Notes under the pieces: model-generated
Told to the model about the DNA's origin: nothing
The model's database searches: none
Seen by the model: only the letters and a program-made list of their open reading frames with translations
Program-made: the position numbers and the translations under genes
Assembly (NCBI GenBank): GCA_038496445.1
Contig: JALMLS010000285.1
Span: 1 to 64,000, forward strand
Reading direction: 5' to 3'
DNA: 64,000 bases
DNA from: Trichosphaerium sp. ATCC 40318
Taxonomy: Eukaryota > Protista > Tubulinea
Shown: piece after piece, positions 1 to 64,000 of the stretch
Layout: the number at the start of each line of letters is the position of its first letter
Numbering within the stretch: the stretch's first letter is position 1

Positions 1-199
1 TATTTTACTTACTTTTATATTTTTTAATATATTTTTAGTTTTTTTGCTTTAATATTACACAACCATTTATATTATACTATTGTATTTTCTATAATTACAC
101 TATTATTGGTATTATTACATCTTACATATATATTGCTTCACTATACATTGTTGGATTTTGTTGGTTTTTTTTATTGTTATATTACATATTTCAATATGT

Positions 200-905
200 A
201 GCTTTGCTACATAATCTTATCCACTATAAGTATTGAATGCATATTGCTTTGCTGAATAATGCATTCCACTTTAAGTGTTGCAATTCTTGTTTCACTACAA
301 TATCTTGGATTTCTTCATTTTCCCACATGAAGCGCTTCGCTTCAAAATGCATTCCACTGTAAGGTTCGTATGTACCGCTTTGCTAAATAATGCATTCCAC
401 TTTTAAATATTGCAATTCTTATTTCACTACAATACTTTGGATTTCCTCATTTTTTCGCATAAAGCACTTCACTTCAAAATGCATTCCACTTTGAGGTTTA
501 TACATGTACCGTTTCGCTAAATAATGCATTCCACTTTAGGTATTATATTCTTCTTTCACTATAATATCTTGGATTTCTTCATTTTTTTTGCATGAAGCGC
601 TTCACTTCAAAATGCATTCCACTTTAGGCACCGCATATGTGCCGCTTCGCTGAATAATGCATTCAATATTAGGTGTCGCATGCGTACCGCTTCACTACAG
701 TATCTTAGATTCTTTTAATTTTTTTTTCGCATTAGGTTTTGTAATATGGCGCTTCGCTTCAGAATGCATTCCCACCATAATCTCTGCATGCCTACCGCTT
801 TGCTACATAATGCATTCCACTTTAGGTCCTGCATGCGTGTCGCTTTGCTACAAATTGTTGGATTCTATGAGTTTTTCGCTTTGTTGCTGCTTCGCTACAT
901 AATGT
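200..905. repeat. Degenerate tandem repeat (satellite-like), ~132-bp period built from ~44-bp subunits
   Basis: Motif (AAT)GCATTCCAC recurs at 261, 349, 392, 481, 526, 614, 659, 766 and 812 (variants at 659 and 766). Spacings alternate ~88 and ~44, giving a 131-134 bp period; GCTTCGCT-like motifs precede each copy. Confidence 0.9.
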
Positions 906-1029
906 TGTTGTTGTGACCCTATAATATATCGCTTTGCGATATATTTCTACACAGTGCTTCGCACTGTTACATAGTACTATATGTATAAGTATTGGCAACA
1001 TATGTTGCCTACATGCTGTTTAGCAACAG

Positions 1030-1240
1030 CATAGATCCTAGTCCCTAACTTTAATTGGCTTCTAGAACATAACCTTAGTCGTTATTTGTGTATATTAGGA
1101 CTAGGGTTTAGGTTGCTAATTACAGTTTGTGACTTAGGATTAGGTTTAGGTTTGCAACTTTAAGTAAAATTAGGACTAGGGCTTAAGATTTGTGAATGCT
1201 TTGCAAACCCTATCTACAATTAAGATTAGGGTTTATTTGT
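1030..1240. repeat. Degenerate telomere-like (TTAGGG/TTTAGG variant) motifs, partly inverted
   Basis: ttaggactagggtttagg (~1095), ttaggattaggtttagg (~1135), ttaggactaggg (~1170), ttagggttt (~1226); inverted cctagtccctaa (~1037). Confidence 0.45.
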
Positions 1241-1484
1241 TATGTTTTGTTTGTATTGTATCAACCTATTTGGTTTAGCAGATTGCAACTTGTATTGTGT
1301 ATTGGTAGTTGATATTATATATAAGATTCAGAAACTACATTTTAAGAGTTAATACTAGACTAGAGATAGGCTTATTGTATTTAGTACATTAATTTTGTTT
1401 ATTTCAACATTGATACTTGTAAGTTAATGTGATTGTATCTTAATATTATTTAACTATCCATTTGGAGCTTTAATATACTGGATT

Positions 1485-3741
1485 TTATTGTGCAACATTT
1501 GCTTTACTTACAGGTTCATTAACTTTTTGTTGAACAAATTCTGTTGCTTTTATCTTTATCCGTCTTAATTGTTTAGGTTCAAAATTGTATGGTACAAGCA
1601 TTTCTGGTTTGTATAACTCATCAATGTGTTTTGGCTCACTACTACCAATAAATGTGACATGTTTAGGGCCAGATTGAGCAAACCGCCAAGCCATCTCCGT
1701 CATTCCAGAAGCATTTGCAAATTCAGGGTACACAGTTGCTAAATGCTATAGCATGTCAATACTACATTTCACAATGAAAGTGTGTACCGTTTGCAAAAAT
1801 CTTTGATCAGTTGCTTTGTTAAACTCTAACAGCCAACCAAATCTATCCAATGCCACTGTAATAGCATATCTATATTGTGTTGCCCAACCTTTAAAAGGTC
1901 CAAACTATAAAGTACAATAAGCCCGGCAGTTATCAGTATTTGGGGGTTTTGTTTTGTGTGGTGTTGGGTTAAAAAAAGGATATTGTTTTTTAACAGCACA
2001 TACCTCATGTTGTCGAACATCATTTATTGACTTGGTGATCTGTGCGCCTATGCTTCCAGCACGCAAGGCATGCCAAACTCCTGGGTCAACGCCTTTTTTG
2101 GAATTGGCTGAAAGAACCCTCGACCACGCTATGTCTCTGTAAGGCGGCAAATATTTACTTTCCTCATTTGATGCATGCTCTTGCATGAGTCCTTTGTAGT
2201 GATTCTCATGGGCGGCCAATACATTCAAAGATTCACTAATCAACACACCAATGTCTTTATCTAGTACAGTTAAACACAGGCGTAAAGGAAAAGAAAAGAA
2301 AAAAAAAAGAGAGAGAGAAAGCGAAAGCGGTCACCAGTGCCAATAGCATACCCTTATGACTTGGAACATCAACTAATCTGTATAAACGTGGTACAGGATC
2401 AGACGGTAACAGAAAATTGAAGGGTGTGCTTGTCATCGTGAGCATATCTGCCTGCGCTGCAATTTCCATCATTGATAACGAGTTGTTCAATTGATTGCGC
2501 AATGTCAGGGCATTAGATCCCAATAAGTTAAATGGACACTTGATAGCACGCATGTGGTGGTTATCGCCACCAACACGCTGGGCGTTTCCAAGCAATGCAT
2601 CGACGGGGAGTACCAAGTTGGCACTATCAGTGACGGCCTGAGTAACAACACCGTAAGTATTGACACGCCCTTTAGCTACCATCTCCTCTAGGTGACCAAA
2701 TGCGGGCTGTAAGTACTCTGTAAGCGCCAAGTAACCAGGATCACTCTACACATAAGTTGAGTTGACGCAAATTAATAGAAAACAAGTATAATCTCTTGGT
2801 GTGTAAGCATACATTACTGTCGCAAAATAAATCTGGCGTTTCTAACAACACCACATCGACTGTCTCGACCCCAAGTCTGTTGCATATGGAAGACACAGCA
2901 TCGTGAATATACGCTTCTCCATGAGAGTAATATTCGCCCTCACCTGCTTTTATCTACGCTTGTATTAAAAAAAAAAGTGGCGTCCGAAGCAAAATACACA
3001 AGTTCTGGCAGAAGAAAAAAAAAGGTACCATGGATGCAAACAGAGGATCTTGTGGTTTCTCAGCTATCCCTCGCTCTATATATTTGGCCTGTAGGTTAAT
3101 GACAGTGTCAAATCTCAATGTTTCGCATTTATTTTATGTAGACACTTACCTGAGCGCCCCTAACGATGCCTGTCTTGGCAACCAGCACAACTTCCTAAAC
3201 ACGTCAGACCGTGAAATATTCAGAATAAAAAAAATAAAAGTTTTACACACCTCTCTGCGCAGTTCCCCTTTATCAAACAGTCCCCTCAATACTCTCCCAA
3301 TTTCAGCTTCACTTTCCCCTGCATCTGGACCAGTACTAACGTCTAGGAGAATAATTAGGCGATAAAGAAAAAAAAAAAAAGCTAGAAGGGCGCACTTATC
3401 ACATTAGCGCCATTCTTGATTGCGTGAAGCAAAGTATCCGCTGAACCAGGCAAGTCGTGTTCATACGCACCTAGAGCGAACTTTAATAGTGAAAAAAAAA
3501 TTAAACCATTTTAGTTAGTTACGCCTGACTACGTACCTATACCCACCTGCGATAAAGACAAGCTCTGCCAATCAAAAAATGGCATTTTACTAAAACGCGC
3601 AGCTCTCTCTTTAGTCGCTTCGTGCGTCGCAAACCCTTTAACTGTTGAAAACAGACGCATTTGTACCGTTGTATGGGATTTTACGCCACGCCGGCGCGTA
3701 GGGCAACTAGCTTTACTGGTGCGAGTTAGAGCACGCAGCAT
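1485..3741 (-). CDS. Aldo/keto reductase family oxidoreductase with probable mitochondrial presequence (multi-exon)
   Basis: Arg/Ser-rich N-terminus, then GFATHEATKER..LSLSQVGIG, EVVLVAKTG, RLGVETVDVVLLETPD, AFGHLEEMVAKGRVNTYGV and IKCPFNLL, matching the AKR (alpha/beta)8 pattern. Confidence 0.75.
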
Positions 3742-3877
3742 TTTCACTAGGAGCCTATCAATGAGCTTGAAAATTGAAAATTTGAAGTATTTTGACAACC
3801 ACGAAAAAAAAAAAACCATATTCTTTTCTACAACGCATTTTTTTTTTATTGTCTTTATATTTATTTACATTGACACA

Positions 3878-4936
3878 CTAAAGTAACCGATTCAGAGCAA
3901 CCAAAATAGCGATCACAAGTAAGGCAATAGCAACATACGCATTCTTGTTTTGTGGTTGAGCAAGTGTGGTTGCAATAGGACTTGCTGTAGTGGTCGCGCT
4001 TGGCGCTTTAGTGGTATTTGTAGGACCTGAAACCTGTACTTTTGCCTTTTTGGCAAGTTCAGGGAACCTAAAAACGAAGTATAAGCGCAACAACCTGTAA
4101 AGGGATCAAATGACATGCATCTTTATAAATTTCTTGCTTCTTTTATTCCACTCCAAAGACTTCTTTGCCAATACCATTCGTGCCTCAGTAGTCCCTTCTA
4201 AAGAACCAGCGTGTTGTGCTTCCTCTAACTAATCAAAAACGTGTGAGATAAAAACAAGAATTGCAAGCTCAAACTAACTGCTTGCTATTTATGAACATAA
4301 GAAAAAAAAAATACCATGAAGGACAACAATCCTATCAATATTGATTTTACGCTCCACAAAGGATTCCAAGACTCTGGGTGATCTAGTAAAAAGGGTAAAC
4401 TAAAAAGAGACCAAAAAAAAAACAATCATTTTGACTTACAGTCACTCATACTAAGGCACAACCGCATGTCCGTCTTAAACCGACCTGAAGGCGTATACAT
4501 AAATATGGATGGGGGTTTGTGAGGATATCCAGACGGAAATCTGAGGAGACCCCAATATGCACCATTGTGATAAGGACAAATAGGATTTAGCAAGAAAAAA
4601 TCAATCAACGGAATTTTTTTGCGTTTTTGCATTACAAAATTGCTCTGTACCTGCCATGGGGACCGAGTATAACGTAGTGCCACCTAATCACGGAATAAAT
4701 TCAGTGGTGAGGATGGATGAGTACAAGGAAATCGTACTCCAAAATATTAGATGAGTCTGGTCGCGCAATAATGTTCTCTGGCGGGTCCTGGAAACTTTTA
4801 AACGCGGAAATGGTTACATAGAAATCGTATCGGTGCTCACCAACAAAATTGCCTTGTACTCTTTTTGTAAACGTCGCTAATACTTGTTAAACGGTACAAA
4901 AAAAACTGATTGATCAACCCTATACTGCTTTGCCAT
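3878..4936 (-). CDS. UBE2J2: Ubiquitin-conjugating enzyme E2 J2 / Ubc6 (tail-anchored ER E2)
   Basis: [92 protein letters not shown]; C-terminal [18 protein letters not shown]. Confidence 0.93.
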
Positions 4937-5220
4937 CGTTATAGCGTTGTAAACCCAACTAACTCGTTGTAATAAAACAAAAACAGTGAAATTAGGTAGC
5001 AGCAGCTATTTCAACGATCTCCGGAGAGCCCAAAATAAATGAAACAGTCACAGAAAAAAAAAAAAAACCAAAAAGTCAATTTGGGTGCGATAAATAGAAA
5101 AAAAAATTCTCTTCGCAAAAGCAACATAAACTAAACTGCGACAACAATGACTGATATGAAACTATGTACGTGTAAAAGGGCTCCACGAGTACTTGATGGC
5201 CTGTGCTAACGGTTTTAGGC

Positions 5221-6739
5221 ATGTCCCTAGACGATCTAGCCGATAAGGAGCTAGGTAAAGGACGCCGCGGCGGTGGTGGCAGAGGCAAAGGTAGAGGTAG
5301 GAGAGATAACACTGGGCCAAAAAGAAGACAGAGGAATCATAAACACCGTGACAATGCAGCACCATACCACAGGGTACCTAAACGCTTTATTTTTGATCAT
5401 TAATGGATTTACAAAAAAAAAAACCCTTGCTGTTGAACACCAACGACAACCATTGCCTCCAGATTATTGCAGTGGACCAAAAACGATTCTCTACATAACT
5501 TTTTTTCTTCTTGCGACAGATTTAATCTGATAATTGCACTTAGCGCCAAGGGCCTCGTTCTGACCCTGATGATGCTGTGTGGAAGCACGATATGTTTGAG
5601 AACAAAGGTCAGATGTCAGGTGGCTCAGCAAACTACAACAACCAAGATCGCAGCAGGTAATTTTTTAATATTATTTTTATCGTTATATTTGTGCTTGTGG
5701 ACTCATTGCGATATTTAGAGCGAGTTCAGGAACGAGAATAAAGATTAGCGACATCCAATATGATGTGGGTGAGTCGGAATTGCAGGTATGTCACAATTTG
5801 AATCAATGATTAATCTTTTTTTTTTTTTTCCTTTTCGCCTATTCCCAGTTCGTTCCTTCTAAGATGCATTGTAGGTACTTATTCTGTAGCCCTTTTTGTC
5901 GTTGAGCGTTCCTCTCCTCCTTTTGAGCAATGCGCAAGCCTTGGATGAATAGCAACACCATCAGTCATCTATCATTTTGAGCGCTGTTTTTATTTTTTTA
6001 TTGCCCTTTTGCTCTTTGATGGTTCTCAGTATATTCGAGACTGTTGATGGAGCATAATGCGTGTCAGGTGTCCATTACTGAAACCAAACACAAAAAAAAA
6101 ACCACAAAAAAAAAATATATTCGAATGAATTTTTTTCAATCACTTCTTGCTCTTGGGCAATACCAACGGCCATTACCAGGAACTTTTTACAACAGTTGGC
6201 GCTATTAAGAAAGTACGAGTGTACTATGATAAATCTGGACGTAGCGAAGGTATGTGCCAGTACAGTTTTTTTTTTTTTCTCTTCTTTCTTTTTCTCTTGC
6301 TAGCTTTACCATTGTTATTTTAAACTTACTTTTGTGGTTTTCCAGGCAAAGCGGAAATTACTTTTGAGTCAAAACAGGATGCCGAATCTGCAGTAAAGCA
6401 ATTCAATGGAGCCAAGTGCGAATTTTGATTGAGATTTCTTGGTAATTTATGTTACTTTAGGATTGACGGAAAGCCGATGTCTATTGAGATACTCCCAGAT
6501 GCACCTGTACGAGAACGCAGGAATAAATACGGTGGTGATAGATCTCGGTACGTAAATGCGCACCTCACCCTTCCGTTTGTTAAAAGTTGCTTACATTTTC
6601 TCAAAATAGCCGTGGTCGCAACAACCGCCAAAATCAGCGTGGTAACTGGAACAACAACTCTCGAAACAATGGAGGCAGCAACAACGGAGGCGGTAACAAT
6701 GGCGGGATTGACGATATCAAAATCAAAGTGTCATTTTAA
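5221..6739 (+). CDS. ALYREF: ALY/REF (THO complex subunit 4, Yra1-like) mRNA export adaptor
   Basis: N-terminal MSLDDL box, RGG region, WKHDMF motif, RRM (TRIKISDIQYDV..ELFTTVGAIKKVRVYYDKSGRSEGKAEITF..QFNGAKIDGKPMSIEI). Confidence 0.9.
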
Positions 6740-6980
6740 AAAAAATTCCACTAGTTCACCAAATATTTTACAATAAAGCATAGTGTTTTTCACCCTTGTT
6801 ACAAAAGCATTAGATGGCCTTTTTTTTTTGTTTCGTGCGCACCTGTTTCCTTGTACGTTAGTTGGGGTTATTAAAGAAAAGACAGAAATGAACAAATGGC
6901 TTAGCTAAAGTTTTGTTAAGGCTTGCCTTCACTGTTTTTTTTTTTCAGTCTTAGAAAGCTGTAAACACTTTTTCACCATC

Positions 6981-8760
<1,780 letters not shown>

Positions 8761-9172
8761 ATAAACAAGTAAGAAATAAAAAAAACTACAATCCATTTTC
8801 ATTAGCGATTTCTTTCACTCTGCCCTTCAGTTAAGTGTAATTACTTCTGGACTTTGAAGTCAATAAGCCCATATATACTATTAAGTGAGAATAAATAGAA
8901 CTTGGTATTCTTCAAAAGGAAGGAGCTACCAGGTTGTAAAGTTGGAATTTGATTGTCTGAACAAACAATTTCTAGTAAAATCAATCATTTTCTCGGCCTT
9001 TGCAAGTAAATAAACCCTAATAGATGACCTCATAGCCGTAGACAAAGTTGTGGTTTGGAGTCCATTAAAAGATTTTTGGCTCCTGTTGCGCGTACAACTG
9101 TTCGTTCAAGTAGTGTTAAGTGGTAGTTAGAACAATTAGTAAGTCGCAATAAAAACAAAACGTGATACCAGT

Positions 9173-11738
9173 ATGTCAGATGAAGAAACAAGTGTTAAAG
9201 TAGCCGACGAAAGCGCGTCTACTAAAAAAAGCCCACGCAAGAAATCATCAAGGAAACTCAAAAAGCAAGGCTCAAAAGTGAAGCACTCAAAACAACCTGA
9301 GAGTGCTCTCAGTCAAGCAGAAATGGCTCTAAAGGAAGTTGAAGTCCTGCTCAAGTCCAAAACCACTCTAGAGCCTATAGACGTGGCGGCATGCCCTTGT
9401 GTGCGAGTATGTTGCTGTTAATATACAGAATACACGATTTTTAAGTCTATTTAGGTAACGGTTTTTGAGAGCGAAGCGGAGGTAACAAGGCGCATAGAGT
9501 TGAGGCTAGAAAAAGGTAAACAGAGACTTTTGCCAAGTTTTTTTTTTGTGAATAAAAAACCGAAAATATTTTAAAGGTGGTGCTTCAGAAAAGTATCACA
9601 TCCTTTGTATTCACGTTTTTATCCCATTTTTTTTCTACAAACAAGTTTTGTTCGTTTTTTTTTATTGCTAATCAAAAAAAGGGGTAAACGAGATACCGGT
9701 TGTTGGTTTCCCGGCCACGATCGATAGCGATTCCGTCCGTGTGTCTGGTGGCGAAGGCCACGCTTCTTTGTTGGAGGTAAGAATCTTTGTTTCAGTGTTT
9801 CCTTAAATGTAGTATTAGGTGTCATTTAATGAAAAGACGATGTCCAAAAAAGAGATTGAAAGCGCAACAAACACGTGCGTTTTTTGAGGGTATTAATTGG
9901 TTTGTTCGCAATTTAATTGTGTAAAAAAAAGGGAGCTCAAGGCGCTTGACGTAGCTACAGAAGCAGCATTGAAAGAGGTGGAACGTATACAGGTAGGCAC
10001 CTAATGCTCCTATAATGTTAATGTGATATTTGTAGCAAAGAAGAAAGTGGATTCTTGGGTGGAGCGACAGCATGCTTGATGCACGGTTAGAGCAATCCAG
10101 TATCGCTCTAATATCAGATGACTCTATAAAGTCAGCAAGCTCATTCCTTGATTTTTTTCAACAACAAATGGAAGACGTTGATGCTCAAGAAGCTAAGGCC
10201 GAAGCTGTTAGTGAAGGTACAATGAAAATATATCACTTGTTGGCTTACAAAAAATCATTAGGTATAGCAAAAAAAAGGCAGGAGTTGTTGTTGAAAAAGA
10301 AAAAATTAAGAGGAAGCGCTACGACGCGTCACGTGGACATTCTTATGACAGCAAAGAAAAAAACAAAAGTAGTAAACACAACGCGTATAAATCTAACATT
10401 TGTTGTAGGTTGTACTAATGTTATCATATGTTGTGTCGAACGCTAAATGGCGTGCCGGATATTCCGTGCACGTTGATAGCAATCAGAAAAATGTTGAACT
10501 TACTTACTACGGATTTGTGCAAAACAGAACTGGCGAAGATTGGAATAAAGTACAAAAGAGACGTTTATTGTAAAATGTACTAACTAATTACAGGTCGAGT
10601 TATCAATGTCTACTGCAAAGCCTTCTGCAAGCGGCAAACCTCCTGAGCTTATGTGTAAATTCTTGCGCTTAGGTTCTCCAACTCCTACATGGAGCGGCGG
10701 ACGTCGTGATATTGGTGGTTTACAGAAGGAAAGCAAAATGAGTAGGGGAGGGAAACGAAAGAAAAGTAAAAATGTAGCAATGCAAGTGGCAGTAGCTGAA
10801 AAGGCGAGAACTTCTGTTGCATTTAAGGTTCAAAGACCTGTTACAATTAAAACACAGCCACGGGATTTAGAAAAAGAGATAAAGGTACCAAAGACGTCCT
10901 CTGATAAGCGTTGCACGCTCAAGTACAAATTAGTTGCCAATCGACGTATCAGAGTTTGAGGCAAACTTCTCATGGAGTTGTGTACCGTCCCTTGTAGAAA
11001 AAGCATACCTACAGGCCACTATAAAGAATACTAAGGAAGGGCTTCATATGTTGCCGGGCAACTGCAGTGTTTTCTTGGATAACAACTATGTTACAAGTAC
11101 AAAGATAGGAAAAGTTTTATCAGGTACTTTTTATTTTGAACAAATACTAAATGAACTCATGTGACCGTATAGGTGAAAGCTTTGATGTTGCACTCGGTGT
11201 GGATGAATCCATTAAAATAGAGCACATCCCAGAGCGCGAGATGGCCACATCAACTGGAGTGCTTGGAAGAAAAAACTTGAAGGTAAAAATCCAAATGCTG
11301 TACAACTTGCATGAACACGACAACCTGATTTATGCATAGACAATTCAACAAGTAGCCAAGATGGAGAATCACAAAACAATACCTATCGTTATGAGCATGT
11401 TGCTACAAGTGCCAAAGAGCTCAAATTCTAATTTAAAAGTCCAAACTATTTCACCTCCTAAAACCGTAAGCTTATTTCATTTTGATTGCAAGAAAAGCCA
11501 ACATTCTATTTTTGTAGGATATCATTAACATGTTGGAAAATGAGATTCCAGAAGATGCGAAAAGCTTATCACCAGGATTTTACTTACAGAGAGACGGAAA
11601 TATTAGATGGATAAAAAAATTGGCTTCAGGTAGACAACAATCTTATTCTTGCCTACTTACACCCGTTTTTTAGGAAAGAAAACAGAACAGAAAGTCATAT
11701 ATACACTAGAATACCCAAAGGGCTATGTAGTTCAATAA
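9173..11738 (+). CDS. DUF4140/DUF4139 (MuiA-like) domain protein
   Basis: VTVFESEAEVTRR, FPATIDSDSVRVSG, coiled coil, YGFVQNRTGEDWNKVELSMSTAKP, CVPSLVEKAYLQATIKN..LPGNCSVFLDNNYV, FDVALGVDESIKI. Confidence 0.85.
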
Positions 11739-12148
11739 ATGTAATTGCCATTGAGCGTAGGTAAAAACGTCATACGTTGCTTGTTATGGATCACAGAATT
11801 TAATTTTCAAACTGTTATGTATCACCGTCGTTACAAAGCGAAGCAATATTGACAATAACGTGAGTATATAAAATACAGCAAAAGACAAGATTGTACATAA
11901 ACGCAAAACCCATACTACACATGACAGCTGACATGCTACATTACAGTCACTGCATTTGCACAGCAGGCTGCAGAGGTATTAATGTAATATAGGAATTGAA
12001 CTGTTGTTCTTGAAAAACTGTTAACAGCTTTGTAAAACAATGGAAAGTAAGTATCAGGTAAAAATTCTGGCAAAGGGTATGCAACGTGTTGATTAATAAC
12101 TTGGGTTTATTGTTATTAGTCTCTTTTTAATTCCACAAGAGTATTATT

Positions 12149-14258
12149 TTACTTTGAAGCTTTGTGCAACTTGGCGAGTTCTTCAATGTAAGAACCGAAA
12201 AGTTTGATACCATTGAAGTAATTACGTGCATCTACCTTCTCGTTTTGACCTTTGTACACGTCTTAGTTTGACAACTTATAAAAAAAAAGCAAGCACGTAC
12301 TGTGTGCGCCGTCATCAGCAGCACCCATAGGCAATAACATCATAGTCTTTCCAGTGGCTTCCTCAAAGTCAAGAGCAATTGGAATACTTCCGCTAAATAT
12401 TTTTTCAGTCAATTTGTTACATGTTATTTTTGTTGGTTAGTCGTTATGTTACGCACCCCTCCCTTGTTAGATCTGGCTCAACACCGTAGACGTTCTTGGT
12501 GGCAGTTCTGGCAGCAGCAAAATTGTTGTTGTTTGGATCGCTTACCCTATGCAGGTACATGTTAATAACTAGTACAAAGTATTTTCTGTAACTTACCAAG
12601 CTTTGGCACCATGTAACAAACGCAAATCGTAGCTGTTTGGAGTCTTCAAGTCCTTCCATAGTGAAGCGATGTACTCTTCAACATTTTTGTGTACATCTTT
12701 TGGATCCATATCAGGAACCAAACGAATACTGAATCACGTGAGCACTCAACAAAAAAAAGAACAACAAATTACCTGAATTTGCCAATGACAACACCAGGAA
12801 TTACAGTCTTTGCTCCTGTACCACTCCAGCAACCTTCGATACCGTGAAGAGAAAGTGATGGGTAACGCCACCTGTGCATGAGTGTGCTCTTTTTGTCAGG
12901 GTATTGAGTACCAAGCAATTTACTTTCTGCTTGGAACTTCTTTGGGTCGAAGTCAATAGATGCGTATGATTCATCTTCTTCCTTGGTTACAACACGGACA
13001 GCTTTGTTGATGTTAGGAATCAAAATCTTTCCATCAGGAGAAACCAATTTGCTCATTACAGCCATCAAATCGGTCATTCCTTCGTGTACAGCTCCTATAT
13101 GCAAGTAAATACTCTGCTATTACCATAACAAAAAATGTGTACCTCCAAAAACACCACTGTGAAGATCTTTGCCGCAGCCTACAATTGTGTTATTTAATTG
13201 TGTAAAATTAGGTTCAACTGTACATTTAACTTCCAACTCCCAGTAGCAGATTCCGCGAAGGCCGTACGTCAAACAAGGTTTGGATGTACCCAACCTAAGT
13301 ATATTTTAGCTCACTATTAATTAAGCAAACGCACCAATAGTTATCAGAGATACAAAAGTAATCAACGTCAGAGATGAATCCTAACTTTGTTATTACGAAT
13401 TCTCAACGGTTTTTTGAGACATACCTTTTGATGCTTCCCAGATGTACTCGGACATACCATGACTACCAGACTCCTCAGTTCCCTACAGCGTATTTAGTTA
13501 TTGCATAAAATTGGTGATGGAGAACGACAGTTGTATTCAGCAAACAAAAAATGTACTTACCTCGAGAGTGAACTTCAAGTTTGCTGGGATGTCTTGTTTG
13601 AGCTCCTGCATGAATTGAATGTACAAAAACCAACCAATGAGAGGTCCTTTGTCGTCTGTGGTGCCACGACCATAGAATTTACCGTCGATTTCGGTCATCT
13701 AGCAGTGTTTAGTGGATAAAAGATCTCTTTGTGTTTTTTTTACAAAACGCTGCCCAAAAATTGTACCTCAAACGGTTCGGTGTTCCACCCATCTTCTTTG
13801 TACGCTGGTTGTACCTGGTGCGTATTTTAGCGCCAGTGTTGTTGATAAATCATTCAAATAAATACGCACGTCGTAATGAGCGTAAATACCAAGAGTTGGT
13901 TTGCTTTCATCCTTTTCCCACGAAATCTCGATGATTGGAGGGTATGGTATCTTTTTACCGTCAGCCAATGTTTGTTCGCCTGCATTTGCTTAGAATTAGT
14001 AACAGTTGGCTTGTACGTACCTACTGAGACAAAATTGACTTTGCCTCCGAGTTTCTCAGCTTCAACTTTAATCCAGTCAGCCATTGCGAGTACTTTAGGG
14101 CGGCGTTCTGGTTCTCCGCTCACAGAGTCAATAGCAACCGCTTTCCTGAGCTGCTCGACGCAATAATCTTTTTTGTCATCAACGACCTTGTTAAAAGCTG
14201 CAAGACCTATAAATTAGCATGTGAGTACAATTACAGTTACGAGTTGCTTACTGGACAT
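12149..14258 (-). CDS. CNDP2: Cytosolic non-specific dipeptidase (M20 family, CNDP2/Dug1)
   Basis: [110 protein letters not shown]. Confidence 0.95.
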
Positions 14259-14373
14259 TCTAGCAAAAACTGACACTTCGTACTTAGCTCTAAAATGTGC
14301 CTTAACATAGCCAAAATAAGATTTTTTAATGGTGAAACTTAAATAGTTTTTATTGGTACAAGTTTGTAGCATG

Positions 14374-17018
14374 CTACTCATCGTCATCAGTTAATGGACG
14401 ATTTCTGGATGTATTGACGTCTATTAGAGAGCGACGAGGGTGTGCTGCCTCTATGTCATCTTCATCGCTTCTTGGGACACCTTTCTTTGTTTTTTTTGTT
14501 TTGCTAGACCTTAGCTTCGGTGCAGATGGTTTAGAGCCTGAACTTTTAGTAAGATTCATTCGCTTCATTGATTTTACTTTGGCTAACGGGGTAGCTGCAA
14601 GAGGTGGTCTAGAGGTCAAAGTAAACAAGTGTTGAAACGCTACAGACATCACGTACCTTGAGTATGTGCCCTCACTTGTGAATTGATCGATAGTATCGTA
14701 CAGTACTGATATATCAGCGTCGGCAAGAGTTTTGCCAAGTTGGTGACGCTTAAGAATATCTTGAGAAGCGTTTGCTAGATCTTGCAATTTTGCTGCACTG
14801 TCCTTTGTTAAACGACCATCATGAGTAATTTGCTTGGTGCGTTTGATACTCCGCTCCCTGCTTGTGCTTGGTGCATCTGTACTAGTAGTGCCTACTGCGT
14901 ATAGTTGTTTCTTCAATGCTTCAACCTCTTCCTCTCTAAAACACAGTCATTTGTCAGTTTAATTACAAATAATGTACCGCATTGTCAGTACGCTAATGAA
15001 CTTGGGTACGAATAAGCAGCCGGCAGAAAATGATATTATAAGAATGAGACCCTACGTTAACATTGTTGGTAAGCCTGCAAGCGACTGATAGGGCGTACAA
15101 TTGCCCGAACTACAAAAATTGCAGTAGGTTCAAAAGATAAAGACCACTGAATAGCAAGAGTGATTGCACCAATTACAGCTATATTCCAAAGCTAAAAAGG
15201 GCTACGGTGAGTCTTCAAGTATGAGCATTTGAACGTACAATTCTTCCAACCCAAGCTGACTCGTTGAAGAGAGTGTTTACTTTGCGTGTCTTCCATGACA
15301 AGAACAATCCCAATCCAAGAAAAGCGGCCTTAAAATTGGTTATTAAAGTTATTGTTTGAACGAAAATAAGGTACACGTACATTTAGTGCAATAAATGCAC
15401 TACTGAATATGACACCTGCTTCACAATCATTATAGTACTTGTTGACTTGTAGTTTATCGAAGAACCGTTTGGTGTTTGATCTAGGCGGTATTGCAGTCCA
15501 TAAAACAAGTGCAAGCTGCAAGAGTCAAGAATACTTTAACACAATTTCACCAAAGCAAAAAAAGCGGAAGGATACAATTTCAACGGCAATAAATCCTGAA
15601 AGCCACTTTAGGAGATAAATGTCTGGGAGCGCTTTCACAACTAATTTCTTGTTTCCTTATTACAGTATGAGAAATGAAGATAAAGGATTGAGCGTACTGA
15701 ATATTTTGAATACTCTGAAAGTCTTTACAAACAAAGCGCTACAAAAAAGTTAGATAACCAGCTACTCAAAACAAGCACGTGCCCGAATACAGTTATATAA
15801 CCCAATGAAAGTAACCACAAGCGTATGTGACACACAAAAGGTCCCGAAAAGGCATACATAGGTATGCTGGCGGTTGCCATAATGCAACCTGCTACAATTA
15901 TGTAGCAGAATGTTGGGCTTGAGTATCTAATGACGTTAAGTATTGCGAAGTAAGTATTGAATTGTACCTGATAATGGTGTGGTCTCTGTATATGAACAAA
16001 GCAACAAGTGTAACTACAAACAAACGTAAATTATTACTTGGGTGCTTAACTTGTCAAACCTAGTAACGCAATGCCCACTATCCCAACTACTGCCCATATA
16101 ATATACAAAGCAGATACATCAATTTTTACTTCTACAACTACAAGGGAGAATGAGATGAGTTGTGACAACAAGAACCCCTTACGAGCTTCTGTAACCTCTA
16201 CATTTATCATTCCAATTGCAAAGTCATACTGAACACCGCCTTGCAGATTTACCCTGCCGTGTGCGATAATCTAAGTACTATGAGCACTAGTTAACGTAGT
16301 CTGGGTATGTACCGTCCACAATCCAGCTTCCAGGGATACCTCTTGACTGTGCGTATAAGTGTTGCTTGCTGTAAGATTACCTTTTGCTTCTGTTGTGTGT
16401 GTAACAAGCCCTACTTGCTCTACAACATCTGGAGCGCAAAAGCCTAACAAAACACGTTTATTTAACTGACATTAACGAGTTTTTACTTCTACAACGATAC
16501 CTTTCTCTGTCCTGCAACTGTGCACATTTGTATGTGATAACTGGTTTACCTATAGACATGTTTGTTAGGCCACAATTGTGTAAACATGGCGTACCGTTGA
16601 GAAGTTCGAGTACCCAACGTACATTGTATAACTAACGTTTTGAAATGTACCTGCTTCAAATTTTGTAGTTGGTGGTACAACCCAATCAATATTCAGTAAC
16701 GCTGATCCATTTGACGCTGTTGGGCACGAGGACAGTAAGACCTACCAAAGTGTTGGTGTACAACATTCACCAATTTAGTTATGTGTAAAAAAAAACCGCG
16801 ACATAAAACGTGCAATAATGCTGAAGTTGATTAAAACCGCTACAATATTAACTAGGCCATCGTTGTAAAGGAGTATTGCGTACCCTGTCGCCCGTACTAT
16901 CTTGAAGCCAACAAAGGGTTGCAGGACCTCCAAGATTATAGCCAGATCGCTGTGATAGCACCACACAGCAAAGAAATAGTAAAATCACGCAAACACAGTT
17001 GCGTCTATACCAAGCCAT
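14374..17018 (-). CDS. Family C (GABA-B-like, 7tm_3) G-protein-coupled receptor with short non-Venus-flytrap ectodomain
   Basis: Signal peptide (MAWYRRNCVCVILLFLCCVVLS); 7TM motifs SSPTFCYIIVAG, CHIRLWLLSLGYITVFGALFVKTFRVFKIF, LFLSWKTRKVNTLFNESAWVG, CLFVPKF; Ser/Lys-rich cytoplasmic tail. Confidence 0.85.
15516..15575 (-). other. U12-type (minor spliceosome) GT-AG intron in the GPCR gene
   Basis: Donor GTATCCTTC, branch TTCTTGAC ending 8 nt before the 3' splice site (CAG), no pyrimidine tract; retention gives an in-frame TGA, removal restores ..AVEI|LALVLWT. Confidence 0.85.
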
Positions 17019-17201
17019 GGGCAGGGATGTTGTACAAATAATACGGTATTAACGTGCTCAGTACAAAGTGCAAAAAAAAAAAAACCAAAGCATTTAAGCC
17101 AGACTGGTTTAAAAACGCTAATTTAACCTAAAACGCACAACAATAAGGCTTATCGGACACGTAACACGGCAAATTCTCCGCTTCGCGTAACGAATACGTA
17201 A

Positions 17202-20200
17202 ATGACGACGCCAAAAGCACACCCAACCTCACCTACCAGAAATCGCAAAGGTAGTCTGGCGGGCTCGATAATGGGACGATCACGTGACGTACACCTAAAG
17301 AGAAGCGCTTCTTTCGATACTAGTACGCTATTACTGAAATAATGTAAACAACCTTCTGTTTTAAGCGCATTGGGTTTAGGCAATAGCCCAGAAAACGCCA
17401 AAAGTGTGCTAGAGGCTGTTTATGATCCACGTGCTTATTCTGTGCCAAATTATTCGAAGCTCCAGCCTGAAGCAGTAATCCACTCTGCACCAGACTCTTT
17501 TTCTCCAGACGCCGACGCAAAGTTAGAAAAACGCCCATACAAGCCAAAGCGCGAGTTACAGAAGCCCAGAACACCAGGAACACCGAAAATGAGCGCCCGT
17601 CGCCCGTTTTATGACCAACTCGGTATTACACGCACTACTCTCCCAACACCTACACAGGCGCGTAGCAAGAGCATTTTTGGTCGGAATTTTCCATTATTTA
17701 CTTGTTTGTATTTCTATAACCTTTTTACACTTTGTACAAACGCCTTGCTTTGATTTACGCGCACTGTGACGCAAAAACAGAATTCGAGATAAAACAATTT
17801 TATTTACCAGTTACTGTGCCGTACTCACACTGCGTAGATAGAGGTTCTACTAAAGGATATGCGTAAACCAAAAATGGGTGTACGATTACAGTTTTTTGAA
17901 GGCGTTTTTGCTTTTACAGGTACTATGGTTATGCATTAAAGAGCTGCACGCGTACTGTAACGGAGCTAATATTTTAATAGGACGTGATGTATTATCGTGG
18001 ATTACTCGGTACATGCACTATCGCAACAGAAAGGATGGTATTAGGTAACTTACCGGTTTGCATTATTTAGCTTCTAACAAATATCTGTAGAGTGTGTCAA
18101 CATCTCTTGGAAACAAAAAAAATATTGCAGGTAGGCTCAGCCGGCGCAGGAAGCTTCATAGGTAAGTTTTTTTGACAGAATTATTGTGACACATTTGACA
18201 CTTAAAAAAGATAAGAATAAGTACAAATTCTCACCTGATGAGTTTGACGATTATCTGGCAAGCTTATCTTTTGAGCAATATAGCTACCTTTTTAGTTTAT
18301 TACAAAGCTCTCTTGGGATTCAGTACCAGGTTGACAGTGATGGAAAACGTGTCATATCAGGTATTTATTGATAAAATACAATGATTGACGTGCAATAGGC
18401 TCTGATAGAATTTCTTGGGTTGTAAAGCGCATTCGTACTATAAAAGATCGTAGTGAAGCTGAGAGATTATGCCAGGAGCTTGTAAAGCGTAAATACTTGT
18501 TGTGCTCTAATAATGGCCAAACAAGTGACAGTACGATATTTTTTTCAGTGTCACTTGCAATTAATATATTTTTTTTAGAGCCAGCATATCTCCAATATTA
18601 CTTTAATGATTCCACCCCAACTGTTCCTGTATATGAGATACCTTCAGAAGTACGCATTAATTCTTAAAAATACTTGCCAGGCTTGTTTAGTCATTCACAT
18701 TTGTGCTCAGCTATGTGGGGCTTGTAAAAAATTTACTCAAGTAATGTACAATGATATGCCTGTTTGGCTTGCTTGTGGACACAAATTTCATGCAGAATGC
18801 TTACGTGATGTTGGCGACACGATGGGTGCATGCATGTCCTGTTTTGAAACTACACAATTACGCCTGACGCATAGTGATGAAGATTTGATTTTACCTTTCA
18901 TAGCAAAAGTTCTTCGGTACGTAATTCATAAACCCTTAAGGTAACTTACATTATTACTAGATCTGATGCCTATGTGTATCGAAAACGAATCGTTCAATTT
19001 GTTGACCAATTCAATAAGCGGTATTCAGGTGTTAGGCGTAGTGGTTCTTTAAAAGCTGCTAAAGCCGAGATTTTGCAGTTTACTAGTATCCCTTTCTTTC
19101 GATTGTTTGACACTCGTTTAATGCTGTTTATTATCCTTAACATTACCAGATATGATTAATAAAAGTCTATTGGATAACCTAAAATTACTGGCTATTCAAC
19201 AACAAGGCGCACAAAAATGCATGACAGAAGTTAAAGTGCGTAGATCAACAATACTATTTTTTTTAGATGTGCTAACCGAGACAATTGTAGCAAGCCATCT
19301 TACCACGGATATATAAAGTGCTATTTAATTTATACAAACTATCTGTGCGTGATCATGACGGGCAATTACCTTCTCAATTTTTACCAATAAAAAAAAACCT
19401 GCTGACGCTAAACATAGGTATACGCTAAAGACACAGAACTATGCAAAAAATTAAAGATTATGGGTACACGGACGTTGGGAGAGCTACATATTAAGGAGAA
19501 GTTCTGGCTTACACCCAAAAATCACAAAACCAAAGGTGCACACAAAATGACATCATACGAAATTTCGGTTTAGTCCTAGCGTCGTTCTTACATTTGTTAC
19601 CTTTTAGTACGAGCTCGCCTAAACGAATCTGCAGAGCCAAATGACAAAGAAGAAGAGTTTCTCCCTTACAGACTAGCGATAGAATATTTTAGGCGGTTGG
19701 TCAACTTTCAAAAGGTTAAAGATAAGCTTAACTGCTTGATTTTGACACGGCATTTCATGCATGACGCCATTGGTACGTTATCCTTTTTGTTTTGTGGATA
19801 AAAAATAGTGAGCATTCTTGAGAACTAAAAACTAGAATAATTTGTTCGTCTTCAATTTCCTAACCTATTGCAGTTCTACACTACAAACAAGAATTTCCTG
19901 ACAAGGACTTGGAACAACTGGACATTGCTCTGTATGGCTAGACTTTTTATGATTTTTTTTTAGATTTAATAGCATGAAATTATGACTCTGTTGCCTTGTG
20001 ACGCTATGTAGGGATGCTGATGAAGAGATTATGATATGGTGTTGGACAATAATAAAGTCTGGCGTAAAATCTCTTGAAGCTGAACTGAGATATATTTCTG
20101 ATTGGATAGATGAACACTTGACAAGCGGAGAAGCAGGGTTAGTTCTTATTTAGTTATTTTGATTTAGTAACTAAGATATTTCGCGTAGGTACAGCTTGTG

Positions 20201-20303
20201 TACAATGGAAACAGCCGTCAGGCATTTGTCCTTACAGAAGCTTAAAAAAAAAGGAGGCAAGGAAATATACGAGAGATTGGAAGACTTGCTCAAAACAGTG
20301 TAA
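17202..20303 (+). CDS. DEP-DEP-RING-VPS9 domain protein (putative Rab5 GEF / E3 ligase)
   Basis: Two DEP-like repeats (FTGRDVLSWI..VCQHLLETKKI; ISGSDRISWVV..AERLCQELVKRKYL), RING (CGAC..LACGHKFHAECL..CMSC), VPS9 (PYRLAIEYF..KDKLNCLI..DADEEI..LEAELRYISDW..SGEAGYSLCTMETAV). Confidence 0.8.
19086..19149 (+). other. U12-type GT-AG intron in the VPS9 gene
   Basis: Donor GTATCCCTTT (1 mismatch to GTATCCTTT), perfect branch TCCTTAAC followed by ATTACCAG; removal keeps frame (..ILQFT|NMINK..). Confidence 0.8.
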
Positions 20304-20665
20304 AAAAAAGGAAACATTTCGTAACTGGTTTTGTTTTAATAGCTGCGCTAATACGGTGGGTACCTTTTGGGTCCTTTTAGGCAGTTCAATCGGATCGATA
20401 CGATACAGATTGCGATGGAACAAAAAACCGCTAGAAATAGAAGCACGTGATAGTAACCTACTACAACAACGTAGTATTGTTTGTTTTGGCGTTATTCGTG
20501 TAAATTTACCGTACCACTACTGGAAGTGATGCTTATCGGTGCACGTTTTTATACTCATAACAAGTTATACCAGTAGCGGCAACAGCGTTTGTTTTGTTTT
20601 ATTTGAATGAATCCAAGTGTGAATACATTGTACACTGTTTTTATTTTCCAAACCAAAATACGATA

Positions 20666-23493
20666 ATGGCCGCACAACCGCCAATCGACGACGAAGAAAA
20701 ATCGCTCCCTGAGCTGGTTTCAATGGGTTTTGGCGAAGCGGAAGCCAGAATCGCGTTAAAGTAAGCCCTGTACCTTGTAATAGTTCTATCAAAGCGCGCC
20801 ATAAGACAGAAAATTCTGTTACAAGTGCTGAAAGTTTTCACCACGCAGGAACTTATCCAGAAAACTACCCACACTACCTATTGGTGGTTGGTGTTTTTCC
20901 TTTTTAACCAAGTATAAAATTTTTGTTCTTTTTTTTTTTTTTATATGTATTCCACGTGTTGCGTGATAAATCATGATAAATGAAAAGTTTGACACGCCCA
21001 CAGGCAAACGAAAACAGTTCAAGAGGCGGTTGACTTAATGTTTTCAGACGAATTTTTGGAACGACCAAAAGATACCCAAACACCCCAAGTTCCCGATACA
21101 ATGACGAGTACAGATACGAGCCTTGATCCACTATCATCCATGCTCCTTACAACGGAGTCAGGTGCGCTAGTTTATCTTTAACAACCTTTTTCTTTTTTTC
21201 CAATCAATAGAATACGCATAAATCTGCATTGGTGCTCTGTATTATAGTGCTGCTTCAAATCACGTCGGACTTAAAATTTATTTTGAAAGAAAGCATGTTT
21301 TTTCGCGTTTAACTTGTTTAACAGAAGGAACTACTCCACCTTCGCCCAGAACAGCAAATACAAAACGTATGAAAATAGTAAAGGAAATTTTTGCCACGGA
21401 GCTGGATTACGTTGAAGATCTCGAACGCGTTGTTGAGGTAATACCAGTTACATTAAAAGAAAGATAAAAAAAAAATAATTTCAGAAATTTTTCAACATCG
21501 CACGTGCGACGACTTTGTAACGTGGGTAAATAGTAATTTTTTAATTTTATGATTTAGGTGTTCTTACAGCCTTTCCAAAAATCTATTGAGAAGGACAACA
21601 GGCCCATCATCAGCCAAGAAAATCTAAACACTATTTTTTCAGATATCTTATTGATACTCAACCTCAATAAATCCTTCCTGGGTGCTTTAGAAGAGAGGAA
21701 AAATGACTGGACAGAAGACACTACCATAGGCGATTTATTTGTCGACTACGTACGGAATTTTCTTTCAAAACAAAAAATGATATTTGTCAAATGTTATGTT
21801 TTCGTTAGTATATAAACCTAATCCCCTTCCAGGCACCTCATTTTAAAATTTACACCACATACGTCAATAAATACGATACTATTCAGGAGCTCATGTCTCA
21901 GCTCAAGAGCTCTAGTTCGAGATTCAATAGAACTCTCAACGTGCGTTTACTGTACGTGCTGGAAAATTATTAAGTTGTGAATAGAGGCAAGCTAAAAAAG
22001 CTGGAACAAAAGGAGATCTCATGACACATTTGATCAAGCCAATACAGCGTATCCCTCGTTATGTCTTGCTTTTAAAGGTATTGATACCATTTAATTATGC
22101 ATGTCCTCACAGTATCAATGTAGGCACTTCTGAAAAGCACACCAAAAGCTCATAATGATTACTACAAAATTAAGAAAGCGCTTGGTTTAATTAAGGCCAC
22201 TGCCGACGTTTTGAATGAAAGTAAACTCATGCAAGACAACAGACGCCAAATACAGCAAATATACGAACGTCTTTCTGGAGCTCAGGATAAATGCAAAGAG
22301 GTAATTTCAACTGAAAAATGCCTTATGAGAGTCTGACATATTTAGGAATTATTCAAACCATCAAAGCGTTTGCTAGCTGAAGGGCCTTTGTACTATAGGT
22401 AAGGCTTGCAAGTTTATAGTTTTCATAAAACCAACATGGACTAGGCGTGCACCTCAGACTTCTTTACGTCAAGGATACATATTCCTCTTTAACGACTCAT
22501 TACTTATCACCGAAAAGAAGCGAAGTATTCTTAGGTACATGACTTTCTTCAAACAAATTTTTAATACTCTATTTACAGGCGTGGATTGTTTTCGTTACAA
22601 TATTTGCACTTCATACCAATGCGAAGGTTAGTAGGCATGCAAAGCGAAATCAAAGGGCGACAAACTCAAGGTGCGTTTGTGGAAGTTTGAGACACAACAT
22701 TAACATGTTCAAGACCCTGCGCACGGTTTTCAGGTGTCCTTCTCATCAAAGGGAACATCTGATTGGCACTTCTTCGCGAAATCATCCAAAGTAAGAATTT
22801 AGCATAACATCTTCATCTAACCAACACTCTGTAGGAAAAAGCTGATTGGCTGAGTTTGATATCTACCTTATTGGATGATATTGCAATGCAAAAATCACAA
22901 AAGGGAACAATAAGCGCGTGATTTTAATCATTTTAGTTTCCTCTAACACTCATACAAAGGTAAACGTATGAAAAAATTCAACCACTCGCTGATTGATAGC
23001 AAAGAAAAGACTCTTCCTGATAAGGTATGCTAGTGATACCAGAAAATGCTTATAACATATATAGGTTGCTAAAGAAATCCAAACTCAACTTAGAGATGAC
23101 GCTGGTACTCAGCAAGACACTAAAGAAAAGACTTCACTCCAAGATCTGCAGAATGACATGCGCATAAAGGAGCCAAATCCACACAGGCAATCAGCACCTC
23201 CTGCACCAGCAGTACAAATAGCAAGCACAAATCCTCTTAATATTGTTAACATGTGCCAGGATGCGAAAGCTAAGCGCAAGAACCCACGTTCAAGAGATGC
23301 AAGACGTACTACTACGATGGCAAAATACGAGACTGGAACAGAGTGGGCACCGCTAAAGACAAGCAAAAGACCTAAGAAACCGGCACCTACACCTAATAAA
23401 AGTCTTTATCGCCGCTCAAAGTCAATGGCGGGCATGAAGGTTAAGAACATATGTCTAGAAAGAAAGAGATCTTCAGGTGCTCTGGACATATAA
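20666..23493 (+). CDS. RhoGEF (DH-PH) protein with N-terminal UBA domain
   Basis: UBA: LPELVSMGFGEAEARIALKQTKTVQEAVDLM; DH: KRMKIVKEIFATELDYVEDL, IFSDILLILNLNKSFL, HLIKPIQRIPRYVLLLKALLKST; PH: RLLAEGPL..YIFLFNDSLLIT..EKADWLSLI. Confidence 0.88.
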
Positions 23494-23563
23494 TAAAATA
23501 TAAGCTCTACGGTAAGGGTAGTAAAAAAGTTGTAAATAATAACACATTGAGTGCTCCTTTATT

Positions 23564-24418
23564 TCACATACTGTCGAGTACGTAATAGCTCAGTAACCCA
23601 CTGGCAAATACAGTAGCGTTATCCCATTCTTTAATGGGTAGACTTTCAACAATAGCACATACTGTGACAACTATGGCAAGTTTGATGTGATAAGCAAATA
23701 TATCCAGTGTGAAAAAGTTCCACGCAATGAACAGCTGGACAAAAACAGAGGTAAACAGAAAAGCGCCAACTACGAACGAAATACTTCCCAGCCACGTTTT
23801 GCACTTGTTATGAGGCAAAGTTGCCTTGCCAAAGTGCCTTCCGATTAGCGCTAAAATTAAGTGAGTTGCATGTGAAACACGTGTCCGAAACGTCAAAGAG
23901 AGCTCGAGACATTACCTGCTAATCCATCACCGACGCATAAAAGCAGTAGGGCTGTGAGTCCGACAGGCGTGTGGCGCCAATATACAATAGTACTTGAAAT
24001 AAATATGATTCCATATTGCAAAGGACCTTTTAGCAGCTCCGAAGGCTGACCAGATCTACAAATAGATTTTACTACTTCTTTGTCCTGGTGTCTGTTATAT
24101 CACAACCGTATAGAGCGCGTACTTTAATGATTCCGAGACCAATGAGTGCGAATTGAAGCGTTAAGATAACAACTGGTACAGAAGCCCAATATTTCGCCGT
24201 TGGAGAGTTTGAAAATGGGTACCACGTTAGTATAAACAGAGGGCCTGTAAAAATATGTATCTGAGTGACAGTTAGTCATCAATGTAGCTATGAGGTGGTT
24301 TTACCATCTTTCTACTAACTTCTGTCGATAATACACCGTTGTAAGACAAAAATTGCATTGCCTTTAACCATGTCACTGCGACAACACCCGAGAGGGCCAT
24401 ACACCAAAAGTCGTGCAT
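23564..24418 (-). CDS. CTP-dependent isoprenoid alcohol kinase (phytol/farnesol kinase-like, cytidylyltransferase family)
   Basis: EVSRKMIHIFTGPLFILTW, RSGQPSELLKGPLQYG, LCVGDGLAALIGRHFG..LPHNKCKTWLGS, IVESLPIKEWDNATV; multiple TM helices. Confidence 0.88.
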
Positions 24419-24536
24419 AACAGCTTGACGTCTGTCAATGAGAGAAGAAGTAGTTTGAAAAACTCAGTTTTTTTTAGTTTGTTTTTTTATAAACTCTAGT
24501 ATAACACCCTCTGACTCTTGAGCGTTTGCTGTAGCC

Positions 24537-26388
24537 ATGAGTAACATATACGTTACAGAACCACCAACAAATGGAAAGATTGTCTTACATACAACCATTG
24601 GAGCGTTAGATATAGAACTATGGTCCAAGGAATGCCCTCAGGCATGCAGAAACTTTACTCAGCTCTGTTTAGAAGGTATAGACGTTTAAAATACAAATAA
24701 TAGCGTAGAATATTAACGTCGCGGCGTAGGATACTATAATAACACGATATTTCATAGAGTCATCCCAAATTTTATTATGCAGGGCGGTGATCCAACTGGA
24801 ACTGGTGAAGGCGGCGATTCAGCGTTTGGGGAGCCATTTGCAGATGAATTTCATCAAAGGTACCAGCCCTCATCAGACATCTTGTAGAAATCTCCTTGCC
24901 GTTTGTACCAAATGCTATTGATGCCCTATAACAAGCGTCTAAGACGTCATTTGGTTTTTGCGTGTCATTCACTCAAAAACCGTTTATTAACCATTACGTA
25001 GACTTCGTTTTACGCGTCGAGGATTAGTAGCCTTCGCGTCTAGAGGCAAGAATACAAATGCAAGTCAGTTTTTTATAACTCTTGACAAAACTCCTGAACT
25101 AAATCGCAAACACACTATATTTGGCAAGGGTATGTTTATTTGGCATTAGAGTATCGTATACTAAAGATTTTAAAGTGACTGGTGATACGCGTTACAATAT
25201 TTTAAAGGCCAACGATCTCGAAATTGGTGAAAATGACAAGCCTATACATCCACCGAAAATTACACGTGCGTAGTGCAAAAACCATGTCCATGTTGTTGCG
25301 TTAAATATTTACGTGTGAAACTAGATGTTGACGTGCTCCTCAATCCTTATCCTGATATTAAAATTAGAAGGAAACGCAAAGAACTTGTAGTTCCTAAAAA
25401 AGTTGAAAAGAAAGTAGTTAAAAAAAAGTAAGTCGTTCTTGAACACACAGGGCCATTTTTATCAAAATTACTAACTTGTTTAAGAAATTTGGCATTGTTG
25501 TCTTTTGCAGATGATGAAGATGAGGACGAGGATGAGGAAGAGATAAATAAATTCAAAATGCAAAGTTTTGCTAAAGTTGTACAAAAGAAAAAGGCAATCA
25601 AACTGCCAGTTGAAGATGAAAAAATGGATGATGCCGCACCTAAGAAGAAAAGATCAAAGAAATCAGAAGCTGAAATAAAAGAAGAACTTGCTAAGGCCGA
25701 AGAAGGCCTGAAACGTGCAATTACAAAAGAAAGAATAGACGCTGAAGAGTTGAAGTACACTTTTTTGCTGGTAAATATGCTTTGTTTAAACTTATGTGAT
25801 TTTAGAACTACAGCAGCTGAAGAGCAAAGTAAATTAAAGGCAGAAATATCATCTCTAACAAAGAGCAGATCTAAGAAGCGCAAAAAGGATAAATCTGAAG
25901 TGTCACCGTTGGAGCAAATGCGATTAAAATACTTAAAAAGGAAGAAAACAACTAAAATATCAGAGGCAGATGTACGCACTATAAGTGGGCGCCATTGATA
26001 CCTAATTATACCATAAAAGGCTTTAAAACATCTCGATAAGTTCAAACGTGGCCTTGAAGAACCAATAGATGAAAAAGATAGAAAGAATGCTTGGAAAGCT
26101 CACACTCTTGTTTTTGAAAAGGAAAAAGACATTATAGATCCAATGGCTGTTGGTGCGTTCTCCCTGTGCCCTCTTACTCAAGTATGCTTTTACTTACTTC
26201 CAAAATAGATGATGGTGGACTGGAGGTCTACGATCCTCTCGAAGTACAACACTTATTTCATCTTGTTTTTTGTTAACAATCCTCTCTAGGACCCACTGCG
26301 TAGAATGCAAAAGAAGGGAGGGAAATCTACAAAGCAAAGCAAGCATACAAAACAACTTCGTGCTACAAAGAAACTTGACAGATGGTAG
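24537..26388 (+). CDS. CWC27: Spliceosome-associated cyclophilin CWC27
   Basis: [90 protein letters not shown]; LLSFADDE; WKAHTLVF; LEVYDPL. Confidence 0.95.
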
Positions 26389-26641
26389 TGTAGTGTAAAC
26401 GAAAAAATAATGAAAACCATTTTTGTAAAAGCACAGTTGCATTCGAAGAAACAAGTCTAAAACTCGCGCTATTAGTAGGCTCAAGGGTGCTTAGTTCACT
26501 TTAGAGCTTTGAATAACAAGTTCATGAGAAATTATCAATTGCCACGTTATTCGCGTGCCTTTAAAGCGTACTTAGATTTCATTGAAAGTACACATTTCGC
26601 TTAAACAAGTTTAAGTGGTTAAACCAACACAAGCCACAAGT

Positions 26642-28648
26642 ATGTTACTCGTACTTCTCGTGACTTTGGTTACTGTGTTTGTAGTAGCAACTTACGTTAA
26701 AAACCAGCGAAATAAAGCAAAAAACTTGCCTCCTTCACCGCTAAGTCTTCCAATTATTGGACATCTACACTTATGGACTGATCCAAAACAGATGGTTCAG
26801 TACGCTAGTAGCATTTCACCTATTTGTAGATTGATAGCGAATTAGAACAGCAATGAAATACTCTGAGTCGCTAGGGGGTATCTACAGTATGAGCTTCGCG
26901 TCAAAAGTGGTAAGTGCGAATTAACTTATTATTTTATGGATAAAAAAGGCATAACCCTTGTAATTTGCGCAGATGATCTTTATATCCGACCCTGAGTTGA
27001 TCAAGGAGGCGTTCATAAAGAACCGTGATGTACTATCAGACAGGTGTTAACAAACAAACGTGGATTATGGGCTAATCTTTCATAGAACGTTGAATGATTT
27101 CATAGGGTTGCAACGAAGCATGAGTGGCGGTATTGCTCAAGAAACTTTTATATTGCTATTTTACTAATATAGTTCGCAGGAAGTTTCACGGGTGATAAAG
27201 GACCTGGTGGAGGTTCGTTAAACTTTAATTTTGTAGCATCTTTTCTAACGTGCTTTGAAGCGTCATGCACTTTTTCAGACTACGACAAATACCATAAGGC
27301 TTACCGCTTGTTGTTCAAGAATAAACTAACAACAGGTGAAAGCATGAAGGTTTGTCCCAAATCTAATAACAACATATTCTAAGCTTTGATTCTAGCGTAA
27401 TATCGAAAATATTAAACTAGAAATTAAGGATGCATTACGAAGAGTTAAAGAGCTTTCTGAGAAGGATAAACCTATCACGGGCAGTGATATCTCATCGGCG
27501 ATGACATACAATATGATAACCAAACTACTCTTTGGGATACGTGCATACAAGCATCCTGAAAAAGATTTGTACGATGTAAAGGAAGTAACAGCAGGTTTGA
27601 TGGATTATTTCTTTGTCCCTTTCCTCCAAGATCTCTTCCCTATGTGTGCTCCTCTAGAAACCAAACGGGTATATACTATAATACCAATCTAAAGCTAATA
27701 TGATTAGTTCAACCGCCTCATAGAGTTGGTAAACCAACGTGATAGAATCTTTGGTAAGATTGTAACAGAAGCTCGTAAAACGTTTGATCCAACAAAGACC
27801 CGATACTGGATCGATACTGTTTTGAAGGAAATGCCGGATATAGTAGATGAACAACTTATACCACATATGCAAGAATTCATAGCAGCAGGATATGAGACAA
27901 CATCAACTGCTTTACAAACGTGACCATTTCAAAAACGAAACGAAAGTATTAACGTTTTACTGTAGTGCAATGATCGCTTTGGCTAAAGACCAAGATGTAC
28001 AGCGTAAACTGAGAAGTGCAGTTTCTGGCGTAGACCCACTAAATACGGAATTAAAGGTAAGTACATTAGTTTGAGGGTTTTTTGTTTTGATGAGATTTAA
28101 CTTTTTAACCAAGGATCTGAAAGCTATTACTTATCTTCACAATTTCATTCAAGAAGTTTTCCGTATAGTCCCAATCCTTCCATTAATGGTCCCTCATAAA
28201 GCACGGGAAAATATAAACATTGGTGGATATAATATACCAAAAGGAGTACGGATTATAAAATATTTTTTGTGGAGATTTAATGGATCTGTTTAGGCAATGG
28301 TTTACCCATTCCACAACTACGAGTGTCAAAATAAAATATGGGGTAATCCTCGCGTATTTGATCCTGATAGATGGATAAATCCTCCTGCAGAGATCAACCC
28401 ATTCGGGTACGTCGCAGAAGAAAATGACAACGTGTGTTTTTGATATCTTTGTAAGGCAAGGAGTACGTAGATGTCCTGGTGAACGCATTGCAGTCACAAT
28501 GCTACACAAAGCAATTCCATCATTCGTGCAACATTTTGACTGGAAAGAAACAAGTGTTCCGAACTCGCTAGATGTGATATTCGCAAGCACTCACCAATTT
28601 GTTACTGAACCAAAATTCTTTGCCACCCCTCGGAATCACACAATGTAA
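26642..28648 (+). CDS. Cytochrome P450 (microsomal type)
   Basis: N-terminal TM, LPPSPLSLPIIGHLHL, I-helix AAGYETTS, EXXR (QEVFRIVP), FDPDRW, heme motif PFGQGVRRCPGE. Confidence 0.95.
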
Positions 28649-28998
28649 AAGAATACAAACGAGTTGTAGTAGCCCACGTTTCTTCGTTTGTTCTTAGGGT
28701 CATATATACATTCAAGAGCAGGAGGCTGCGGCAGCCTTAATTTAAGAGCGAAAAAGGTGATCGTCCGAAAATAATAGCTCAAGAAGCAACTCAAAGTGTT
28801 TGGCTTAGCTTTGATTTTAAGTCAAAAATTGAACAAGGATAGTATCTTGTTAGAATGGAGTTTGTGGCCGCAGGTCTCCAAACTGTTACACCTCCTACAC
28901 AAGTAGTGACAATCTCACACCGAAACGTTTGCTTTTGTGACAGTATTTGTAGTGACAAGAAAAACCAGAATAACTACTAACTACTTTATTACTAAGTG

Positions 28999-30098
28999 TC
29001 AGTTTCGGAATTCAACGTATTGTGGGTAGTGATCGGATGGGTACGTATCACCAACGTGGTACGTGTCCATTTCAAATCTTGTTCTTGGATGATCACTTTG
29101 GAAGTTGTCGCTGCACAACACCCAATCTATCATATGAAACACTCTTTCGTTGAGCTTATTTTTAGGTCTTAATTCTATATAGCTAGGACCGTTAAAATTA
29201 TGAGCGGAGTATGTGTTTTTAAGTAAGGGTAAACAATCGTCAATCCCAGTTTTTGTTCTCTTTTTTTTCATGTATTTGTACAACTTCTTGCCTACTCCTT
29301 GTGCGTCGTTAAAGTCCCACTAATAATATAATAGGGCTCAAGGTACCCATAACTCTTTTGTTGCTCTGTATAATGTGCAACAAAATCGAAGATAACGTCA
29401 AGCTCTTTCTTGTTTCGAGACAAATGTGTACAAATATAAACGAGTCGTCGATTCTCGTTCCCGGAAAAAGGGGATTTGAAGGCTGTCCACATTGCAATAC
29501 GATTCCACTTTTGGCCTTTGAAGTAAGATGGGAATGTTTGAGGTGTCTCAGAGAGAGCGAAAGAACCATAATCGACAAGAGACAGTTGCCTCATATCATA
29601 GAAAATTGCTATAAATTCATTCCAATAGTTTGTTTGTTCTCCGTACGGATGCAGAGGTCTCCTACCTGTCCGTACATATCCGTAATAGGACGGAATATCT
29701 CTGATAATATCATCCAACTGCGTGACAGTTCCTTCTTGCGTTCCGATAATTGTCGGTTTATATTTGTTCAAAATGTGCTTAACAAGGGGTCTTCGTAGTT
29801 TCCACGTGTTCTTAGGTGAGTTTTTGAACTCCATTTTTCTTGGCCACGCCGTTTCTCCAGGTTGCTTTGGAATACTTGGATCATCGAGATTTCCATTGCG
29901 TATGTTAAACTGCAGCAACGAAAATAGTTCTGGCACGTCCTCAGGGAGTTTCATATCAGCCCTACTGTATAATGTTGACGGTCCAAAACAGACCCATACA
30001 AGAGCAACGAGTTGAACAACTACAATCATACGTAGTGTAAAAACACTGTTGCATCTGTCGTACATACGTAAATTGCTGTTGGCTTGGTACCGACGCAT
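28999..30098 (-). CDS. Endonuclease/exonuclease/phosphatase (EEP) family protein, intronless, with an apparent 1-nt frameshift at ~29316
   Basis: LLQFNIR, WKLRRPLV..PTIIGTQE, GSFALSETP, WNRIAMW, YICTHL, (S)GDFN split across frames, IDWVL, YPSDHYP; N-terminal hydrophobic segment. Confidence 0.8.
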
Positions 30099-30180
30099 GG
30101 TTGGGGCTCAGGAAATTTTTTGGGGTAACTGGTGAATAAAAGAAGACTTTTATTTTTAATTCATGTGCACAATTGTACTC

Positions 30181-31612
30181 TTACACTAACCTTTGCATAG
30201 ATATACGCTCGTATGGTGTCGTGTCACCGTTCTCGTAAAACACAAATACTCCTCTATGAGCTTCCAAAAGGCATGAATATGCCGACGGACCGTTATAAAC
30301 TCTATGCAGTTCGCGCCAATTTTCTCCATCTTTGCTTGAGTAAACAGTCACGTCTAGTTCTTTGTGTAAGCTCACAGCTAACATTAGAATTTTTTACCGT
30401 ATCTGACTAGTTTGTCAACACGTGCCACGCCCGAAAATAGGAGCGCTCCTCCTGGTGTTTCTCTAGAGTGAATGATAGAGCCTTGACAATCCACATCGGG
30501 TAGAGAAGGTACTTTTGAAAAAGTGCCCCAAGTAAAACCGTTGTCATGAGAGTAGCCTACCAATCAATATCCAGTGAGTAATAGTATAGCGTGGATATGT
30601 ACCTTGGAATCTACCACTTAATCTACTAGTCATTATTAAGGTCCCATTAGGTAACTGTGCAACTTGGTTTTCACCAGCAGGGAAGTCATGGGAACTAAAA
30701 ACAAACTATTGAGTACTCAGTATTGATTGTACGAACACGCACACTTGCCAAGATGATCCTCTGTCGTCTGTGTAAAAACAATTGGCTCGAATACCTACAA
30801 ATGTACTGTGAATATAAAGATTTCAGAAAAAACAGAGCGTACTATCTTCTGTGTGGAAATGGTATGTGTACAACATTCGCCCATTTGCGAGCTGTGGTCC
30901 AACAGGCACACCGGTGATACCTGATATTTGTGCGACTTTCTCTGGCATCGCTAGTGCAGACGACCTAACCAAGTAAGCAATTGTCTATTGGCCTATGTAC
31001 CATGTATCCCCTCCATCCTTTGAAGTTGTTTGTAGTAGAGTGCAATTGCTATAATACTCTTTGTAGTGGCACTAAATGAAATTAATGGTCGTATCGACTA
31101 AAGCACATCCATACACGTGAAAAAGGTGCGATGATATCAGTGGATTTAGCGTCTAAAACAGGGCTGATGTTTGAATAAAAAAACTCTTCGGTTGACTCAA
31201 ATAGCACGTGCAAAGCGGACCAAGTTTTTCCTCCGTCTTTTGAAGTTTTATAAACGATATCTTTGTCCCTAGGATATTTCAACAAGGCTTACGTGCTAGA
31301 AAACGTACCTGCACCATGGATAATCTTCAACAGGAGCAACACAACAATTGAAGTTTCCAGAATGTTTTGCTCGTGCCTCAGCGAACAACAGTATACCAGA
31401 TGGCGTTTCTACTGCTACAGGAATGCGGATACAAAGGTACCAACATGTATGTTAGCGTAAAACAACGTACAACGCGTACCCTCCCTCTCCTGTGGTAGTT
31501 TCAGCATGGTAAAAGCAATAGTTAACGTACCGCTCTCAAATACATCAAAAGACGCGCTCCACGTGACAGCCAAAACAGTTACGATAAGGAACAAAAGGTG
31601 TATTAGCTCCAT
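30181..31612 (-). CDS. Secreted exo-alpha-sialidase (GH33, BNR/Asp-box repeats)
   Basis: Signal peptide; GEGGYLCIRIP, LLFAEAR, Asp-boxes SKDGGKTW, SKDGGDTW, TDDRGSSW, SHDNGFTW, SKDGENW; GENQV; CQGS; SAYSCL; FYENG. Confidence 0.88.
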
Positions 31613-31798
31613 GCTTCAATTGGATATGTTGGTCAGCGCGATTCACTATTGACACCATCGTTAGCATTTCTTACTAGCACAAAACAAACACTCACGTGTG
31701 GGGAATGGTAATTTTCTTTAAGATTGATTGACAACTTCCTCAGACATTTCACAATGGCCGAAATTTCGTATTTATTTATGTACAAGTCACATTGTTAT

Positions 31799-32376
31799 TT
31801 ACTCTACCTCACCACTGAGAGGTTTTGTCTTGTTTAGATAGTACGCCTTCGAATAGTCGAATGCAGTTTTACATACACCAGCCAAAAGCTTTAGAGATAT
31901 ATGTGCTGCTCCTGCAACAAATGAAATCGAAGGAGCACAAGATATAGGTCTGTCACCAAAGCCTGATCTCATTAGCTCGCCACATACAGTTGCACACGGA
32001 CCTTGTCCTCCGCGGATATTATTAGCCTTCTGATAGACGTAATTTAGCCAACGGCCGTCCATGCCCCATCTGTGAAGTTGTTCCCTTGTGGGTGGCGCTT
32101 CTAGGATCATTTTCTTGGTTGTGTAGCCATGTTCGCTCAGCGCTGCTTCATATTGAATTATTTCTTCCTCTGGAAGGCCTAGCTCCTCTAGCCAAGTTCT
32201 TATAGGCACAATAACGGGTTTCTATTAAGGTTAGAAAATAATTCAGAACGGGAAAGTGCAATTCAATCACGAACCTTTTTTTTTGTTGTTTTCTTTTTGG
32301 ATGTCTTTTTAGACGTTTTTTGGCGCTTAGGCGCTTCTTCTTGAGCTGTATCAGTTGCTTTTCGCTTTTGAGACAT
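31799..32376 (-). CDS. Small protein with basic NLS-like N-terminus and SAM-like domain
   Basis: MSQKRKATD..PKRQKTSKK exon, intron, then IRTWLEELGLPEEEIIQYEAALSEHGYTT..EQLHRWGM (SAM pattern). Start is uncertain. Confidence 0.55.
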
Positions 32377-32708
32377 CTAATGAAGTTATAAGCGATACGA
32401 TCTTATGAAGAGGTGCTGTATTGTATATATATCGTACGTAGGATGATGAGGTGTTAATGGGAGCTTGCTCTGGTTGAATGATGATTACTTAACAATTTAA
32501 GTCATCTATTTTTTTCACTCAGGCGACCACTTTCAATCACTCCTACTGACTGATTCTCCGGCCAATACTGGCCATATCAATTAATCAGCTTAGATAGTAG
32601 TAGTTCTACTATGTAGAAACATGATAAAGGACAACCCAACCTAGCCAGTGCATCAAACTCATTTCGTTGTTAAATGATGCAAATAAATATTTATTGGGTT
32701 TTTTTCTA

Positions 32709-34739
32709 TCATCGTTTGTTTGTAAGCAAACTTTCTTTGTACAACTGTAGCATAGTACGTTTGACTAATGTCAAACAAAATTCTACGTGATAAACAAATT
32801 TGTGACATTCAGTTTTGTCACTCATTGCAAAGCAATAGACTTTAGTATCTGCCATAGTGATAGATATACCTTTCTGGTGGTCTCGTTCTTTAATCTCTTC
32901 AACATTATCAAACGATATAACGAGCTTTGGAACACCGGTACACTATAACAAACAGAATAAGTACAAAAGGAACGGAGGATTGATTTAAACAAAACCCAAA
33001 GCGTACATTATCGCTTTTAAATAAAATTATCATATTGTGCTTAAAAGACACGACACTATAAACCATCTTACTATCTCCTTGTTAGCATACAGGAACGAAA
33101 GCATGAGCGTTGTACGCACGGTTTGGACTCCCAACCCCTGACAAAGTAATACATCCAGCCACTGTAAGTAAAATTGGCCATGTCATACACCATGTCATCT
33201 GTCACTCGACTTTTTCTTCATTTGGCGTTAGAAAGACAAACACTATTTTAAAATATGATTTACCTTGAGGAAGAGCGCTTGTTCCTCTTAGCACGTTTTA
33301 GTCTCCTCCTTACAACAGAAGAAATCTCTGGTAAGTCTAGTAGAGCTATAAAGGTAGCTTTACGTTCTTCAATAGATTCAACTGTGTTGACAACATATTG
33401 AACCTTGTTGTTTCTATCCATTACTTGTACTGCGAAATCATTCAACTGACGATTACGCTTTGTTTGCTCCTCCTGTTTTTGTTTAGTCTGATCCTCAGTT
33501 GCTTCTTCAAGCAACTTATCAATATGACTGTCCAAAGTGGCTAAAAAAAAGATGAGATTGATTCAAACTGTAGTGATGGTTCTTGTACCCTTAGACATAA
33601 CAAGTGGATTTTCTTCCTTCTTTGAGATACCATTAAGATCAGATGCTGACTTGGACATCTTTAGCTCTCTTACGAACGCTTCTTTAGCATTCTTTGGCAT
33701 TGTTCTGGCAGTGCTTGCGTGAACAGTACGACGTTTAGGCGAACTATCTTTAATTGCACGGCCCACCGACCTAGGTAAACTCTGAGGTGCATTCGCTCTC
33801 GTAAAAGATGACTCGGCGGTCCTATTTCTTCTACGATTGTGCTTATGTCTCGTTGTTATAGGTGGAGACATTTGTTTAGAACCTATTCAAAACCAGTTAA
33901 TAACACTTTGTTTTTCTTCTATTCTCATTTCTGAGCACTTACGTGTTTTTGGTTTTGTTGATCGACGTCGTGCAGATGAGGGACTTTTATATGTTTTTGC
34001 AGGACGTGACTCTTTAGATGTTCTTGAAGACTTGCTGCGTCTAGACGAGACGCTTCCTCTCAAAGACTTTCTGTCGTATTCTTGTATAGCTACATTGTAC
34101 ATTTTAGCCAAAGTAAGGTAAGGTAAACTAATAGGGAGGTTGCATACAATCAGAATCTTCAAATGATGTTTGTCTTTCGATTGTCTTGAACTTTACAGTT
34201 GATAATGGAGCTTCTTCATCGGTTGTAAATAATTGTAAGTTATCAAAGTTTGTGGTAATATGACGTTGTGATAGATGAATATGTTTTTGTGTCTTTGGTT
34301 CCTTTTTACTTTTTTGCTTCTTTTTTTTAGTCTCAACTGGCTTAGTCTCCTTAAACCACTTCATTTAACCAACAAGAAGCATAACTAGTGTAGGACTTAC
34401 TGGTACGGGCTTATCAACATGAATTCTCATGTGATTAAATACAGCATCACTAGAACTTTGCGCAGTCGAATGTGGAGACTGAGGTGTAGGAGGACGCACT
34501 AAAATAAATCAGAAATAAAAAAAACTAATAAAGTACAAAACTAGCATTTGCACGCACACTTTGCGTCCGTGTTGTCAGGTGCGTAAACGAAATGAAGCTG
34601 TACAATATCATGACGCTTTATTAGCCTCTTGAATCTAGGGTGAGCGACAAATTTTATCCGTGGGTTAAGAATCTCTGTATCCTTCAATAACACTCAGCCA
34701 AAAATCCCCCAAGGAGTTAGAAAAGCACTATCGTACCAT
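32709..34739 (-). CDS. Ser/Lys/Arg-rich protein with C-terminal PH domain
   Basis: Low-complexity basic exons; C-terminal YSGWMYYFVRG..ILFKSD..PKLVISFDNVEEI..GISITMADTKVYCFAMSDKTECHKFVYHV (PH fold pattern). Start is uncertain. Confidence 0.65.
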
Positions 34740-35239
34740 GCACAAGCAATAATGCGCCAGTTCATTTACGCTCACTTTAAACTTACATTTCTTAGCTACT
34801 ATAACCTATAGTTATTTGTTAAACACGCGTGTTATGACTCATGTCGCTATTGAATGCGTTGGTAACGCGTACAAACGCGTTTTTGAAATTTCAAACTGGT
34901 TTCGCCCAACTCTTACCTTAACCTCCTCTAGGCTCTCCGAAGATAACACCAAAGTAAAAGTTTCTAAAGACTCGTCCGGAAACACCACCTACCATTGTCA
35001 GATAACGTAAGAGGGCCATTTCGCACCTCCAACAACACGGTGGCAGTCATGTTGTTTGCCTTTAGCGCTTAAGGCTCCAAATTTCAAAATGGGTACGCCT
35101 ATAATCCGTGTGCAGTACCAGCAATCGTGAGTATTACGGTTTTGTAATAACTTAAAAAAAACGAACGTTTGTGACCGAATCGGCCATAATCATTTCGATT
35201 TCAAAAAAAAAACCCGCGAAGGAGTTAATTACATGTTAT

Positions 35240-36356
35240 TTACAATGGCCTTTGCGCCTTTACTTCTACAATATTATTGATGCCATTCAACGTTGCTGCA
35301 ATCTGATTTAAGTTATTTACACCTTGTAGCAATTGCCTCATTGAAGTCTTAGCGTCACCGACCTTGAAATCAAGTTAGAGTTGATCTGTCACCAGCAAAA
35401 TGTTTTATCTTGTATTGGCGAATGTCACGTACCGTCTTGTTCAATAGGTTGACACAATGTTGGCTGTGTTGTCTTACATTTTGCCAATCTACATCAGTGC
35501 TTTGGGCTTGATGTACAGTACGTTGTTGATGTTGCTGCTGTTGTTGTAGAGTCTGCACTTTACCTTGTAAAAATGTATTTTGTTTCTTTAAAGTATCATT
35601 TTCGCGCTTCAGCGTTGAGACACGTGATTGAGTCCTCGCTAAATTTTCGCCTATAAGGTTTACAGCAGCTTCCATCTCCTCTGCATCCTAATTTGGAATC
35701 ATCAATTGCCGCCAGTGTATTTTATTGATAAAGCGAAGTTACTGCTTACCTTCTTTTCTTTTTGCTTTGCCAAGCGTAACATGTTTGTAACTTTCTTCAA
35801 CCTAGCTTCTGCTTGCTCTGCACGTTTCTGTAACTTCAAAAATTCCTCTTTAGATGGCGTGTCATCATCAGAGAAAGAGTCATCCGAGAAATATGTCGAT
35901 GACGGCTCTGGTAGTTTAGCAGCCTGTGGCTGTGGTAAAACTGTCACAGGAGGAGCATCGTCTGAAAAGGAGTCCTCTTCACTATCCCAGAATATATCTA
36001 AGGGCCTCGTTAAATAAGTTATTTACAAAATGTCATGTACCATCAGATTTAGCTGCACGCTTTTTTTTAGCGGTAGGAGTAGCTTGCTTGCGTTTTGCGA
36101 CAGTACGCTTTTTTGGTGTTGGCACTTTTGTTTTTACGCTTTGTCCTGTGCCCCCATGTTGGCTCTTTACAAAACTAGAGAACCTGAAAGGGTTTTCTTC
36201 TGTTGATGTTGGTTTTGGAGCTATGTCCTCTGTATCTGAAGCAAAAATATCAGTCTCCTCTATTTTACCATCGCCTGCGCCATTAAAGAATGAATAAGGG
36301 TTTTTCTTTTTAGAAGCCTTCGAGGCACTTGATTTTGTTCTTTTCTTCGTCGCCAT
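35240..36356 (-). CDS. ENTR1: Endosome-associated trafficking regulator 1 (SDCCAG3)-like coiled-coil protein
   Basis: EENPFRFSSFVK motif; coiled coil EMEAAVNLIGENLARTQSRVSTLKREND; C-terminal DAKTSMRQLLQGVNNLNQIAATLNGINNIVEV, resembling the ENTR1 C-terminus as I recall it. Confidence 0.65.
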
Positions 36357-36520
36357 GCTTACATCACACGTAATTACGCATTAAAGGAATTTCACACGCA
36401 AATGTCTATTTGGTTTTTACCACAAACCAAAAAAAAATAAAACCAAGTCAAAAATGTTAACACCGTTCAAAGAAACTTGCGCAAAAGTTTATTTACAATA
36501 CTTATCAATCACGTGTTTAT

Positions 36521-38709
36521 CTACAAAGATGTCAAGAATGCGTGCGCATTCGCCAGTTCTGCGTTATTCTTATCCAGCGCCTCCACTGTATCTTCTACTG
36601 TCACTTTCGGCCTTTTAGCTGATCCTGTGTCTACACCGTATGTCACCATCGAATAAGGGGTAAAGTGGCCCTAAACTATCCCAAGACCACATTGACAGGA
36701 CGAGAAAAAAGCGTACCTTGCTCACCGTCTCTAAGCTTACGCTTTTTGCTACCGTCACTATCTTCAACGTCCATATCTCCAAACCCTGTGAGAGAAATGA
36801 AACTACCATCTTGAGTGTCCTTAGATGCTGGTTTAGACCTAGGGAGTGCCGTATCGGCTTCAGTAGCCTCTGGTACGATAACAACACCTTCAGAGGTCTC
36901 TGGCTCAAGGAGTGTAAGATCAATAAAGTTTGGTACTATGTGTAGTTTAGATCCAGGGGATCCAAGTGGCTTTGAATTGCTCGTGGTCGTTGATTCCTTT
37001 GGTGCAGTTGACTTCGGCTCCTTCTTTAGTTTGTTCCATCGCAAGCGAGATAGAATAGAAGATGATGTTCCTAAATCTTTACCTGTAGAGCCTGTTTTGT
37101 TGATACTCGCATTTGCTGTAGTAGTAACAGGTCCATTCTTACCAGAGGTTTTGTTTAATGGTGCTGTAACGACTGGTATTGTAGTTACAGGTGAAGTGGT
37201 CCTAGGCAGTGCGTTTTGGGTTCTTAGATTCTTTGATTTTGTCGGAACCACCTTAGGAGCAGTTCGCTTGCTTGCCAGCGTAGAGGCAGTACTCCGTTGC
37301 TCTTGTTTTACCTTTCTAGAAGGCTGCTGAGCAGCTTGAGTACGAACAGCATTTTTTGGTTTAGCTTTTTGTTTGGGTTTTTCTACTTGCATCCTTTTTT
37401 GAGTTTGTGCTGGCACAGAGCGACTTAGTGCCTCCTTAGATTTCGGAATACTAGAATTGCTAGTGGATCTAGAAGTGGGTTTCGGCGGACGTCGTTGTCG
37501 TTCCACAGGCTTTAATAATTTCAAGTTTTTTGGGAGGAAAGGCTTTAACAAAGCCATGTCAGCCTGTGAAGCAGACTATAATATTATGAGTACAGTTTTA
37601 ATGTAAATATTTGCCTTTGTACCTCGCTAAGAAACTTTGAAAACTGATTTTCATCCATAACTACATCATGATTGCTATTTGTGTTCGTTGAAAGAAACCG
37701 ACTTTCTTTTGGCTAAACAAACAAGTTAGCATCGAGGGATAACAAGTAGCAGTAATACAAAGGCAGAATCAGAAAAACCACCACGCCCTAAAATCTCATA
37801 GCTATCACGCAATACAGATACAAGCTTTCCAAGCTCTGTTCGGATTGTAACATTTTCAGAACTATTTCGAAGTTTCTCAAGTTCAAGGTATGCTGTTGTA
37901 ATGAGCAACTTGGAGTTCATCAAGCAATACCTTGATGTCTTGAAAAATTGTGATAGATCCTATTGAGGACTACGTTAACTTTTTTTATTGTTTGATTACG
38001 CGTTCATAGTAATAAAGGGTACCTGTGCGATTTTAACAACCTCTGAATCTTTGTTTTGACGTTTAACCAGTTTTCTCAAGTTTGTGATCTTTGTAGTTTA
38101 GACAACAATCTCCTTCGAAAAGGCCTTACCTCTGACTTCACATGCGTCAATAGTTCTCCTGTAGAAAATAATGATGAGCTCTTTTTTTTTTTTCAACTGA
38201 AAAAATCAATGGTTGAGTATTTACCAATCTCGTCCCTCGAGGAGTGCATGATCTTGTTTTGCTCCCCAATTTCGAGCAACACTCTCGAGTGAATACGGTT
38301 TGGTATTTCAGTTGTTTTTTTCTTTTCAGTCTCCCTGATTTTGGCTTCTTGTTGCGTTTTCAAGCGCTTTATCACATGTTACGCTATTATTACCACATCC
38401 ACTGCTGTACGCACAGTAATAAGGCGTTCTTTTACTTCTAACTGCTTTTGTAGCAGAGCCAATTCGCGCTGGGCTTCAACCTTCTCGTCAAGTAATGATT
38501 TAAGCTCTGTTCGCCTCTATGGCTTTGTTACACAGAGCAGTAACACCGACGAAGCGTGCCAAGTCCAAAAACTGTTTAGCGCGCGTTTGCAATTCCGTGG
38601 ATGCCTTGGCTAAGTGCTGTAGTAATAATGCAACGCGGAGAGGCGCTTCTGAAGTGGTAGACGCGTCTGGTGGTCCGTTCGCTTGCTTACCAGAACTTTT
38701 ACTAGCCAT
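36521..38709 (-). CDS. Hypothetical protein: N-terminal coiled coil plus long basic S/T/P/K-rich disordered region
   Basis: Continuous exon chain with splice signals (incl. GC donor at 38559); 293-aa low-complexity ORF; no family recognised. Confidence 0.6.
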
Positions 38710-38838
38710 GGCTAATACGAGAATCTACCTGAGGTGTGTAGCTGCTTGGACAATTCTTACTTATTCTTTGACGAAACCTGACCCTACAATTTTTCCGTTT
38801 TTTGCAGTGTACGATTATTATTTTACAGGTTTTACAAC

Positions 38839-39900
38839 TTAGTCTTTGCTTTTAGCTTGTGTTTTAACATTATCTAGTGTTTCTTTTGGGAGTTGCTTAA
38901 AGTCCTCGCGTTTTGACAGCTCGCTATACTTTGACACCATAAAATTTTCTATTTTGTCCAAAATGTCTTCGTTTCGTAAAAAGTAGGCAGTGTTCCATAA
39001 CTCTATACAGTTCCCTGGTGTCAATTTATCGACAATAATCTCTTCACAGTGATCAAGAAGCATCTAATTCATAGGTAGATATGATGAGTAACAAAATGTT
39101 GTGAACACTAAAATACAAAAAAAGAAAGGTTAAACAACGTACAGTGTGGCGATTACCGAACTCGTTTGATAACGAAAAGTAGCCAGCTGAAGATAAAATA
39201 AATAAGCAATCCATAGGGGCTTCTAAGTGTTTGACTTCATTACTAAAAATAGTCAAAACGAATTAGGTTAGTATGTTTTTTTGTACCTGTAAAAATATTT
39301 TAGTAAACCTTTGAGTGAAGACCTTGTCAATCCGTGATCGTTTGGTCCAGGTACTACCATTTTACCTGCCTGTACCTCTGTCATACCAGAACGAAATACT
39401 CCTGCAAAATAATCACAGCGACAAGCAAGTATACACTTATGACAATGAATATCTTCTCCCTCACACTAAACACCAAAAGATTAATTCAGAAAAATGTCAT
39501 GTAAAAAAACTGAAATTCCTGACTTACCACAAGTGTAAAATCGCAATCCTTGCCACTCTCGTACATGCGCAAAATATCTTGATTGAGGGTACTATACGTT
39601 AGGGTGAGAAAATAGGGACTGACAATTTTGGTTGACATACGATTGTGCTGGAGGCGCAGGAGGTTTTTCGTCTCCGTTAATAATACGTTGTATTTGTTCA
39701 AGCATCTGGGGCTTTCCTTTTAGCTTTTCTTCGAGCTTGGGCATATTTTGCTTCATTTCATCTTTATGATTCGCTGCCCAATGCAATAGGTAATTATAGA
39801 GCTTAGCGAGCGCCGGGGAGGATGTAGGGCCTTGTGAGCCATTATTTGTAACATGCTCCTTCACTTGCTTCGCACGCTTTGTTTGAAGGGGCTCACTCAT
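38839..39900 (-). CDS. BTB/POZ domain protein (with partial BACK)
   Basis: LNQDILRMYESGKDCDFTLV..DIHCHKCILACRCDYFAGVFRSGM; LLDHCEEIIVDKLTPGNCIELWNTAY..EDFKQLPKE. Confidence 0.85.
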
Positions 39901-40218
39901 AATTAACCTTAATTTGTTATTACAAGCAGTTTGTCTAGAAATTCGTACTACAATCAGCGGTTTTGATAACTTCCGTCTGAGAATGTACAATAAGCAGCTG
40001 GTGATGGTATCAAGCGCTGGATGAGATCAGTTAAATACTACTGTCAACAATAGTCAAAAATCACAAAAAGAAGAAAGCTACACCATGTGTCAAAACAAAA
40101 TGTCACTCCCAATACATTGTTTATAAAACTTATTGAATAACCAGCCATAGTTTTTTTTGTGCAGTTGAATATCATTGTACTTTACAAAATAGCCGTCGCT
40201 GTCGGCTTTTTAAAACGC

Positions 40219-40741
40219 TTACAGAGGGTACATTTTCCTGGCACTGCCATTCTCATTTTCATCTTCTTGTATTACGCCATCCATCTCAAACTTTGCTTTT
40301 TTGTGTAAGTCGTGAATGTGTCTGTAGAGCTCGTATTCGTGGCGTAGCAAGAGAGGGTGCAATGCGTCTATAGCCATTTTTTCACTCTCAGGGTAATTGA
40401 GGAAGTCATAGCACTCTTGAGGTATTTTACCACGTGTCTTGATCCCAGCGAAAGGGTCTGCCTGCTCTGTATGGATGTGATTAACAGACGGGGATAAAAA
40501 AAAATTAACTGCCGCATTTTTTGTGTGTTGGGAAGTGTTGTAGCACAGTGAAAGCGTAAAAGAGGCTATTTGACTCGAATAATAAAACAATTTGATAATT
40601 TGAAAGAAAATACACTCTACCTTCTACTTCTTGAGCTTTTGGGTCCTGTGCTTGCGCACACAAGCGAACTTGAGGAACTGCCCGTGCAACCCGTGTTTTA
40701 CTAATAGCATATCGCTTAGATAACGCTGAGCGTAGTAGCAT
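40219..40741 (-). CDS. Small hypothetical mitochondrial protein (2 exons)
   Basis: Arg/Ala/Ser-rich presequence MLLRSALSKRYAISKTRVARAVPQVRLC; second exon ADPFAGIKTRGKIPQECYDFLNYPE..; family not recognised, 3' end uncertain. Confidence 0.6.
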
Positions 40742-40927
40742 TATTGATACAACTAATACAGGTTAAAATCGCTTCAGGCGAATATAACAATAGTTTGCCG
40801 TGAGAAATTCGTACAATAGTCACGTACGTAGTGTTTGCGCTTGGTTTGGTTCAAAAAAGATAGCTTATGCGTCACTTAACCACAAGCGGTTCAGAAATTA
40901 CTTATTGTACAAAATTACGATTGGAGC

Positions 40928-42521
40928 ATGTCTGAGATAACGAACGAAGTTAATATTGTTTCATTGGAGGTTTGAGGCTAGCTTTTGACGGTTGACGCAT
41001 TAATACTCTCTCGCCAAGGCTATTATCAAAGCTCGCAAGCTAATCTTTGCGTCAAAAAACATTCCATTGATCCGAACGCCGTTATTACGCAATGTTCATA
41101 CTAGTTCATCGCTAAAGCAGTGCGCTTGTAATGTCAGCTTCAAACTGGAATCACTACAAACAATGGGCTCCTTCAAGACGCGAGGAGTGATCAACATGCT
41201 GGCTTCGACAACTAAAGAGAAAAACAAGAAACAACCCAAATTGGTACTAATTTAGTGCAAAATTGTATTTATTTTTACTACAACTTGTCAACCCCTTACA
41301 AAGGTGACAATGTCAGCTGGTAATTTTGGGCGCTCTTTTGCGTATTGCACGAACAGGTGGGACGGCCATACAACATCTACAAGGCTTATAACATTCCTGT
41401 AGTGCAAATATCGAGAGTATTGTCATTATGCCAGAGGATGTACCAACAGAACGTGTAAAGGCTATAGAAGGCTTCGGTTCTAAGGTAGACCTTTGCCCGC
41501 GGTCATCATTAATGAAGCGGTACGCGAAATGACCTTACTAATAGGGAGACTAGAACAAAAGTGTTCCCGTTTAAGTCTATGTCCAAAAAAATCACGTGAT
41601 TTTTTTTGTGGGTTATACACTCATTTGTAGTTCAGTGTAAACCGCTATTGTCAAGAAGATGGTGCAAAATTCGCGCATCCTTTCGATGATGAGGCACTTT
41701 TCGAAGGCTATGGTAAGAAGGCTGCGCTTAACAATACACAGGCGATTGTCACGGAGAACTCCGATCTCATAGTTCTAATACAGGCTCAATTGGTTTGGAA
41801 ATTCTAGAAGATTTGCCTGAAGTTGATATTGTAGTCGTTGGCGTAGGTGGAGGCGGTCTCATTAGTGGTTTAGCGGCTGCAATTAAGCAAGTACGTAATC
41901 TGCAGAGGTATTCGGCTAGTTAGGTATTAAATGAGTAGTCTCCGGGCGGCGAGAACGTGCGCATTATCGGTGTAGAGCCAGAAGGCTCCAACTCAATGTT
42001 CTTGAGGCACGCTTTTAAGCAAAGTGTGCAATATTGACCAAGGCTAGTATTGAGCAAGACAAAGCTGCACATATCACAGTGCGTTTTTTTGTAAGTGTTG
42101 AGAACACTATTAGCTAAGATTAGTACAATAGCCTCAGTCGTTCGTTAATGGGCTTTCACCACCTTTTGCAGGAGCAAAGGCATACCAACACGTAAAGAAA
42201 TTTGTAGAGAGAGTAAGTGAACGTGTTGCTACGGTCGTTTGACTAAAAGGGATAGGTGGTACTTGTGAGTGATGCTCAAGTGAAAGAAGCAATGAAGGTG
42301 TTCTTCAATGACTACAAGCTGGTTGTAGAGGCAAGCCACATTATAAACCGTACTTCGCAAAGTATTTCTAACGCTGTAGTAAATAGTCTGCGGGTGCTGC
42401 AGCACTTGCAAGTGTAATGTTTGGTAAGGTAGCAAATGTCGAAGGCAAGAATGTAGTTGTTGTGGTGTCTGGCGGTAATATTGATATTCAAGAATTAAAT
42501 AACATTGTAAAAGATAAATAA
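40928..42521 (+). CDS. PLP-dependent serine/threonine dehydratase / serine racemase family enzyme
   Basis: [84 protein letters not shown]. Confidence 0.93.
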
Positions 42522-42732
42522 AATAAAGTCGGCGCTCTTCAATTGTTAGTCCAAGTGTTATAAACTTTTGTAGTGATGAGAATACTGTTGTGTTACCCCA
42601 TTAAAGTAATTTTCTTGTATAAAACAGCTTTTGGGTCGTATAATATATGTAAAAAAATAATAACGTCAGTGTACAGATGCTTAGAAAAGCAGAATGGTGA
42701 TTTTTGTAACAGTTAAGTTTTAAACAACAAAA

Positions 42733-45033
42733 ATGTGTACATCACGTTATGGTAAATCTAGTAACGCAGCAAAAGTGAAGCCACATGGTAACCTTATTCT
42801 TTATCTAGCGTTTCTGACGCGTTCCGGTATAGTGTACCGTTACAGTAATTATGTTAGTGATTCTGTAGTCGTGGCTCGTAACAGTTCACCGAATGCATAT
42901 TTGTTTACAGGGAGCGTGTAGTAGGATAAAATACAAATTCGTGTCAAGCTATGCTTTGAACATGGCAAATCAGTTCGGTTCTTACGTATGGTCATTATTT
43001 TTAGTATTCAACATTATACCCATATGCGTGAAAGCACTACGCGCTCTTTCTAAAGATGATGCTCGAAGATGACAGAGGGAGCACCAACGGAGGTATTCGA
43101 GCTTGAAAATCTCTTTATATTAACTTTCTCGCGTCGTTTCAGGCGAGCACGTGTTAAATTGCGCTAAAATCGATGCAACAAGCAAAGAAAGTCAATCGAT
43201 ACAGATAAGACTAGACAAAGCAGAAGAAGACCTACCCTATGGTAAGGTAAGGCACTTGTTGCAACGAGTTTAGCTTTGCCTTTGTTTGTAGTGTTGAGAA
43301 CAACTTTTTTGTAAAAAGTACTTGTGTAGTTTGTCTTTTTGTTTTTTGGTTGGTTTCTACTTTTCCCTTTTCGTGTACGTAATACCCATTAGGCCCCAGA
43401 ACTCAATGGTATTGTCGTTTTGGAAGGAGCTTGCCCTGTACCGATGCTATTCCCAGTGGATTTGTGCTTTGTCCTAGATATTAGTAAAAGCATGGGCACA
43501 CATGACAGGAAAAACCGTTTGTGTTCAGCAATTCTGGCGTCGTTGGAAAAGATTGTTGACAAGAAAGTTGAACATCGAGTCGCTATAGTAGTTTTTAACC
43601 ACGAAGCGAATGTACTATTCGACTTAGCACCATTAACTCACACGTCTTTGAAACTCATTGAAAAAAAATTAAACTCTTTGGTTCCTTTTGGTTCCACTGA
43701 CATTGGCAATGGATTGTGGCAAGGTTTAAAAACTTTACAGGATGGCGCTTCAAGCAGGGGATCCCGTTTGTGCATTCCCGCTCTGCTATTATTTACGGAT
43801 GGTCATACAAACAGAGGAGTACAACCGCAAGACCTAATTCCTCAACTGAAAGAAGTATCTGGGTTAGATGGGTTGGTAATACACACTTTTGGCATGGGTT
43901 TAGAGCACAATTCTTGGCTAGCACATGGTATCGCAGTAATGTACAAGGTACACAAAAGAACTTCTCTGCCTCCAAAATTTATTTTCAAAAGATATCACGT
44001 GATAAAATTTTTTTTGAGTAATTTTATTCGCACTTTTTTCTAAGTCTTTTTAGGGATTGTACTTTTTTGTAGCCGACGACGATGAACTATTTGTAGATAA
44101 GATACTAGAAGTGCTACATGATTTGACATCGAATCACTTGCGAAACATATCTGTAAGACTTGAGGCTCAAAAAGGTGCTCGAGTTACTCTTGTAGCAACA
44201 CCTTACACTGTAAAGACACTTCAACCAGCCAAAGTACGATCTAAAACATTGTCATTCATTAATCTAACTTGAGCTAGTTGTACGAGGTAAACGTTGGAAA
44301 TCTACAGCTTGGTGAAGTCAAAACAATACTCTTAAAATTTTCTTTGCGCCGAATGCCAGAGCGCATGCCTCAACACCACCTCATGAAAGTCACTGTAACA
44401 TATCAAGAAGCCCATGGGAGAATTAACCAGGCATCCGAAGATATTTCTGTTAGTCGTATGAAGCGAAAAGGCAAAACATCAAAAAGAAGTGCCAGCAATC
44501 ATCCTCGACTCCACAACTACATTAACAAGTAAGTCTCACCCAAAAAGGAGTATACCTAACTTGGTTCTAGATACACATTTGCACTTGCTCTTCAAAAAGC
44601 GCTTCGCTATGCTACCAACGGAGAGTATACCGCAGCAACAAAGGAGCTTGCCATTGTAATTGACATGATTTTAAAGACACCTTTCGCTGAAGCATCAGCA
44701 CTTTTGATTAAAGACATTAAAAAGTGTCAAGAATACTTGAAAAGTACGTCAATGTTCGACTGTTACACCCTCTAAGACTGTGTAGATACTTCTAGTTTCT
44801 CAATAAACCAATACGCCGCTTATAGCATGCTCACAAGGTAGCAATAACGATTCTTCTCAGTGACTTACAATTTTTCTTCAAGGTATTTAATGAAGACGGA
44901 ACTTTGTCCTATCATGCAAAGTGAAACAAATAAAAATCCACTCACATTATCGAGTGCAACTGATATAGGCAACGCTTCACCAATTAGTCGGTCAATGAAT
45001 TATGTTGAAGATGTTCTACAACACGCCGCGTAA
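42733..45033 (+). CDS. von Willebrand factor type A domain protein (with Vwaint-like C-terminus)
   Basis: PVDLCFVLDISKSMG (MIDAS), RVAIVVFN, GSTDIGNGLWQGL, LLLFTDGHTNRG, IHTFGMG, VGNLQLGEVKTIL. Start is uncertain (42733 or ~43056). Confidence 0.85.
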
Positions 45034-45114
45034 GATTATCCTATACCATTGTAATAAACTGACGTGATATGCTCGCTATTTTAAGTTAACCGTTTTCGTT
45101 CAAGTCATTAAAGT

Positions 45115-48100
45115 ATGAACATACCAATAATGCGTCTCCTACTCGTGCTTATACTTGTGGGGTGCGCTTGCAGTCAACGTACTGTGCTTTTGAGCGAAGT
45201 TTCGATAGTTCCAGACACAGAAGAGTTTATCGAGCTTTATAACCCTACGGACGCGTCTGTGGACCTCTCTAACTATTACCTAACCACTGACACCAATTAC
45301 TGGCAAACACCTGGTGCGGACTATCTTGCTTTCTATTATATCCGCTCTTATTCGTTGATTAGGTATCAATGATACAGGTGTGTCTGTTTTTACGACAGCC
45401 AGCAATTTTTTATCCCAGTTTCCTGCTGGAGCTTCGATTGGCGCTAGAGACACTGCTGTTATCGCTGTAGACCCAAGTATCTACAGTGGCGAGTATGATT
45501 ATAGTATAAAAGCCTCTATTGTAGGTGTAGAGATGCGTAACGCATTCCCTGATGCATTTAATACATCTCTTGCGTCCTTGAACGATGTGGGAACTGTACG
45601 TGCTTGGAACCGCCACCTTATATTCTTAATGCGCAGTAGGCCGTATTTCTCTTTTTTTGGGACGGCATAACCGATTTGATAACTGACGTTGATATTGTGC
45701 GCGTTGGTTCACCATCTACGACCAACGACATCTCTCCAAAGTTGTCGGTTGATGGTCCGGACGCTGATTCCGTTGCATCTGCTTACCTAGCAGAGAATAA
45801 CATAACCACCACCTCAACTATAGTACCAACAAGTGGCTCAAGCGCAAAGCGCATTAATCTAGAGCTGGGCTTCCAGGTGCGGCTGATTTTTCCCAAACAA
45901 CTGTAAAGTATCAAATCGTTGATCAGCAATAGTCAGAGGTAGATGGTAATGGTTTATTCGGCGCTGATGAAACAACAGAATCGTTTGATCCTACTTGGAC
46001 AGTAACAGATGTATTAACACCTGGTAACGATGGTATGTTTTACGCTTATTGTAAGTAACTATTGTTGCTTATTTTTTTTTTATAAGACATTCGCATCAGA
46101 CATCTTCTCATTAGCGAGGTGGCCACCGAGGCAACCAATCAAGCTTTTATTGAGCTATATAATCCTAATGACTTTACTATATCTTTGGATAACTACTACG
46201 TCGCTACAGACGTAGATTATTTTAAATTACCTGGTAACAATAATGATTTTACTTTTAATATCAATACTCATTTCCAGGTTTAGATACTGCAGCTAATTTT
46301 TCATCTGATCACTTTATTGTTTCTTTTCCATCTGGAGCCGAAATATCTCCACGTGCTATTATGGTACAATAATAAATTTGGTGGTCCAATCGGCGCTCAC
46401 AAGGCGCGTAGGTGATTGCTATAAATGGGAGTGATTTACCAGCAGACTACGAAATTGCGTCTGTAAGTGCAACACCTGATATGGTTGGCACGGTTGGCGC
46501 AAATGTTACAATTCAAGATGCTGTTGTATGATTGATTTTTGGTATCATTGACAATGCCTTTCTAAGTAAAGATATTTAGGTTGTTACTCTGTTTTACTGG
46601 AATTCGGTATCTGATCTTGTCTCTGATGTTGATATTATTGCCATTGGTACAATAGGAGTCACTAATAAAGGTTCTACATCAATTGACGGTCCTGATGCTG
46701 ACACAACGGCTTCAACATACTTGAACGATGCTCTTACAATTCCACAGGCAAGATTACTTTGCTATTTTCCTATGCTAATAGGTATCAGATTGCTTTAGCT
46801 CCAGGCGCTGCAGGATCTATCAAAAGGATAAGAGATGATATTTCAGTTGAGCTACAGATGAATGGCAATGGTATCTTCGGATTTGATGCAACAAGCGAAG
46901 ATACTCTTGTTTCTTGGAGGATTAACTCAGGCGTTACACCAGGCGTGACTGGTTCGTATTCTTTTGTATTAGATTATTTTTAATATTGAGACTCTATTAG
47001 ATATTCCAACAGAGGCGCCTTCAGTGCATGTACACCTCACAGAGATAAGCGTTGCTACACCCGGAGAAGAGTTTATTGAAATATACAACCCTAATTCCGT
47101 TGCAGTTCAACTTGATAATTATTTGATCTCATCTGATGCGTCTTACCCATCCTACCCTTGTACGTCCTCAACATCACAGTAAAATCTAACTCAGGCAAGC
47201 TGGTGTTGCAGGAGGACCTAACCCATCGTACTCGGCCGCGTTTGATACTGGAGCTTTCTTATTGGGATTTCCAATTGGATCAACAATACAACCCAATTCT
47301 GCCGTTGTTATTGCTGTATGTTGCATGAGAATTTTTTAAGGGAGCTCAAGAATTATTAGGCTAATGGCCTTGTTTGGCTAAGCAATAACAGTTTCGTACC
47401 ACAGTTCGAAATGCAAGGCACTTCACCTGTTGTAACTGATATGACAAACCCAGTTAACATGTCTGGTACTCAAATTAGTAGTATCGCTTTTAGAGCATCA
47501 GGACAGGTACCATCAACTTAGTTTTGGTACTTTGCACTCATAAAACAACAGATGGTTGCACTATTTCACCATGCGCCTGGTGCTGATCTTGTCAGTGATG
47601 TAGATATCGCTGTTATCGGATCCATTGGTGGTACCACACTTGCTGTACCTGATAAGTCTGCACTATCTGTTGATGGTCCAGATGTGAACAATGCTACATC
47701 GGCTTACAAAGCAGATTCTATGACACTCCCGCAAGTAAGTGAATTAAGTGTTTATTGTGTGACTAAGTATTGTAGTCCTTTACATCACCTGTAACAGGCT
47801 CTGCAAAAAGGCGTCGTCTTGATGGTTCTTTTGAAGTACAAAATGGTGGAAACGGAATAAATGGGTTTGACGCCACAACTGAAAACCTCACCTTGACATG
47901 GGATACTCTAGCTTTCAGTGCACCTAGTCCTGGTGTCAATGGTACTGGTCCATAGATTCACGATTTTGTACTAAAATTCTAAACTAGAACTTGGTACAGA
48001 CCCTCTACAACCGCTCGCGCCAACAACTGAGGCGCCTACCGTAACTCCGACTGATGCACCAAGCACTCCTGCAGCAACTCCAACTGCTCCTGTGAGGCCA

Positions 48101-50058
48101 CCACCTGTACTTAAACACCACATTCTGCGCCCTGTTCCTTACCACAAATTAGGTATCTCCACCTAGCTCAGGGTTGCACCTTCATATCACCGAAATAGCA
48201 ACGCAACCACTAGCTGGAGAGTTTATTGAAATTCACAATCCAAACGCTTTTTCAATAAGTCTAGAAGGGTATTACTTGTCAGATGACAGCCGCTACTTCT
48301 TGCTTCCTGGTACTACAACATTAACAACATTCTGTTTTATTTGTCACTCACGTTATGGTAAGGTAACTTCGAACCTGCTGTTGGTCCAGCCTCATCTCTA
48401 TTGGATTCCAACTTTATTGTTGGATTTCCTCCTGGAGCTACAATTCCTGCAAATGGTGTTTTGGTTATTGTCACAGATGGTACGAATTTTACTATTACAG
48501 TGTGGCATTTATTAATTAATGACTGATAGGTAACTTATGGGAAAACGCTGATAGTGCGTTATTAAAACAAGTCATAACTAAAAACAAAATGTTAACACTT
48601 TATGACATTAGGCGTTACAGCAGATTATGAGATTCGTGGTACATCTATTGATATTCCAGATCTTACAAATCCACTTGGAGAAAACCTTGCATCTGTTTCC
48701 ATCACAGATGGTGGTGATGTAAGCAAAAGAACATTTTTCTTTTGGTGTCATATCTTAACTAAGATTTTGTTGTAGTCCATCTATTTATTCTTCTGGGATA
48801 GTGACTCTGATCTTGTTCTTGATGTTGATATTGTTGTTGTTGGTTCTCCAAAGTCTTTTAATGATGTACAACAATGTATTTCTTAATACAGCCTACTAAA
48901 GAAACGTGTAGGTAATTGATAAGCAAACACAAACTGTTGATGGTCCGGACGCTGATACGACACCCTCAGCATACAGTCGAGACACTCTGCAATTTCCAAA
49001 GGTATGTTGAATGCTAAGTGACAACTATTTAACCGTTATTAAGCCTTTGGGTGCTGATCCTGCAATCTTTTTTTCTGCAAAACGTACACGTTTGGATTCC
49101 ACATATGAAATACAGGTAATAATGTTTGTGGTTTACAAATTCTTTTAATTTCTATCTGACTCTTTCTGATAGCTTGGTGGTAATGGTTTGTTTGGATATG
49201 ATGCCACAAGCGAATACTACCTTCTTACGTGGGATACAGAAGGTGGTTTTTCCATCCCTACACCAGGCATTGTCGGTACGAGCTCCTACAGTTTTTTTTG
49301 TGGTTCTTGGCTACTTTTTTGTTAATGACATCAAATTCTACCTTAGAATCGTATCCACGTATTCCACTTCCTGATGATGCATCATTTGATCTCTTTGAAG
49401 ATTTTACAATGACTGTAAGAACAGAACAAATATTGACTCAGACAGTCCTCAACCTTGTGTCAAACTTCATTGCTAGCGAATTACAAGTTGGTACTCTTCG
49501 TGTTAGGGCGTATTTATCAGCACCAGGTGTAATCACTTTCCAAGTTGCAGAAGGTACCTACTCCATGTTTTTAGTGTTATTGTTTCTCTACTTGATCTCT
49601 TATACGATTATTCTAAGGCACGCCTGATGCTTCTACTGTGCTGGCACCATTTTATTGTGAAAAAACAAGCCTCGTTAGTGGCATGTTGTCCAAGTTTGAC
49701 ATTTCTGTGCTCTCTTGCGTATTACCACCTGTACCACCGCCTACACTTGCCCCTACACAAGCACCTGTACCACCACAGAGTGAACCTGATGTTGGTGTTG
49801 AAAGTACGTCACAGTTTTTGCATAGGTATCTAGTATTGACATATTTTTGCAGCTCTAACAAAATCTATTCCGGCATGGTACATTGTTATACTCATAATTG
49901 TTATTATTGCGATTATTGCAGTGGTCATTGTACTTGCATACCTTCTTTATAAACGCTGGCAGCTCTCTATTGAAGATGATGTACCAGAAGAGTATGAAAT
50001 TGAAATGGACGAAGCTTCAATGGAAGACGTTGAATTGGACGAATCAGAAGTTGTGTAA
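45115..50058 (+). CDS. Type I membrane surface protein with four tandem lamin-tail-domain (LTD)-like modules
   Basis: Signal peptide; 4 repeats of (H)LxxxEV..EFIExxNP....LxNYY..FPxGAxI..LFxW...DLVxDVDI..xDGPDAD....Y..KR..GNGxxGxDxTxE..W..TPG; PT-rich linkers; TM WYIVILIIVIIAIIAVVIVLAYLLY; acidic tail. Confidence 0.85.
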
Positions 50059-50337
50059 AAAGAAAAAACAAGCGTAGAAATAAATAAATAAACACAGATT
50101 ATTTAGCCTTTTCGTGAACGCGAAATTTCATCATTTTTTCATGGAATTTCTAGATAAAAGCTAATGAATTCTGTATCGACAGATGACATTTGTTGTTGCG
50201 AGATGCCCTCCAAATACCTTTGATATGTACCAATGCAGTGCGTAGGACTGACTTTAGCCTAACGTCGTTTTTCTTTCACGCAGGTTTACTACCAAAATGC
50301 GTTACTTTTTTTCCACAATTTTATTAATAAACAACAC

Positions 50338-50734
50338 ATGCCGTATACCCTTACCATCTCAGCAATAAAAAACGTAGATAGCATAGAAGATCTATCGATT
50401 CGGCTTGGATTCAAAGGTGCGTACCAACATTTGCGTCGCAGACCACCTGTTGTTGCTTTTAGTAACACGTGTGCTCCGGCATTAAATTATATTTTTTTAA
50501 ATGACCTTAGGAAGCTACTATGACGCCGAGTATGATCTGCAGAAGAAAGAATGGATTATACAGCGTATATCCTGGCCAGTAGGAATAATAGGGACGTTGA
50601 CATTACAATCTGATGGTCTACTATACAGATGCTTTATTCCACATGTTAAAGATAAGAAACGGCGATGGGTAACAATGGAGCGGCAAAAACGTACGATATT
50701 TGGTGTCAAAATGTGGTTTGACATTGATGTTTAG
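50338..50734 (+). CDS. Small hypothetical protein (~100 aa, 2 exons)
   Basis: MPYTLTISAIKNVDSIEDLSIRLGFKG, GT-AG intron, SYYDAEYDLQKKEW..KMWFDIDV*; frame is preserved across the intron. Confidence 0.6.
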
Positions 50735-50974
50735 AAAACTTTGTACAGAGTAACTCACGCACAACCCAAGTACTAATAAAGCTGAAAATATCTAAAGACA
50801 AGTTGAAAAGACAAAGATCTCAAACGTTGTAAAATAAAAAAAACACGTGTATGTGAGTACACTTTAAATGCCCGCAATGCCTAGAATAACAGTTAAAGGA
50901 CGCCGACATCTTATCTAAGACTTAATTCAAGTGGTTTTCTGGCACATAAGTCAACTTCAGGCTACAAAACGTTC

Positions 50975-52659
50975 ATGGCCACTGATGAACCAATTGATTG
51001 GTCCAAATTAGACAGAAAAGCGCGTCGGTACGCATACAGTAAGTTACAAATGTAACCTCGTACAGGAAACTGAAAAAGAAAATAAAACGACAAAATGAAA
51101 AGAAAGCCCTTGCACAAGCACCTGAAACCATAAAAGAACGAGATACTACTGATATAATTGAACGAGAGAAAGCAAATTCAGAAGCCGTTGTTGCTGAGTG
51201 GGAAGCAAGAGAAAATGCGTTCCAAGAGGCTCTTAACAAGCAAAGAGAGGCTGAGAGAGTAGCTAGAGAGGCAAAAGAACGAAAGGTTGATAACTGCATC
51301 CTTAAATTACACTTTTTGTTTTTTATTTAACGTTTTTTCGTACTTCTTAACTCTGCAGACGCGTTAGCATCTAATGATTGCTGTTTTGCAAAAGCGCAAT
51401 GCAATTTCTTTTATCGAAAAACAATAACACGCGTGCACGCCTTATAACATCATTGCAAGAACCGAGAATGGAAAGAGAAACGTGCAGCACGTATAAAACA
51501 AAAAGAAGAACAACGCGCACTTGAAGAGGCTAAACGTGCGGAAGAGCTTAGCGAGACTCATTTACCGTATGCTCCTGAAGGCTACAAAATCAACGAAGAT
51601 GTCTCTGTTGTTTTTGAAGAAATGCCAATGGGCACGCCAGCACCAAACAACGAGCAAGCGTATGATTGGCGCAAGGTATAATAACTTAACAGAGTGTCAA
51701 GAATACTAACTAAAAATTAAAACAAAAAGGATAAATGGAATTGCTCATTTTATATGCGTACAGGCGCTTGTAGATACGGTAACAGCTGTAGCAAGATTCA
51801 CCCAGTGCCAGCGCAGTCTAAAGTAATTGTTATACATGGTTTCTATAGCCATGGGCTTGGCTTAGCTGCTGTATGTCCTCAACACAATATAATTTACTTT
51901 TATCATTTTTATGGAGACTCACTACGATTTAGGTTCATGACAAGGAGGATGACGATCTAGAATATGAAGAGAGCGAACGTTATAAGCACTTTGAAGAGTT
52001 TTTCTATGATGTGTTACCAGAGCTAGAACGTCATGGTAAAATATCAGTTTTACACGTAAGTTTTCTTTTCTTTTTGTTGACTTATTTGTTGGCTTATTAA
52101 ATAACAGATTTGCGAAAACAATGCTTCTCACCTTCGTGGTAATGCTATCATCGAGTATGAGACATTTGAAGCTGCAGAACGCGCTCTGGAAGCAATGGGA
52201 GGTCGATACTACGCAGGTCGCAGTCTGGTTGTTGAGTTCTGTCCAATTCAGGATTGGCGACAAGCAGTTTGCGGTATGCATAGCCGTGGAACTTGTCCGT
52301 GGGGTACGCTATGAGTAGCACTCGCTAAGACTAATTGATGTTTGTATGTAGGCAAAAAATGCAATTTTTTACATGTTTATAAAAATCCACGTGGTTTGTA
52401 CGGAGCTGCTTCACGGGGTCGGCGACCAGACCACTACAGACCTCAACGTGATGAAAAAGAGAACAATAGAAGATATCGACAACATGACAGGCACAGACAA
52501 AGGCCGCCTAGAGATAACAGAAGTAGAGACAGACGAAATGAGCGTCGGAGGAGTAGAAGCCGAGATCGTTCTAGAAAACGAAGGAGAGATATAAGTAAAG
52601 ACAGAACCGGTCACAGGCACCCAGAACGCAAACGTAAACGTACTGATACAAAAACATAA
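50975..52659 (+). CDS. ZRSR2: U2AF35-related protein ZRSR2/URP (minor spliceosome 3' splice-site factor)
   Basis: Long charged N-terminus (absent in U2AF35), CCCH CSFYMRTGACRYGNSCSKIHPVP, UHM DDLEYEESERYKHFEEFFYDVLPEL..HLRGNAIIEY..GRYYAGRSLVVEFCPIQDWRQAVCG, CNFLHVYKNP, RS tail. Confidence 0.92.
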
Positions 52660-53087
52660 CATATATGTGCTACTGCAAGCTTGGCTGAGCTAGTTGTAAA
52701 TAAATTTACTTGCAATACAAGTATTAAAAAAGAGCACGTGTTAGAACAAATATAATTGCGGTACAACAATTATCCGTTCTGAGCAAGGTGGATTTGACAT
52801 TAATAGCAACCTGACAACTCAGTAACTTAAAATACAACATTTATTTTTTTGCAATAAACCATAACGTCTAGAGTTTGTGAAATTTATGAGCCGTTAGGTT
52901 GATTCTAAGAGCTGCAACTTAAACTGTTAATTTGAAACGGTTAGCGCTTGATTAAAGTCTGCAACTCTCCACTCTCGTGTTGATCTTCAATTTGAGTCTT
53001 GCTTTATCATTGTTAATCTCGCGGCTACGTTAGTTGGCACTCGTTCTTCTTCGCCAAAATTGTCGTGTTTGTGAGTTGTAACTGTCT

Positions 53088-53275
53088 CCAGGAGCACTGC
53101 AACCCGTTCGCAGCTCGACGGACAACTTCTTTGACTTTGAACGTTCGTGTAAAGAGTTTCAGACATCCTACGGATTCATGTCGCGTTAGCGCCAATTTTT
53201 TTGACGTGGCGTGTTGGTGTTTGATTTCTACTTCTAAATCTTTACGTTGGGCCTCAGACTCTTTGTGTTTGGCGT
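53088..53275 (-). pseudogene. Diverged partial duplicate of 54180-54372
   Basis: caggagcactgcaaccc/tgttcgcagct..ctttgaacgttcgtg..aaagagtttcaga shared between the two loci; indels present; lies downstream of the stop at 53277. Confidence 0.55.
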
Positions 53276-53276
53276 G

Positions 53277-54473
53277 TTACAACGGAGCATCATACATAGG
53301 CCCTGCATACGGTTGAGTCGCATTCATTGTCTGTCGGCGTTTTGGAGGCGGTCCATAAACAATATTTAAAGCTCGCTCCTTAGCACGTTCAATTTGACCG
53401 TCAACAAGTGTCTCATAGGATTGGCATCGTTTCCTGTTGAACAGATTTTCTGCTTCAAGAATAGCAAACCGCTCCTGAAGTTCTGTCAGGTCACGCGTTA
53501 ACCGTTCGTTAGTATTTTCTAGTTGGGTGTGTTTACGTTTCAGCTCTCGTCTGGCTGTCCTGAGCTCTGTAATCGTAGCACTCTTTTTTTCTAGGTCTTT
53601 CTTGTATTTGTCGTTGAGCTGTTGTTGAACCTTTCGAAAATCAGACCACTTATTCTAAAGTTTACCATTAGTGGTAATGCACACAACACGTATTCGCTAA
53701 ATCTCCAATATGCTGAGGCTAGGAAGTTTTTTTTTTGTAAACCAGTTGAGTGCTAAAGGTTTTTGCGCGCGAAAAACTTGAGTTGTGGCCGATTTTTATT
53801 TGAAAATTGAGAAATAAAAAAAAGCGCTAATAGCACTCCTGCTAGCAGTTTAAACTTAAAAAAAAAACTTTCGAGCCTCAATTTTGATGAAAAAGCAAAA
53901 AAATACTCTAAACACGTTGAACGAAGCCGTATTCCCATCTACGACATTCACCGGCGGTTAGTAGCACCACATGGAAACACATTAGCTTTTCCCACCCTAG
54001 GGATGAGCTAGGGCGTTCCTCGAGAGCAACGTGCGACCTTGCACCACAGACCAGTGAACCTAGCTGCAAATTCGTTGTATATTGCAAAGCAAGAACAAGC
54101 CACCTTCGTTGAGTGTACGTAGACCGTAGGAAAAGAGGTACACCCCCACCCAGTGGTAATCTCGCATCACCAACTGTCCCCAGGAGCACTGCAACCTGTT
54201 CGCAGCTTGATGTGCAACAACTCCTTCCGCTTTGAACGTTCGTGAAAGAGTTTCAGATATGCCTACGCTGCATGCCTGTGTTAACGCCCAGGTTTTTTGA
54301 CTCCTGGAGTGTAATTCTTTGCTTTCGGCGTCTAACTGGTTACGTTGAGCCTCATACTCTTTGCTTTTGGCGTCTAACTCTTTTTGTTGGTACTCAAACT
54401 GTTCACTTATGTCCTCTAACTCTTGAGCCTCTTTGGCGTACGTAATTAGCTTGGCTTGGAGAGCTGCCGCCAT
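53277..54473 (-). CDS. Hypothetical coiled-coil protein (exon structure uncertain)
   Basis: MAAALQAKLITYAKEAQELEDISEQ.. first exon; ~125-codon heptad-rich terminal exon 53277-53655 (NKWSDFRKVQQQLNDKYKK..APL*). Confidence 0.5.
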
Positions 54474-54830
54474 TTGAACTGTTATATTTGTGGTTTTACC
54501 CGCCAAAAATTTGCCAGCAAAATTCTGCGAAGTCAAAATTAACTTGACGCTGTCACAAAAAACAACCTTGACAAACCGCAATAGCGTACCGAGAATAGAC
54601 AGCAAACATGAAGCGACGTTAACGCAAAATTGTAACCAAGGAAAGTTTCGAGTTTCATTTCAAAATCAGGAAAAGGTTGTCAATCCACACTTAGTCGTGG
54701 GGGTAGCATTTTTTGGGCGTGTCATCAACTTTGGAGATTGAACAGCGCATGAAAAATGTCATTGCAAATACAACAGAGTTAGGCAATGTCTTTAATACTT
54801 TTGGTTAGCTAAATTTACAACTCTGTTAAT

Positions 54831-55827
54831 TCATCGTTCTTGTCCAACAGTATGAACGTGCGGAGTCTCTAAACAAACAGTCACACAAACACTCTGCATA
54901 AAAAAAAAACAACCAACACGTACTTGAACGAATCTATGTGTCCACCGCTCTTTCAATGCTTCTCTGACAACATTCGTAGTCTCTTGTTTCGTTTTTTCTT
55001 GACAGAACAAAATAAAAATTGCGCTAATCTCACGCAAAGGTGAGTTCGTGTCATCAATCTAAGCGGTAAAAATAAAATGTTAGTGCCGTAATAAATGTTT
55101 CTCAATGCATTAGCCGTACCCAAGGCGCTAGCCACACGGGGTTACCACTTGATATATCAACAAAAATAACTGGTTCAATGATTTTACCAGTTGTCAGCTA
55201 AAAATTTAATCAGACGTTAATGACATTGCACTGTGCGTGGTACGTGTTTGAGATCGGCATCATTAGAGGCATGTACGTGCTTCTACAGTTCTTTAGGAAC
55301 AGAAATGTTTATATTGAGGTCTATGCGTACGGAATTCAAGTGTTCTGCAATTGCAGATGACACTCTACGCGTGAGTTCGTACTGGTACGTAGTAGAAAGG
55401 AAAATAAGTACTCTTGGCTTGTTGTGACCTGTCAATGTTAAAATTATGTTAAAATAAATAACTTACCCGTTCTCAGGCCAGTTTTAACTTCTATTGCCTT
55501 TTCACCGAGTATTTCAGTTAGTGCAGCAGTTAGTTGCTTGTGTTGTTCAGAAGGGAGAAATTTAAGCTTCAAAGCGTTCAATGTTGCTTCAGCTTGGGAT
55601 ACTGTCCATACTGTAGTCGTACAAAGGACAATACTGATTATTATAGTGCTTAGCAGCAAAGAGCATTTAAAACAGCAACAGAGGCACCCACATAAACAAC
55701 CGCAGCAACTAGTGCTTTTAACTGCTTTTGGCATTATTTTTTTTTCTGGAGTCACTTTATTAAGTGTACTGGTTGATGGGTCTTTCTTTGTACCGTCGGC
55801 TGCTTTTGTGCTTGTTGTACGCTGCAT
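54831..55827 (-). CDS. Hypothetical type II membrane protein with Cys-rich juxtamembrane segment
   Basis: Basic N-terminus, CCGCLCGCLCCCFKC then TM helix, then alpha/beta exons (KPRVLIFLST..LTRRVSSAIAEHL). Weakly reminiscent of LAP1/LULL1 lumenal domains. 3' end uncertain. Confidence 0.5.
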
Positions 55828-55903
55828 CTAAGGAAGCGACCGAAGCAAGGGAACTTAATTGCGTTAAGCGTATTGCTCTGGTAATTGCCCTTCAGTCACT
55901 GAC

Positions 55904-58249
55904 ATGATTGCACTGGGGTGGATAATATTTGCAGGTGTAGTATTCGTACGTACAGCAGGTTATTGTAAACTTTTCTAACAACCAATAAGCTTGTGGTATG
56001 CTTGAACTTCTTTATAGTGCGCTATTATAGAAGCAAGGCAGACGCAGAATTAATTCCAATCGTTGTTGCTATTATCAGCCTTTCAGTCGTCGTACGTGCT
56101 CGCAATACATTCGTAAATTCACAGGACTAGCTCTTGACAGTATTACTTATTCCAATTGATATATTTTCTACAACGGACTCACACAATGTTAAAGACGCAG
56201 AACCTATCGTAAAGAGCTTACAAATATTCTATTATGGTAAATTAACGATCGAACTTTCAAACTGACATTTCAATCCTTTAGTGTCAATACTAACGCGCTC
56301 TATTTAGCCTTTTACGCAATGGTGGTGTTCTGTATGTTCTTCTTGGTACCATTCGCGTGGTTTTGGTATGAAGCTTGGGATCCGGAGGAAGAATCAACTC
56401 CCAAACGATGTTATGATGCGTGGAAGGTACTCACATTGTTTTGATTTATTTACATTCACCTCAACAAAACAAAAAACAACTTTGGACCACCCAACCTATT
56501 TTTTGTAAGGTGCGTTATTAATCTATTTACTAGTACACAATTGGCTTTGTCATTTGTATTGTTGTACTATTTTTAATTGGATTGCTTGTTAAATGGAACA
56601 AACCAAGTTTCGATAAAAATCATATTACACAATGGATGGCTGAGCTCGTAGATGCTCAAAATCGTACGTGTCATTTGGTTTTTTTTTTCACATTAAAACA
56701 CGTGTTTGTTGATTTTTTTTGCAGGTGGCGAAAGCGCTATTGCTTTTGTTATTGCAATTATGGCGTTGGTGGGTTGCCTCATATGGATGTTCTATACTGT
56801 AAATCTACTTGATGTATTGGGGTACTAAAACAGTTTTAGGCGTATGGATTATCCGCATTACCTATTGGCATGATAAAGGGCAAGAAAGGGCGCAAGGCTG
56901 AACTAAGAAAATACGAGGTAATGATACAAACTGTTTTACAACAATTTCCTGATCCTCTATGAAGGAGGAGCAATACGTTGCACGTTCCCAACGTGAGAAA
57001 ATACAAACTAAGGAACGGTTAAGGAGAGGAGATGAAGCTCAAATAGGCCTACTGAAGGACAAAGAGCGGTACGTTGGAGTTTATCCGGGATTCCGCAATA
57101 ACTAGGAAGCCTTTCTTTTTTTGACTTACATTCATTGTAGAGTTGCAAGTCGGCGTCTTTCACGTGTAAAAAGGGCAACAGGTGGTTGGAGGCGTATATT
57201 TGTTGTATGGAGACCATTTGAAATTATTCTTGGTATCGCTTTTATGCTACTTTCACTTGCTATTGTAGTTGCAATCTTCCTAACTAATCTTGATAAAATT
57301 TTGAACTCTCATTGCGGTACAAAATGTGGTTTCATTTTACAGTACGCTTACAAATGTTACACCTTTCCTGATTAACAAAATATAGATATGGACCTAAAAT
57401 ATTTAACCCACTCGATAAACTATTGGTCATTCTAGCAAAGGTACAGCTAAAGTTTTTTTGAAAAACTGTCACCAACCTTGTTTAGTACTTCCCTGTTGAT
57501 TATATTGTTATTGGTGTTATTGCACTATACGTCTACATGTGTACTCTCACAGGAATCTCGCGTATAGGTATTCGACTATTATGGATGAAAGTACGTACTA
57601 GTCACGTGGTCTAACACGTGTTTTCTTCAAATTTTATCGATAAGTGTAATAACATTTGTATGTAGCTTTATCCTGTTCGCGCTGGTGCTACATCACCACA
57701 AGGTTTGTTATGTGCTGCATGGTTACTCATGTTGAGTACTGTGGCATTAAACAATCAGCTCATCACTATTGCACCTCAATATGTTCAGTTCGGTTCTCAG
57801 ACTTACATGGAAAATGGTACTCATGCTAGTCCATGTGATGGCGCTCATGTTACAAATTCCACGTGCAGGTTAGTGTCAAAGAGGTTTTTATTTTTCCAAG
57901 AAATATAACAAATAACGCCTACGCTTGGTTATTTTTTTTCAATTTCATGTCTTTACGCTCTTTAGGTGGACTATTGTTGGTCAAGTCACTAATCGTGTTA
58001 ACTTATCCATGCCTTGGTTTGGATTCGCATTTTACTGGTTGACATGGGGATTTATTGGTTTTTGGATGATAGGCTTTGTAATCGCAGTATTTTGCGCTAG
58101 CAAATCCAACATCGAGGTACGTTTTTGTGAATGATAAAAACCAGCACAAATTTTTTGGAAGAAAATCAAAAATGTCATTTTTTATTCTAAAGTATCTTTA
58201 GGAGCTATCAGATGATGAATATGAACCTGAAGAACCTGGCTGGGATTAG
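55904..58249 (+). CDS. LMBRD1: LMBR1-domain lysosomal cobalamin transporter-like protein
   Basis: LLIPIDIFS, FFLVPFAWFWYE, YTAYGLSALPIGMIKG, WRPFEIILGI, LTNLDKILNSHCGTKCGF, IFNPLDKLL..FPVDYI, GIRLLWMKLYPVRAGATSPQGLL, IAPQYVQFGSQTY. Confidence 0.88.
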
Positions 58250-58363
58250 TATATACAATTTATAAAGTAGATAAATGTAATTCAATCAAATCAAATAAAC
58301 GGACTTAAAACGTGTTCAGAAAACAAAAAAAAACTTTGAAATTCCGGTATTTAAAACCGCCAA

Positions 58364-59375
58364 CATGACGTCGCCATCACCTCTTACGCGTCAAGTACTT
58401 ATTTTCTACTTATGAAAGATAACCAGAAGCATTTTAACAGGTATTAGTTTCTCCGAACTCCAATGGACGATACCGACGATCTTATTGCTTCCATGGTACG
58501 TACCATTACCCTGGCAATTATAAAACGTCGTTTGGAGTCCGAAACATCAAGGACTTACAAAGATGGTTTACAATTCTACGAATATGTTTTTTGACGTTTC
58601 GTTAGCTGTGCAGGGAATCTTTTGTCTCACAAGAAGCTGGTGTTGGTGCATGGCATGGTACTGATCTTCTTAACAGACCAGGATGGGCTGGGTTTGGTTG
58701 TACAATAACTTCGGTTCCTTACAAAAAGAAGGAAATCCCGTACGCCCTGAATTGACCTTATAAACAAACTTACAAACGAATTAGTGACCGTCGCACTGTC
58801 GGAAGTAACCAGGCAATCTATTTGTTACCATGCTTCTTGATTGAATAAAGGACGCCAAAGAACAAGTCTAAACCTTGAAATAAAACCACCTGTTGTATGA
58901 GTAGAAAAAAAACTTTGAATAAAAAAAAGATGTGTAGTATTAACCAACAATGTTGTTAATTAGCCCGAAAGCATACTGCTGCACAGCACTGTGCAATAAA
59001 AGTGCACAGCCTCCGAATCTCCACGGAATTTAATCACGTGATTGTAACTTCATTGTTAAGTTGAATAAATCTTAATCATGTTTTTCACGTGATTGTAGAT
59101 ACGCGCAGATAGTCAAAATCGTTCACGGTATTTTCCAAACACAAAGTTTCCTTGTACTCCACTGCTCTCTAAGTGCCTATATCGCTATGTGCAGAAGTTT
59201 TGTAGCTCCTGAGGGTAAAATTATCTCTGTACGTGCGTCTTATTGGCCCCACTGGGAAAAAAGTGCATGTGTATGGTCGTAATGGCTCCAAACCATTGCT
59301 AGTACGCTGTAAACATCCAAAAAAACTATCTCTGGAAATTTTGAAGGAGTCTGTACGTAGGGAAACGAAATAGTT
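58364..59375 (+). CDS. Possible micro-exon-rich hypothetical gene (model unresolved)
   Basis: ATG at ~58365 followed by repeated short GT..AG-bounded segments of coding-like composition; I could not assemble a unique frame. Confidence 0.3.
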
Positions 59376-60316
59376 CTATTTATTCTGTTTGTGCAAACTG
59401 AATTAGTTGTTTGTACGTCAAGATCACTTTGTGCATACTAAAAATGTTGTATGAGCTCACGCACACGGCAAACGCCAAAGTAACTTTTATTTGGTAAAAG
59501 CGTTTTTTTTGAGCTATTATTTTCGGTCATTTCGCGTAATCAAAACTATTTGGTGGCGTTTCTCATGCGTAAGTAATGTGGTTGGGAGGAACTTTGCTTG
59601 TTTTATAGTGTAAACTCTACCTTTTGTACTGACACACTCCAATTACATGTACATTAGCTAATAGAATTGTTTTACGGAGTTACAGGTCAGTTGTTGTACG
59701 TTAGTATGAGACTTTTGGTTTTCACGTAACTTGTAACAAAAACCTAAATCAGGCACAAGTCACTTTTACTCCCCAAAATTTTACCATCACAGGTACACGT
59801 TATAAATAATACTAATAACAATTCTTTGTGCCATGTACAATTAAAAACCCAAACTAGAAACAAAAGGACATGTAGTACGCATTTTTAGATGTGTTTAGGG
59901 CAGTAGGGATGCTCAAATAGTGTTTCTTTTATCGTTGAACTGATCTTTGTTTATCGCTGTGTGCTGGGCGGAAAACGTACAGTGACAACGTAACTTGGGA
60001 TGTAAAACATATGTAGCGTACGCAGGATTCACAAAACAAGGAGCATTGCGTGTACGAGCTATTGGACTTTGGGTGGATATTGCAAAAGAATTTGCCTATC
60101 CCGCCAGATTCTAACGTGATTGTATCTATATTAAACACTCTGTGGTGAACTGGTTAGTTATGTATACTGGTAAAGTAGGGCCCTACTTATAATGTCAACT
60201 AACAAAGAGTGAGAGGAGCAATTTCTAAAGGCAAACACAAGTACTAGTCGTTAGCATTGAAGCAAAGATTCATTTTGTAGCCATCAATGTTTTTATTTTT
60301 TTTATCGTTATTTTGC

Positions 60317-62835
60317 TTACACAAGCTTCGTTAATACGTATTTTGCTACCAATCGTTTATCTGGGTCTTCGTGCCAACATAGCTTCATAACCATTTCCAA
60401 CTCTTTAGGACAATCTACAGGTTCACATTATTAGTCAAAGCAAAAAAAACCATGTTTTTACCGTTTGGTATTGGTGATGGTCTGCTGTTTCCTGTGCCAG
60501 CCAAGTCAAGTACAGTGCCAGGAGCCTTTTGCGACATGACTTCCCACCTAAAAATCAATCAATAAAGCTTTCGAGGTGTGAAAAAAACGCAAAAAACTAC
60601 AACATGAAGTTACTTACACTAAAATGCCAAAGCTGAACATGTCTGTTTTACTTGACGGTTTTTTTGCACCCAATGATACCTCTGATGGTGCGTATAAAGG
60701 GTTCGATACTTTACCAGTAGTCGGTGGAGCCAGACGCGCAGAAAATTCATTATCAACCTATCAATGTAATTAGGTGAGACTATAAAACAAACACAAAGAA
60801 AGTTGTAACATACCAATATTTTATCAGATGTCAAGCTACCATGCCACGTGTTCAATGAATGTAAAAATTCTAATCCTGATGCGACATCCCTCAAAATCTT
60901 TTTTTTAATATCGAGAGGTACTTTAATGTTAAGTTTTGTCAAAACAGATGATAGTGAACCTAAAAAAAAAGTAATGTTAGGCCTAGATGTTCATTTAAAT
61001 ATTGTTGATTAAGCCTTACCACGTCTACAGCAAGGCATGACAATATGTAATTGGTTCTTAAGTAAAAAGTATCCGTGAGCATGTAGGATATTCGGGTGCA
61101 GACGCAAGCTTAATAAAATGTCAATAAAAACTCAAGAACTCTCAAAAAAAAACATCAACTCACCTGTATGCCTTATGGATACTCAAAACTCGTTCTACAT
61201 CTGCAGTTTCTGTATATGTGTATCTCTTAATAGCCACCTCAGAGCCTTTTTCCACACCAGGTGACTGTGTATTTGCTGTACCAGTAAATAAGTTATGAGA
61301 ATTATTCTTATGAAGAGTATCTTCCTCCTTCATTGTGAAAGTCCCAGCCTCGTATTTGTTTAATGGTACACCTTAAAATTAATGTTAATTATATCGTACA
61401 AGTATTATTGTACAGAAATAAAGTCTAAGAGTGTCAAAATCAAAAAACATTTTCTTCTTTCGAATGTTTAAATAAAAACTTGACAGTACTGAAGACGTAC
61501 TTATGCCACCAAGGAACGATTTAAGCTTAATGTATTCTTGCTCGTATAGCATATTTGTACGTCTATCTTGAGGTACTAATGGTCCATTACTTGGTCGATT
61601 CTGTGTAACATTGCTTTCTTCATTGACGAGATGAACATCTATCTTAACAACATCTGATGTCTTGCTGTCGAATGCAAATAATTGACCTTTATGCCAAGCC
61701 ATAGCTCTAAGACTAAGACCATCACATCGATATGTTTTAACTTTAGAAGACAGAGGATTAATATGATAAATGTCACGAGAGTCTGAAGATATAAGAATAT
61801 TCCCAGATGGATCAGCAATACAACATCCTGCAGAAGACTCTTTTCTTGACATATTATCCTTTACAATCACCAACATTCCTCTTTGTTCATTGTACTTTGA
61901 TAGCACATAAAAGCGCTCATCTCTAGTCTCGTGTAATACAAATATTTCGTTTGTTTTTGGGTTGACACAAACATCGTGAGGTTGTCCGTTTACTTCACTC
62001 AATGTCTCAACATATCCATTACGTTTAATACGACGTATTGCGTTGTTCCAAGCGTCGACTACAATGAGATGACCGTCAGGATCAAGCGTTATAGCTCTTG
62101 GAAAGTTAAACCTGGCGTCTCTACCTGTAAAAAAGAAATTATAAGCGAATACGCAACAAGCACAACGAGAGACAGTAGTATTAGTAGTAAACATTAAAAA
62201 AAAACGTTCAAAATTTTTTTTGATCCAAAAACACAAAATAACCGTTGTCATACTGTCTTTGCTCTTACGGTTTTTTTTAATTGCGTACCATAACCTTCTT
62301 CGTAGCCTTTTACTGAACCAGCGACAGTTGTTGTATAACCGTCTTTAGATATCATACGAACTCTGTGGTTAAATGAATCTGTAAAGAAAACATTTCCGTA
62401 TGCGTCTGTACAAATCCCACGTGGGTGGCGACAAATCGATTTATCATGTTTACCATCGCGAAAACCCCATTCGGCCGGTCTACCAGAAAGAGTTGTGACT
62501 TTTTTTGTGCCAATACTTAATTGACGTATTGTATGGCTATCCCAGTCGGTAAATACGAGCTAAAGTCGTGTTACGGCGTAAAAAGGAAATAAACAGAGGG
62601 TTTTGGGGTTTTTTCGTTAGGCTTTGAACCAAAAAACTTTTGCGTACACTACCGGCTGCGTCGAAGTCCATGGAGGACACTTTGCAGACTTTTGAAAATG
62701 TGTTATGTTTGCCATCTTCTTCGTATTCAAGATTAGCTTGCTCCGCTATAATCTACACATCGTGGTAAGTTCGTGGTAGGTTACTATGTTCTAGACCTGG
62801 ATTGCTTCTGAATCTACGTTGTGAAGTTCTTGCAT
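60317..62835 (-). CDS. NHL-repeat beta-propeller fused to TKL-like pseudokinase
   Basis: NHL repeats (FTDWDSHTIRQL..VTTLSG..GFRDG; CRHPRGICTDAYGNVFFTDSFNHRVRMI; ARFNFPRAITLDPDGHLIVVDAWNNAIRRI); kinase fold VAIKR, LHPNILHAHG, LRDVASGLEFLHS..WHGSLTSDKIL, DMFSFG, CWHEDPDKR. Confidence 0.85.
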
Positions 62836-63081
62836 GGCCTACACTATCAACAAACGCCTATGAAACGATATTCGCGTCAAACACTCCAATGCTTCTTACA
62901 ATAACATTCACCACTTGGTATAAACGTATAAAGGCAAGCTACGCTGTTGTCTACTCTATCGCTAATCAACTAACGTTCTAGGCGATTTTACGGATTTGGT
63001 CGCCAACAGTCAATTTGTACTAAGCCGAAAAAGTCTGTTTGGTCTCATCAAAAGGGAACAAATACATTCTACTAATCAAAA

Positions 63082-64000
63082 ATGGCAGCTGAGGGTGCGT
63101 AACTCGAAACTGGCAGATGCCATGTGACACTTCAAGCCAAACTAATTTACTACCAACAGGCGATTCTAAGATGAAGGCCGCATACGATAAAATTCAAACT
63201 GTAGACGACAAAAACAAGCAGTTTATTTTATACATGCATTTACTAAACAAAACCGAAGTATCCTCTCTCACTGACGGCGATTACGCGCACTACTGTACGC
63301 CCTTTTAATAAAAACTGACGCTTCGCTTTATTTTAAAGCACAATGTCTGTGTTGACGATGTACAGTGAGAATCATGAAAGACTTCAGCACAGAGATAGGA
63401 ACGCTCGCTAAGACTCTACTGGATAGACTTGATGAAGTTGGAGACAAGGTACACTTATGGTACTACCAAATACCCTCTAATCACGCTATAGGCTGGTGGT
63501 AAATATAAAGAAGTAGCTGGAGGCATAAAAAAACAATTTATTGACGTAATTCCAGTCCCTGAGGCTGCAGCACCTCCGCCAGTGCGTGGTCTCGTTTATC
63601 ACGTGCTTTGTACATCTTATTGATTTCCTTTTAGCCACCACCTCCAAGTGCTGGGGCTCCTCCACCGCCACCACCACCTGCACCAGCTGCACCTCGCGCT
63701 CCTCCAGCTCCAAGAGGTCCCGGAGCAGGAGCACGTGTAAGTTAATTCTCGTTCACTAAACCTGATTTCTATGTAGCGCCCACCAGCTGCTGGACGTGGC
63801 GGTCTCCTGGATGCTATTCGTGGAGGTACACTAGAACTCTTTATTTTGATGTCACCCATCTCACACTATAGGTGCCACCTTGCGTAAGGCACCATCGCCA
63901 CAAAGTAGACCAGCAGCGAAAAAACCAGTAAGAAATGATCCACACTCACAAATGATGGCTGCTCTTGCGGGTGGTGTACGTCCTTTGTTATCTATTCACT
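63082..64000 (+). CDS. Proline-rich WH2-domain actin regulator (verprolin/WASP-like), runs off the window
   Basis: Short helical N-terminus, polyproline exons, WH2 GRGGLLDAIRGGATLRKA and a second WH2 start HSQMMAALAGG. Confidence 0.8.

Follow-up and report, generated by a model that had tools for sequence, protein, structure and literature searches.

Layout and identity of the gene

The plus strand of the window, by which we mean the whole 64-kb stretch of Trichosphaerium DNA analysed here, carries a transcribed gene whose coding sequence begins with an ATG at 50975, extends over seven exons and ends with a stop codon at 52657-52659 (Table 1). Exons 4-7 encode a first CCCH zinc finger, a UHM/RRM domain, a second CCCH finger and an RS tail, and together with the charged region at the N-terminus they make up the domain layout of ZRSR2/URP proteins: charged N-terminal region, CCCH finger, UHM, CCCH finger, RS tail. 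Pieces of these exons match the Pfam families zf-CCCH (E 5.8e-09) and RRM_1, and one exon matches, among solved structures, the small subunit of fission-yeast U2AF. The only open reading frame called from transcripts, a protein of 273 residues that was found with one of the exons (P0001), has as its best named relatives animal ZRSR2/URP proteins, annotated as [quoted passage not shown]; unnamed proteins of early-branching fungi score highly as well, and the nearest other protein in the collection that was searched shares 42-43% identity with it. Because the best named matches, the zf-CCCH, RRM and RS domains and the ZRSR2-like N-terminus described below all point to the same family, the gene at 50959-52700 is, on homology, a ZRSR2/URP orthologue, which agrees with the name given to it in the initial annotation. 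The published Trichosphaerium genome measures 70.9 Mb, with a GC content of 37.7% and a mean intron length of 75 nt (PMC10521059); the GC content of the window is about 39%.

The RNA evidence takes the form of assembled contigs, from which minor isoforms are dropped, in which rare junctions are invisible and from which no isoform ratios can be read. The contig sets X1, X2, X5 and X6 represent four runs from three studies, and the MMETSP/JGI contig L001 is a further data set. Apart from the intron with which this report is concerned, the gene contains five introns, all confirmed by RNA, 38-62 nt in length and with A at position +3 of the donor in five out of five cases.

Table 1. Features of the ZRSR2/URP gene and of its nested intron (positions in the window)
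Feature	Position	Strand	Evidence or remark
ZRSR2/URP gene (assigned by homology), transcribed	50959-52700	+	cDNA 5' end at 50959 marked by SMART-oligo loose end (X5 record 9); spliced contigs reach 52700
Exon 1, coding part	50975-51027	+	ATG 50975; followed by 38-nt intron
RNA-confirmed intron	51028-51065	+	38 nt, GT..AG, seen in X2 and X5
Exon 2, conserved basic/coiled-coil N-terminal region	51066-51285	+	profile score of exons 1+2
Putative outer U2-type intron (aag/GTTGAT .. TTATAAC .. GCAAG/aac)	51286-51459	+	174 nt, phase 0; sequence and homology
Inner U12-type GC-AG intron	51296-51358	+	63 nt; joint 51295^51359 in X5 record 10; motifs
U12-type 5' splice site GCATCCTTAA	51296-51305	+	consensus RTATCCTT; C at +2
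U12-type branch site TTCTTAAC	51344-51351	+	7 nt before intron end
Segment retained in every transcript seen, 101 nt	51359-51459	+	X5 record 10, X6 record 12, X1 record 1, L001
In-frame TAA ending the ORF at 123 codons	51445-51447	+	within putative outer branch site TTATAAC (51442-51448)
Exon 3	51460-51675	+	58 codons open in frame upstream of internal Met; REW motif aligned with EEW of orthologues
Internal ATG, start of sole database ORF (P0001, 273 aa)	51622-51624	+	
RNA-confirmed intron	51676-51729	+	54 nt
RNA-confirmed intron	51871-51932	+	62 nt
RNA-confirmed intron	52056-52107	+	52 nt
RNA-confirmed intron	52304-52351	+	48 nt
Exons 4-7	51730-51870, 51933-52055, 52108-52303, 52352-52659	+	RNA joints; Pfam; translation

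An inner intron with U12-type signals

In one SMART-cDNA contig of 1224 nt (X5 record 10), position 51295 is joined directly to 51359, the joint skipping 63 nt with GC..AG ends, with 77 nt of matching sequence on its shorter side, no shared letters and hence no microhomology. The joint is carried by one contig in one run, and indirect support for its borders comes from L001, which starts at 51360, one base past the inner acceptor (CTGCAG, 51353-51358). The segment 51296-51358 is a real intron, excised at exactly these borders. A contig from the same sample (X6 record 12) starts at 51338, within the intron, and runs on continuously to 51672, thus retaining the last 21 nt of an intron that X5 has removed; inner splicing is therefore incomplete or variable.

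The donor agrees with the U12-type consensus at seven of eight positions, the C at +2 being the sole deviation, and it differs from the five U2 donors of the gene; its ATCCTT motif occurs in a single copy in the gene, and that copy is the one used as donor. The branch site likewise matches TCCTTAAC at seven of eight positions and is followed by no separate polypyrimidine tract, its distance from the intron end being slightly under the usual 10-15 nt and of the same geometry as in the window's other U12 intron. GC-AG ends are on record for a U12 intron of the Drosophila gene CG16941 (PMC2831892). By its sequence the inner intron is thus of the U12 type, with a dependence on minor snRNAs that is putative; genes for minor snRNAs were not found within the 64-kb window. 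The borders, donor, branch site, acceptor and length that the initial annotation had assigned to this unit were all recovered when the sequence was read again.

A combined scan for a U12-like donor, a branch site and an AG or AC end returned only four matches in the 64-kb window, two of which (51296-51358 and 15516-15575 on the minus strand) join a full ATCCTT donor to an AG end, whereas a looser scan for the motifs gave mostly noise. The minus-strand match is a 60-nt GT-AG intron of U12 type (GTATCCTT..TTCTTGAC, then 8 nt to the AG), the removal of which keeps a long ORF open (..LLKWLSGFIAVEI/LALVLWTAIPP..). The inner unit had been compared to "two U12 introns elsewhere" of like size, and the minus-strand intron probably represents one of the two, the one that we recovered. 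A further copy of GCATCCTTAA at 27426, also on the minus strand, was considered as a U12 intron and rejected, as it lies in no convincing coding context.

A premature stop codon in the assembled transcripts

Excision of the inner intron leaves 111 nt (37 codons) in frame with a TAA, giving ..ERK VDN Y ALASND..RVHAL and then the stop, as had been predicted before any transcript was consulted and as our own translation reproduces. Removal of the nested intron does take place and yields an RNA with an in-frame stop codon upstream of both CCCH fingers and the UHM/RRM and of four further exon junctions. After the inner joint, X5 record 10 continues without interruption from 51359 to 51672, TAA included, with all downstream introns spliced; X1 record 1 is continuous from 51416 to 51596; and L001, the contig that encodes P0001, passes both the TAA and the border 51459/51460 without a break. 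That border is crossed unspliced by contigs of four runs (three studies or sources). Either this stop-bearing RNA or its inner-unspliced precursor is what assembles from every data set covering the site, and the stop-bearing RNA is the form that the assemblers recovered, rather than a rare by-product. Comparison of the junctions 51295^51359 and 51285^51460, which had been suggested as the check on the nested arrangement, accordingly yields the inner one, in X5, and the outer one in none of the contigs of the four runs, nor in the protein collection. The full-length product of 418 residues is likewise not found among the 5.8 billion proteins of that collection, where P0001, beginning at the internal Met, is the only form, and searches of the collection with exon 2/exon 3 peptides for ORF fragments flanking the junction gave no scoring match. 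Metagenome contigs, among which the organism is not represented, gave no exact match to the outer junction or to the beginning of exon 3, a result that carries no weight either way.

Several features of the retained segment may be recorded here. Upstream of the outer acceptor, TTATAAC is the sole motif that resembles a branch site, and its letters would serve a double duty: a branch point when the outer intron is removed, a stop codon when it stays in. Two ACGCGT palindromes (51359-51364, which starts at the inner acceptor, and 51429-51434) flank most of the segment; the window contains 19 copies of the hexamer, where about 8.6 would be expected, and the two copies here pair in the predicted fold, itself no better than those of shuffled sequences. 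Since neither the 174-nt span nor the 101-nt retained part folds better than shuffles (z +0.5 and +1.5, respectively) and neither matches an Rfam family, the segment conceals no snoRNA or other structured RNA.

The putative outer intron and the N-terminus

The inner intron lies within a span of 174 nt, from GTTGAT (51286-51291) to CAAG (51456-51459), which is long for this gene and has weak U2-type signals throughout: a donor with T at +3 and A at +5, TTATAAC as the branch site and an AAG acceptor. Both the extent of this span and the weakness of its donor had been described in the initial annotation and stand on re-reading. Joining 51285 to 51460 gives the 418-residue protein, the first 163 residues of which align in order with the N-termini of ZRSR2 orthologues (motifs KK.RRK..RQ, W..RE..Q and EEW), the join between exons 2 and 3 falling between conserved blocks. 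The alignment was scored against a profile of 23 non-redundant ZRSR2 N-termini that had been collected with P0001; as P0001 lacks the scored region, circularity is avoided. Exons 1-3 joined score 22.1 bits (shuffles reach at most 4.3, and 0 of 500 attain the score), exons 1 and 2 score 12.5 bits (0 of 500 shuffles) and exon 3 alone scores 6.0 bits (23 of 500 shuffles), while exons 1-3 with the 37 retained codons between them, for which shuffles were not run, score 9.5 bits.

In view of this N-terminal homology, of the 58 open codons in exon 3 and of the stops or frameshifts to which other pairs of donors and acceptors lead, we infer that a productive mRNA would have to lose all 174 nt, or slightly more if GTAGCT at 51258, an alternative phase-0 donor that may be the productive one, were used instead. 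The claim that the outer intron is the productive one thus has homology in its favour, which requires the removal, and its junction occurs in no contig of the four runs and in no entry of the protein collection. Other joins were worked through by hand and set aside: with the GC donor, the acceptors at 51459, 51466 and 51475 lead to TAA, TAA and TAG, respectively; pairing of the outer donor with the inner acceptor causes a frameshift; and a 27-nt mini-intron (GTGCAC..CAAG, 51433-51459), which would preserve the frame, is too short and falls in a stretch that is unspliced in four runs. Two loci from distant relatives (L002 and L003) belong to other AT-rich organisms with different N-termini and have no bearing on the intron. 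In the second of these, a Logan contig with the relative's ZRSR2 transcript, the N-terminal frame changes at an A-run upstream of the called ORF (positions 1-140), which is probably a homopolymer error rather than a counterpart of the nested arrangement.

A possible negative feedback on ZRSR2

The arrangement can be read as negative feedback through competing sites, a reading to which we give slightly less than even weight. A U12-like GC-AG intron is nested 10 nt inside a weakly signalled 174-nt U2-type intron, and binding of U1 at aag/GTTGAT and of U11 at GCATCCTT, 10 nt apart, would be mutually exclusive. Were the major spliceosome to act on the outer sites, the mRNA for the full 418-residue ZRSR2 would result; were the minor spliceosome to act on the inner intron only, the 111 nt would be kept with the TAA in frame, and the RNA would encode a fragment of 123 codons and be expected to be a target of nonsense-mediated decay (NMD) or to be held in the nucleus. 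The exon-junction complex, deposited about 20-24 nt upstream of the new junction, might then mask the adjoining outer donor and commit the RNA to this fate, as such complexes block re-splicing in animals (PMC6224609, PMC8184009). Because ZRSR2 recognises U12-type 3' splice sites (PMC8329584), more ZRSR2, or more minor-spliceosome activity in general, would yield more dead-end RNA, which is the negative feedback that has been proposed for CENATAC. The outer splice, the U12 dependence, the commitment and the feedback itself are the parts of this scheme that we infer. Against it, a stop-bearing RNA that is efficiently degraded should not dominate the assemblies.

A stronger version of the scheme would hold that ZRSR2 is mostly kept "off" by its own activity, in that the nested intron would sense directly how well minor 3' splice sites are recognised, stop-bearing RNA would be made by default and full-length mRNA would arise only when minor-spliceosome capacity falls; it would constitute a feedback loop on ZRSR2 outside animals and plants, independent of both the fly Urp twintron and CENATAC. 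This we put forward tentatively and consider doubtful.

Alternative readings of the nested arrangement

Since both outer splice sites survive, inner splicing need not be terminal, and the two introns may be removed in succession: the U12-type intron first, and the 111-nt remainder (GTTGATAACT/ACGCG..CAAG) later, as a slow, "detained" U2-type intron, with the RNA that we see being a nuclear intermediate. Minor splicing would then be no poison, being neutral or even helpful in that it shortens a 174-nt intron in a genome whose introns measure 40-75 nt. The outer donor and acceptor are indeed intact after inner splicing, the donor is weak in just the respect (T at +3) in which the five others, with A, are not, the RNA that is inner-spliced and keeps the remainder is abundant enough to assemble, the remainder is kept in four runs, as would be expected of a slow step, and the homology requires that a full-length protein be made. 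The end product of such a pathway would, however, carry the junction 51285^51460, which is not seen in the contigs of the four runs either; an exon-junction complex about 20-24 nt upstream would adjoin the very donor that has to be used again; and the sampled libraries are of cDNA, which presumably derives for the most part from mature RNA. On balance we regard successive removal as unlikely, if a serious competitor.

It is less probable still that the 111 nt are never removed at all and that the transcript is effectively bicistronic, the 273-residue core being translated from the internal AUG at 51622 through reinitiation or leaky scanning and the upstream ORF of 123 codons representing a long uORF, a separate N-terminal peptide or an N-terminal extension in decay. 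The product would resemble U2AF35, with the first finger close to its N-terminus; this ORF is the sole one called from transcripts, where MMETSP labels it "complete", and every contig retains the 101 nt. What tells against this reading is the coding sequence upstream, since exons 1-3 fit the conserved N-terminus of ZRSR2 in order and spacing and do so best when joined without the insert, and the 58 in-frame codons before the internal Met are open. Translation from 51622 would moreover have to pass over three other ATGs between the stop and that position (51468, 51569 and 51599), and the first AUG, at 50975, lies 16 nt from the cDNA 5' end.

That the inner intron is a U2-type GC-AG intron which merely looks U12-like, and that we are dealing with ordinary alternative splicing or intron retention with no link to the minor spliceosome, is very improbable: a T-rich tract and a possible TTTAAC branch site (51326-51331) upstream of the acceptor would suit U2AF, but positions +3 to +8 of the donor (act/GCATCCTTAA) read ATCCTT, and a direct reading gives it only two of nine matches to the U1 consensus; the branch motif is separated by 7 nt from the end of the intron, a geometry also found in the window's GT-AG U12 intron; and a chance occurrence of both motifs precisely at the borders of an intron verified by RNA would have a probability on the order of 1e-7, by a rough estimate rather than a computation.

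Relation to known regulatory and nested introns

Read as competing-site feedback, the arrangement is closest in logic to CENATAC and closest by gene to the U2/U12 twintron of dipteran Urp/ZRSR2. In CENATAC, splicing by the U12 path ends in a premature stop and splicing by the U2 path gives the productive mRNA, an arrangement from which autoregulatory feedback has been proposed (PMC8329584). The gene described here likewise codes for a protein of the minor spliceosome, with a minor path that leads to a stop and a major path that would be productive; unlike the introns of CENATAC, which share a single 3' splice site, the U12 intron has a donor and an acceptor of its own inside the U2 intron. The CENATAC element is conserved in vertebrates; ours has GC-AG ends and is found in ZRSR2 of a protist. 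The U2/U12 twintron of insect Urp, mentioned in the initial annotation, is indeed published, for dipteran Urp/ZRSR2 (CG3294; PMC2831892, PMC3291851, PMC3564746). It shares with our locus the gene family and the presence of U2- and U12-type site pairs at one intron position, but in flies the two site pairs are shifted against each other instead of being nested, the two isoforms encode proteins of similar size, and no premature stop has been described. As the fly arrangement is specific to Diptera, the likeness would be convergent, and the nested arrangement in Trichosphaerium is probably of independent origin.

Feedback through U11-binding splicing enhancers (USSEs) in SNRNP48 and RNPC3 was reportedly described by Verbeeren in 2010. 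In these loops, on SNRNP48 (U11-48K) and RNPC3 (U11/U12-65K), binding of U11/U12 to the genes' own pre-mRNA leads to an unproductive isoform, which is subject to NMD or nuclear retention, and to this extent the proposed mechanism is comparable (PMC8329584). A USSE, however, consists of tandem U12 5' splice-site motifs that are themselves unspliced and activate an upstream U2 3' splice site, whereas the ZRSR2 gene has a single motif that is used as a real donor and so does not constitute a USSE. Nested U2 and U12 introns that are alternatively processed by the two spliceosomes are known from the Drosophila prospero twintron and from vertebrate nested twintrons such as that of PRMT1, with a U12 intron inside a U2 intron in six vertebrate cases (PMC3564746); unlike the present one, these give rise to alternative proteins and are not located in a factor of the minor spliceosome.

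A more general parallel is offered by SR proteins and CLK1, with their loops of alternative splicing and NMD through poison exons or retained introns and their detained introns: there too, the transcript of a splicing factor accumulates in a stop-bearing or incompletely spliced form, although those loops use the major spliceosome only.

Significance of the arrangement

To our knowledge, few genes for components of the minor spliceosome are known to be under feedback control, namely SNRNP48, RNPC3 and probably CENATAC, and these only in animals and plants. Here, in a deep-branching protist, the reader of U12-type 3' splice sites itself carries such a site at a position where its use truncates the protein, and the ZRSR2 gene may thus be a sensor of its own machinery. 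Should the loop prove real, competition between U2 and U12 sites would have evolved repeatedly as a means of minor-spliceosome homeostasis, and the locus would be a natural and simple reporter of how active the minor spliceosome is. Leaving feedback aside, it provides a GC-AG intron of U12 type that is verified by RNA, and an essential splicing factor whose sole assembled transcripts cannot encode the full protein.

Variation and repeats along the gene

A number of minor observations concern other parts of the gene. The palindrome CACGTG, of which the window has 39 copies where its base composition predicts about 8.6, is found at 50466, 50844, 52388 and 52735, and thus at both ends of the gene. 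In X6 the last intron is removed with the joint 52303^52348 (44 nt, read GT..AT), whereas X1 and X5 have the 48-nt GT..AG intron; the difference of 4 nt would change the reading frame immediately ahead of the second zinc finger. In the repetitive RS-coding region, one X6 contig skips 36 nt within 52488-52525 (AG..GT ends, 29 nt on one side), which preserves the frame and is probably an artefact of assembly or of the repeat. Finally, one X2 contig diverges from the window in the RS tail (52494-52622), with 6 differences over 129 positions; of the other X2 contigs on the gene, three match the window exactly and a fourth has a single difference. The variant points to another allele, a paralogue or a mixture of strains.
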